DNA of 64,000 nt. Origin: the human T2T-CHM13v2.0 reference genome, Homo sapiens. Shown here piece by piece: positions 1 to 64,000 of this stretch. A model generated the notes under the pieces. That model had not been told where the DNA came from, made no database searches, and saw only the letters and a program-made list of their open reading frames with translations. The stretch lies in the NCBI RefSeq assembly GCF_009914755.1, contig NC_060930.1. One strand, written 5' to 3'. Within the stretch, counting starts at the first letter, position 1. The number at the start of each line of letters is the position of its first letter. The translations under genes were made by a program, and so were the position numbers.

Positions 1-3170
<3,170 letters not shown>

Positions 3171-4189
3171 GACTATAATACTCTTATAAAACATTACTTC
3201 AAAACATACACATCTGTTATTAATATCTACCATCTATTGGGAACTTCTACATAGCTGCATATTCAGAGGGCAGAGTAAGAATCAGTTATTTCTAACAAGG
3301 ACAGGACTGTCAGGAATGACATCACAAAGAAGCTGACATTTAACTGGAGCCCTGAGTGTGATTTTTTAAATAACTCAATAGCCCGAAAGACATAACATTA
3401 ATGTGTTAGGAATCACAACCAATGGAAGGTGAACCAGCAGTAAATACTGTACCTCTCTGGAATCAAGAGTCATTGGCATTTATAGAAATTTAGGAGCACA
3501 TGAAATGCACAGATAATAGGTCTATTTGAAAGCCATTTTCTCTTGCCTTTCCTCATTTCCTCATAATTTTATCTAAAGAAATGTGTGGCCTCTACAAAAT
3601 GGGCCCTTGTGAACCCTCTCTGAAAGGTCTGTCGGCTCTCCAGACCTTGGGTGGCGACAGTCTTTCCCAACAACAGGAGATTGAAATGAACATGTGTAAA
3701 CCATCAAACTCCAACCCTGGCATGGGGAGAGAGGATTGTGTTGTGCCAGAAGCAGCTGAAGTTTTACAGATAGGATTCCCAGGTCAGAAGAGCCAAAGAT
3801 GGAGATTTCAACTTTGCAAAAACTAATATTAGACAAATTCAGCATTTATGGTGCTTTGAACAGAGTAGCCTTGCAAAAATTATTTCTTGAATGAATGAAA
3901 ACTGGAACTGAAAAGAATTCCAGAAGATAACAATGGAAACTAGAATGACTTGGTCATATGTCTCTCTTTTTTTTAATTGAAAATTCGTCATGAATATTTA
4001 GGCCTACTTTTTACATTAAATCTGCTTTAAATTAGAGCTGCTTTTTTTTTTTTTTAAATAAAATCTGAGATAAGACTTTTGTAAAAAGGCTGGGGGCTAC
4101 TCTGGTTAAAGCACAGTAGTACAGCTGGGGTGGGGGAAAGCCGGACCCATCCCTCAGCCCTCCGTCAATGTTCTCTTATCTTTAAAAAC

Positions 4190-4354
4190 TAACCACTCCC
4201 AGCATGGCCCACAGAGCAGCAGCAGCAGCAGCATCTCCCGGGAGTGTGTGAGAAATGCAGCATCTCAGACCTCACCCCAGACCTCCTGAGTCAGAGTCTG
4301 TATTTTGACAGATCCAGGGTGACTCAAATGAACATAAAAATTTGAAAAGCTCTG
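4190..4354. mobile_element. MER5-family hAT MITE
   Basis: agcagcatc...agaaatgcag...accccagacctcctgagtcagagtctg...tttgaaaagctctg. Confidence 0.7.
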
Positions 4355-4901
4355 TTCTCAAGAACTTTCATCCTTGGAGATGTGCAGTGTTTATAAATGA
4401 AAAGATGAACTCTTGGTTGGGGTTATTTTCATTTTAAGATGGGAATAAATTACAGGTAAAATTATTTTCTCAGGAAGTTTATGCAAGGAGAGACCTCATT
4501 ATCAAGCAGCCTCTGCCTAAGATCTGGGCAGGTCAGGTCACCTGCGTTCCACTCGGGCCCTACTGACCTTCTGAGGAGCCATGACACCTTGCTTCTGGCT
4601 GTCATGTGCTGCGCTGGGCTCTGCCTTGAGGGATCCCATACTCTTCCCTGCAATCACAGAGCCCACTTGAGAAGCAGCAGTCCCCCACCTTCCTCCAGGC
4701 CCACCTTCTTCCAGATGCAGTGGACAACCACTACAGGACTTTGACAGGATGTGCATGTCCCTGTCACCAGTGAATTTCTCAATGACTCTGGGCCATCTTT
4801 GGGACGTAGTTAGGAGGCTGGTGAGGAGGTCATACCTAATAAATCCACTTTAATAGTCCCATCTCCCTACGTATGTGTATGCTTCTTTTACAGCATCATA
4901 T

Positions 4902-4977
4902 TGTGAACCCAGAAGTATCTGAGACAGGTCTCAATCAATTTAGAAAGTTTATTTTGCCAAGGTTAAGGACACACCCA
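4902..4977 (-). mobile_element. MER4-like LTR terminal fragment
   Basis: tgtgaacccagaagtatctgagacaggtctcaatcaatttagaaagtttattttgccaagg resembles a MER4-group LTR end. Confidence 0.6.
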
Positions 4978-4990
4978 TCTGGTAAGGTAC

Positions 4991-5629
4991 TGAGAGGTGA
5001 AGCCAACTGGACTTCCTGGGTTGAGTGGGGACTTGGAGAACTTTTATGTCTTACAAGAGGATTGTAAAATGCACCAATCAGCACTCTGTAGCTAAGATTG
5101 TAAAACGCACCAATCAGTGCTCTGTAGCTAGCAAGGGGATTGTAAAATGCACCAATCAGGGCTCTGTAGCTAGCAAGAGGATTGTAAAATGCGCCAATCA
5201 GCATTCTGTAAAAAACGTATCAATCAGCACTCTGTAGCTATCAAGAAGATTGTAAAATGTACCAGTCAGCACTCTGTAAAATGCACCAATCAGCGCTCTG
5301 TAAAATGCACTAATCAGCAGGATTCTAAAAGTAGCCAATCGCAGGGAGGATTGAAAAAAGGGCACCCTGATAGGACAAAAATGGAACCTGGGAAGGGACA
5401 AATAAAGGAATAAACACTGGCCACCCCAGCCAGCCACGGCAACCCACTAGGGTCCCCTTCCACGCTGTGGAAGCTTTGTTCTTTGGCTCTTCACAATAAA
5501 CCTTGCTACTGCTCACTCTTGGGTTCATGCCATCTTTAAGAGCTGTAACACTCACCACGAAGGTCTGCGGCTTCATTCTTGAAGTCAGCGAGACCACGAA
5601 CCCACTGGAAGGAACCAACTCTGGACACA
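4991..5629 (+). mobile_element. LTR12-family (ERV9) solo LTR, LTR12F-like
   Basis: TG...CA termini (tgagaggtgaagcc...aactctggacaca). 4-bp TSD GTAC at 4987-4990 and 5630-5633. Tandem gcaccaatcagcactctgt units. Confidence 0.92.
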
Positions 5630-5919
5630 GTACCATGACCTAGCCAAGTTGACACATAAACTTAAGCATCACAGCCACTTTGATTGAACTGTTTTTCTAC
5701 ACTTAGTTAAGATGCACTTTGTTCTCCCTTAAGGAAACTTGGAAAACTTGCTAATGATCAAGCAACAGACCATCACTCCAAGTGGTTAATCTGATTCATT
5801 TTATATTGGATCTTATTGACTTCAGTTTTCAGACTTGACTCCCAAGTTTTCCTTGATGTGCCTTCTTTGGGGTGTGTGTCTGCCATGCAGACTATACTGA
5901 ACATGAGATGGGTGAGTGT

Positions 5920-6090
5920 AGAAGCTAAGAGCCTGGACTCAAGAGTCAGACCTGGCTTTGAATCTCAGTTCTGCCATGTACATGATCTGTGATTGCAAGA
6001 GGTCATTTAGCCTCTCTGAGCCTGTTTCCAGGCAACGAAATAGGGGAATTATAGCATCTTAAAGATGCTGTGAAAAGTTGATAGCATTAC
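5920..6090 (+). mobile_element. MIR fragment
   Basis: gagtcagacctggctttgaatctcagttctgcca...tttagcctctctgagcctgtttcc. Confidence 0.65.
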
Positions 6091-6757
6091 ACATATTACT
6101 TATATTTATTGAACACCTACTCTGAGCCAAGCACTGTGGGAGGCCCTGGCCAAGGAGTGGCAAAACAAGAGGTCTATGCGTGGGAGCCAACGGCCAGCAA
6201 CAGAGCTTACATGTAAAACACTTGGCACAATCCCAGACTCATGGTTAGTTGTGGCTGTTATTATTTACTGCTGAGAGTCATTGATTACCAATGAAGTCCT
6301 CCTTTGAACAGGCAAAAAACCCTTGTACACTTCCAGAGGAGAGCAAAGAAGTGAAGAAATATTGTCAGCATGCACAGTCCATAGTCATTCAGACCCGACT
6401 ATGGCCCCTCATGGCTCACAGAGAAACAAAGGTATTGTCCATTCCAGCAGATAAGCTTTAATTTGATGAAAAGGGGAATGCAGTAATTCTTGGGGAGGAG
6501 TAACCTATCATTAGCATCTGTTGTGTTCCTTCTCTTATGTAATTGGGATTTGGGGCATCAAAACCAGGACCCACAATCTGAACATATTCGGTAGAACAAT
6601 GGGCAGGGGCTGTATGAAATTGGTTTTACCCAGTGAATCCATGATTTGTTGCCACTAAAGGAACAGGCTGCACTTCCAGCTCATCTTGAAAAAACTGCCA
6701 AATTCTTTTGCAGTGTCACTCCCCCAGCATGAACTTTCTACCTTTTATGTCTTGCCT

Positions 6758-7155
6758 GTGTTATACACCTCAACCACCCCATATCCTCAGAGATGCCCAA
6801 GGCCAAATCCCCAGAACCTGTGAATATGTTACTTACATGGCAAAAAGGAATTAAGCATGCAGGTGAGGTTGATGTGGCTGATCAGCAAATGGGGCAGTTG
6901 GTCCCATGTAATTATCCAGGTGATCACAGTGTAATCACAAGCATCCTTAAGTATATTCTTATACTTAAGATATAAGTATCTTATAAGAGGGAGCCAGAAG
7001 CGTCAGGACCAAAACCTTGGCATTGTAGGAAGACTCAACTGGCCATTCTGACTTTAAAGATGGGGGAAGAGGGATGGGGTCATGTGCCAAGGAATGTGAG
7101 TGGCCTTGAAAAGTTGGAAAAGGCAGGGAAATGCATTCTCTCCTAGAGTCCTCGG
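6758..7155 (+). mobile_element. MLT1 (MaLR LTR, MLT1D/E-like), partial
   Basis: ccccagaacctgtgaatatgttacttacatggcaaaaaggaatt...aagttggaaaaggcagggaaatgcattctctcctagag. Confidence 0.75.
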
Positions 7156-7364
7156 AAACAGTAACTATTACACTTTCTTGTGTATCCTGCTATACATGTG
7201 CATGTATACGTATATAAAATGTGTGGATAAAGCTGACTTTTCAACAGATAAATAGAATTTAGAAGATAATGAAATGACATCCTTAATGCTAAAAGCAAAT
7301 GACTATCAGCCTAGAATCCAATACCCAGTGCGAATATCCTTCAAAATAAAGACAAATGTTGTTA

Positions 7365-7540
7365 TTTACTAGCTAGGTAACCTTCAAAGATCTGTGGCAA
7401 TCTCAGTTTTCTTACTTGTAAAGTGGAGATGGCCAATTCTACTTCCTTGGACTGTTGTAAATATTTAGTGAAAAAATTATATAGAATATTAAATACAGTG
7501 CTTGGCACAAGTGATTGTTAAAAAATGATACTATATTAAT
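7365..7540 (+). mobile_element. MIR nested within the old L1
   Basis: ctcagttttcttacttgtaaagtggagat...acagtgcttggcaca. Confidence 0.6.
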
Positions 7541-7761
7541 TAACATTTTCCCAATTAATAAATTAAAAACAAAGTAATGATGTTTCAGACAAAAGCCAAA
7601 ATAATTTGTCACAAGCATACCAATTCAAAAAGGAATACTGAAGAAATTTACCATGAATGAGGAAAATTATCCTGAAGGGAGCATAATGATGTGGGAGGAA
7701 TAAGAAACAATAGAATAAATAAGAGGATAAAACTGTTTAAAACAATAACAATCATGATGTT

Positions 7762-8141
7762 TGTATTTGTCTCTGGCTGACATAACAAAGTACCACAGAC
7801 TGGAGGGCTTAAACAACAGAAATCTATCTCACAGTTCTGGAAGCTGGAAGTCCAAGGTGTGGGTAGGGGTGGTTTTTCCTGAGGCCCCTCTCCTTGGTTT
7901 GCAGATGCTGTCTTCTCCCTGTGTTTTCACATGGTCTTCTCTGTGTGTGTGTCCGTGTCCTCATCTCCTCTCCTTAGAAGCATACCAGTCATATAGGATT
8001 AGGGCCCAACCTAATGACCCATTTTTCCTTTACTACCTCTTTAAAGGCCATATCTCTAAATATAGTCATATTCTGAGATGTTGGGGGTTAGGACTCCAAC
8101 ATGTAAATTATTAGGGTGAGGGACACAGTTCAGTCTATAAT
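7762..8141 (-). mobile_element. MLT1A/B-like MaLR LTR
   Basis: ataacaaagtaccacagactggagggcttaaacaacagaaat...ggacacagttcagtctataa. Confidence 0.8.
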
Positions 8142-9179
8142 AATGCCTTCGGGGGTTTAAAATATATACCAAATTAAGATATATAACTAAATAGTATAAA
8201 AGTTGGGAAAAGGATAAAAGGAGTTAAAATGTTGTGAAGTTCTAGAGTTGTTCAGGAAGATTATGATATATAGAAGACTGATAATAAGATACAGATGGAT
8301 GGTATACTCTCTAGGCCAATCACAAAGGGAATGATAGAGAAGGAAATAGAAATCATAAAAACATTAATTCAAAAGAAGCCAAGAAAGGAGAAGAAAAAGG
8401 AAATTTTAAAACATAGCAAATAGGAAACAAAGGGTAAATGATAAATTTAGATTTAAATATATTTGAAATCACATTAAATGTAAATTAAATAAATATTCCA
8501 ATTAAAACACAATGATCATCAGATTGGATTTTTTAATAATAGCGACACTAAGCTGCTTACAAAAGAGACATCCTAATATATGGTTAGGTGTAAGAATCTG
8601 GAAAGTGTGAAAGTAAAATAATAGAAAACGATATACCCTTCAAATATCAACCAAATGAAAGTAAGTACAGCTATGCAATTATCTGACAAGTTGATCTTAA
8701 TTGAGAAAGCATTACTAAAAATAAAGAGATATATTTAATAATGATAAAAGGATCCATCTATTAGAAAGTCACAATGATTCTAAATTTGAATATACTTCAA
8801 AATATAGTTTTAAATCTGTAAATCAAAAATTGAAAGAATTAAAAGAGGAAATATATAAATCTATAATCATAGTTAATTTAACATACGTCTCAGTAACTAA
8901 TAGAACGAGGAAGCCTAACATCAATAATTATATAAAGAACTTGAAGAACATGATTAATAAGCTGTTGGCATAGTGACATATGTAGAATACTAAATTCAAC
9001 AACCACGGTATATATTATTTTCAAGTGCACTTGGAACAAACACCAAAACTGACCTGAGCCACAAAGTGAGTCTCTCAAAATTTTAGAGGATTGAAATAAT
9101 AGAGAATGCATTCTCTGACCAGGATAGAATTAAAACATTTTTAAAAAGCAGAGATAGCTAGAAAATCACCAAGATTCTT

Positions 9180-9480
<301 letters not shown>

Positions 9481-12176
9481 TCACCAAGATTCCACATACA
9501 GTGAAGAATACATTCTAAAGAATCTATAGATCAAAGAGAAAAGCACCATATAACTTAGAAAATATTTTGAACTGATTAATGAAAATAGAACATGTCTAAA
9601 TATATGGGGTATAGCTAAAGCCATAATCAGAAGGATAAAGTGTTAAATGCATGTGTTAGAGAAGAAAGGTTGAAAAAGAATAATCTAAATGTTGATCTAG
9701 AAAAGTTAGAAAAAGAATAGCAAATGAAACCAAAATACAGTACAAGGAAGGAAATAATTATGATAAGAGCAGAAATCCATGAAATAGAAAGCAAGCATAC
9801 AGCAAAGAAACACAACAAAAGGAAAAATTGTTTGTTTGAAAAAAAGTTAATAAAATGGATAATCATTGGCAAAATGAGCTAGAAAGAAGACAATACATAA
9901 ATTATCAATATTATGAAGAAAAGGGGATGTTATAAAAATGTCATACCAATAAATTTCAAAATATAAATAAATTAGGCAAATTCCTGGTAAAGCATTACTT
10001 GCCAAAACTAAGATAAGATGCAGTAGAAAATCTGAATTATCATCCATGTATGAAAGAAAGTGAGACTGTAATTTAATTCTTTCCCACAAGTAAAATTCTA
10101 TGCCCAAATTCTTCACTAATGAAATCCTTCTAAACATTTAAGAAGGAGTGACACTGATCTCACACAAACTCACCCAGGGATAGAAAAAGGGAACACTTTC
10201 CACTTCATTTTATGAAGCCAGTTAACCTTGATACCAAAATCAGCAAAGAAAGAAAACTTATAAGCCAGTCTCCCTAATAACGTAGTGTAAAAATACTAAA
10301 TAAAGCATTAACAAACCAAATTGAGGACCTAATCAAAAGTATAATAAAACAAGTCCAAATTGGATTTATTCTAGGATGCAAAGTTGATTTAATGTTCAAA
10401 AAATTAGTCAATGTAATTTGCCACACTAAGAAAATAAAAGGACAATCAACTAAATAGATGCCAAAAAAGCACCTGATAAAATTCAACACCCATTCACGAT
10501 AAAAGAAAAAAAAAAAATTCTGAGTGTGGGATTAGAAGGGAACATTCTTTAACTGATAGAGTAGCTTGGAAGAGAAAGAACTCTAAAATAAACATCACAC
10601 CTAATGGGAAATATTGAAAGATTTTACCCAAATAAAGAATGAAACAAAGATACTCAGTCACCACTTCTATTCAACATTATAATAGGCAGTAGTTGCAATA
10701 AGGAAAAAAAAAAAAAAAAAGCTATCAAAATTAGAAATAATGGGAAATGAAATTGTAATTATTTTTAAATAACATGATTGTGTACATAGAAAATCCATTT
10801 AAAAATTAACAGAAAATGCATTAGCATTAATAAGTGAATTCCGCAAGGTGATAGATATAAGGTCAATATACAAAGTTTAATTATATTGTTATATTTCAGC
10901 AGCAAAAGAACACTGAAATTTAAATGATACAATTAAAGTAGAAGCTACTGGAGCAAGTAAGTAACTAATGGGCAGGCAAACTTAAGTGGTAATTGACTGA
11001 TTTATGGAAGCTAAGTGTGGACTAGCTTGAAATTCAAAGACTCTTTTGGGTTCAGGCTGGCAGGAGGGGTGGTGGGAGAGTTCATAATTTCATGAGTTTT
11101 ACCTCCTAGAGACAACAAAGTTACCAAAGTGAAGATCAAAGAAAAATCACTTCCTTCTTCCAGCAAGGGGAGAGGAAAAGCAACCATTTTTAAATATACC
11201 CAGGGAGATCTGTTCTCTTTAACAAAGGCCTTTTCTCAGAGGAAACTACTTTACCAAAACCTGAAGCCTTGAAAGAAGGAAGTACCCAGCTCTATCTCCC
11301 TCTAACCTTCTTATCTCACCTACACAAGGGGAAAGCTGAGAAGCACTTGTGAGGGTCACAGCCCAGGGGCACAGGCTTACTAAATGACTAAGTCCTAATC
11401 ATGGGACTATAAAGATTTTTCCCTCTCCTCATACATTACCACCACATTAACAGGCTCCTGTGTGATAAACAAGATTACAGCAGAAAGAACGATAAAGCTA
11501 AGGCTCAATTTAAGAAGGAGTCTCTAGGAAAATCCCAAGACAACAAAGAACACAAAAACAAAAAGGCTAGAGGAAATGGAAGGCCCTAGCACCTCCAGCT
11601 ACAGCAGCCGTTAAACACAGCTTAACTTCTAGCCATATAAACATAAACGCTCATAAACTAAAGGCCTGTTTAGTTTCTATTACTCAATAAATCATTTCTG
11701 GCTTTGAAAACAAAATTATAAACCATACTAAAAGGCAAAACACCAAAACCAAAACAAACAAAATTGTCTGAAGAGACAAAGCAAGCATCAGAACGTGGCT
11801 CAAATATGACACTGATTTTGGAATTATTAGACCAGGAATTTAAAAACCCTATTAAATGTGCTAAGGGCTTTAATGAAAAAAAAAGTGGACAACATGCAAG
11901 AACAGATGGGCAATATAAACAGGGAGAAAAATTCTACAAAAGAATCAGAATAAAACATTAGAAAATAAAAGCACTGTAACGAAAGTGAAGAATGCCTTTG
12001 GTGTGCTCATTAGTATGCTGGACACTGGCAAGGAAAGAATCAATAAGCTTTAAGATATGTTAATAGAAACTTCCCAAACTGATATGTAAACAGAAAAAAA
12101 AAATGGGGAAAAAAGGAACAGAATATTCAAAAGCTGTGGGTCAATTACAAAGGGTGTTAAGATACACATAGTAAGT

Positions 12177-12475
12177 GGCCAGATATGGTGACTTATTCCT
12201 GTAATCCTAGCACTTTAGGAAGCATAGGGGGATACTGTTTGAGCCCAGATGTTCAGGAGCAGCCTGGGCAACATAGTCAGACACCATCTCTACAAAAAAT
12301 ACAAAATTTAGCCAGGCATGGTGGTGTTTGTCTGTAGCCCCAGATACTCAGAAGGCTGAGGTGGGAGGAACTTCTGAGCCCAGGGAGGTAGTGGCTGCAA
12401 TGAACTGTGATCATGCCACTGCACACCAATCTGGGTGACAGAGTGAGACCCTGTCTCAGGGAAAAAAAAATAAAT
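12177..12475 (+). mobile_element. AluJ
   Basis: Diverged Alu dimer with tgagcccag..., gctgcaatgaactgtgatc and an A tail. Confidence 0.88.
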
Positions 12476-12826
12476 AAGAATATCAGAAGAAGAATGAACA
12501 GAAGAAATATTTGGATTAATAATGAGAATTTCCAAAAATCAGTGCCAGAAAGCAAACCACAGATTAAAAGGGCAGAGAACACAATGAGGATGTTTTTAAA
12601 AATCTAATTATAGCATATTCAAATTGCAGAAAACCAAACACAGAGAATATCTTGAAAGAAACCAGAGGAAAAAAACACCTTACTTACATAGGAGCAAAGA
12701 TAAGAAGTATACCAGAATTCTCTTGAGAAATTATTCAAGCAAGAAAAAAAGTAGAGTGAAGTATTTAAAGTGTTGAAAGAAAAAAACCACCAACCTACAA
12801 TTATGTATCCAGCAAAATTATTCTTC

Positions 12827-13181
12827 TGTATTTGTCCATTGTTGCACTGCTGATAAAGACACACCCAAGACTGGGCAATTTATACAAGGAAGAGGTTTAG
12901 CGGGACTTACAGTTCCACGTGGCTGGGGAAGCCTCACAATCATAGTGGAAGACAATAAAGAGCAAGTCACATCTTACGTGGGTGGCAGCAGGCAAAGAGA
13001 GAGAACTTGTGCAGGAACTCCACTTTTTAAAACCATCAGATCCCATGAGACTTATTCATTATCCCCAGAACAGCACAGGAAAGACTTGCCCCCATGATTC
13101 AGTTACCTCCCATTGGGTCCCTCCCACAGCACATGGAAATTCAAGATGAGATTTGGGTGGGGACACAGCCAAACTGTATCA
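12827..13181 (-). mobile_element. THE1 (MaLR) solo LTR
   Basis: tgtatttgtcc...gctgataaagacacacccaagactgggcaatt...gatttgggtggggacacagccaaactgtatca. Near-TSD tcttc/ccttc. Confidence 0.9.
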
Positions 13182-15840
13182 CCTTCAAAAGCAAAGGAGA
13201 AATACTTTCTCAAGTAAAAACTGAGAGAATTTTTTACTGGTAGATCTGCCTTGCAAATAATTATTTTTAAAAAGTTCTTAGAGAAAAGGAAAGTATATAG
13301 GTTAGAAACTCAGAAATATGTAAAGAATGAAAAAGTGTCAGAGAATGAATAAATAAAAATAAAAATCTTTATTTTATTCATAATTTTTAACTGTCTGCTC
13401 AAAACAATAATAGCAACAATGTGTTCGATGATTATAGCATGTGGATAAATAAAATAATTGGCAGCAGTGTACTAGGGGATGAATCAGGAATACTTTACCT
13501 GCACTACCCATTAAGCAGTATGGTGTCATTTGAAGGTGGACTTAGATTAGTTGTAAATGTATTAATGTATTGCAGACTCTAGAGAAACCACTAAATTTTT
13601 TTTTAAAGAAGTATAATTGATATGCTGAGAGAATAGAACATTGAATTATGTAAAATCCTCAATTAAGACCAAAGAAGGCAGAAAAAGAGGGGAAGATAAA
13701 AAACAGCTACAATAAATAGAAAAGTTACAAATATGGTAGATATTAATTCAACTGTATCAATTATCATTTTAAGTGGAAATGATTCAAAAACACCTTCTAA
13801 GAGACAGAGATTGTCAGAGCAGATCAAAGAACAGAAACTAACTATATGTTGTTTACAAGAAATACACTTTGAATGTAAATCCACAGATAGATTAAAAATA
13901 AAAGAATGTCAAAAAGCACACCATGCTAACCCTTATCTAAAGACAGGAAGAGTAGCTACGTTAATGTCAGACAAATCAGACTACAGTTTAAGGAAAACTA
14001 TTAGAGATAAAAAGCAGCATTAGAAAAGGATAAACTGGTCAATTTTCCAAGAAGACATAATTCTTAAAGTATATGGGCCTAAGAACAGAGCATCAAAATA
14101 CGTGAGGCAAAAACAGAACTGCAAAGAGAAATAGACAAATTCACTATTATACTTGGAGACTTAAACACTCCTCTATCAGTAATTGACAGACATGGCAAGC
14201 ATAAAGTATTAAGAATTTAGTTAACTACATATCATTATCAGTCAACTAGTTCTAATTGACATGTATAGGACAGTTGTTGACTTCATACAAGAAGAGCATA
14301 ATACACATTCTTCTTAAGCTCACATGGAACACTTAACAAAATATACCACATGCTGAGCCATAAGACACACCTTAACAAATTTAAAAGAATAAAAATCATG
14401 TAAAGTATTCTTTCACATCACAATGACATTAAATAGAAATCAATAACAGAAAAACAGAAGGAAAATAACAAATTATTTAGAAATTATACCACACACTTAT
14501 AAATAATGCATGGGCCAAACAATGAGTCTCAAGATAAATTTAAAACTATTTTGAATTAAATGAAAACAAAAATACAACTCAGTATTTGTGGGATTCAGTG
14601 ACTGAAAGCAGTGTTATTTACTTCAGTTTCTATTACTCAATAAATGATTTCTGGCTTTGAAAATAAAATTACATATACAGCACTGAATGCATATGGTAGA
14701 AAAGAAGAATAATCTAAAATCAGGATCTAAGCTTTCAACAAAGGAAACTAAAGAAAAAGAACAGTATAAGCCTAAAGCAAGCAGAAAATAGAAGTAACAA
14801 AAATTAGAGCAGAAATGAATGAAATTGAAAACAGGAAATCAATAGAGAAAATTAATCAAACCAAAGCTGGTTTTTTTGAAAGATTAATAAAATTCATAAA
14901 CCTGTAGCCAGTCTAGCCAAGGAAAGAGAGAAGACATAAATTACTCATATCAGAAATGAAAGAGGGATCATCACTATTGATTCCATGGACATTAAAAGGA
15001 TAATAAAAAAAAATACTATGAACAACTTCATGCCAACAAATTTAATGACTCAGATACATTGGACCACTCCCTTGAAAGACCCAATCTACCAAACTCACAC
15101 GTGGAAAAAACAGATAATCTGAAGATCCCTATGTTAAATAAAGAAAATAAATAAATAAATAATAACCTTCCAGAAAAGAAAGTGTCCAGCCCAGGCAATT
15201 TCACTGGGGAATTCTACCAAACATTAAAGAAAGAAATGATGCCAATTTTTCATAATCTCTTTCAGAAGATAAAAGCAGAAGAAATACTTTCTAACTCATT
15301 CTATGAGGCCAGCATTATCTTAATACCAGAATAGGTATAAGGACATCATATAAGGACATCATTACAAGAAAGAAAAACTATGGACCAGTATCTCTCATGA
15401 ACATAGATGCAAAAATCTTCAAAATATTAACAAACAGCATCTAACAATGTATAAAAGGAATTATACACCACAACCAAGTGGGATTTATTCCAGTTATATA
15501 AGTCTGGTTCAATATTGGAAAGTCAAATAATATAATTTATCATATTGGTAGGCTAAAGAAGAAAAATCATATGATCATATCAATAGATGCAGAAGAAGCA
15601 TTTGACAAAACTCAACAGACATTCATATTAAAAATTCTCAGCACTCTAGGAATAGATGGGACTTCCTCAATTTGATAAAGAACATCTACAAAAGCCTACA
15701 GCTAACATACTTAATGGTGAGGAACTGGATGCTTTCCTCCCAAAATCAGAAAACCGGGGAAGGATGTCCCCCTCACCACTTCTATTCAACATTGTACTTA
15801 GAGTCCTAGCTAATGTAATAAGACAAGAAAAGGGAAAGAA

Positions 15841-16158
15841 GGCCGGGCACGGTGGCTCACGCCTGTAATCCCAGCACTTTGGGAGGCTGAGGCAGGTGCA
15901 TCAAAAGGTCAGGAGATCGAGACCAAACTGGCTAAAACAGTGAAACCCCATCTCTACTAAAAATACAAAAAATTAGCCAGGCTTGGTGGCTTGTGCCTAT
16001 AGTCCCAGCTACTCAGGAGGCTGAGGCAAGAGAATCACTTGACTCTGGGAGGCAGAGGTTGCAGTGAGCCAAGATTGTGGCACCGCACTCCAGCCTGGAC
16101 AACAGAGCGAGACCCCATCTCAAAATTAAAAAAAAAAAAAAAAAAATGGAAAGAAAAA
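15841..16158 (+). mobile_element. AluS
   Basis: Full dimer. 21-bp TSD aagacaagaaaagggaaagaa at 15820-15840 and 16159-16179. Confidence 0.93.
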
Positions 16159-16979
16159 AAGACAAGAAAAGGGAAAGAAAAAAAGCAATATTGGGATTGG
16201 GAAGGAAGAACTTAGTTCACAAATGACATGAATGCTAATGTGGAAAATTTCAAAGAATTGACCAAAAAAAAAAAAAAACAAAAAACCCCACAAACCACCT
16301 GAAACCGATAAATGAGCAAGGTTGCAGAAAACAAGGTTAATACACAAAAGTCAGTTGGGTTTCTACATACTCCAATGAACAATTGGAATTTGAAACACAA
16401 TACTATTTACATACCAAAAAAAACTTTACACATAAATATAATAAAATATTTAAAAGATCTATATGAAAAAAAGTACAAACCTCTGGTGAAAGAAATCAAA
16501 GAATATCTAAATAGAGAGATCTTCCATGTTCATGAATAGGGAGACTCAATATTGTTTAGATGCCAGATCTTTCCAACTCTATCTATAAATTCAACATAAT
16601 TCAAATCAAAATCTCACAAGTTATTCTATGGATACTGAAAAAATAATTTCAATGTTTATATGGAAAGACAAAAGGCTCAGACTAACCAATACGCTCCCCA
16701 ACTTTAAACTTACTGTAAAGCCACAGTAATGAAGATAAGATGATACTGGTAAAATAATCAACAAATTGATCAGTGGAACAGAGTTAAGTGCCCAGAAATA
16801 GATGCTCACAAATAGTCAACTGACAAAGGGGCAAAGGCAACTGAATGGAGAAAGAACAGTCCTTTTGATAATAATATGGGGGTAACTAGACACCCATATC
16901 TTAAAAATGGGAGATAATACCTAAACTAAAATCTTCCCAAAGTTTTAATTACTGGTGTTAAACTTCTTGGAGAGCAATT

Positions 16980-17284
<305 letters not shown>

Positions 17285-18934
17285 AAGGAGAGCAATTTTA
17301 GGAGGAAGGTATGGGGAGTAACCACTGGGCCCCAGGAGTTGTTTTGTTCTGTTTGTGTGTGGTTGTGGGTGGGGCAGCTGGGAAGGAAATGTCAGTGGAA
17401 AAAGGAATGCAGAAATGGATTTTTCTTTGCACCCCATCCTACCAAGCTGCACCTCTGCCTTATCCCTTTCTTCTGATAGCATCTTTTATGACTCCATTTA
17501 TTCCACAAAGCCTCACCCCGCAAAGCTCTTCCTGATATCCTTTCCACCTAGGCAAGCAGGTAAGGTACTGCCCAGCACCCACAATCCTGGAATCCTGTTA
17601 TTGTCCCGACTCAGTCTGACCCGTGGCTGGCTGTGATGCGCTGGGATTCCTCAAGACCCCTTTCTGGGTTGGGTGCAAACCAAGGGTGACTGACTCATGC
17701 TAAGGAGCCTGCACTGCCTTCTCAGAGCACAGCTCTGCCCTCCAGGACTTCACTCTGCTTCTGTTTGGGCAGGGTCTGCCCACTGCTCCTTATCTTGGTG
17801 CCACAGTAGATCTTTGGTATTCAGGTTAATTAATCTCACCCAAGCGTGCCCTTTGCTTCAGAGAAGTATTTCTCACACTTGGCTTTAACAGAACATCAGG
17901 TCCAGGTGCAAAAGGCAACACAAATGAGGTCTATTTATCCACCCACAAAACTGCCTTTCCCTCCAGAAACAGCAGGCTGACAGAGATATCGCCTACTGTC
18001 ATTCTGATTCCTTCAGTCCCGAGGTCATGAATAGTAAAATATGCAAACCAGCCACCCTTGCCTGCCATTGGTCAATAATCTATTACCAAGTAAAATCTTA
18101 CCTGGAGCCTTCCTATCAACCCCACCTGAACAAAGCGCTGCTCTAAACCTTAATTAAACCCACATTGTTCTGGGTGGTGTCTCTCCAGGCAAAGCCGTCC
18201 TTTGAAATTCAGATTCCTTGCACAAATGCATTCTGGCATGACGCTCCCTGTTGCGAGTTTGCTAGTCTAGCTATCCGAGAATAAATTATGCGTTTGTTCC
18301 AGGCTACAGAAAGCTACTGGAAAGTGGATATTCCATTTAGCATTTGTATCACTCAACTCTCTTTACACTGGAAATGGACTCCAATCCACTATTTGCATTT
18401 ATAGATCACAGGGCTAAAACAAAGTTAGTTTTCTCCTCGCAAAGAAAAAAAAAATTCCCTGTAATATTTTAGCTGATGTGACAAATGAGAGAAACCTGGG
18501 GACATGCTGAAGTTTGAAGCTGGTGCTCACTTTCATCATTGCCTGAGTTTTCCCAAGCAGCTTTTGAAGAGTGAGGAACTAAGTTTTCTTAGAAGAGTAA
18601 ATGTCTCACAGAGGGGTCACCCTTATACCTTGGATGTTGAAACTTTGTACTTCTGGAACTAAAGCAGTTACCACGGTGCTGGGCATTGGGGGTAGGGCTA
18701 AGGCGTTCTAACCTCAGGAGGGCTAACAGTTCGGGGACACTCTTTATATCTTTGGCGACCCCATTTTTTTCAAGCCCAAAATGAGGCCAGGTGATCTGGC
18801 AAGTTTTGTGTTTCTAACATTGTGACAAACCCCAAAATGATATTGCATCATGGAAAAACTCCTAGGCCCAGGCAACTGGGACCCCTGGGCTAGGCCCCAC
18901 ACTTTGGGGGGCCCATCTGGCCTTTTCCAGCCGC

Positions 18935-19054
18935 GTCTACGGCCATACCACCCTGAACGCGCCCGATCTCGTCTGATCTCGGAAGCTAAGCAGGGTCGGG
19001 CCTGGTTAGTACTTGGATGGGAGACAGCCTGGGAATACCGGGTGCTGTAGGCTT
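18935..19054 (+). pseudogene. Full-length dispersed 5S rRNA copy (RNA5SP-type), 120 nt, with one substitution (C92A) relative to the human 5S sequence as I recall it
   Basis: GTCTACGGCCATACCACCCTGAACGCGCCCGATCTCG...GGGAGACaGCCTGGGAATACCGGGTGCTGTAGGCTT. Single copy, without 5S-array spacer sequence and without an immediate T4 terminator. Confidence 0.97.
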
Positions 19055-19517
19055 ACTTTGTGTCTGACCCATGTTTCCCCGAGACAAAACACCAAGCTCA
19101 CACCACACTCACACCACAAAACAAAGAACGGGTAAAAAAGGCACACACACACTTTTTCAGTTTACACCAAACCAGAATCAAAACCAAAATCAGAGTATCC
19201 AGAAATCCAAGCCAGGTCAAAACCAAAACCAAAGTATCAAGCAATTCAAGTCAAGTCAAAAACAAAAACCAAAGTGCCAGTACAGGCACGCCGTGGGTGA
19301 TCAGGCCACGCTTCCACTCAAATGGAGTGGGCAAGTTCCAAAGACCAGTCTTACCAAGTTTCAGATGTCCGGACTCCAAGTGCCAGTTCCTTCCCGGTGT
19401 TCAGCCACTGCATTGATCCTCCACGTGGGCCTGCCACGCGCTGCTCTGACGAGGCTTTCCACGGGGGCAATTGCCTACCCGGGAGCGTTCTCAGGATCCG
19501 CGTCACTCAAGCTGGCC
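19050..19517 (-). mobile_element. HERV-E-like internal fragment (5' leader through the gag start codon), without LTR or PBS
   Basis: Minus strand reads ggccagcttgagtgacgcggatcctgag...aaacttgGTAAGAC (splice-donor-like)...T/G-rich leader...ATG GGT CAG ACA CAA AGT AAG CC (MGQTQSKP, a myristoylation-type gag start at 19072). Confidence 0.8.
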
Positions 19518-19589
19518 AAATAACTCTTCGGCCAGTTCTCCCTTGCACGGCAGCAGCACAGTGAGAATGTTCATCACAGAATTTATTCA

Positions 19590-19920
19590 GTCTCAGGGCT
19601 GTGTTTCTCCAGGTGTGGACTTCAGAATACCACCAGGTCAGAACCACCTGGGGCCGTCTCCAGACCTACTGAGTTAGAATCCCTAGTCAGTGGCTCGCAG
19701 ACCAGGGGCTGCAGACCAGCAGCATGAGCATCACCTGGGAACGTGTTAGGAACAGGCTCTAATTCTCAGGCCCCACCCCAGACCTTTTGAATCAGAAATT
19801 CTGGGTGTGGCACCTGGAAACGTGCTTCACCAGCCTCCAGGGGATTCTGATGCAGAGCAGTGGCCAGGGGTCAGCCCCAGCAATTTCAAGGAGCTCCCCA
19901 GGTGCTTCTGACACATGGGT
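19590..19920. mobile_element. Nested MER5A/MER5B MITEs
   Basis: cagtggctcgcag...accagcagcatgagcatcacctgggaacgtgttagg...ccccaccccagaccttttgaatcagaaattctggg. Confidence 0.7.
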
Positions 19921-20321
19921 AAACTGAAAAAAAGGAGAAATTAGGGGGGAAACAAACAGAAAGTCCCAGGACTCAACAGAATCTGACTTGGGATTTATGA
20001 GACATGCTCTGGGTCCACAGCCCCCTTCAGGGTCTTGGCCCTGACCTTGTCTCGTTCTTCCCTACCTTCACACGTGAGATGCTACTGTTAACACTCTAAT
20101 AACAATCGATGCTTTTAAAACTGCGACCCTTTAGGTCCACCCCAGGAAAGACCAATCCCTTGCTTATACCTAACTGTGGCCTGCCCTCTTTGTTCTGTTA
20201 CTTTCTGATTATAAGTCTCTTCCCTGATAGATGATTCTGGAGAGAAAACAGTATTGGAGGCTGTTGATTGGAAAAGTAGCTCCTAATACCATCTTTGCAT
20301 GAGCTCTCTGGAATAGCCAAA

Positions 20322-20823
20322 TGTTCTAGATTCTGTATTTGATATTTTGGCATCTTGGAGCCTGGCTGATGGTAGAGACACAGCCCCTCCCAGAGTTAGC
20401 CAGTTCCCACAGACAGTACAGGATTCACCTACAAACACATCTTTCACATTCAAGCCAACCAATCCAGAGCCCACACCTCCAACCACCTCCTTTATTGGGC
20501 TCTCACACTCAAGGCCACCAGTTACCAGTCCCAGTCACTCCAGGGCCAGGTACCAGACAACTAAGGCAATTCTATGGCCCAGAGCCTGCTGTAATTTTCC
20601 AAGCCAGCCAATCCTAAGCCTGCCTCACCTGTTCCTTCTCACAATAAAGCCTTCTGCCCATAGCTTCCCCCTTTCCCTCTGCCTCCTGACTGACCTGATG
20701 CTTCCCTGTGTGGCCCAGTGTACGCCCTCCTCCTGGGAACTGTGAGTAATAAACTATCTCTTCAATGGCCATCATCTCCTGGTCTGTTGGCCTCACCATA
20801 CCTGAATAATAATAAAACCTACA
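20322..20823 (+). mobile_element. MER74/MER73-like ERVL LTR
   Basis: tgttctagattctgtatttg...aagccaaccaatccagagcccacacctccaaccacctcc...aataaaacctaca, with TG..CA ends. Confidence 0.65.
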
Positions 20824-21629
20824 TTTTCAAGCACCTCTATCTTCCCTTAGGAAGGAAGTGGATATCCCTGGAGACATTAAGCTTTGGGCTGATCCTTAAG
20901 ACATCTGGCATAGAGGTGTGGGAAGGTCTGTGCCACCAACCATGTTGCAAGCAGACTAGGATTGCAACAACTGCCTTCTTCAGAAGCACAGCTCCCCCTC
21001 TCCCAGGAATTTTCCTGACAGATTCTTCCCTTTGTCTCTACAGAAGAAAAGGGAGTGAAGGGGCAGCAACTGAGTGAGCACAGGTGGGGAGATGGGTAGG
21101 AGATCTGATGCCAGGGTCAGTCTGCCTCATGCAGGCCCACTCCTCCACTAACTGGCTGAGAGATCCTGGGCAGCACCTCCCAGAGTAAGCCAACGCCTAG
21201 AGGCATACAGGACTCACCTGCAAACACACTCTACTTACATCTGCTTGTGTCACTGTTTTCTTAACTGCAAAATGGGGATTTAACCCCACCCGCTTCATGT
21301 AAGGAATAAAAGAGATAACATACATAGGGCTCCAGGACTGGGTGCAGCCCATGGAGGCACTTCATGAGTGGTTAGCTGTGAGTGAGGTGCACATTAGCCC
21401 TGTCCCAGCAATCCCCTAGTCCTCGTGTCACCACCACCAGGAAGCCTTTAACTTTAGAGACTAAGAAACTGCAGTATCACATATTGACATGTAAAACTAT
21501 GCTGTCACTGATGCAACGGTTTGATGGATTAATTTGGGGATGTAGAGGGCCACCTGAGATGGCCCCTTGAATGGAAGATGTTCCATTCTCTGCTTCCCCA
21601 TCCTTTGAATGCCACTTTTTTTCTCAACA

Positions 21630-22160
21630 GCAGTGGTTTTCAAAGTGTGGTCTCTGGACCAGCAGCATCAGCATCACCCTAGGCCTTGTTAGAAATGCAA
21701 ATTCTTGGGCCTACTAAACCAGACACTCTGGGTTTGGGGTCCAGTAACCCATACCCTAACAAGCCCTACAGAAGATTCTGATGCATGCTTGCTATGGACT
21801 GAATATTTGTATCTCTCCAAAATTCCTGTGTTTAAGTCCTAATCCCCAATGTGAGGTATTATGAGGTGGGGCCTTTGGGAGGCTCTGCCTTCATGAATGG
21901 GATTTGCCCACATAAAAGAGGCCCAAGAGAGCTCCCTTGCCTCTTCCACCATGTGAGGATGCAGCAAGCTGTGCGTCTATGACCCAGGGAACAGGCTCTC
22001 ACCAGACATCAAATGTGCCAGTGCCTTGATCTTGGACTTTCCAGCCTCCAGAACTGTAAGTAATAAATTTCTGTAGTTTTTAAGCCACCCAGTCAATGGC
22101 AATTTTTTGTTATAGCAGCCTGAACAGAGTAAGACAACACTCAAGTTTGAGAACTACTGC
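21630..22160. mobile_element. MER5A split by a MaLR LTR
   Basis: cagtggttttcaaagtgtggtctctggaccagcagcatc...gattctgatgcatgct [LTR] acactcaagtttgagaactactg. Confidence 0.8.
21790..22136 (+). mobile_element. MLT1A/MST-like MaLR solo LTR
   Basis: tgctatggactgaat...ccttgatcttggactttccagcctccagaactgtaag...agtaagaca. 5-bp flanks atgct/acact, both derivable from ACGCT by CpG decay. Confidence 0.85.
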
Positions 22161-22596
22161 TTTATCACAGTGGAACCACTCATGCAGTGCTGGATCTAGA
22201 GCTAGCTAGGGAATAGGGCAACTTCCTGAGGGGTTTGGAATCCAATTTCTAATCAATGGAGCATATAATAAATAAAGACAATATGGCCATATCTGAAACC
22301 TGCTGTCCCTAGGCCCACACAATTTATATCATCCCTGCGGGTGATGAAAAACGTTCCACCTACCATGTCTTCAGCTTGTCCACTGGCCGCTTCTTCAGAG
22401 GGCTCCCTCGCCTGCCAAGGCCTGATTGATGCTGTCACAGCACCTGAAAAAGGGTTTAAGGCAGGGAGATAGGGATGAGAGTTTGCTTAAGATAGGGGTA
22501 TTTGTCCCTGGTGGGTCAGCATTCCTTATCAGAGACTGCTTCAAACAACATTGCTGATAATAACATATCCCCTCAAAGGCACCAAGAGAGTCTGTC

Positions 22597-22958
22597 CATC
22601 TTAGTTTGTGCTGTCCATAACAAAGTATTATAGAGTGGGTGGCTTATAAACAACAGAAATTTATTTCTCACGGTTCTGAAGACTAGGAATCCAAGATCAG
22701 AGGGCCGGCATAATCATGTTCTGGTGGGGGCCCTCTTCTGTGTTGCAGACTGCCGACTTCCCATTGTATCTTCACAAGGTGGAAAGAGGACCAGAGAGCT
22801 CTCTCTTTCATAAGGGCACCAATCCCATTCATGAGGACTCCACCTTCATGACCGAATCACCTCCACAAAGGCCCCATCTCCAAATACCAACACATTGGGG
22901 ATTAGAATTCAACATAAGAACGGGGCAAGGAGTGGATACCAACATTCAGTCCATAGCA
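22597..22958 (-). mobile_element. MLT1A-like MaLR LTR
   Basis: ggtggcttataaacaacagaaatttatttctcacggttctg...aacattcagtccatagca. Confidence 0.85.
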
Positions 22959-23819
22959 CTCACCATCTCTCAGAAGGTGGAAGGAGATGTCCGTGTCTAA
23001 AATCTGAATTGCTCTTGGCTTGTTTAGTACTGTCATGTAAAGTAAAGCACACAAAATCCACATAAACTGCTGAGAAAGAGATCTATTTGGAATGCAAATG
23101 GAGCCTGTCCTTAGGTCTACACAGGTAAACATGGAAGATACCTGGGAGAATTTAGCTCTGAAGTTGAGGGAAGTGTAACTATAGTTGCATTTCTGGGACA
23201 TCGCAGGAAAACTCTTTTCCCATTGATTGAGACCTCCACTCTCAGCCCCTCTATTTCCTGCCTTCTTGCACCCTTGCCTACCCCTCCTGCCCTAGCTCAG
23301 ACATGGTCCATCAATTTCAGCCATATTTGCCAGTATCCCCTACCCCAGTTCTCCTCAAACTTGGACCCCAGACCAGTTAAAGCTGAATGTCTGTATTGGG
23401 ATTGAAGCCTCAGTATATCTTTTAAGTTCCCCAGGTGATTCCCATATGCAGCCAAGTTGGAGGACCAGGGATCTACTCTGCGCTTCCTTCACACCTGCCA
23501 CAGACACCAACTCTCCAATAATTGCAGTGTCTGCCTCCTCAACACCTGTCCCTGGCCACAGAGCCTGGTGGGGACAACCACATCCTCTCATGCTCACCTC
23601 CTTCAGTTCTTCCTGGGCCTGCCAAACTCTAGTGTGCAGTTGGCCATCACTCCCCCATTTTCCATACTGGTCATTTCCAAACTTCTCCATCCTCCTCAAA
23701 AGCTTCTGTCTTCTGCTCAGCATACCCTTCCTCAGGGAATTCACCTAACTCCTGCCACCCCACTTATGGATTTACTGCCCCATTCTTTCTGCCACCCTCT
23801 CATCACAGTGAAAGGCTGA

Positions 23820-24191
<372 letters not shown>

Positions 24192-24435
24192 TAGGTTCTA
24201 ATCCCCTTCCCAGACTGTCGCATCTATTTCAGTTACCCCTTCTTTCTTTGGTTTTCAGCTCTTCCTCTGGATGGACTTTCCCAGCAGTATTTAAACATGC
24301 TCAGGCTTCTACCATCAGTGCTATTTTTAAATGTCCATCACATTCTGTCTCTCCCTGATCAAACTCTTCCACAGCACCTTGTCAGCACTTAGAATAGAAA
24401 GTCTGTATGCAGGAAACACAGACTCTTTGGTCTGG

Positions 24436-24891
24436 GTATGATGGTTAGTTTTATGTGTCAACTTCACTGGATCACAGGGTGCCTAGATATCTGGTTAAAC
24501 ATTATTTTGGGTGTGTCTGTAAGGGTGTTTCTGGGAGAAATTAACATTTGAGTCAGTAGACTGAGTGAAGCAGATGGTCCTCCCCAAGGTGGGTGGGCAT
24601 CATCCATTCCATGGAGGGCCTGCATAGAGCAAAACGGCAGAGGAAGGGAGAATTTCCTCTTTGCGTGCTTGCTTGAGCTAGGATATCACCCTTCTTCCCT
24701 CAGACAGAAACTTGCACTATCAGCTCACCTGCTTCTAAGGCCTCTGGACTTGGACTAGAATTTATACTACTGGCTGTCTTAGGTCTCCAGCTTGCAGATA
24801 GCAGATTGTGGAACTTCTCAGCCTCCATAATCAAGTGAGCCAATTCTGCATAAATCTCATATATAAATATGTATATAACCTGATGAATGCA
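24436..24891 (+). mobile_element. MLT2 (ERVL LTR)
   Basis: tatgatggttagttttatgtgtcaacttcactgg...tgtgtctgtaagggtgtttctggg...cttctcagcctccataatca. Confidence 0.85.
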
Positions 24892-25316
24892 CTGGACATG
24901 CCATACAAATATCTCTTCGTCTCAGAAACCTGACATGGCAGGCCTATTTTAGGCCCTCTGGGCTCTTCCATGGGGGTTAGGAACACAAGTGTCCCCTGTT
25001 CTTAGACCCTAAACTTATCCAGGTAATTCCATCTCCATCTCTCCAACCACCAATACTGCCCCTTCTTGGGGACTCACAGCAGCATCTAATCCTCTGGCTT
25101 CCTCTCTGACTCTTCTCCTTCCCTCGGTCCAGGAATATGTATCTAGGCCTAAATGGGGAGGAGCTATTGGGGGGAGTCTAGCTCTGGCTGGTGATATAGT
25201 CTTCCAAATGGATCATGAGTCTTTGATGGTTTTGAAATCCAAAAGGCAAGAATTATTTTCTTGTCTTTTGCATTCTACTATTTTATCCCTTCTCTAAAGT
25301 AAGAAAATAAAAACGA

Positions 25317-25632
<316 letters not shown>

Positions 25633-25863
25633 TTAATATTTCAAAATCTCTTTCTCACCTCATGGGTTTAATAATGTAGCCAATAGTAGATCTTAATATA
25701 TCTAAATCAGAGCTAACAAACGGAAACTGTGGTCAAAGCACAGTGTGATGACACATTTGGGAGTGACAGTGATTGCTTGACCAGCATAGGGGTAGATCTT
25801 TTGTGTAGGAGCCCCGTCAAAGCTGACGCAATGGATACAACCAAATCCTTCATGATTTCCAAG

Positions 25864-26357
25864 AGACTGCTGGCTGTCTACAGTATCTGATCTCCTTTTC
25901 TCCATACTAATTTCAGCATTTTTAGCTGAGCACATGGCCACCCAGAACAAAGACTGCATTTTCCAGCCTCTTTTGCAGCTAGACTTAGCTTTGATAGTTC
26001 TGGTAGACGGAATGGGAGTGTGTGTTATATAGACTTTGTAGGAGCTTTCCTTAGAGACAATGATGGTGTGAGTGTGGGTGCGCTTTGCCTCTTTTCCACT
26101 TTGTATCTTCATGCTGGCTAGACTATAGATGTAATGGTTGGAGCTAAAGCAACATTTGTGAACCATAAGGTGGCAGCCACATATTGATGATAATGGAGAA
26201 TTAGGAGAGAAGGAACCCGGATCCCTGCTAATCATGGAGCTGCAACAGCAACCTTGGCTTGCCTACATTTACCTGAAAGGGAAATAAACTTCTATCTTGC
26301 TTAAGATCCTACTACTTTGGATTTTCTGGCCTGTGTAACTGAACCTAATTCTAATAT
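25864..26357 (+). mobile_element. Old ERVL-class LTR (LTR33-like)
   Basis: ttttccagcctcttttgcagctag...gaaataaacttctatcttgcttaag...ctgaacctaattctaatata. Confidence 0.5.
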
Positions 26358-27228
26358 ATCATGTAGCACCAGGAATGGGATTCTGAAGATAGCTTATTTC
26401 AATAAACTTTTGCTGTGAAGCAAAAGGCAGTGAGGACTCAATATCGCAGTTTGGAAAGTTGGTGACTCCTATTATTTCAATTGCAAAATAGTTAGCAAAA
26501 CCATCAACTGTGAGCAATGCCATACCAAAGCACCTTGGAGCCAAAGGCAAAAGGAAAAATCAACAACACTGATACTGTTTTTATTTAAAATTTTGATATT
26601 CATCATATTTTTGCATTAATTTTTATTTTAAAAAAATCACATTAAAATATTATTTATCTTGATTACTGAGACATTCTCTGTGCCCCTTTAAATTTTGCAC
26701 CTGAGGTGAGTATTTCACATATTACCTCGGTTTTAGCCCTGCTGTGATGTGAAGTATTATGAGGTTATACCACATCCCAGCCAAGGGCATACCCGTAAGA
26801 GGTCTAGAATACTTATTTGTGTTGTCACTTCTGACTACCTTCAACAAAGTCCTATAAGAGAGAAACTAAGTCCAATTATAGCTAGTTTATCTACAGGCAG
26901 AGATGAAAGTGAGGCTTTTTATGCCTGTGTTTTGCAATCTAAATTCACTGAGAGCCATTTAGACCTCCTCAGCTGAAAACGTCAACTGCTTCTGCAGCCC
27001 AAACTAATGTTATTATAAGCAGTGACTTCAAAGTGACAGCCTGTGGCCACATGTCTTTTTTAAGCAACTTCCTTTAGGTTATCTCTGCTGGACAACAGGA
27101 GCCTCTCCAGCAGCAAAGTCAAATTAAGGTTTTTGTCTTTCCACTTAACCCTATGCATCAGATGGCCTCAAGGGAGCCACCGTGGAGTTGAAAGAGAGGT
27201 AGGTGGGTAGAGCACAGAGGCTGGTAAT

Positions 27229-27270
27229 TCAGACTAGATCAGGCATGTTCAGAGTGGGATGGCCATAGAT
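27229..27270 (-). pseudogene. Tailless 5S rRNA 5' fragment (nt 1-42), diverged
   Basis: Reverse complement atctatggccatcccactctgaacatgcctgatctagtctga versus 5S GTCTACGGCCATACCACCCTGAACGCGCCCGATCTCGTCTGA. Flanked by near-TSD agaggctggtaattcag/agaggctgctcattcag. Confidence 0.8.
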
Positions 27271-27493
27271 AGAGGCTGCTCATTCAGTCTTTAGGTTAAA
27301 CACTTTGTCTAGACAGATATTCAATAGTGGTTGTTTGCACAAGAAACCAACTGAAGCCAGATAGGTGAAAAGCTTAAACTTTTGAGGAACTTAAATCACT
27401 AAACTGACCTGATTTACAAAGCTGACCTGAAATAGCCTGAATTATTCAAACTTTGAACAGCTCTATGACCCCCAGATCTGGTCCAGCTGGAGG

Positions 27494-27511
27494 TGTGTGC
27501 AACCCATGAAA

Positions 27512-27550
<39 letters not shown>

Positions 27551-28362
27551 GTATATATATAGTCTCTGCCTCTAGTTCCTGACACAGAGCTCCCAGTTTC
27601 TCAGAATTTCCTGGGGGGTAGGAGCATCTTTTGATCTAATGAGATGACTTTTCCTGGGCTTCTGCATGAGGGCTGGTGACTAGACAAACCAAGCCATGAT
27701 TAGAAGCTTGAAACTTTCAGTCCCACCCTCTCATCCTCTTTTTTTTCCCTCCGTTTCTTTCTCCAGAAAAGGGAGAGGAGCTGGAGACTGAGTTAATAAC
27801 TGATCATGACTACATGATGCAGCCTTCGTAGTAATCCCTGAACTATGGGGTTTGGAGAGCTTCTAGGTTGGTGAACACGTGAAGGTGCTGGGAGGGTGGT
27901 AAACCAGGAAAGGCCATGGAAGGTCTGCACCCCTCCCACATACCTTACCCTATGTACTTCTTTATCTGTCTCTATCATTTGTATTCTTTAGTAAATAATA
28001 AGCCAATAAATGTAAACAAGTGTTTCCCTGTGTTCTGTGAGCCTTCTTAGCAAATTATTGAACCCAAAGAAGGGTCGTGGGAACCCTGATTTGTAGCTAT
28101 CAGTCAGAAGTAAAGGTGATAACATGGGATTTAAGATTGGTTTCTGAAGTGACGGGCAGCCTTGTGGGACTGAGCCCTTAACCTGTGGGGTCTGCAGTAA
28201 CTCTGGTTAGTGTCAGAACTGAACTGAATCGCAGGACACCCAGTCAGTGTTCACAGAAAACTGGAGAATGCCTTGGTGGGGAAAAACACACTCTCCTTAT
28301 TTCAGTGATCAGAAATGTTCTGTGTTGTGAGTGTGATGAAATGCTAGTATAATTTATTTCAC
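27494..28362 (+). mobile_element. MER21-family LTR containing a (CA)n microsatellite at about 27513-27548
   Basis: ttcctgacacagagctcc...accaagccatgattagaagcttgaaactttcag...gtgggactgagcccttaacctgtggggtctgc. Confidence 0.8.
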
Positions 28363-29122
28363 ACATTTTGAAAGTTCTAGCACATTTTCAAGAGTCAGAG
28401 AAAATTTTTTTCAAAAGCATATTCATTGCTTTTTCTGTAAAAAGGCATCAACAATAGCCACACAGTATTTATTATTGAATTAAATGCAAAAATGCATATG
28501 GAAATTCTTAGGAAATTTCAAAGCTTGGTATAAATACAAGGATTTTATGTAATGTGGGTTCACAAGTTCATGGCTAACTCAAAATCGAGACTTTTTTACA
28601 ATTGGAAATCAACCCCTGCAAAATATGCTTGAAAATAACTACAAAAATAAATCACACCAACAATTTTTGGCCAATAGACCAGCTATTTTGCTCTTTGGTA
28701 AACTCACTAAAACAGAGGGATTTATTGATATTCCTTCTTTGCTAAACAGAATATTCTGGGAACACATGCAGAAAAGATAAATAAATATGTGTTCTGATAG
28801 AGGAGTTGAAACGAATGTGGAATTGAAAGCCATCAGAACAAAGCCAATAATCATTTCTGAGACTATGATGATTCCACATATGCCAAATAAGTGTTTCAAG
28901 ATGCGTCGGATCCATTAACTATCACTGGCCAATTCAGAAGACACCAATTCTGGGTACCTGCCAACCTAATTAGATATTTTTGTTTCCCCAAGAGATAATT
29001 GCAACATGCTTATCATGTATTATATACACATTGAGACTAGGTTCATTTGAAAATATACTCATATGTATCCTGGGATTCATTGAACTTGGAGAACATTTTC
29101 CTCTATAAATGAGGTACTTTCA

Positions 29123-31080
29123 GATCTCTACAAGCAAAATTACAAAAACTGATGAAAGAAATGGAAGAGGACACAAATAGAAAGACATCCCATGCTCATG
29201 GATCAGAAGAATTAATATTATTAAAATGACCATACTGCCCAAAGCACTCTACAGATTCAATGTAATCTCTATCAAAATACTAACATCATTTCTCACAGAA
29301 ACAGAAAAACAATCCTAAAATTTATACAGAACAAAAAAATATCCAGACTAGTCAAAACCATTCTGAACAAAAAGAACAAAGCTGGAGGCATTACACTGTG
29401 TGCCTCAAAATATATTACAAGGCAATAGTAACCAAAACAGCATGATATTGGTATAAAAACAAAGCATTGACCAATGGATAGAATAGAGAGTTCAGAAATA
29501 AATCCACAAATTTACAGCCAACTGGTTTTTGACAAAGGTGCCAAGAACATGCATTGGGGAAAGAACACCCTCTTCAATAAATGGTGATGGGAAAATTGAA
29601 TATCTATATGCAGATGAATAAAATTGGGCCCCTCTGTCTCAGTATATGCAAAAATCAACTCTAAATAAATTAAAAACTTAAATGTAAGACTAAAACCTGC
29701 AAAACTACTAGAAGAAAACAGAGAGAAAACACATTAGGACATTGGTCTAGGCAAATATTTTATGGCTAAGAATTCAAAAGCACAATGAAAACAAAAATAG
29801 ACAAATGAGACTATTTTAAACTAAAAAGCTTCTGCACAGCAAAGGAAACAGTCAATAGAGTAAAGAGTCAACCGATTGAATCAGAGAAAACATTTGCAAA
29901 TTATTCATCCAGCAAGGGACTAGCATCCAGAATATATAAGAAACTCAAACAACTCAACAATAAAAAACAAAAGCAAAACAAAACAAAAAACAAATAACCC
30001 TATTAAAAAGTGAGCAAAGGTCATCAATAAACATTTCTCAAAAGAAGACACACAAATGGCCTACAGATATATGAAAAAAAATGCTCAAATCACTAATCAT
30101 CAGGGAAATGCAAATTAAAGCTATTATGAAATATTATCTTATTCCAGTTAAAATGGCTATTACTAAAAAGACAAAAAATAACAGATGCTGGCAAGGATAC
30201 AGAGAAAAGGAAATTCTTTTAAACTGTTGGTGTGGAATATAAGTTACTACAACCACTATGGAAAACAGTATGGCGTTTTCTCAAAAAACTAAAAATAGAA
30301 CTACCATACAATCCACTGGGCCCCTATCCAAAGGAAAAGTAATCAGTATGTTAAAGGGATAGCCGCACTCACATGTTTATTGCAGCACAATTCAGAGTAG
30401 CCAAGAAATAGAACCAAAGGATGAATGGATGAAGAAAATATGGTTTATATACACAATAGAATACTAAAAAGAATAAAGTCATGTATTTTGCAGCAACATG
30501 AATGAAACTTGAGGTCATTATGTTAACTGAAACAAATCAGACACAAAAAGACAAATTCACATGTACTTACTCAACTAAAAAAGTTGACTTCATGAAGGTA
30601 GAGAGAAGAATGATAGATACCAGACACTGAGAAGAGTATGTGAGTGGGAGTGGGGCTGAAAAGAGGTTGGTCAATGGGTACAAACATACAGTTAGATGGA
30701 AGGTATAAGTTCTAATGTTCCATAGCAGAGTCGGCTGACTATAGTTGGTAATGAATTATTATATATTTCAAAGTAACTAGAAGAGGCCAGGCCCAGTGGC
30801 TCATGCCTATAATCCCAGCACTTTGGGAAGCTGAGGTAGACAGATTACTTGAGCTCAAGAGTTCAAGACCAGCCTGGGCAACAAGGCAAAACCCCATCTC
30901 TACAAAATATTCAAAAAGTACCATACGTGTTGGCATGCATCTGTTATCCCAGCAACTCGGGAGGCTGAGGCATGAGGATTGCTTGAATCTGGGAGGCCAA
31001 AATCACACCACTACACTCCAGCCTGGGCTACAGTGTGAGACTCTGTCAAAAAAAATAAAAAGTAACTAGAAGAGAGAACT
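29123..31080 (+). mobile_element. L1MA/PB-like ORF2 3' end and 3'UTR
   Basis: catcccatgctcatggatcagaagaatt, ctaaaaagcttctgcacagcaaagg, and 3'UTR gggtacaaacatacagttagat. Confidence 0.88.
30785..31058 (+). mobile_element. AluJ with a small internal deletion
   Basis: TSD aaagtaactagaaga at 30770-30784 and 31059-31073. Confidence 0.9.
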
Positions 31081-31403
31081 TTTTTTAATAGTGAAACAAT
31101 TATTATTATTTTTTATTTCCACAGTTTTTTGGGGGAACAGGTGGTATTTGGTTACATAAGTAAGTTCTTTAGCAGTAATTTGTGAGATTTTGGTGCACCC
31201 GCCACCCAAGCAGCATAAACAGAACTCGATTTGTAATCTTTTTATCCCTCACTTTCTTCCTACCCTTTTTCCCTGAGTCCCCAAAGTCTATTGTGTCATT
31301 CTCATGCCTTTGCATTCTCATAGTTTAGCTCCCACTTACAAGTGAGAACATACGATGTTTGGTTTTCCATTCCTCAGTTACTTCACTTAAAATAATAGTC
31401 TTC
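31081..31403 (-). mobile_element. L1PB-like 3'UTR fragment
   Basis: tttgggggaacaggtggtatttggttacat...tagtttagctcccacttacaagtgagaacatacg. Confidence 0.8.
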
Positions 31404-31722
<319 letters not shown>

Positions 31723-33938
31723 TCATTAAGTATTCCATTGGTTGCAATAGATCTTTGACTAATTTTCAGAGCTTCTATACGGTTATTTTAGCCAGTCTCT
31801 AGGAGTTTGTTCTTCTTGTTGCTATTGTTATTCTCTTAGTGTTTCTGGGGAAAACAAGGGCCTGAAGCTTACTAATCCACCATCTTGCTAACATTACTTC
31901 CTTACATTAATTTTAATAAACTCTTTATTTTAGAATAGCTTTGGATTTATAAAAAAAAATGCAAAGAGAATTCACATGTATCAGTTTCAGTTTCTTGACA
32001 TTCAGAGGTTTGTTGGGATCTGGATACTAAAGAAATTTATATGGAAAGATAGGAAAAATGGTCAGAGAAAGGGAAGCAAGCACACAATGCTACAGCAATA
32101 AACAACCCCAAATTCTCAGTAACTTTGAATAACAAAGGTTTATTTCTTGTTCAGGGTACAAGTCCAACCAGGTTAGCACAAGGACACTATTCATCACTAA
32201 TGAACACTCATGGTCCCAGACTGACAGCACAGCTATTACCTCAAATGTTGCTGGTCATCGTGGCAAGAGGAAGTGAGGTAAAGGCTCTGCATCTTAAAGC
32301 TGTTTTTTTGTCCATTTCACTGGCCAAGAAAAGTCTCATGGCCAGGACTGACTTCAGTGGGGGAAACTTTAATTCCACCATGTGCCTGAAGTCAGAGAGC
32401 CAGAAATGTTAGAGCTGGAGCTACTGGTAATGACAAGGTCTAAGCTATGTCCTTAGGAATGAACAGACAAGATTGGATGAAGGACAAAGCCACTGAAGGA
32501 GAGTAGGTCAAGAAAGTGAGAGTTCAGAGTGTAAAACATATTACCTACATGCATATTTAAATCATTAGAAATTAAGACAAGGGTAATGTTGGATAGAATA
32601 ACAGAAAACCCAGAGTTAAAATTAATAAGAAATAAGATAGGGTTACCCTTGAGGTCAATAGGGTTACCCTTGAGGTCACTAAATGACTATGACCATGAAG
32701 TCAAGGTCAAGATAGGATAGGGACAAGATAGGATATTCAAAGCTGCAATATTTTAGGGAGGGAGAAGAAGGGAGAATGGTCTGAGAGAAAAATGAATAGT
32801 AAGAAAGACACCCAGGCCATCTCCAGACCCAGGAATTAAAGGGCTGTAGGAGAGAAAATAGCCGCCACTTAAAGGACTGCAGGAAAAACAGGGTCCTCAG
32901 GGGGAATCCAGGTTTCCTTAGAGCAAGAAAGTGAAAAATGTTCAGAGAAGAGATGTAAAATATAAAGGATTTTGCTGCATGAGTTTCAGAGGACACAGTG
33001 CCAGGGTTGCATCTGTTGTGGAGGAATGGGAGGTAGACATAAAAGAATGTGCTGAGCTATGTGAGCATTTAAGCAAGGGAAATGAGGGGTGATGTGGGAG
33101 TCTCAGGCCTCTGATGGAAACTGAAGTAAACATACATAAAGGTCATCAAAGATTAGTCATGATGGACCTGAGAAAATAGCAATGGCAAAGCTGTAAGGGT
33201 TAAGAAATACAGAGGAAAGTGTGTCATAGCTCCCTCTGCAAGGTGGCAGTCCAAGTCCAAACACACATATCTGTCTTGATGTCTGTGGATGAAAGGAAGA
33301 AAGTATGTGAGGCCAGGTCCTACATTGAGCAATCATAGAAAATGCTTTCTTCTCTGCCCACAGACTGGTCAGCTACAACTGGCCTGGCCTGAAGACAAGG
33401 CTAAAGAATTACAGAGGAAGCTGTATCCAAAGTGGACACCATTGCCTCTGACAGAAAGAAGCTCAAATGTTACATTCAACAAAAAATATGTGACAGCTTT
33501 TATATATAGTTCCATTAGTTGGAGTTTTAATATTTATGTGTTGTAGTAGAAGTTCTTTTCTTACTTCTGCATTCTTTCCAGTGAAATAGAAATGCAAGGG
33601 CATCAGTGGAGGAGGAGAGAGATGGTACAAAACAGTTGATATTGAGTCTTTTTATCCATGAACATTGTATCACTCTCTATTTCACTCTTTTTTTCCAATA
33701 AGATTTAACAGTTTTCTGTATAAAAGTCCTAAACACCTTTTGTTACATTTATTCCTAGATAATTTATATTTTGTTTCTATTTCAAGTATACCTTTTTGAT
33801 AATGACTTTTTAAATTTATTGCTGGTTTATAAAAGTGCATTTGATTTTTGCATATTGTTCTCTATTCTAGCCACTTTGATAAACTCTCATTAATTCTGAC
33901 AATATTTTTCTGTAAGTTCTCTTGAGTTTTCTATGTAG

Positions 33939-34329
<391 letters not shown>

Positions 34330-34659
34330 TTCTATTACTTTTTCTTACCTGATTTTTCTGGCTAGGCCTTCAAACCATGCAGAATAGAGGCATTGACCCA
34401 TGAGGTTTTAACTTCAACAATTGCAATTTTTTACTTCTATAAATTCTATTTCATTTTCTAGTCTACATAGCTGTTTTGCATTCTGATTCATTATTTTTAA
34501 TTTTCATCCTTTATCAAGTTTAATCATTCCTTATGTAGCTATTTTACACTCTGCATCAGAAAGTAAAATATGTGATGTCCTTGGGGGGTCTTACACTAAA
34601 ATTTATGTTACCTATTGGCTCTGCTTTATGGTGAGGTGTTTCCTTGTGCCTTTGGTAAA

Positions 34660-34817
34660 TTTTTATTTTTTCAGAGGCAGGGTGTCGCTCTACTGCCCAC
34701 ACTGGAGTGCAGTGGCATGATCATAGCTCACTGCAGTTTCAAACTCCTGGTCTCAAGAGATCACCTCAGCCTCACAAAGCGCTGGCATTGGAGGCATAAG
34801 CCACCACATCTAGCCTG
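34660..34817 (-). mobile_element. Alu monomer (FLAM/FRAM/AluJ fragment)
   Basis: gagtgcagtggcatgatcatagctcactgcag...aactcctggtctcaagagatc. Confidence 0.7.
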
Positions 34818-35029
34818 GTGATTTTTTTTTATTATGAGCTCTTACTTGGTTGAACTTAATTTGTGGGGATCCTGAAAGCCTAACTGGGCATGCTTTACTC
34901 CAGAGGTATTCAAGAGACTCCACTTGGTTCCAGACCTCCCATTTGCCATGGACTTCACATGTACTCTGTTGACCATAACTGTGCAGTGTTTGCTTATCAT
35001 TCATCTTTTGGTTTCAAAGCACTGTTTTA

Positions 35030-36700
35030 TTTGTTTACTTTTTAAACTTAATCTTTTTACTTTGAGATAATTGTAGATTCACATGCAGTTGTAAGAAATA
35101 ATACAGAGACATCCCATGTATCTTTTACCCAGGTTGTCCCAATGATAACGTCTTGCAAAACTACAGTACAACATCACAACTAAGACGTTGCCATTGATAC
35201 GGTCAGATACGAAACATTTCCAACATCACAAGAATCCCACAGATTGCCCTTTTATAGTCACATCCACTTCCTTCCATCCTTATCCCCTCCTTCACCCTTA
35301 GCACTAATCTATTCTTCATTTCTGCGATGTCGTCATTTCAATAATTTTATATAAAAGGAATCAGTCAGTATGTAATCTTTGGAGACTGACTTTTTTCATT
35401 CAGTATAATTATCTGGAGATTCATCCAAATTGCTGCATGTATCCATGGTGTATTCTTTCTTAGTGTTATTCCGTGATGTAGATGTATCATGGTTTGTTTA
35501 ACCATTCGTCAATCAAAAGAAATCTGGGTTATTTCCAGTTTGGGGCTGTTACAAGTAAAGCTGCTGTATGCATTCAGGTATAAATATGTATTTCTCTGGG
35601 TAAATGCCCAGGAGTACAATTCCTGGGTTACAAGGCAATTACATGTTTCATTATTTTTTTTAAATTGCCAAACTGTTTTCTGGAGTGGCTGTACATTTCC
35701 ACCAGTGATGTATGAGGAATCCAATTTCTTCTCATCCTCACCACCATTTTGTGTTGTCATTGTTTTTTATTTTAACCACTCTGATAGATGTGTAGTTATT
35801 CTTCATTTTGGTTTTAATTTGCATCTCCCTAATGGCTAATGATGTTGAACATTTTTTCTATCCATCACTATATATGTTTATTCCTCAATTAAAAGTATAC
35901 ATATGGGAATTTATTCTGAAAAAAAACAGAATTATATGAATTGTTTGTATTCTTATTTAATGGTAAGGATACAGTAATCTTTTCAATCAAAGCATCGTGT
36001 TTGAACAATTAGGACTAAGTAATGACATATTAAATGGTAAGTTATTTTTTTCTTTTTTTGTTATTATATCTCTTTTATTATTATTATACTTTAAGTTCTA
36101 GGGTACGTGTGCACAACGTGCAGGTTTATTACATATGTGTACATGTGCCATGTTGGTGTGCTGCACCCATTAACTCATCATTTAGCATTAGGTATATCTC
36201 CTAATGCTATCCCTCCCCACCCCCCACCCCACAACAGGCCCCGGTGTGTGATGTCCCCCTTCCTGTGTCCAAGTGTTCTCATTGATGTTGAACGTTTTTT
36301 CATGTGTACATTTTCCATCTGTGTATTCTCTTTAGTGAAATAGCTCTTCACATCTTTTGACCATTCTCAAATTGGATTGTTTGGTTTTGAGAGTTCTTTA
36401 TATATTCCAGATTCTTGTCCTTTATCAGATATATGGCTTGCAAATATTTTCTCCCAGTCTTCAGCTCACCTTTTTATCCGCATAATCAGGTCTTTTGCAG
36501 AGCAAAAGTTTTTACTCTTGATTAAATACATGTTTTCGTATTTCATCTCATGGATCATGCCTTTGTTGTCAAGCCTCAGAACTCTTTGCCTTGTCCTACA
36601 TCCTAAAGATTTTTCTCCTATGTTTCCAAAAATTTCATAGTTTTATGTTGTATATTTAAGTTCATGATCCATGTTGAGTTAATATCTTTTATAAGATGTG
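35030..36700 (-). mobile_element. L1MC/MB-like 3' end, interrupted by a younger L1PA insertion
   Basis: ttgagataattgtagattcacatgcagttgtaagaaataatacagag. The element resumes after the TSD at 36283. Confidence 0.8.
35859..36282 (-). mobile_element. Short L1PA 3' end (about 36046-36282) carrying a 3' transduction of about 185 bp (35859-36045)
   Basis: TSD tgatgttgaac[a/g]ttttttc at 35840-35858 and 36283-36301 encloses both the L1PA 3'UTR and the non-L1PA DNA. Confidence 0.8.
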
Positions 36701-37633
36701 AGAACTCTGGTTTCTTGAAAATTTCTCAGACTCTCTCACAAGCCTAGCAGTGGGTGAAAAATAATTTGGAAGGGGAGCAATTTATCTAAAATCTAGCTAT
36801 ATTATAACAGAAAATTTAGACTAGCCCTGTAGAATATCAAATTCACTATACTCTGTTTTAATTCTTGAAGTAAGTAAGTTGAGCTCTGTTACTATTTAGT
36901 ATCTAGACTAATAGTGTAGCTTTTGCTCAGTTTGTATAATACACAGAGCAAGCCTGCTGGCCCCTAAGGAAGTGGAAGATGTTCATGTTTACTGGGGAAG
37001 GGAGGTTGGGAAAACTGGGGTTCTCCCTTGTATGTTTGCTTTCAGATTAGATGTGCCTTTTGCACTTTATATTGCTGATTATGTGGACATGTACATTATA
37101 ATATTTTAATTAAAGTAACTCTCATAAGATTAAACAGTGACTTAAAAGGTTTCTTCAAAAAAAAAAAAATCCCCTGGACTGAAAATAATACTAATATGGC
37201 AAGCATAAAAGAACAGCATGACTGTACCAGAACTGGCACCTCAGCTCCAGTCCTGAGCTCTTACACAGCCCCACTGTGAGTAAAAGCAGTGAGAGTCCAA
37301 TCTGATTTGACAGGGGCTTAGCCAGAAATCTTCCAAATTTCCAAGAAAACTTTCTAAAATGTGGATTTACCTTCGCTATTATTACCAATAAATCCTGCCC
37401 TGTGTATATAATGTTTCTTATATTAGGCAATCATAGCTCTGCACGTAAATTTGATTAGGGAGGCATTCGGTTGCAAGGAACAGAAAACCCAACCACAGTG
37501 ACTTAAGACAGAAGGAGATTATTTTCTTCTTGTAACAAGAAATCTGGAGTTGGGCAGTCATAGGCAATTGTCAACTGCCTAAGGGAGTTATGAAGAACTC
37601 AGGCCCCTTCTGTCTTCTAACTCTACTTTCTTT

Positions 37634-37950
37634 TTTTTTTTTCTCCATTTATATATTTATTCAATCATTTATTTGTAACATTATGGACTCATAGTTTTTA
37701 TTATTATACTTTAAGTTTTAGGGTACATGTGCACAACATGCAGGTTTGTTACATATGTATACATGTGCCATGTTGGTGTGCTGCACCCATTAACTCGTCA
37801 TTTAGCATTAGGTATATCTCCTAATGCTATCCCTCCCCCCTCCCACCACCCGGGCTAATATCCAGAATCTACAATGAACTCAAACAAATTTACAAGAAAA
37901 AAACAAACAACCCCATCAAAAAGTGGGCGAAGGATATGAACAGACACTTC
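37634..37950 (-). mobile_element. Young L1PA insertion with a 5' inversion (twin priming) and a short 3' transduction
   Basis: TSD tctaactct[a/g]ctttcttt at 37616-33 and 37951-68. Poly-T, then about 52 bp of non-L1 DNA, then L1 3'UTR on the minus strand at about 37695-37851, then an L1 ORF2 piece on the plus strand at 37852-37952. Confidence 0.85.
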
Positions 37951-39557
37951 TCTAACTCTGCTTTCTTTACCAGGTAGCATTTGTCTCCACGGTTGGAAGA
38001 CTGCTGCTGCAGCACAGACTGGTGTCTCTATTAATAGATATCTCAGTTGCACTACAGACAGGAAGAAGGGCAAAGGGGAAGAACACGATGGTGAGTAAGA
38101 TGCAATTCCACATTTCAAGCAGCTTTCTTTTTCAGCGAGTGTCCTCAATTATTTCCCAATTTTTATCTTCTTTCTCACGGGAACGAAAAGCCCACATCTC
38201 TGAGGATGTATGCTCCAGGCTACACGCCAGGAATTCTGGATCACCTTCTTTTTAAGAGTCATTAAAAACAGCCCAGCTGTGCCTTGCAGTGGAAATCACT
38301 AGCCGCTGTTGTCTTCATGTCAGTTTGTCATTGTTAATAAGATAACATTGGTTTTATTATTCTTAATCTACCATAAAACTGTATGTCAACTCTCCTATCA
38401 GGAAAACCTTACCAGCAATGGAAACATGTTAATATTAATATAGCATTGCCATTTAGCAACAGATTATGTGGTTGACATAATATGTCTGAGTTTCTTTGAG
38501 GGTGTTATATATGCTCTCTTCACTCAGGGCTGTTGCCTTTCTGAAATATCTCGAGGTGGCGTTTTCCTCGTACTGGTGACTCCATGGTAATATGGAAGTG
38601 CCTTCCCAATAGTGAGGCTACTACAGGGATTCCAAGGTGATTCTTGGACACACCTCTTTCTAGAAAAGAGAAAAATACAAATAAATGTGCTTTCTGGCAG
38701 GAAACCCTGAGTTGTATGGCGTGTGTGTGTGTGTGTGTAAACAAAAATGTGAAATATAAATAGCCGTTCAAGAATATGTATATGCATAAATGTGGTGAGT
38801 ATGAATCACAGCTCATATTCCCAAATATGCAAGAAACAGAATTTTCTTTGATTTCTTGAACCATTTAATTCCCATTTGGCTACTAAGTTGTTAAGAAATG
38901 CTGACTTCAGTCTTTATTAGCCTCTGCTGCACCATGATGGCCAGAGTTGTGCATGGTTTCAGAGTCCCATACAGGGACAAGGCATGGGGAGTTATAGGAA
39001 AATGCCTTCCTTGGCCACCTGTCCACACGAGTTGCCATGGAGAATGTCCCCATCCCAACACAACAGCTCCTTCAGGTCCAGATGCCGTCTCCCTTTCCTG
39101 AGTCATGTTTGGGATGCGAAAATCTTCTCAGTTTTGCCCACATGACTACATGCCCCTCCCACCTCCTTCTCTGGGATCTTGCCACCTCCCAGCACCATCT
39201 TCCTTTCTATTCCTTTTTTTTTTTTTCCCTAAGCCTGGGTGAATCTTTCTCTTGCCTGGAGAATGGAACATTCTGTGCTCTCCACAGTTTCTGGCAAGAC
39301 TTTCTGTCCATACATCAAATCCTTTTGCCTGCTCTGAAATTAGGCTGCTCTGAAATTAGGCTTTTAGAGATGAAAGTAAAAAAGACCGATAGGTCATTTC
39401 TGCTTTTGATCCTGATACATCCCTCCCCTCACACAATGCAGCAAGTACCAATGAGCCAAGTTATCTGATTGAAAATGGTAGGAAAAGGAGACATTCGGAG
39501 AGGAAAAGAATCAAAGGTTAATATGTAAAAAAAATCCTCCTGCCATATGTTCTACAG

Positions 39558-39686
39558 GTGTGTGCGTGTATATATACACACACGTATATATGTTTATAAT
39601 ATAATAATATGTATAATATACACACATATATACATATATGTATATGTATGTGTGTATAGTGTGTATATATATAATGTGTGTGTACA
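39558..39686. repeat. (TA/TG/CA)n low-complexity tract
   Basis: gtgtgcgtgtatatatacacacacgtatata...tatgtatatgtatgtgtgt. Confidence 0.85.
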
Positions 39687-40297
39687 GTATACTTGCCAAA
39701 GTTAATAGCTACTGTAACAAAGAAAATTTTTTAAAATTATGCACTATGTTTCTGTTAATATATTCAATTCAATGTTTTTTGCTTCTAATCAGAGAAATAG
39801 GGAAAATAAGGTATACTAAAGAAGTATAAATCTTGTTTCTTGCCCCCAAAAAGTCTTAATTGAATTGGGATTTAGGTTATATAAGTATACACATAAAAAT
39901 AGACAGGAAATTACAACAATTCAGCACACACAAGCATACGCAGATGTAATTCAAGCAGCATATGGTAATGTTGAGCAGGGAGACTCATAATAATTAACAT
40001 TTGTGAATTGCTTTCCATTTTACTCACATATATAACTTAATTTGATACTCATAATAGCCCTGAAAAGGGTAGTGTGATTATTATCTTCGTTTTACAGAAG
40101 AAGAAAAAATGCAATGCCAAAATTAAGTAATTTTGTCAAATTTACACAATTAGCCAATGGAAATTAAAGTAAAGGCGGTTCCTATGAAAAGTTTGTCTGA
40201 ATATGGACTCCAAAAGGAAGATAAAAGATAAACTATATATGTGTGGTATACAGAGATGTACTTTGCATCATTGAATGAGCAAGCTCGTCCATCCTGC

Positions 40298-40480
40298 CTT
40301 AGTTTGTTGTTGTTGTTCTGTTTTGTTTTGTTTTAGGCTTTTAGCAGCCTGACGCCTTGGTTTTTAGTTTCTGTCTCTAGTGACAGGCGGAAAAGAAGGA
40401 TGAGGAAGGGGCTTTACTGGCCCAACCAGAAATAGTAACTAAGAACCCATGACTGTATTCTCTCCCTTGGACACCCCTGG
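40298..40480 (-). mobile_element. Primate non-autonomous DNA transposon (MER107-like)
   Basis: Reverse complement begins caggggtgtccaagggagagaatacagtcatgggttcttag, a hAT-type terminus. Confidence 0.5.
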
Positions 40481-41547
40481 GAAGCTCTGTACTGGTAAGT
40501 TGAATTGCTTTAAATGGTGACTCTAAATCCAACTTAATCAGAATCTCTAGAGGTGAGTCACAGGGTTGGGTATGTTTTAAATCTCCTCAGGTGATCCTAA
40601 TCAGCAGCCAGTGCTGAGACCACTGGGTTTTGTAGCTGCTGCTCTATAAATAGGTACTATCTTGTATGTTTTAAAACTCTTTAAAAAAATGTCCTTATGC
40701 TATATGTGCCCTTTTGCAACTTTCTTCATGGCTCAGGATTAGGCCTAATATTTTGATTTATTAAAACTGGTAGGAGCAATTAATTTACTTTAACTGCTAC
40801 ATGACATTCTACTATAATTTATCCTCCTACTAATGCAAAGTTTATCTTCTATTCTTATACATCTTTTCTTGTCTTCATGATCTCCTTGTACTAACTTTAC
40901 CAAATTGGGAAAAACTAAAAAGTCCAATGACACTAAGTGTGGTAAGAATGTGGGAAAATGTAATCTCTTATACAATGCTAATGTGAGTGTAATTCTGTAC
41001 ATCTGCTTGGGAGTCAATCAGTCGTAATACTTAGTGTTGACAAATGATCAGATCATTTTGTATTTTGGCAAAGAAACTGTCAAAACCCCTTTTATTTGGT
41101 TCTAGTTTTCTGTGGACAGTAAACAGCTTATTATTCTAGCCATCTGTACTTTTAGGGGAACAGAGACACCAGGGGGCTGGAAAAAATTTAAAATATTAAA
41201 AAGGTTTTAGTAAGTTGATTATATGTTAGATTATATCTGAAATTATTAATAGAAAGTAAAATTACTGCTCTCTAACTATGTCCTATACTAGCGATGCTTT
41301 ATGGCTTTCCAAAGCTATTTAAAACATGGTTTATTTAAGTGAATTAGCTCTTAGTGCATAACCTCTTCAACCTGCACCTCCTCTTTGCTCCAACAGGATC
41401 ACTTTCCAGCCATGTTCTAGTAAATGGTACTAGGCTAAAACACTGGGCTCCATATACAGAACAGTTATTAGACAAAAGGAAGCAGAGAGCTGTAATCCCT
41501 GGGAGAAGGAAAACAAGACACAAGCCTTACAATCAAAAAAATTTCTC

Positions 41548-41730
41548 CCATCCTGGGCAACATAGGAAACCACATCTCTACAAAAAATTTAAAAAATAAA
41601 AAAATTATCCCAGCATGGTGGTCTCTGCCTGTAGTCCCAGCTACTCAGGAGGCCGAGGCAGGAGGATGCTAGGCGGAACCTAGGAATTCAAGGCTGCCGT
41701 GAGCTATGATTGCCCTATCTCTTAAAAAAG
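41548..41730 (+). mobile_element. Partial AluJ with a purine-rich (GAAA/GGAA)n tail extending to about 41968
   Basis: cctgggcaacatagg...cctgtagtcccagctactcaggaggccgaggcaggaggat. Confidence 0.8.
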
Positions 41731-41969
41731 AGACCCTATTTTAAGATGAGAAAGGAAAGAGAAAAGAAAGAAAGAAAGAAAGAGAGAAGGAGTGGAAGGA
41801 AGGAAGGAAGGAAAGAAAGACACTTTGCCTAGTGTCTATATTAGAACTTAAAAATTAGAAGCTTGCTTTTTTCATAATATTTCCCTAATTTCAAAGGAAT
41901 CAATTTCTCTATAAAAACAAGGAAGGAAGAGAGAAAGAGAGGGAGGGAGGGAGGGAGGGAGGAAAGAAA

Positions 41970-43080
41970 TTTAGAAGCTTCTGCCTGAAAAACACTCTCC
42001 AGACCAAGAGGTGGGGCAAAAAAGCCCGCACAATGCATGGTAGTCTTTCTGAACTGAAGAGACACATTAAAGTTCAGGGATCCCAAGGTAGCTAGGATTT
42101 GTGTGAAAGAATTCAGAAAAGTGATAGCTATGCTGAGAAATCTGCGTAAGTCTACAGAAATTCCATAAGTCTACAGAGGGGGATCTCCATGAGGCCAGAC
42201 AAATAATTGCTAAGGAACATTATGATCAACAATTCCTGGAACTCACAGAGGAGCAATAGACACTTGTGTTCCAATAATGCAGAGTGGAGGAATTTCAAAT
42301 AGCTGAAGCATTCAGTAGAATCTCCAGAAGGGGTAGTGAGACAGCTTATCTAGCCCTAGACTAAAGGCTATTCTAGACCTGTCCTAATAATGCTTAAAAG
42401 CAATCCTCGAAAGGATCAAGCTGATTTGCAAATAACTTAACTGCCTGACACAACAAAGCTCAGTGCTATTTACAGGGAGACAACAAAATCCACACACTCA
42501 GCAACCTAATAACACAATGGTCACCATCCAGTAAAAACTTACTAGACATGAAATGGCAAATAAGACCCATAAACTGGAGTGGAAAATCAGTCAATAGACC
42601 CAGAACCACAATCGACACCAATTGTGGAATGAGCAAAGACGTTAAAACAACTATTATACGTATGCTGAAGGATTTAAAATAAAACAACTTCATGTGTAGG
42701 GAAGAAGGATATATAAAAAAGAACCAAATGGAACTCCTACAGATAAAAAATATAGTATCTGAGATGGAAAAAAAAAATCACTAGATAGGCTTGACAACAA
42801 CAGTTTAGACACTGCAAAAGAAAAGATTAATGAACTTGAAGAAATAACAATAGAAATTATTCAAAATAAAGTAAGTAGAGAAAAAAAACTGAATCAAATT
42901 AACAGAGCCTCAAAGACTTCTAGGATAACAGCAAGTTGTTTAAATGTGTAATTAAATCCTAAAAAGAGGGAAGGGAACAACATATTTAAAGATAAAGCGG
43001 TTGAATACTTTCCAAATTTGATGAAAATTAGAAACTCACAGATCTAAGAAATTCAGTGAACCCCCAGTGAGAATATACTC
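41970..43080 (+). mobile_element. Old L1M 5' region and ORF1 fragment
   Basis: aagaaccaaatggaactcctacag, ttagacactgcaaaagaaaagattaatgaacttgaag, ttccaaatttgatgaaaatt. Confidence 0.65.
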
Positions 43081-45926
43081 AGAAGTATGCCCTACAGTCT
43101 GTGGCTTTAGCACCACTTTGTATTGTATGCCCCACCTGACCAGCTGTGCAGAGATATAACCCAGAGACCTGGCTAGGCTCATGGTCTTGGGAGTCAGTAT
43201 GGGAGACTAGTAACAGAATTCACAATCAGGAGATCAGAAATCCAAAAACTGGGACAATGTCAAGTTGAAGACTAAAGGGTTCAAAAAATAGCATCAGGAG
43301 TGGAGAAGGATTAGGTCATTGGGAGGTGTAGCTGAATTTCCCAAATCAGATGGGTTTGTTAATTTCTAATTGGACTGAACACTTGTTGTGGCAGTTTTGG
43401 GTCACAATCCTAAGGGTCTTCTTGATTTTGAACAGGTGCAAGACTGAACAGTGTTCTCTGTGACTCAGTTCAAGATTTCCCTGTCAATTTTCTTGCCTCA
43501 ATAAGCCAACAAGGCCCTCCTCTCTTTATCCACCATAATGGTAAAATCAGCTGTATACTCTTCAGCTGCAGGTTAACTTTACTATGCCTGATCTTGGGTC
43601 CCTGACTTATTCACAGAACTTCTGAGAACTGTGACACCAACTAACAAATCACTTCTAAGAAGGAAATTCTCCCTAAGGGTGTTTCATGCCTAGAAGTTCT
43701 TGGAAAGAGAAAAAGAATGTTCCTTACATTTAGAACACATTAAGGCATTTGAAAGAAAGACGACATTACATCTTGTGTGAATGGTTGATGAGTAGCTAAT
43801 TTTTGGACAGCCACAAGGAAAATGCCAGGAAAGTTAACCTTTGCCTAGTGTCTATATTAGAACTTAAAAATTAGAAGCTTTCTTTTTTTCATAATATTTC
43901 CCTAATTTCAAAGGAATCCATTTCTCTATAAAAACATGAAATAAACACAAGAGCAAAATAAAATAAAATTCATCTATAAAATCATCTCCCAAAAATAATT
44001 ATTGTTAACATTTTGGTTTCTATCTTTGAAGAACAATTTTGGGGGAAACAATATATAATTAAACTTGGATTCTAATGTATGGACATTTGCAAACCAATTT
44101 TCTTCAGCTATAAAAATTTTCCTCATTCATTGAATATTATTTATTTTCTTTCACTAAATTGGGATTATGTACTACATATTCTTTTTTGTCACTATTTTTT
44201 CTCTTAATCTACCATAAATATTTATCCATGTGATTCATTCTTTCATCCATTTCCTCAAAAAATCAATAAATACTGTGAGATAATTTTGCCTGTCTTTATA
44301 ATGGTTATATCTATTTTTTCTGTCGTATTTTTCTTATTCTTTTTTCTTGCTATTAATTATAATGATTATAATGATATAATGATATATATAATTATATAAT
44401 AATGATATAATGATATAATTATAATGATACCTATTTCTGTCTTATTTTTCTTATTCTTTTTTCTTGCTATTAATTATGAAGAGCATCTTTGTCCTGTTCA
44501 TGGCTTTAAAGAGAATGCCGCAACATTTGACTGATAAATATGATGTTGGCTGCCAGTCTAAGATAATCTTCGTTATGTTAGTTGTCTTTTTATTTTCAGT
44601 TTGATAGGAGGTTTACTTGATTGTGTATTTATTATTTATTTTTAAGTAATGAATGGGTGTAGAATTCCATCAAATTATTCTTTGGCACCAATTGGGGGCT
44701 AGGGCAAGGATAAGGACAGAACTTGAGAAGACCAGTTGAGGAGCTATTTCATTGTCTCATTGTCCATATTAGAGGAACCAGGGCTAAGACACCAGATGTG
44801 GAAGAGAAAAGAAGAGGAGGTCTGCCACCTGTGCAGCAAAGGGAGCTAAAAGAGGAGAAGATAGAGATGGCTGGGAGATTTAGAGCCTGGCTTCTTGGGA
44901 GGCTGACCCCAAGTTCAATGGGAAAGATCATGTGTTCAGCTGCTTGTTGAGCTGGAGGTAACTGAGACATTCACATGGAGGTATCCAGCTGACAGATGAA
45001 ACTCTGGGTCTTCAATAACAAAAAAGAAGGAAAGTTAGATTCACAAACTTACTGCAAAGAGACATATCAGGATCCCAAGAGGACATGAGACAGACAAGGA
45101 GAGAGCACATAGGGTGAAAAACACTGAATTTGAGGAAGGTAGAACTTTTAAGGGGCTCTTGGTAACCCGTTGGTACTTAATGTGTTTATTTTCTGAATGC
45201 CTAAGTGCCATTTAACAGGCACAAGGGGTAGAAAAAATGTCTTGGTTTGGGAATTAGGGGTAGAGGGATCTCAAATAGAAAACAAGTCTTTCTCATAGAT
45301 AAGACAGAGTGGTAAAGACCCACATAAAGTAGGAAGGGGAGAGAGACTGCACTCAGGAGTCTACAAGAGTGACCCTGATCTACCAAGTGGGTAGCGAGGT
45401 CTTTGGCTGAAAGAAGGGGATAGGACAAAGTTTAAGGTGTTAAAGAAGTAAGAACAGGAACAGTTGTGGTAGGCGGTTTGTAGGAAATTGGGAATGAAAT
45501 GAAAGATTGTTCCTCTGAAATGCCAACATTGCAGAACGGTGTTGGAGGGTCAATCAATTTCCACCTCTTAACTTTCTCCAGAAGGGCTCAGCAATTTGGG
45601 ATTCAGAGGAAAAAGAAAGAATGAGGAGTCAGGATGTCACACAATTTTCACAATCACCCTATCGGTAAGATACATTACTGGCCCCATTTTGTAAAGGAGA
45701 AAATTGTCCAAGGTCATGGGGCAAGTAAGTAAAGGAGTCTAGATTCAGACAACCGTGTCTAGGATGGCAAAGCACACCCTAATCTGACCTTGCTCACTCT
45801 CCCATGCCACATCCTGTGTTCTCTATGGCCAGCCCCTTATACATGTGGTTTCCTATTTAATTCTCATGACAACCTTGCCAGATAGGTAGTGTGCCCTCAT
45901 TTCACGACAGATGGCAAAAGAGGGAT

Positions 45927-46012
45927 TTAAACCCAGTTCTCTTTCACCCCCAAAGTCCATGTTAGTGCCTTAAACCCAGTTCTCTTTCACCCCCAAAGTC
46001 CATGTTAGTGCC
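45927..46012. repeat. Perfect 43-bp tandem duplication
   Basis: (ttaaacccagttctctttcacccccaaagtccatgttagtgcc)x2. Confidence 0.95.
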
Positions 46013-47368
46013 TTTACCCAGCCTCCTTCCTACTGTTTTGATCACTGTGTGTGGATTCTTAGGACTTCCCTTGGCTAGATTAGGTTTATAGACAGTACAG
46101 TACTCTGGACCAGACTTATAGACATATCTTCATTTTATTGGAACTAAAATGATGCTAATAGCTTTATCTTGATATTCTTGCTTATTATCTTTGTTTACAT
46201 CAAAAACCCACTCAGGAGACTTGAAATCCTTAAACCTTGAACTCCCTCCCCCCAAAAATAAACAGTTTTGCACTTCCTCCTCCTATACAATTGTGAAATT
46301 TTCCTAGTTTTCCCTTATAAGCTTGTTATTCACTACCAACAAAACGTTAGTGTCAACTGCAAACTGGAAGATTAAAGCCTATATAATTAAAACTCAAAGG
46401 TGACTGCCTTTGAGGAAGAAGATCCCAGGAGTAATAAGTTCCCAGCTGTGTGTTTCCTCTGGGTACAAATTAAAGAGCCCATGACCACCCTCCAGGGTTT
46501 CCCAAGCACAGCAGGTTTACTGAAGAATTTGAAGGCCCTTTTGGTTGATATCACAAGTAGCTAGTGAGCCCAGCTTCTTGCTCTTCAAGTAACTTAAAAG
46601 ATTGAATAGCATTGGGCAGAGAGCACCAAGGACCCTGAGGAACTGGGCACAGCAATTGTAAGAGTGGAAGGTGAGTCTTGCATCTCTCAGGTCAAGTAGA
46701 CACCAAACAAGAAATTTATAATGGACGATCGGCTCACAAAACTAATAATCTCAACCCATATGATTTAGTCAAGAGTAGGATCAAATGCATATACAGAAAA
46801 CCTATCTATCAGTGGCTTAAACGACATAGGGGTTTCATGGTTGTTTGTTTTGTGTCTCATGTAAAAGAAGCCCAAAGGTGGGCAATGTATGGCCAACATG
46901 CTGGCTCCATTATGTCATGGAGACTCTGGCTTTGTCTAGCTTTCTGTTCCCTGCTCAGGGCATCCATCCTTGGTTGTAGAATGGCTGCTGCAACTGTAGT
47001 CAGTGTTCCAGGCTGCAAGAAGGTAGGGCAGACACAGTGACTTCTGTTAAATCTCTTCAGTCACCCTATTTACAAGGGCGACTGTGAGGTGGAGTTTTCT
47101 GCTGGGTGCATTGTTGCCTTTCGTAAACTCAGATCTCGTTACTGAGGAAGAAAGGAGAAATGGCTGTCAGGCATGGTGCACCGTCTCTTTCTATCTGGGT
47201 CTGCCTTTTGCATCTTGCAAAGCCCTTTAGCTTGATCCTAGATTCCAGCAGGTGGTTCTCTTCAAGTTTTAGAGCATTATGTTCATTGATGCTGATACCC
47301 AGGAAGGAGAACTCTGACGATATTCGCGTTCTCTCTTGTATACCATTTACCAGCAACACGTTGATCAC

Positions 47369-47733
47369 TGTCTTAGTCCATTCTTGCTACTACAACAAAA
47401 CACTTTAGGCTGGGTAATATGTAAATAATAAAAATGTATTACGGTTCTGGAGGCTGGGAAGTCCAAGATCAATGTGCTGACAGATTCGGTGTCTGGTGAA
47501 GGCTTATTTTCTGCTTCACAGATGGCACCTTTTGCTGTGTCCTCACATGGTGGAAGGGAAAAAAAGAACAAACTTGCTCCCTTAAGCGCTTTTATAAGGG
47601 CATTAATCCCATCCTTGAGGGCAGAGCCTTCATGGCCTAATTACCTCCTGAAGGTCCCACTTCCTAGTATATTGCATTGGGCATTAAATTTAAACATACA
47701 TTTTGAAGGAACACAGACATTCAAACCATAGCA
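47369..47733 (-). mobile_element. MST/MLT1A-like MaLR solo LTR
   Basis: tgtcttagtccattc...ttctggaggctgggaagtccaagatc...cattcaaaccatagca. Near-TSD atcac/accac. Confidence 0.85.
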
Positions 47734-50700
47734 ACCACCAAACAATCAAACACCACTATGTGCCAGGCCCTGCTCTGGTGTGGAGTCAACAAAGATGAAG
47801 GGCAATGCTCTTCTTGAGGGTTCAGACACTAGTGGAGACAGGAAGATAAACAAATTACAGTATGGTATGGCAGGTGCTCCAGTAGAGATTTGAAGAGAGC
47901 CCGGGAACACTGAGGAAGTCACCAGCTGCATCCTGGTGGATCCCAAGCTCTAGGAAATATAGGAGCACCCGGCCATCTGGGCAGTCTATAAAAATTGAGC
48001 TTCCCAGACATTGTCCCAGGAGTTCCAATATTACATATTCAAATTCCAGATCTACCAAATCAGCATCTCCAGATGTGTCTTAGGAATCGACTCTCTTTCC
48101 CCACAAAAAGTCCCAGGTAATGCTGGCACAGAAGTGGACCCCACTTTGAAAAGTTCTGCTCTAAGGGGGAAGGTAGGAACGGACACGCTAGAGAAAGAAG
48201 GCTCAGAAACAATGACTTGTGAGTTAACAGGGAGGTCATTCTACACAGAGGAGGGACAGCTTGGGCACTCAAGCCAGGCAGAGTGTGGTTTGTCTGAGAA
48301 GAACAAGACACAGGGACCAGAGCATGAGCCAGGGGCTTGTGGAGGTGCCAGAGCCACAGAGGATGAGGCCAGACTGTATTCACAGCGTGTCATGCTGCAA
48401 AAGCTGTACAGTTTTCCTTCTGTAGGACAAGGCTGTAAGTTGGGGACCCAGGAGTCTGAGCTCTAGGTTTCCCAGGGCAGGGCTGACAAAAAGAACCAGG
48501 GTGCACTTGACCTAAGCGAGTCTGACCCTGAGGCCATGCTGGCTCCTGTGCCCTGCCTTTTGTTCCCTCCTCACCTCTGCTTCAGCCTTGCCTGCCCACC
48601 ACTCTGCCCTCTGCTCCTCTGAGAGGTGTTGTACTCTGTTGCATGTCCCTGGCTTAGAAACCCTTTCATTTCTGTCTGTGTTCATTACAGGCCAATTAGC
48701 TGCTTCTCCATGAAGATAAGGACCACCCTCTCCGTGGAACCAAGGAAAGGCATTTGCTCCCAGCCCGGGCAGCACTTATGCTCACCTTGTTCTACCTGTC
48801 TCATCACTAGGTGGGCAGCCTGGGCCGACATTCCTCCAACTAGGTGCACATTTACCTGGGGGACCTGAAGACTTTCCCCATAATACTCAGGCAAGGATAG
48901 TTACAGGGGAATCAATTTCCAGTAGTATTTTTCTAATATTAATCAGCTTGAAAATGAGCTATGTTCAGAATGTAGCTTTTCTCACTTTAGAAAAAAAGAT
49001 GTATCCTTTATCCATCCCAAATCTTGCTTTGGTGCTTTGCTGCAGGAGGGAGTTTAAAGCAATGAGATAAACTTAAAGATAAATCAAGGCCCTTGAGCTC
49101 ACAAGGCTTTCTGCCTTCTCCTGTCTTATACGTATTTCTGCAAGAGAGAAGGCATATTGGCCCATGAGGGCTCATAATTCAGAATGTCTAAGTCATATAG
49201 GGCTGCGATACTGATCCATTTAAATAAATGTAACTGGAATTTTTTGCAGGATGAGTGGATTTTTCAAAATACAATAAATCAGACAAACAAAAATTTCACC
49301 TGATATATTTCCGATATGTCATCCTTTAATCAATAAACTAATGAAAATATTTTTTTGAAATAATATAAAATATGTATTCCAATTATAATCAATTCTCATC
49401 TTATTTTACCATATAAAATATTTAACATTTTTTATCTCCTGTTAATAAGAAGTAAACTTATTTAACCCTATGATGATGAAGATGTTAGATGTCAGTTTAA
49501 AAATGTCTGAAGGAGTATGTAGATTTTCAAAATTTTTTAACGAGGTTCACATTAAAAGGACATTTCAGTACAATGAGGTAGGGCGCTGGCCATCAAGGAT
49601 CACAATTGCTTTTAATTTAAATCAACTTATGTTAAGTTTCTACTCTGTGCCAGGCGCAGTAGGCATCTTTAAAATAAGTGTCTGTCTGTGTCCAGTAAAA
49701 TGTCTGGTCTCCTGGTGTTGGGTTTCCTGGTCTCAAAGGGTTCCACCATCAGCCTCCTATACTGAGAGATACATGCGTCAAACAACAGGACCAGAAGTTC
49801 CAACTTGCACAGAAAGTTATCCCAAAAAGGCAACACCCCCAGCCACACATTTTAGGCCTTATGTTCTCTGGTGTCCAAGAGCAACATGAGATGGGCTAAA
49901 GTGCCAAGCGGTGCCTTGAAGCCCCATGGCCGCCAGTGTGCATTCTGTGTTCCCCTGAGAGTAGACCAGTGATCCAGAGAGTCAGGGTACAACAGGACCC
50001 ACGTCAAGTTCACAGATCATGGACTATGTGTGTTTACTGGGAGTGTGTGCTCAAGCATGTCATCCCAAAAGGGGTGAGAGAGTTCCACAAAGTGTGGATT
50101 TACACCATGAGCCAGGCATGAGGTCAACGTGGGCATCATCCACAAAGCTACCTCAAAGGAAGCCAGACTTGGAACAATGGACAGGATGTAGATAATCAGA
50201 GAGAGGCAGGAAAGTTGCCCAATCATAGTGAGTCAGACATTTATCGAACAGCTGGTCTGTGCTCAGCTCTGCTCAGGGCTCTTAGGAATTTAGGAAGGTG
50301 GATACAGATTTGATAAGGGAGGCCAGACTTGGGGAAAATTCAGGTCACACTGCAAGGTAGCATGTGTTAGGGCCTGCATCCGTGGTGCAGGGAGTGCCCT
50401 AGGAATGTGGAAGCGGGAGAACTCAGGGCAGATCAGATGGGCCAGAGATCAGGGGTCAAGGGCGACCTTGTACAGGATAAAGAACTGAGTGGGGGCTAGC
50501 AAAGGTAAGTGGGATGTGGATGGGAAGAGGGAAGGCCTTCTCAGGTAGAGAAAGCAACAGGAGCATAGTCTTAGGGGTAGAAACGACGAAACAGAATGGA
50601 TGTGGAGTATTAAAAGGCAGGGCCAGCTGGTTGTTAAGAGGAGTCATTCCTTCAACCGGCAAAGACTCACAGAGCACCTCCTTACCAGACACTGCAGACA

Positions 50701-51919
50701 CACAGGGAGGAAGATGGCTCAGCTCTGGCCCTCACAGGGAGCTCACAGAAGCGGACAAGAGGTTAAATGAGAATTGGGATTGTGAGGAGGGCTGGGAAGA
50801 GGAGGTGCAGAACATCACGAAGTTTCTAATGGGGTCCAACCTGGTCTGGGAAACAGGAAGAGTCGGGGGCCACAGAGGCAACCCTGGTGGGGTCAGGAGA
50901 GGGTTTGGAAAGTAGGATTATGGCAGACAGGGGAAGGTCTCAAAAGCCAAGGAGAGGCAACTGCTGTTTGTTCCCCGTGCATTTCACATGGTGGAGCATG
51001 AAGCCATCTCATGTAGGGAAACGACTTATTGCTGGTGAGGCCCTGGGAAGATCCGTGTCATGGCCATTTGCAGGCTGGATTTGGACAGAAAGGAAGTGGA
51101 AGCGAGGCAGCCAGTTAGGGAGATGCCGAGAGAACCTAAGAGGGGCATTACGCATCCTGCACAGCTGGGCCCGGGTCCCAGGAGGAGGACAAATGCATTC
51201 GTGCGGTTGACTTCCTGTGTCTTACCCCTCGGCTGCCAGAGGCTACCTAGGTGTCACTGCTGACATTCCTCCAAGGGAGAGCTTTAGGCTTCCGCAGGGA
51301 GAAAATGCCTGTATAAGTTTTAATCGAAAGCAAATATGAGACGATGCTATCATTTTCAAAGTATACTTGCATTTTCCACATATTCATTTCAAGCTAATAC
51401 CAGCTTTTTCTCTGTTCTCCTTGCCCTCTTTTTAACACTTTTAATGTTCTTCTATGAGTTTATTACATTCAAACTACTTACAGCAAACCCTAAAACTACA
51501 ACCAGAGCTGTTCAGATCCTGCCCCATTAGGGAAGGGAGGCCCAGCAGCACAGAGAGGAAATGAAGAGATGGGGTCAGCCCTTAGACTGCCTGGTGATCA
51601 GACAGCAACCTCAGGCTGTTTGCTCATATTTATTTCTGTCAGGCCTTTAGAAAACACATGTGTTTTTAGGTAGCTGTTTCCAGGGCTCTCGGTTACAGGG
51701 AACATCTGGGATGTGTGAATAAGTCACCTTCAGCAAAACAAAGTACAGCTCCAGTGAGGCCCTGTGTGCAAAAGGCCAGCGGCTGTCAGTTGCCTGCCAA
51801 TTGGCTGCTCCGTGCAGAGATTCCAGCCCATTCACCAAGGTCTCGCTGAGAAGCCTGTGCCGGGCAGCAGACGCCTTGTGCTCCGAAGGATTTGTTCCTA
51901 CATGACTTGGAAACAGTTT

Positions 51920-52030
51920 GTCCCCGTTAGCTCAGTCAGTCTGTGGCTGGTGCCAAGAAGGCCGAGGTTGCAGGTTTGATCCGGGAATGGGTCAATTAGC
52001 TTTGCACAGAGGAAAACTTTGTTCCTCTTC
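51920..52030 (+). mobile_element. tRNA-Ile-derived ancient SINE head (MamSINE1-like) or tRNA pseudogene
   Basis: gttagctcagtcagt...tggtgccaagaaggccgaggttgcaggtttgatcc aligns with tRNA-Ile GTTAGCTCAGTTGGT...TGGTGCTAATAACGCCAAGGTCGCGGGTTCGATCC, followed by ttagctttgcacag. Confidence 0.65.
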
Positions 52031-53482
52031 ACTGACTGCGCCCCAGCCTAGCCGGCATCCGCCAAGTAGGAGCCAAGTGACAATAGCCGTGTTCTTCCCG
52101 GGAAAACCAACAGTGAGTTCATCCACTCTGCACCGTGGGTCGGAAATGTCCTCCTCGCCCACTAAGAACATTTTATTGTATTTGCAGACACATCATCTGT
52201 AATGCTTTCAGTTCCCCTCCTGGGAGCCACACTGTGAAAACGAAATGCAGTCTCCTTGATGCTTTAGGAAAGCAGCAAGATCCACTGGGTCGATCAAAGC
52301 CTTGCACACTGAAGGAGCCTAGATTTGCTTCCCAGTTTTATAGGAGATAACCAGTATTTGATGTGAAGATGTATTTGGGGCCAAGGGAGATTTGGTGTGA
52401 ATCATTTTAATCAGAGGCTCAAGAAACCTGAACTGGATCTGACCCCACCTGCCTCCGCATGTGAACAGAAGCAAACAGAAAAGGCTGCTACAAATGAGGG
52501 TCTTGAACAGCAGATGTTAAAAGCAAGTGCTACTTAGCGATCTCAGAAATACTCGTGGCTACTGAAGTAGCATTTCTCGTCCTCTTACCACAAGATTTGA
52601 CAAGCGGACTTGACGCTCTTCATTGTAGCCATTCTCTCTCTCTTTTTTTTAGAAGTTTAAAAATGTGTGTGCAATATGCAGTCATGATAGTTAACTTTCA
52701 AATGGTTCTCTGTCTACCTACAGGAAAGAGAAGATATTAAATTGTTTCAGAGCCAGATGGGCTGGCGTTGTCTTTGTTTGGCTCAGAGTAAGACACAGCC
52801 AGTGAGTTCTCCGCTGAGGCAACGTATGTGAGTGTCACGCAGGGCATATGTGCACACTTAAGCCATGATCACCCCTTCCTTAAAGATCCTCTTAGTTGCT
52901 ACAGCTAAAGCTATGCCCGAAATGCTGTCAGGCTACAGTTTTAGTTGTGTATGGCATCAAGGATAATAAAGGTGTACTGTTTTAACTTGTGTTACTGGCA
53001 CCTGTAATTCTTCCAATGATATTTCCTATTCTCCAAAATTGATACCCAGCCTTCACCTATCTCATGAAAATACATCTTTCTGGATTCAATCCTGAGGGGT
53101 CAGGAGAAGAGTAGGAAGAACAAAAGGGACAAATAAAACACAAAAGCAGGAAAGTTTTTTTTTAAAAAATAGTCCATGGCAATCATTAGCATGCCATCTT
53201 CATTACTCAGAGAATTTCCAGATGATTGGATGCTCATTTTGGCAATTAAAACTTCTATATCAAAACATCAACAAAGATATCTATAGCCAATGTATCTAAA
53301 TTAATTAATATTCTTAATGCATTTGAAAAAACATTTGGCTGAGATGATATTCAACAACGTTTGACTTACAAAAATTTTAATTACACGTGGTTCAATTAAA
53401 TACTAAGACCATTACAAATAAATGGCTCCAAATTTTTAGTAGAAAATACAAACGACTTGAAACATCGAAAAATGTGTAACTT

Positions 53483-53805
<323 letters not shown>

Positions 53806-55124
53806 GAAAAATGTGTAACTTTACTAATACTCAAATAAATGCAAAAAGAAACACAAAAAAACCAATCCATTTCCAGCTATCATAAATAGCAGGGAAGTTC
53901 ACAGAGTAGACCGTCCTGTGCTGAGTGTGGGGAAATCTGCTGTCTCCTATAGTGCTGGAAGGGATGTAAATTGGCACAACCTTTTCGGAAAACAAATTAG
54001 CAGTAACAAAAATGGTGGGGTTTCTTTGAATGTTCAATTCCTGGCTCTAGTATTTCCAGTTCTGTGAATTTATCATAAGAAAATACAGGGGAAATAAAAT
54101 GTTCTGTGCAAAGATGTGCCTTGCAGTATTCACGACAGTAAAAATGAGGAGGTAAACTCCATGTCCAGCAATAGAGAAATTAGGCAGTGATTAGAAGCAT
54201 GGAAAGTGGAGTCAAGCCAACTTGTGTCTAAATCCCGCTTTGGCTGTTTAATAAGCATTGTTAAACACATTGCTAAAACCTTGAGCCTCAATTTTCTTAT
54301 CAATTTATATGATGAGACTAATTCCTACCTCACTGGGCTTTTGCTAGAGTCACATGGGAAGAATGTATGTACATTGCTTGGAATAGTGTGTGGAAAGCAG
54401 AAAATAGCAGCTTCTCTTTATTATGATTTAGTCATCCTCAATATTATACAACTATTGAAAGAATGTTTAAGAATAATTTATAATAACATAGGAAATATCC
54501 ATTATATAATGTGGAAAATCTAAGTATGTAGATACAGAGAGGCTGTGGTACAGACTGTAAAATATGCCTTAAAAAAGAAGACAAAAAGGAGTAATATATG
54601 AGTCAAAATTTTACAGGGGTGGTCTGGGTCTTGGAATTAGGGATGATTTTCCTATGAGCTCTTAACTTTGGTGCTTTTTCCAACTGTGCTATAATGAACA
54701 TTATTTCTTTTGTCATTGAAAAGGGATAAACTGTATTTTCTAAAACAAAACACCAGCCTCTGGTGTTTGGCCTCCAGAGACAGCAGTAATAGTTTTGATC
54801 CATGGCTCCCAGGAAGGGATGGAGGGCAGCTGGCATGCAGGAGACAGAGCATCAACGAGGAGCTAGAGCAGTTGGCTTCTGGGTCCTGGAGCTCCACGGA
54901 AAACTCTGCAACCCTGGTCATCATTGGCCATGCTGCAATGAAGACAGCATTAGTTGAGATCAAGCCTTCACTGCAGAAACCACAAGGCTCTGTCTCATTA
55001 CTCCCTCTTAGGATGATGCACCATACCTGGTTCTCTGCTGTTCTGTGACACACCTTTGGTCTCCTCTCCTGCTAGCAGTTGGCTGGAACCGTTTGGCTGA
55101 AATACTCTGTTAGTTCTTACCTTT

Positions 55125-55570
55125 TGTTATGAGTTCAGTTGTGTCCCCACCAAACCAAATTCATATGTTGAACTCCTAACCCCAAGTGACCGTATTGGGA
55201 AATACAGTCATCGCAGATGTAATTAGTTAAGTTAAAACGAGGTCCTTAGGGTGGACCCTAATCCAATATGACTGGTGTCTTTATAAAAGAGGAAATTTAG
55301 GCACAGAGACATGCAGAATGTGGACACATTCTCTACACAGGGAGAACATCACGTCAAAGTGAAGGTTGATGTTACACTGCCACAGGAGTTCCCAGGAGCT
55401 GGAAGACAGGCCTACAACAGATCCTTCTGTGCCTTCAGAGGAAGCATGGCTCTGCCAACACCTTGATTTCAGACTTCCAGCCTCCAGACTGTGAGATAAT
55501 AAATTTCTGTTGTTTAAGTTCACTCAGTCTGCGGTACTTTGTTATGGCGGCTCTAGCAAACAAATATACG
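55125..55570 (+). mobile_element. MLT1B/C MaLR LTR
   Basis: aaattcatatgttgaactcctaacccc...gccaacaccttgatttcagacttccagcctccagactgtgagataataaatttc. Confidence 0.85.
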
Positions 55571-56067
55571 CTCATTTTCTCACTCAATGTCATGTCTTCC
55601 TCTTTCCCTCTTTTCCAAAGAAAAAAAATGAAAGCCTTCCAGATGTGTTCTGCTATGGTCCACAGGCTGGAGGGTGCATGGAACCCACCCAGAGGTGCTC
55701 TGCAATCAGCAATTCAGTGAGCCATTCACAGTCCAACCAGTTGCCTTCTGATGAGAATGCATCACACCGCATGTGGGGAGGGCCATGTGGGAATTCTCAC
55801 ACCTGTTGCCTAGATGCCTGTGTCTGGTTAGAACCACTGCATGCTTTCTTTCAGTGAGTATTTACGCTAGGCACCAAAAAACAATGGCAAGAACAAACAT
55901 TAGTGTGATGTCAGTAAGAATGAAACCTAAGTTACTATACAGATTAAATTATAAGTTTCTCTGGATGTAAAAAAGTTCCCAAATGTAGTGTAACAGGTTA
56001 GAAATTCACTTCTCAATCACGCAAAAGTCCAAGCAAGCATGGGGACCTTGCTTGTGATGTGTGTCTT

Positions 56068-56454
56068 TCTTATGAATTGAATTTTGTATCTCCCCGCAAA
56101 CCTGCAAAATTCATATGTTGAACCCCTGATGTGATGACATTTGGAGATGGGGTCTTTGAGAGGTTAAAGGTTAAGATTGAATGAGGTCATAAGGGTGGGG
56201 CCTTTATGCAATAGGGTATGTGTCCTTATAAGAAGAAGAGACACCAGAGATCTCTGTCTGCCATGTGAGGGCACAGCAAAAACTCAACCCTCTGCAAACC
56301 AGCAGGAGAGCCCTCACCAGGAACCGAATTGGCTGGCACCTTGATCTTAGACTTCCCACCTCCAGAAATAAGCTCCCATTGAGAAATAAGCTCCCGTTGT
56401 TGAAGCCATCCTATCTGTGGTATTTTGTTATGGCAACCCGAGCTGACTGAGACA
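56068..56454 (+). mobile_element. MLT1A-like MaLR LTR with an 18-bp internal tandem duplication (56364-56399)
   Basis: aaattcatatgttgaacc...ggctggcaccttgatcttagacttcc...agctgactgagaca. Confidence 0.82.
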
Positions 56455-56723
56455 ATCGTCTTGCCTGTCAGCCTTGACCTTGCTGCTCTGTGGCATCCCC
56501 ATTTCCATGATAGCCCCTGTCACACTGGCATTCCACCCAGCAAGAAGGAAGAAAGAGACAGGAGCACACACACCTTCCCATGGAGGTGAACAGCATACCA
56601 CACAGCCCCTCAGGGCCCACTGGCCAGAATTCAATCACATGGCTGCACTCAATGCACTGGAAGCTGGAGAACAGAATCTTTCTCTGTTCTTCAGCCTGTG
56701 CCCAGGTTAAAGATTCTATTTCT

Positions 56724-57026
56724 TTTTCTTTTTTCTTTTTTTTTTTTTTTGAGATGGAGTCTTGCTCTGTTGTCCAAGCTAGAGTGCAGTGGTGCTATCT
56801 TGGCTCACTAAAACCTCTGCCTCCCAGGTTCAGCAATTCTCCTGCCTCAGCCTGCTGAGTAGCTGAGATTACAGGTGCAACATGCCCAGCAAACTTTTGT
56901 ATTTTTAGTAGAGACGGGATTTCGCCATGTTTGCCAGGCTTGTCTCGAACTCCTGACCTCAGGTGATCCGCCTGCCTCTGCCTCCCAAAGTGCTGGGATT
57001 ACAGGCATGAGCCACTGCGCCCGGTC
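56724..57026 (-). mobile_element. AluSx-like
   Basis: TSD taaagattctatttct at 56708-23 and 57027-42. Confidence 0.92.
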
Positions 57027-57680
57027 TAAAGATTCTATTTCTATAGAAGAAAGGGACAATGAATATTAGGAAATAACCTGCTGTGTGGCCCTTAGTGACC
57101 AAATAGATTCTTTATGAGATGACCTTTTTGTTAAGGTGGGAAAACTTGAGCAGTGCACAGTTTTCCTGGCACTGGAGAAATCTTTGAGCAAGGTGCTATC
57201 TGGAAAAGTGGAACCCTGGTCACATGGGAGGACATGGAGTCTCTCAGGCACAATGAGCCATGACATCCCTTTTCCTCTTTCTCTTAGGTCTACATTGAAT
57301 ACGTCTTTGCTGCTCTGGGATCCATCCTCCAGTCTTCAGTCAGCTAAGAAAATGACCTGTGGGCACGTTGGCTTCCTTTCTTCGGATTAAGTGGTTGTTC
57401 AGAGAGAGGCTGAGTCTGATTGTTTACACAAGAAGGAAGTGAACACTGGCTGTGTGCCTGGCACTGTTAGGAGCCATCAAACCATGTCCAGAAAGGACGC
57501 AGGGAAAGGAGATGTCGATGTTTCCAGACATTTTGTGATGTGAAGAGAGCGCCTGAAGGTAAGTTGGGAAAAACGGTTCTAGTTTTTGTTCTGCTGTTTT
57601 CAAGTTTGACTTCTCAGAACCAGTTTCCTCGCCTATAACATGAGACATTTGGATTCTATCTATAAACTTTGGGCTCTTTC

Positions 57681-58183
57681 TGTAACAGAAACTACCACCT
57701 CATCTGGAAAAACAATTATTTTCCTTTTTTTTCCTTTTATCCCCCTTCTTTCTATGCTAGGTTTTTGATGATGCTTAACTCACGTGCTTTGCTTAAAGAA
57801 CTGCAGGGACTGACCTGAAACGCTAAGCATGGAATCCAGGTTGCAGAACATCCCACTCTGGAAAGAAGGCTGAGCAGTTCATCTGTATTCCTGTTGCAAT
57901 CAAGCTAATGCCAGCCAGACCACCAGGTGGCCCATTATTCAAGACAGTCATTGAGACTAGACAGACTGACCAGCATGTATTCAGCTCTTGTACATAATTC
58001 CCCCAGACTCCCCCTCGCATAACACCCCTGGCCAGCCTGAGAAATTCGAGATGGTCTTTGTGACACTAGCCCACCATCTCCTCAGGTTGCCAGCTCTTCA
58101 TAAACCTACTTCTCCTCCGACCAACTCTTGTGTCTCCAGTTTGGCTCTCAAGGAGCGAGCAGCCGAACCTAGGTTCAGTGACA
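57681..58183 (+). mobile_element. ERV1-class solo LTR (MER31/MER67-like)
   Basis: tgtaacag...gagcagccgaacctaggttcagtgaca, with a 4-bp TSD TTTC on both sides. Confidence 0.7.
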
Positions 58184-58946
58184 TTTCTAAATGCTATGAC
58201 ATACAGGCTGTAAGCACTCACAAGGCAAGCAACATGAACTCAATTCCCTGAGTCATGGGAAATGACGGGCTCCTATGACTACCTTTGTTTAAAGTGAAAA
58301 GGAAATACAGGTAAACTTAGAGTGCCCAGAATTGAGATGGAAAGCTTTTATTCTTGGGGAACTGTAAGTAAGATGATGTGCATGTGAAAAAAACCCACAA
58401 ACTACAAGTCCCAAAGAGTAGTGGAAAGCCTGCCCTTTAGATTGGAACAGTGAGCCCAATGGGCAAGGGTTCCAGTTGAGACTCATCCTGTGGAGTGGAG
58501 CCCAGGTTTCCATAAAGGTCCCACGATGACTGGAAGTGACTTCGCAAACCCCACCCCTCTACTCCCTCCATGCTGCATCTCAGGGTCAGGGCTGGGGCAG
58601 GAAGCAAATTGCACACCTGTAACATGAAGACAAGCGAAAGGATTTAAGGTGAAGAAGGTTAGGATGGAAGCCCTCCTAGTAATTCATTGGTGTTGGAGAG
58701 ATGACTGTATTTCTACCTCGGTGAAAGCCAAGCTTTTAATTCAATATCACTCCAAAAACACAAATTACAAGTTGTGTGATACACAGACGATTAACCCACC
58801 TAATAATTAAATTAAAAAACACTTTTTGAGGGAACAAATTAGATTATGTTTTCCGAATCAGCAGCTTAGAGATTTTTATTACCTATTAATAAAAATTATC
58901 TAAACATCCATCACCATAACTTTTCCTCTACTTTGTTTCCATTTCT

Positions 58947-59261
<315 letters not shown>

Positions 59262-60296
59262 TTTGTTTCCATTTCTATAGTATAGTTTCAATTTTGTGTC
59301 TGTGCAAATAAAAGTGTCCAGCAATATGAAAGAAAAAAAATTTTTAGGCTTTTTACATTTTTCAATTGTTTTCTTCAGTGTGTCTTGATTCATTTTTTAT
59401 TTCCCTCTTCAGATTCTCTCCTAGTTTTGTTGTGTTTTTTTTTAAGTTTTAATCAGTGATTCACCATCAATGATTCTCCACCTTATAGCTCTCCTCTTCA
59501 TCTGTAGTAACACAGTGCTGGCACGTAGGAGGCACTCAATGAATATTTGACAAGCGAATGAACTCATGTCAATGGTTCTCAATATTTGGAATAAAGGCCA
59601 CTTTAGGCATGTGGTGATAGCAATAGATTCTTTCCTCTGGTAATGGAACACACACACGATTTTACATGACAGTTTCAGGGGATTCATAAAGCCCATCTTC
59701 TGACCTAGGGTTCTTTAAACCCCAGATATCACATTAAAGTGCTACTGTGTTTGGAAACACTAGAAGATATTTGTTGTAGGTTCCGGGTATAAGGGAAGAT
59801 GGTGTCCGATATTAAATTTATGACTTGGTAATTCGAGACACTCTCCCTCACAACTGATCTGGGAGGCACTGTCTGTAATGAAGAAAAAATGGTACCCAAA
59901 GCATCAGTCCATAAAACTAATTTAGCACACTCTACCCAAAGGGACGCCATCTGTCTGAATAACAAAGTGTAAATAAGCTCAGAGGATGTAGATATGGTAT
60001 CTTCTCAGACTTTAGACCTCCACAGGAATCCCACGGGAATCATGTTAGAATGCAGATTCTGACTCAGTGGGCTCGAGGTGAGGCCGATATTCTGCATTTC
60101 TGACTTGCTCTCAGGGGTTGCCATGCAGCTGGTCTATTCACAGATCACAATTTGAGTACCCAGGCCTCAGAGCATCCTCAGTACCCCAAGTGTACTGTTC
60201 CTCTGCACCTCTCTTCCAAAACGTATCCTCACATATACCAGCTTTCAAAAGCACATTTCAAACTTTGTTACTTGCTCATATAAAGTTGGGTGTTAA

Positions 60297-60962
<666 letters not shown>

Positions 60963-61548
60963 AATAAAAGAAAACTGAGGATACAAGGAGTTAAATAGGT
61001 TCAAACTCTAGCCGGGAAAGGGCAGGCCTCCCACCCAGTTACTCTTTGACCAACTCACTGGCTCACATGTGCGTTCAGAAGGCGTTGCTGAACACTGGCA
61101 AGGTGCAGGCATCCAAAGGATAGGGAGGAGATTGGTTTTGCCAGTTTAGCACTCTTTCCCAAACGACTTTCTTGGTGAGGCCATGCCAGGCCTTTTTTCC
61201 CCTGCACCTCATTGTTACGTAAATGAGTATGTGTTTCCAAGAAGGTTAAACCCCGGGCCAAATAGATGTGGACATTTGTTTGTTTCTTTTCTCTCAGACT
61301 GGGGATATTTGAATTGTTTCCACTGACCTCGCTTTAGGGAAAGTGTGGAAAAGCAGGGCATAGTTCTTGCCCTAAACAGAGTTCAGGCAAAGGGCTCCCA
61401 TGCAAACTTTAGTATCTCTCCTATAAACCCAGAACCCAGGCTTCTGGGTCATAGCGGTAATACTTTGGTCTATATCAGGATTTTCCAGCCTTGGCACTAT
61501 TGACATTTTGGGCAGAATAATTACTGGTTGAGGGAGGGGCTGTCCTGT

Positions 61549-62182
61549 TGATAGGGCTCTGCTGAGTGGAGGAACACCAGGACTCTTGTCTCATGCGACT
61601 TTGATAAAATGACATGGACACACATGAAGTGGTTTTAAGGAGCAGAGAGTTTAATAGGCAAGAAAGAAGGAAGAAGAAAGAAGGAAGAAGCTTCCCTGTA
61701 CAGAGACGGAGGGGGGCTCCAAAGCTGACAGAGGACACCCCAGGTGCAACAGCACAGGGACTGCTTATATGAGGAGGCTGGAGAAGGCGGTGTCTGATTT
61801 GCGTAGGGCTCAGGGGATTGGTTTGACCAGGCATGTCATTCACGTAGCCTGCGAAAAAACTGGCCCTCCCACCCTAGCCTTTTAATATGCAAATGCAGGG
61901 CACCAGGACGTTCTACACACAGGGATATGTGAGGGCGGCCATGTTGCCTGACACATGTTGGGGCAAGGGCAAGAAGAAGATGGAAGGAATCACCATGTTC
62001 GGGTGGACCCAGTTTCTAATGGTTGGCATTTGCATATCAAAGGTTGCCAGCCTGGCTCCTAGAGGCAGGGCTTTCCTGCTAGATGAGAAATGTTTCTGGA
62101 GCTGCTTTAAAAGAAACAACTTTCCAAGGACCCCTTTTCCTCTCTATCTGCCTAAAATAATTTCTTAATAACTCCTATAACA
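61549..62182 (-). mobile_element. LTR9B-like ERV1 solo LTR
   Basis: Reverse complement starts tgttataggagttattaagaaattattttaggcagatag. Near-TSD ctgt/ctgc. Two octamer motifs. Confidence 0.7.
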
Positions 62183-62195
62183 CTGCGCTTCGTTG

Positions 62196-62755
62196 TGTTA
62201 AATAGAGCGAACTCCAGGTTTCTCTTCAAAGAATCAGTAGGTTAGTATGTTCAGCTCTCTTATTCTTTGTTCTCCATTTTACAGTTTAACTTCCTGGTTC
62301 TCTTCGCCCCCTTGCCTCTAGTTTCAGTAAACAAGTTTCCTGCCAGTTCTAATTAGTAGTTCACATCTGTTCCCCTGGTCACCTTCTCCGTCCTGAGTCA
62401 CCCCGGTCACCTGCTCTGACCTGAATCATCCTGAGTCACCTGTTCCGTAACCGCCCTTCCCGCCAAACTACTCACCCTACCACTCCAGCTCGTACCCCTG
62501 CTCTCTTTAAAATAGCCAATCGGAATTAGCTTAGACTGTGCGGTCCAACCCTAGCCAATAGGGGAATGACACAGCAGTAGGGGCTACCTGTGTCAGGAAT
62601 AAGAACCCCTTCCCTTCCCCTGTTCAGGTGTGCTCTCGCCACTGCTCCATCTGCAAGTCACACCCTTCTATAGAAGTAAAAATTGCCTTGCTGAGAAAAT
62701 TAAATTTATGTTTGAGTGCTATTTCTTTGGTGGTATCAAAAATTTATTTATAATA
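62196..62755 (+). mobile_element. LTR10-family (HERV-I/IP10) solo LTR
   Basis: tgttaaat...tttctcttcaaagaatcagtaggttagtatgttcag...ttgccttgctgagaaaattaaatt. Near-TSD gttg/gtag. TGAGTCA repeats. Confidence 0.75.
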
Positions 62756-64000
62756 GTAGGATGCCCAGCAGTTTCCCTGGCCTGTGCCCATTAGATGCCA
62801 GGAGCACACATTCCCCACCCCACATCAAACTATCAAAACTGACCATCAAAAATGTCTCCAGACATTGCCAAACGCCCCCTGAGAGGCAAAATCATCCCTG
62901 ATTGAGAACCACTGGTTTTGCTTATGCTTGGTCCTGTGAGGGTTGAAAGATGAGAAGCACAGGATTGTTGAAGTCCTAGGAGCAAAGCTACTTCCTGGAG
63001 ATTTGTAGAGGACAGACCACCAGTGAGTCACCCTTCCCAAAACTCACATTCACACTTGCCTTACCCAGCTTAGGGTCCTCACCATCACTACAAAAGGGAA
63101 AAGAAAAAGCAAGACTTCCTTTGCTGGATGCCTTGGGCACGAATTAGCAAGTGAATTGGCTCTGCCCAGCTCATAACTACTCTAGAGAGAGCTTTTTAGG
63201 GGAGGGGAGAGAGACAGAGAGACAGAGACAGCAGGGGAAACAAGAAGGCCACACCCACTTAAAAGGGAGCAGCAATTTGCTCCCAGGAGAGAGACAGCAC
63301 GGCAAAAGGCTCGGGGAGAAATGGCTCCCATCATACCTGGAAAGAGAACAGGGATGTGCTGCCCAGAGTGTCAGGTATCAATGTGCCAAGGTCCAGCTCC
63401 TCTAGCATTTCCCAGTGGCTCAACTGCAGGGATTCCTTGGATGCAACTCAGTTATATCTGGCCCCGCATTCTAGCTCTTGCCCAGGTCTTGCACATCCAT
63501 GTTCTACACTACAACACACATACGTCCACTCCTAGAAAATTCCAAAAGTACAGTGTGCTGCCTTCCCAGAAGCTCCCATTCTACAATAAAGCTAAACAGT
63601 GAGCTCAGGCACAAGGCCCAGTCAACACTGTCAGGAACCAACGCCTCGGACAGGATCCAAGATCAAGCCATGGTGCACCAAACCCAGCACCGAATGACAG
63701 GCCTTGGTGTGGCCTGGAGTCAACACTATTCACAAAGTGCCAAGTGTTTAACATGGAGAAAAGAAGCAATAAGCCAACCACCAAAGCGAAACCCAAGCCC
63801 ACAAAGATCAATGGGTTTTCAGTCCCTTTACTGAGCTTCTTACTGCAGGCAGGTTTTATGCCAGCCCAGGACAGTTTGCTCAGCCACCAAATCTCCCAGC
63901 AAAGGGAATTTTTCCTTTTCTCTTCCATCATGAACCCTCTTTCCCCCATCCTCCAACTCTGCCTTCCTGCCCATTCCTGGTGCAACTTCACTTTTTTCTC

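What the first reader, a model, noticed from the sequence alone, without database searches (positions are those of the whole stretch)
18935..19517. 5S rRNA fused to an antisense HERV-E leader/gag start: apparent fossil of 5S-primed retroviral reverse transcription
Seen in the sequence: a complete 5S (nt 1-120, one substitution) runs without spacer into about 465 nt that read on the minus strand as an ERV leader ending in ATG GGT CAG ACA CAA AGT AAG CC. The last bases of 5S (GTAGGCTT) read on the minus strand as AAG CCT AC, continuing the frame as K-P-T (MGQTQSKPT). There is no poly(A), TSD, LTR or PBS. The piece keeps a splice-donor-like TTG/GTAAGA (19348-19358) plus downstream leader, which points to unspliced genomic RNA. 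The right junction has a small fold-back (ctggcc-12 nt-ggccag). Established: L1-made small-RNA chimeras (U6/L1 type) have a SENSE, polyadenylated 3' partner and TSDs, and retroviral minus-strand cDNA is primer RNA followed by antisense viral sequence. Inference: the 5S 3' end annealed to HERV-E RNA just inside gag and primed RT toward the viral 5' end. The second strand then copied through the whole primer, since 5S lacks the tRNA m1A58 stop, and the cDNA was captured at a break. The HERV-E assignment and the K-P-T continuation in gag are from memory.
Basis: partly seen in the sequence, partly recalled or inferred. Interest (0 to 1): 0.88.

Follow-up and report, generated by a model that had tools for sequence, protein, structure and literature searches.

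The report
5S copy fused to HERV-E fragment
A complete copy of 5S ribosomal RNA is joined, through eight shared bases, to a backwards 470-base scrap of the ancient retrovirus HERV-E, most likely a one-off by-product of reverse transcription that was patched into the chromosome roughly 10-20 million years ago.

Summary
Window 18935-19054 (+) is 5S rRNA nt 1-120 with one substitution. It overlaps by 8 nt a 471-nt remnant (19047-19517, minus strand) of a retroviral leader plus the first few codons of gag. The remnant is 93-95% identical to proviral copies elsewhere.

The family is HERV-E, a gamma-like class I group:
- Kin carry a tRNA-Glu primer-binding site.
- One kin is the published HERV-E.FABP7.
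- RefSeq ERVE-5 matches at 82%.
- Kin pol is closest to MLV-type RT.

The remnant has no LTR, primer-binding site, poly(A) or target-site duplication. No other proviral piece lies in the 64 kb. It is single-copy.

Age is roughly 10-20 My (limits 5-25), from branch lengths only. No primate orthologues could be read.

The junction geometry fits a reverse transcriptase polymerising across a 5S-3'-end/HERV-E pairing, with the product captured by end joining. The remnant is old, tiny and non-coding, so nothing needs referral on safety grounds.

The parts
18935..19054 (+). RNA-derived copy of 5S rRNA, nt 1-120 (RefSeq RNA5SP202, annotated 18935-19053)
   Evidence: Rfam 5S_rRNA scores 107.8 bits over the full model. 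It matches RNA5S1 at 119 of 120 positions. The upstream flank is unlike the 5S gene flank (732 of 2000 shuffles reach the score), so the copy starts at RNA position +1.
19047..19054 (.). Junction overlap. These 8 nt are 5S nt 113-120 and are also the continuation of the retroviral sequence as seen in kin.
   Evidence: BLAST homology of 9 of 9 kin reaches 19047. The run is 8 nt in 5 of 9 kin and 4-5 nt in 4 of 9. In 19,173 nt of kin sense strand, the only sites fully complementary to 5S nt 113-120 are the 5 at this place.
19047..19517 (-). HERV-E remnant as a whole: part of the leader, starting about 80 nt after the end of the primer-binding site of kin, plus the first few codons of gag. No complete gene is present.
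   Evidence: 38 genomic kin at 91-95% identity. 93.4-94.7% identity over 470-472 nt to nine fetched kin. The remnant starts 97-101 nt after the start of the kin's primer-binding site. ERVE-5 matches at 82%.
18535..18934 (.). Left flank: unique host DNA, not retroviral
   Evidence: Only the self-match in the whole genome. No match to the kin's gag, LTR or pol.
19518..19557 (.). Right flank: host DNA that starts with an A-rich hexamer. No poly(A) and no target-site duplication with the left flank.
   Evidence: The longest repeat shared by the flanks is 4 nt (1993 of 2000 shuffles reach it), and the longest A or T run is 3-4.
19512..19535 (+).
   Evidence: Present, but 505 of 20000 random positions in the window have an equivalent stem. 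The sequence after the stem does not mirror the remnant (one search lists no such inverted repeat).

Best explanation
What it is: a single hybrid reverse-transcription product fixed in the genome.

Step 1 (strongly inferred from sequence). The 3' end of a mature 5S rRNA (nt 113-120) was base-paired with the sense strand of a HERV-E genome a few codons into gag. A reverse transcriptase polymerised across that pairing.

Step 2 (the mechanism I commit to; inferred). 5S RNA, a host RNA known to be packaged in gammaretroviral particles, acted as a stray primer on unspliced HERV-E genomic RNA. Minus-strand DNA was made toward the viral 5' end. A second strand then started inside the leader and ran back through the junction. 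Because 5S lacks the modified base that halts copying of a tRNA primer (established knowledge, recalled), it copied the whole 5S and ran off its 5' end. This explains why the insert is bounded exactly at 5S nt 1.

Step 3 (inferred from what is absent). The product of about 585 nt was put into a chromosome break by end joining. It was not integrated by integrase, since there are no LTR ends. It was not inserted by classical L1 target-primed reverse transcription, since there is no poly(A) and no target-site duplication.

My odds: steps 1 and 3 together about 0.75. Step 2 as stated (5S as primer, retroviral enzyme) about 0.4.

The remnant has no function as a virus. It holds no complete gene, no LTR and no primer-binding site.
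For: - The 5S copy is complete and RNA-bounded.
- The partner is antisense HERV-E leader plus gag start, which is contiguous only in unspliced RNA or DNA. The splice-donor-like hexamer is retained, as in 12 of 12 kin.
- The junction overlap is 8 nt in 5 of 9 kin and chance-level beyond.
- That 8-mer site is the only one in 19,173 nt of kin sense strand. The computed duplex energy is -10.7 kcal/mol.
- No other piece of the virus lies in the 64 kb: LTR part, primer-binding site and first ~490 nt of gag, and 2 x 3 kb of pol by blastn and tblastx.
- There is no target-site duplication or poly(A).
- The chimera is single-copy. The best other leader is 95% identical, and 0 of 38 kin have an annotated 5S within 20 kb, out of 526 annotated 5S genes and pseudogenes.
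- Both halves show similarly low private divergence: 1 of 120 for the 5S, and a 1.9% terminal branch for the remnant. This fits one event.
- Literature: 5S rRNA is among the host RNAs in MLV particles, packaged host RNAs can be reverse-transcribed or patched into products via microhomology, and retroviruses have been suggested as makers of small-RNA pseudogenes (PMC4997597, passages; PMC2175372, passages).
Against: - This is one locus only, and no orthologous empty site could be read, so joint arrival is inferred, not shown.
- The sequence is equally produced if 5S was the acceptor template rather than the primer.
- Eight base pairs is far fewer than the 18 of a tRNA primer. In 4 of 9 kin, including two of the three nearest in the tree, the site has one mismatch. 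The source may therefore have paired at only 7 of 8.
- In the predicted 5S fold the 3' end is buried in the terminal helix, so a chaperone has to be assumed.
- The antisense stretch stops about 80 nt short of the primer-binding site instead of reaching the viral 5' end. No feature explains that stop.
- The right flank begins with an A-rich hexamer, which on the other strand is a T-rich 3' end not unlike an L1 nicking site. An L1 enzyme is therefore not excluded.
- Nothing identifies the polymerase.
Confidence: 0.45

Rival explanations
1. Template switch. A nascent sense-strand HERV-E DNA, whose 3' end lay a few codons into gag, annealed to the 3' end of 5S RNA and was extended to the 5' end of 5S. 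That DNA could be a retroviral plus strand copied from minus-strand DNA, or a cDNA made by L1 ORF2p on an antisense transcript. The product was then captured. 5S is the acceptor template here, not the primer.
For: It gives exactly the same sequence, the same 8-nt overlap and the same run-off at 5S nt 1. Microhomology-guided switching onto co-packaged host RNAs is documented for retroviruses (PMC4997597 passages). L1 forms chimeras with 5S, often antisense (bioRxiv 2025.02.02.635956 passages). The minus strand of the right flank ends T-rich at the junction.
Against: The L1 version needs an antisense HERV-E RNA ending inside the leader with no poly(A), and there is no target-site duplication. 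Published antisense 5S/L1 chimeras have a truncated 5S with its start at the junction, the opposite of this case. The retroviral plus-strand version needs an internal start and a stall exactly at the 8-mer.
Confidence: 0.25
2. DNA-level joining. Separate DNA pieces, a 5S cDNA and a fragment of HERV-E DNA or cDNA, were stitched into a break by microhomology-mediated end joining that used the 8 shared bases.
For: The 8-nt overlap lies at the very end of one partner, as in microhomology joining. There is no target-site duplication or poly(A). Endonuclease-independent, repair-linked retro-insertions are known in the human genome (PMC1920257 abstract).
Against: It needs two free retro-derived fragments at one break, with the viral fragment resected exactly to the only 8-mer site in more than 19 kb. 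No microhomology was found at the two outer junctions: scores were reached by 1501-4566 of 5000 shuffles, and 332 of 5000 for the best one.
Confidence: 0.1
3. Pre-existing provirus. A HERV-E provirus sat here, a nick or break just inside gag primed reverse transcription of 5S RNA through the 8-nt match, and the rest of the provirus was lost by deletions on both sides.
For: It would also give the 8-nt overlap and the complete 5S.
Against: No LTR part, primer-binding site, further gag or pol is anywhere in the 64 kb. The left flank is unique host DNA. The model needs two separate large deletions with one edge inside the leader.
Confidence: 0.07
4. Classical L1-made chimeric retrocopy of the U6/L1 kind, or two unrelated insertions lying side by side by chance.
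For: A full-length small RNA on the 5' side is typical of U6/L1 chimeras (passages).
Against: The partner is antisense, with no poly(A) and no target-site duplication. A chance overlap of 8 nt or more has probability about 2e-5 per junction, so about 0.005 expected over the ~500 annotated 5S pseudogenes (arithmetic).
Confidence: 0.05

Closest known systems
L1-mediated chimeric retrocopies (U6/L1, 5S/L1 and similar)
   Same: A host small RNA is fused to a retroelement sequence in a single reverse-transcription event. The small RNA can be full-length because the enzyme runs off its 5' end. 5S is a known partner and is often antisense to L1 (passages).
   Different: The partner here is an LTR retrovirus, not L1. 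The 5S 3' end, not its start, lies at the junction, with 8 nt of complementarity. There is no poly(A) and no target-site duplication.
Retroviral primer-linked DNA (minus-strand strong-stop DNA, and the plus-strand copy of the primer's 3' end)
   Same: Primer RNA sequence is followed by antisense viral sequence. The primer's 3' end is complementary to the viral RNA at the junction. The second strand copies into the primer.
   Different: The primer would be 5S, not tRNA-Glu. The site lies in gag, not at the primer-binding site. There are 8 paired bases, not 18. The whole primer is copied. The DNA stops about 80 nt before the primer-binding site instead of reaching the 5' end. This textbook scheme is recalled, not taken from a call.
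Retroviral non-homologous recombination or 'patch repair' with co-packaged host RNAs, including a recombinant containing 7SL
   Same: Host Pol III RNAs inside particles take part in reverse transcription through short fortuitous homologies (PMC4997597 passages).
   Different: Those products are viral genomes that carry a host patch and are integrated with LTRs. This is an orphan fragment without LTRs.
Endonuclease-independent L1 insertions and cDNA capture at double-strand breaks
   Same: A retro-derived insert without target-site duplication or poly(A), interpreted as break repair (PMC1920257 abstract).
   Different: The content is 5S plus HERV-E, not L1. Target deletion, a usual companion, could not be tested here.
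LTR retroelements carrying 5S sequence (plant Cassandra elements) and 5S-derived SINEs
   Same: 5S sequence is physically combined with a retroelement (PMC7215508 and the SINE papers, seen only in the listing and in reference passages; otherwise recalled).
   Different: Those are amplified families with 5S as a promoter module. This is a single, dead copy.

Membership tests
5S rRNA retro-pseudogene | Matches the 5S covariance model above the curated threshold | tested here: met
   107.8 bits against a gathering score of 38, over model positions 1-120.
5S rRNA retro-pseudogene | Bounded by the ends of the RNA and lacking the gene's flanks | tested here: met
   Identity to RNA5S1 covers nt 1-120. 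The upstream flanks are unrelated: 732 of 2000 shuffles reach the score.
HERV-E (class I, gamma-like endogenous retrovirus) | Sequence kinship with loci publicly named HERV-E | tested here: met
   82% identity to the 5' part of RefSeq ERVE-5. 93.9% identity to L004, which by position is the published HERV-E.FABP7.
HERV-E (class I, gamma-like endogenous retrovirus) | Primer-binding site complementary to the tRNA-Glu 3' end | tested here: met
   Met in kin: 18 of 18 in 4 of 9 kin and 16-17 of 18 in 5 of 9, against TRE-CTC1-1. The remnant itself lacks the site (best 11-12 of 18), so membership rests on kinship.
HERV-E (class I, gamma-like endogenous retrovirus) | Gammaretrovirus-like pol | tested here: met
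   Pfam finds RVT_1, RNase H and the integrase zinc domain in a kin pol piece. The best solved structures are MLV/XMRV-type RT at E 2e-150, against foamy virus at 1e-35 and HIV-1 at about 1e-13.
HERV-E (class I, gamma-like endogenous retrovirus) | LTR2, LTR2B or LTR2C long terminal repeats | not testable with these tools
   No repeat library was on hand and the remnant has no LTR. Kin show two LTR types.
Classical L1 chimeric retrocopy (U6/L1 type) | 3' partner in sense orientation ending in poly(A) | tested here: not met
   The partner is antisense. The longest A or T run at the junctions is 3-4.
Classical L1 chimeric retrocopy (U6/L1 type) | Target-site duplication of about 7-20 nt | tested here: not met
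   The longest repeat shared by the flanks is 4 nt, reached by 1993 of 2000 shuffles. No near-duplication abuts the junctions.
Classical L1 chimeric retrocopy (U6/L1 type) | L1 endonuclease-like target site | tested here: inconclusive
   The right flank starts with an A-rich hexamer. Without the empty site the nick position is unknown.
Antisense 5S/L1 chimera (twin-priming type) | 5S truncated, with its start at the junction, and an L1 3' end as partner | tested here: not met
   The 5S is complete and its 3' end is at the junction. The partner is HERV-E. The definition comes passages.
Integrase-made provirus or solo LTR | LTR ends flanked by a short duplication | tested here: not met
   No LTR sequence in the 64 kb and no duplication.
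Endonuclease-independent / break-repair retro-insertion | No target-site duplication, no poly(A), often a target deletion | tested here: inconclusive
   The first two features are met. Deletion is untestable: no primate genomes were available and there is no paralogous empty site.
Primer-linked retroviral cDNA | Primer 3' end complementary to viral RNA at the junction, followed by antisense viral DNA | tested here: met
   8-nt overlap in 5 of 9 kin, at a site unique in 19.2 kb.
Primer-linked retroviral cDNA | cDNA runs to the 5' end of the viral RNA | tested here: not met
   It stops 97-101 nt downstream of the start of the kin's primer-binding site.

The most novel reading that the evidence does not exclude
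This locus is a germ-line fossil of a host RNA other than tRNA, 5S rRNA, acting as primer for retroviral minus-strand synthesis on HERV-E genomic RNA. The second strand copied the entire unmodified primer. This would be a natural record that small RNAs packaged in particles can start reverse transcription at fortuitous 8-nt sites, and that such orphan products reach the germ-line genome without integrase.
Probability: 0.35. Interest if true: 0.8.

Novelty: new variant of a known kind. Interest (0 to 1): 0.58.

Why it matters
Chimeric retrocopies are normally credited to L1. Here the partner, the orientation and the 3'-terminal complementarity point to a pairing between a packaged host RNA and a retroviral genome.

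If a census finds more such junctions, it would give a sequence-level handle on three old questions:
- What the non-primer host RNAs in retroviral particles can do.
- Whether retroviral enzymes contributed to small-RNA pseudogenes.
- How composite elements with a small-RNA head arise.

Practically, it explains why RNA5SP202 has an unusual 3' neighbour. It also names, bounds and roughly dates an otherwise unannotated HERV-E scrap.

Tried and rejected
(1) 5S inserted into a provirus. I looked for viral sequence left of the 5S. I read three minus-strand frames of 19080-17300. I ran BLAST of nine kin with 500-nt flanks against 18300-20100 and against the whole window. I ran two 3-kb pol regions by blastn and tblastx. 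Nothing was found, so this is rejected.

(2) DNA-level copy of a 5S gene. The upstream flanks are unrelated. Rejected.

(3) Target-site duplication or poly(A). None was found.

(4) Hairpin self-priming at the right end. A 6-bp stem is present, but 2.5% of random positions have one and no mirrored sequence follows it. It remains weak evidence only.

(5) A 5S-like stretch in the right flank. It matches 14 of 19 positions, but 332 of 5000 shuffles reach its score, so it is not significant.

(6) Empty-site paralogue. The left flank is unique in the genome, so there is no information.

(7) The table of masked repeats carries no family names and masks only 19109-19280 here. It was not useful.

(8) Prior description. 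Searches found none for this locus or for a 5S/antisense-ERV junction. RNA5SP202 appears in 10 papers, judged from their titles to be expression studies. Supplements are closed. Supplementary Table 2 of the 2025 preprint (253 chimeras) could bear on this claim.

(9) Caps. Both genome searches and both cuts are spent. Only 39 of 232 candidates were scored, and 12 kin leaders were compared. A nearer kin or the source copy may therefore exist unseen. The scan of viral contigs was not used, because it leaves out human-like records.
Full report
**The observation**

Rfam finds a full-length 5S rRNA at window 18935-19053 on the + strand: 107.8 bits against a gathering score of 38, over model positions 1-120.

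I cut the host gene RNA5S1 from the same genome. Against it the copy is identical at 119 of 120 positions, and nt 121 is not shared. The one difference is at 5S position 92, and 8 of 9 CpG sites are intact.

The 50 nt upstream do not resemble the gene's upstream flank: 732 of 2000 shuffles reach the observed local score. The copy is therefore bounded at +1 of the RNA, which marks it as RNA-derived.

**What lies to the right of the 5S**

I searched the whole reference with the minus strand of 19054-19560. This gave 38 further places at 91-95% identity, all covering the same query span (232 candidates, 39 scored).

Nine of them were saved with 500-nt flanks. In 9 of 9, local BLAST places the homology from 19516-19518 down to 19047, at 93.4-94.7% identity over 470-472 nt. 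The homology therefore runs 8 nt into the 5S.

Counting from 19054 into the 5S:
- The run of identity is 8 nt in 5 of 9 kin.
- It is 4-5 nt, with one mismatch, in 4 of 9 kin.
- The next 30 positions show 8-11 identities, against 7.5 expected by chance.

The mismatches sit at two different places. One of them is private to one member of a recently duplicated quartet of kin, so at least some arose after integration.

In 19,173 nt of kin sense strand (LTR part, leader, gag 5' part, 2 x 3 kb of pol), the only sites fully complementary to 5S nt 113-120 are the 5 at this very place. About 0.3 would be expected by chance.

A random junction would show an overlap of 8 nt or more with probability about 2e-5. 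That gives roughly 0.005 expected over all of the roughly 500 annotated 5S pseudogenes (arithmetic).

**What is absent**

Nothing else from the nine kin loci matches anywhere in the 64-kb window. Those loci cover about 400 nt of LTR, the primer-binding site, the first 100 nt of leader and the first ~490 nt of gag.

Two 3-kb pol regions of kin also find nothing, by blastn or tblastx at E<=1e-3.

- The best match to an 18-nt tRNA-Glu primer-binding site in 18500-20100 is 11-12 of 18.
- The flanks share no direct repeat longer than 4 nt, a length reached by 1993 of 2000 shuffles. No near-duplication abuts the junctions, and no A or T run exceeds 4.
- The left flank is unique in the genome.
- None of the 38 kin has one of the 526 annotated 5S genes or pseudogenes within 20 kb, and no kin exceeds 95% identity.

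The chimera is therefore single-copy and has no visible source locus.

**Family**

- Kin carry, 97-101 nt upstream of the point where the window's piece begins, the complement of the 3' end of tRNA-Glu(CTC). The match is 18 of 18 in 4 of 9 kin and 16-17 of 18 in 5 of 9, tested against the host gene TRE-CTC1-1.
- The only RefSeq gene in the table named for group E, ERVE-5, matches the remnant at 82.2% over 286 nt and 88.5% over 26 nt. Between those two blocks lies a longer repeat-rich stretch.
- Kin L004 lies 499 nt from the annotated start of FABP7, on the opposite strand. This corresponds to HERV-E.FABP7 in Table 1 of PMC4379568. The table gives it as LTR2 subgroup, LTR divergence 9.0%, 30 My, and more than 25 My by primate alignments (passages). 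This identification is by position.
- A stop-free pol stretch of one kin has Pfam RVT_1, RNase H and integrase zinc domains. It matches MLV/XMRV-type reverse transcriptases at E 2e-150, against about 1e-35 for foamy virus and about 1e-13 for HIV-1.

The remnant is thus HERV-E, a class I gamma-like group.

The remnant holds part of the leader and a few codons of gag. It has no complete gene, no envelope and no LTR. It is neither young nor near whole.

**Age**

Pairwise differences:
- Window to kin: 5.3-6.7% (25-31 differences in 461-472 sites).
- Kin to kin: mean 6.2%, range 1.9-9.3%.

Neighbour-joining terminal branches:
- Window, with 12 kin: 1.9%, bootstrap 0.8-3.1%.
- Window, with nine kin: 1.7%.
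- Kin outside the near-identical quartet L007-L010: 1.5-3.5%.
- Window at columns never CpG: 1.0%, within the kin range of 0.5-2.0%.

The 5S half has 1 change in 120.

The rate used in PMC4379568 is 0.3% per My between LTR pairs, or 0.15% per lineage (passages). At that rate the remnant's branch gives about 12 My (5-20). An illustrative pooled count of 9 changes in 592 nt gives 10 My (5-19).

The same clock gives HERV-E.FABP7 only 19-31 My (branch 2.8-4.7%), against more than 25 My by orthology. The clock therefore tends to run low.

I put the event at roughly 10-20 My, with limits of 5-25 My. That falls inside the period of HERV-E activity described in that review: waves after about 45 My and from about 25 My.

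This estimate is weak. Only primate orthologues, which no tool here reaches, can date the event properly.

**Mechanism**

Read 5' to 3', the + strand is 5S in sense followed by antisense virus. On sense RNAs only two polymerisations can produce this layout:
- The 5S 3' end is extended along viral RNA.
- A sense viral DNA 3' end is extended along 5S RNA.

Both pass through the same 8-nt pairing. The pairing has a computed duplex energy of -10.7 kcal/mol, and the 5S 3' end is otherwise buried in its terminal helix.

Neither flank can have primed on a sense RNA, which sets this locus apart from L1 target-primed and twin-primed products.

The fixed molecule is best explained as the second strand. 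It would have started inside the leader, crossed the junction and run off the 5' end of 5S. That accounts for the exact boundary at 5S nt 1.

Support from papers:
- 5S rRNA is listed among host RNAs in MLV particles.
- Packaged host RNAs can be reverse-transcribed or recombine through fortuitous microhomology.
- Retroviruses have been suggested as possible makers of small-RNA pseudogenes.

These points come from PMC4997597 (passages) and PMC2175372 (passages).

Insertion by end joining is inferred from the missing hallmarks. It parallels endonuclease-independent L1 insertions (PMC1920257, abstract).

**Evidence against, and open points**

- The sequence cannot tell primer from acceptor template, nor the retroviral enzyme from L1 ORF2p.
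- The antisense stretch stops about 80 nt short of the primer-binding site with no evident cause.
- The source may have paired at 7 of 8 positions.
- The right flank starts with an A-rich hexamer.
- A 2025 preprint shows that antisense 5S/L1 chimeras are common, though with truncated 5S, the 5S start at the junction, and target-site duplications in 6 of 8 loci checked (passages).
- The fold-back at the right junction occurs at 505 of 20000 random positions and adds little.

**Novelty**

Seven literature searches found no description of this locus or of a small-RNA/antisense-ERV junction of this geometry. Supplements were closed.

I rate it a new variant of a known kind, namely chimeric retro-sequences made by priming or template switching. 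It rests on a single locus.

Noticed in passing
window 19178-19275 (also 19089-19118): The leader remnant holds a 39-nt tandem repeat of 2.5 copies, plus shorter repeats. In ERVE-5 the stretch between the two conserved blocks is about 120 nt longer, so this part of the HERV-E leader varies in length between subgroups.
   Followed up: partly
L007-L010 (chr11 x3, chr12) versus L002-L006; chr8 7.5-12.8 Mb hits: Four kin differ from each other by only about 2%. Upstream of the primer-binding site they carry an LTR that does not match the ERVE-5 LTR, unlike L002-L006. Five further hits cluster in chr8 7.5-12.8 Mb. These look like copies spread by segmental duplication rather than by infection.
   Followed up: no
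window 19525-19543: The right flank, 8 nt beyond the remnant, resembles 5S nt 2-20 at 14 of 19 positions. 332 of 5000 shuffles reach the score, so it is probably chance. An empty site would settle it.
   Followed up: yes
window 18935-19157: The 5S copy is almost intact, and the first run of four or more T on its strand comes 219 nt from +1. If the copy is transcribed by Pol III, the RNA would carry about 100 nt antisense to the HERV-E gag start and leader. RNA5SP202 is named in 10 papers, by their titles expression studies (listing only).
   Followed up: no
kin L006 (chr8:31008637-31009098) and L004 (chr6:123936524-123936988); chr7:7069614-7079212: The RefSeq start of UBXN8 lies about 50 nt from the L006 leader, and the RefSeq start of FABP7 lies 499 nt from L004. 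The host gene models therefore begin in or beside HERV-E 5' ends. FABP7 is a published case. An 'uncharacterized protein-coding' RefSeq model, LOC112267992, overlaps another kin.
   Followed up: no
window 16971-17290 and about 19630-19880: There is an Alu on the minus strand (two Rfam SRP-model hits below threshold; masked). Right of the remnant is a stretch that I recall as a MER5-type DNA transposon; that name comes from memory, not from a call. It overlaps the first exon of lncRNA LOC105374894.
   Followed up: no
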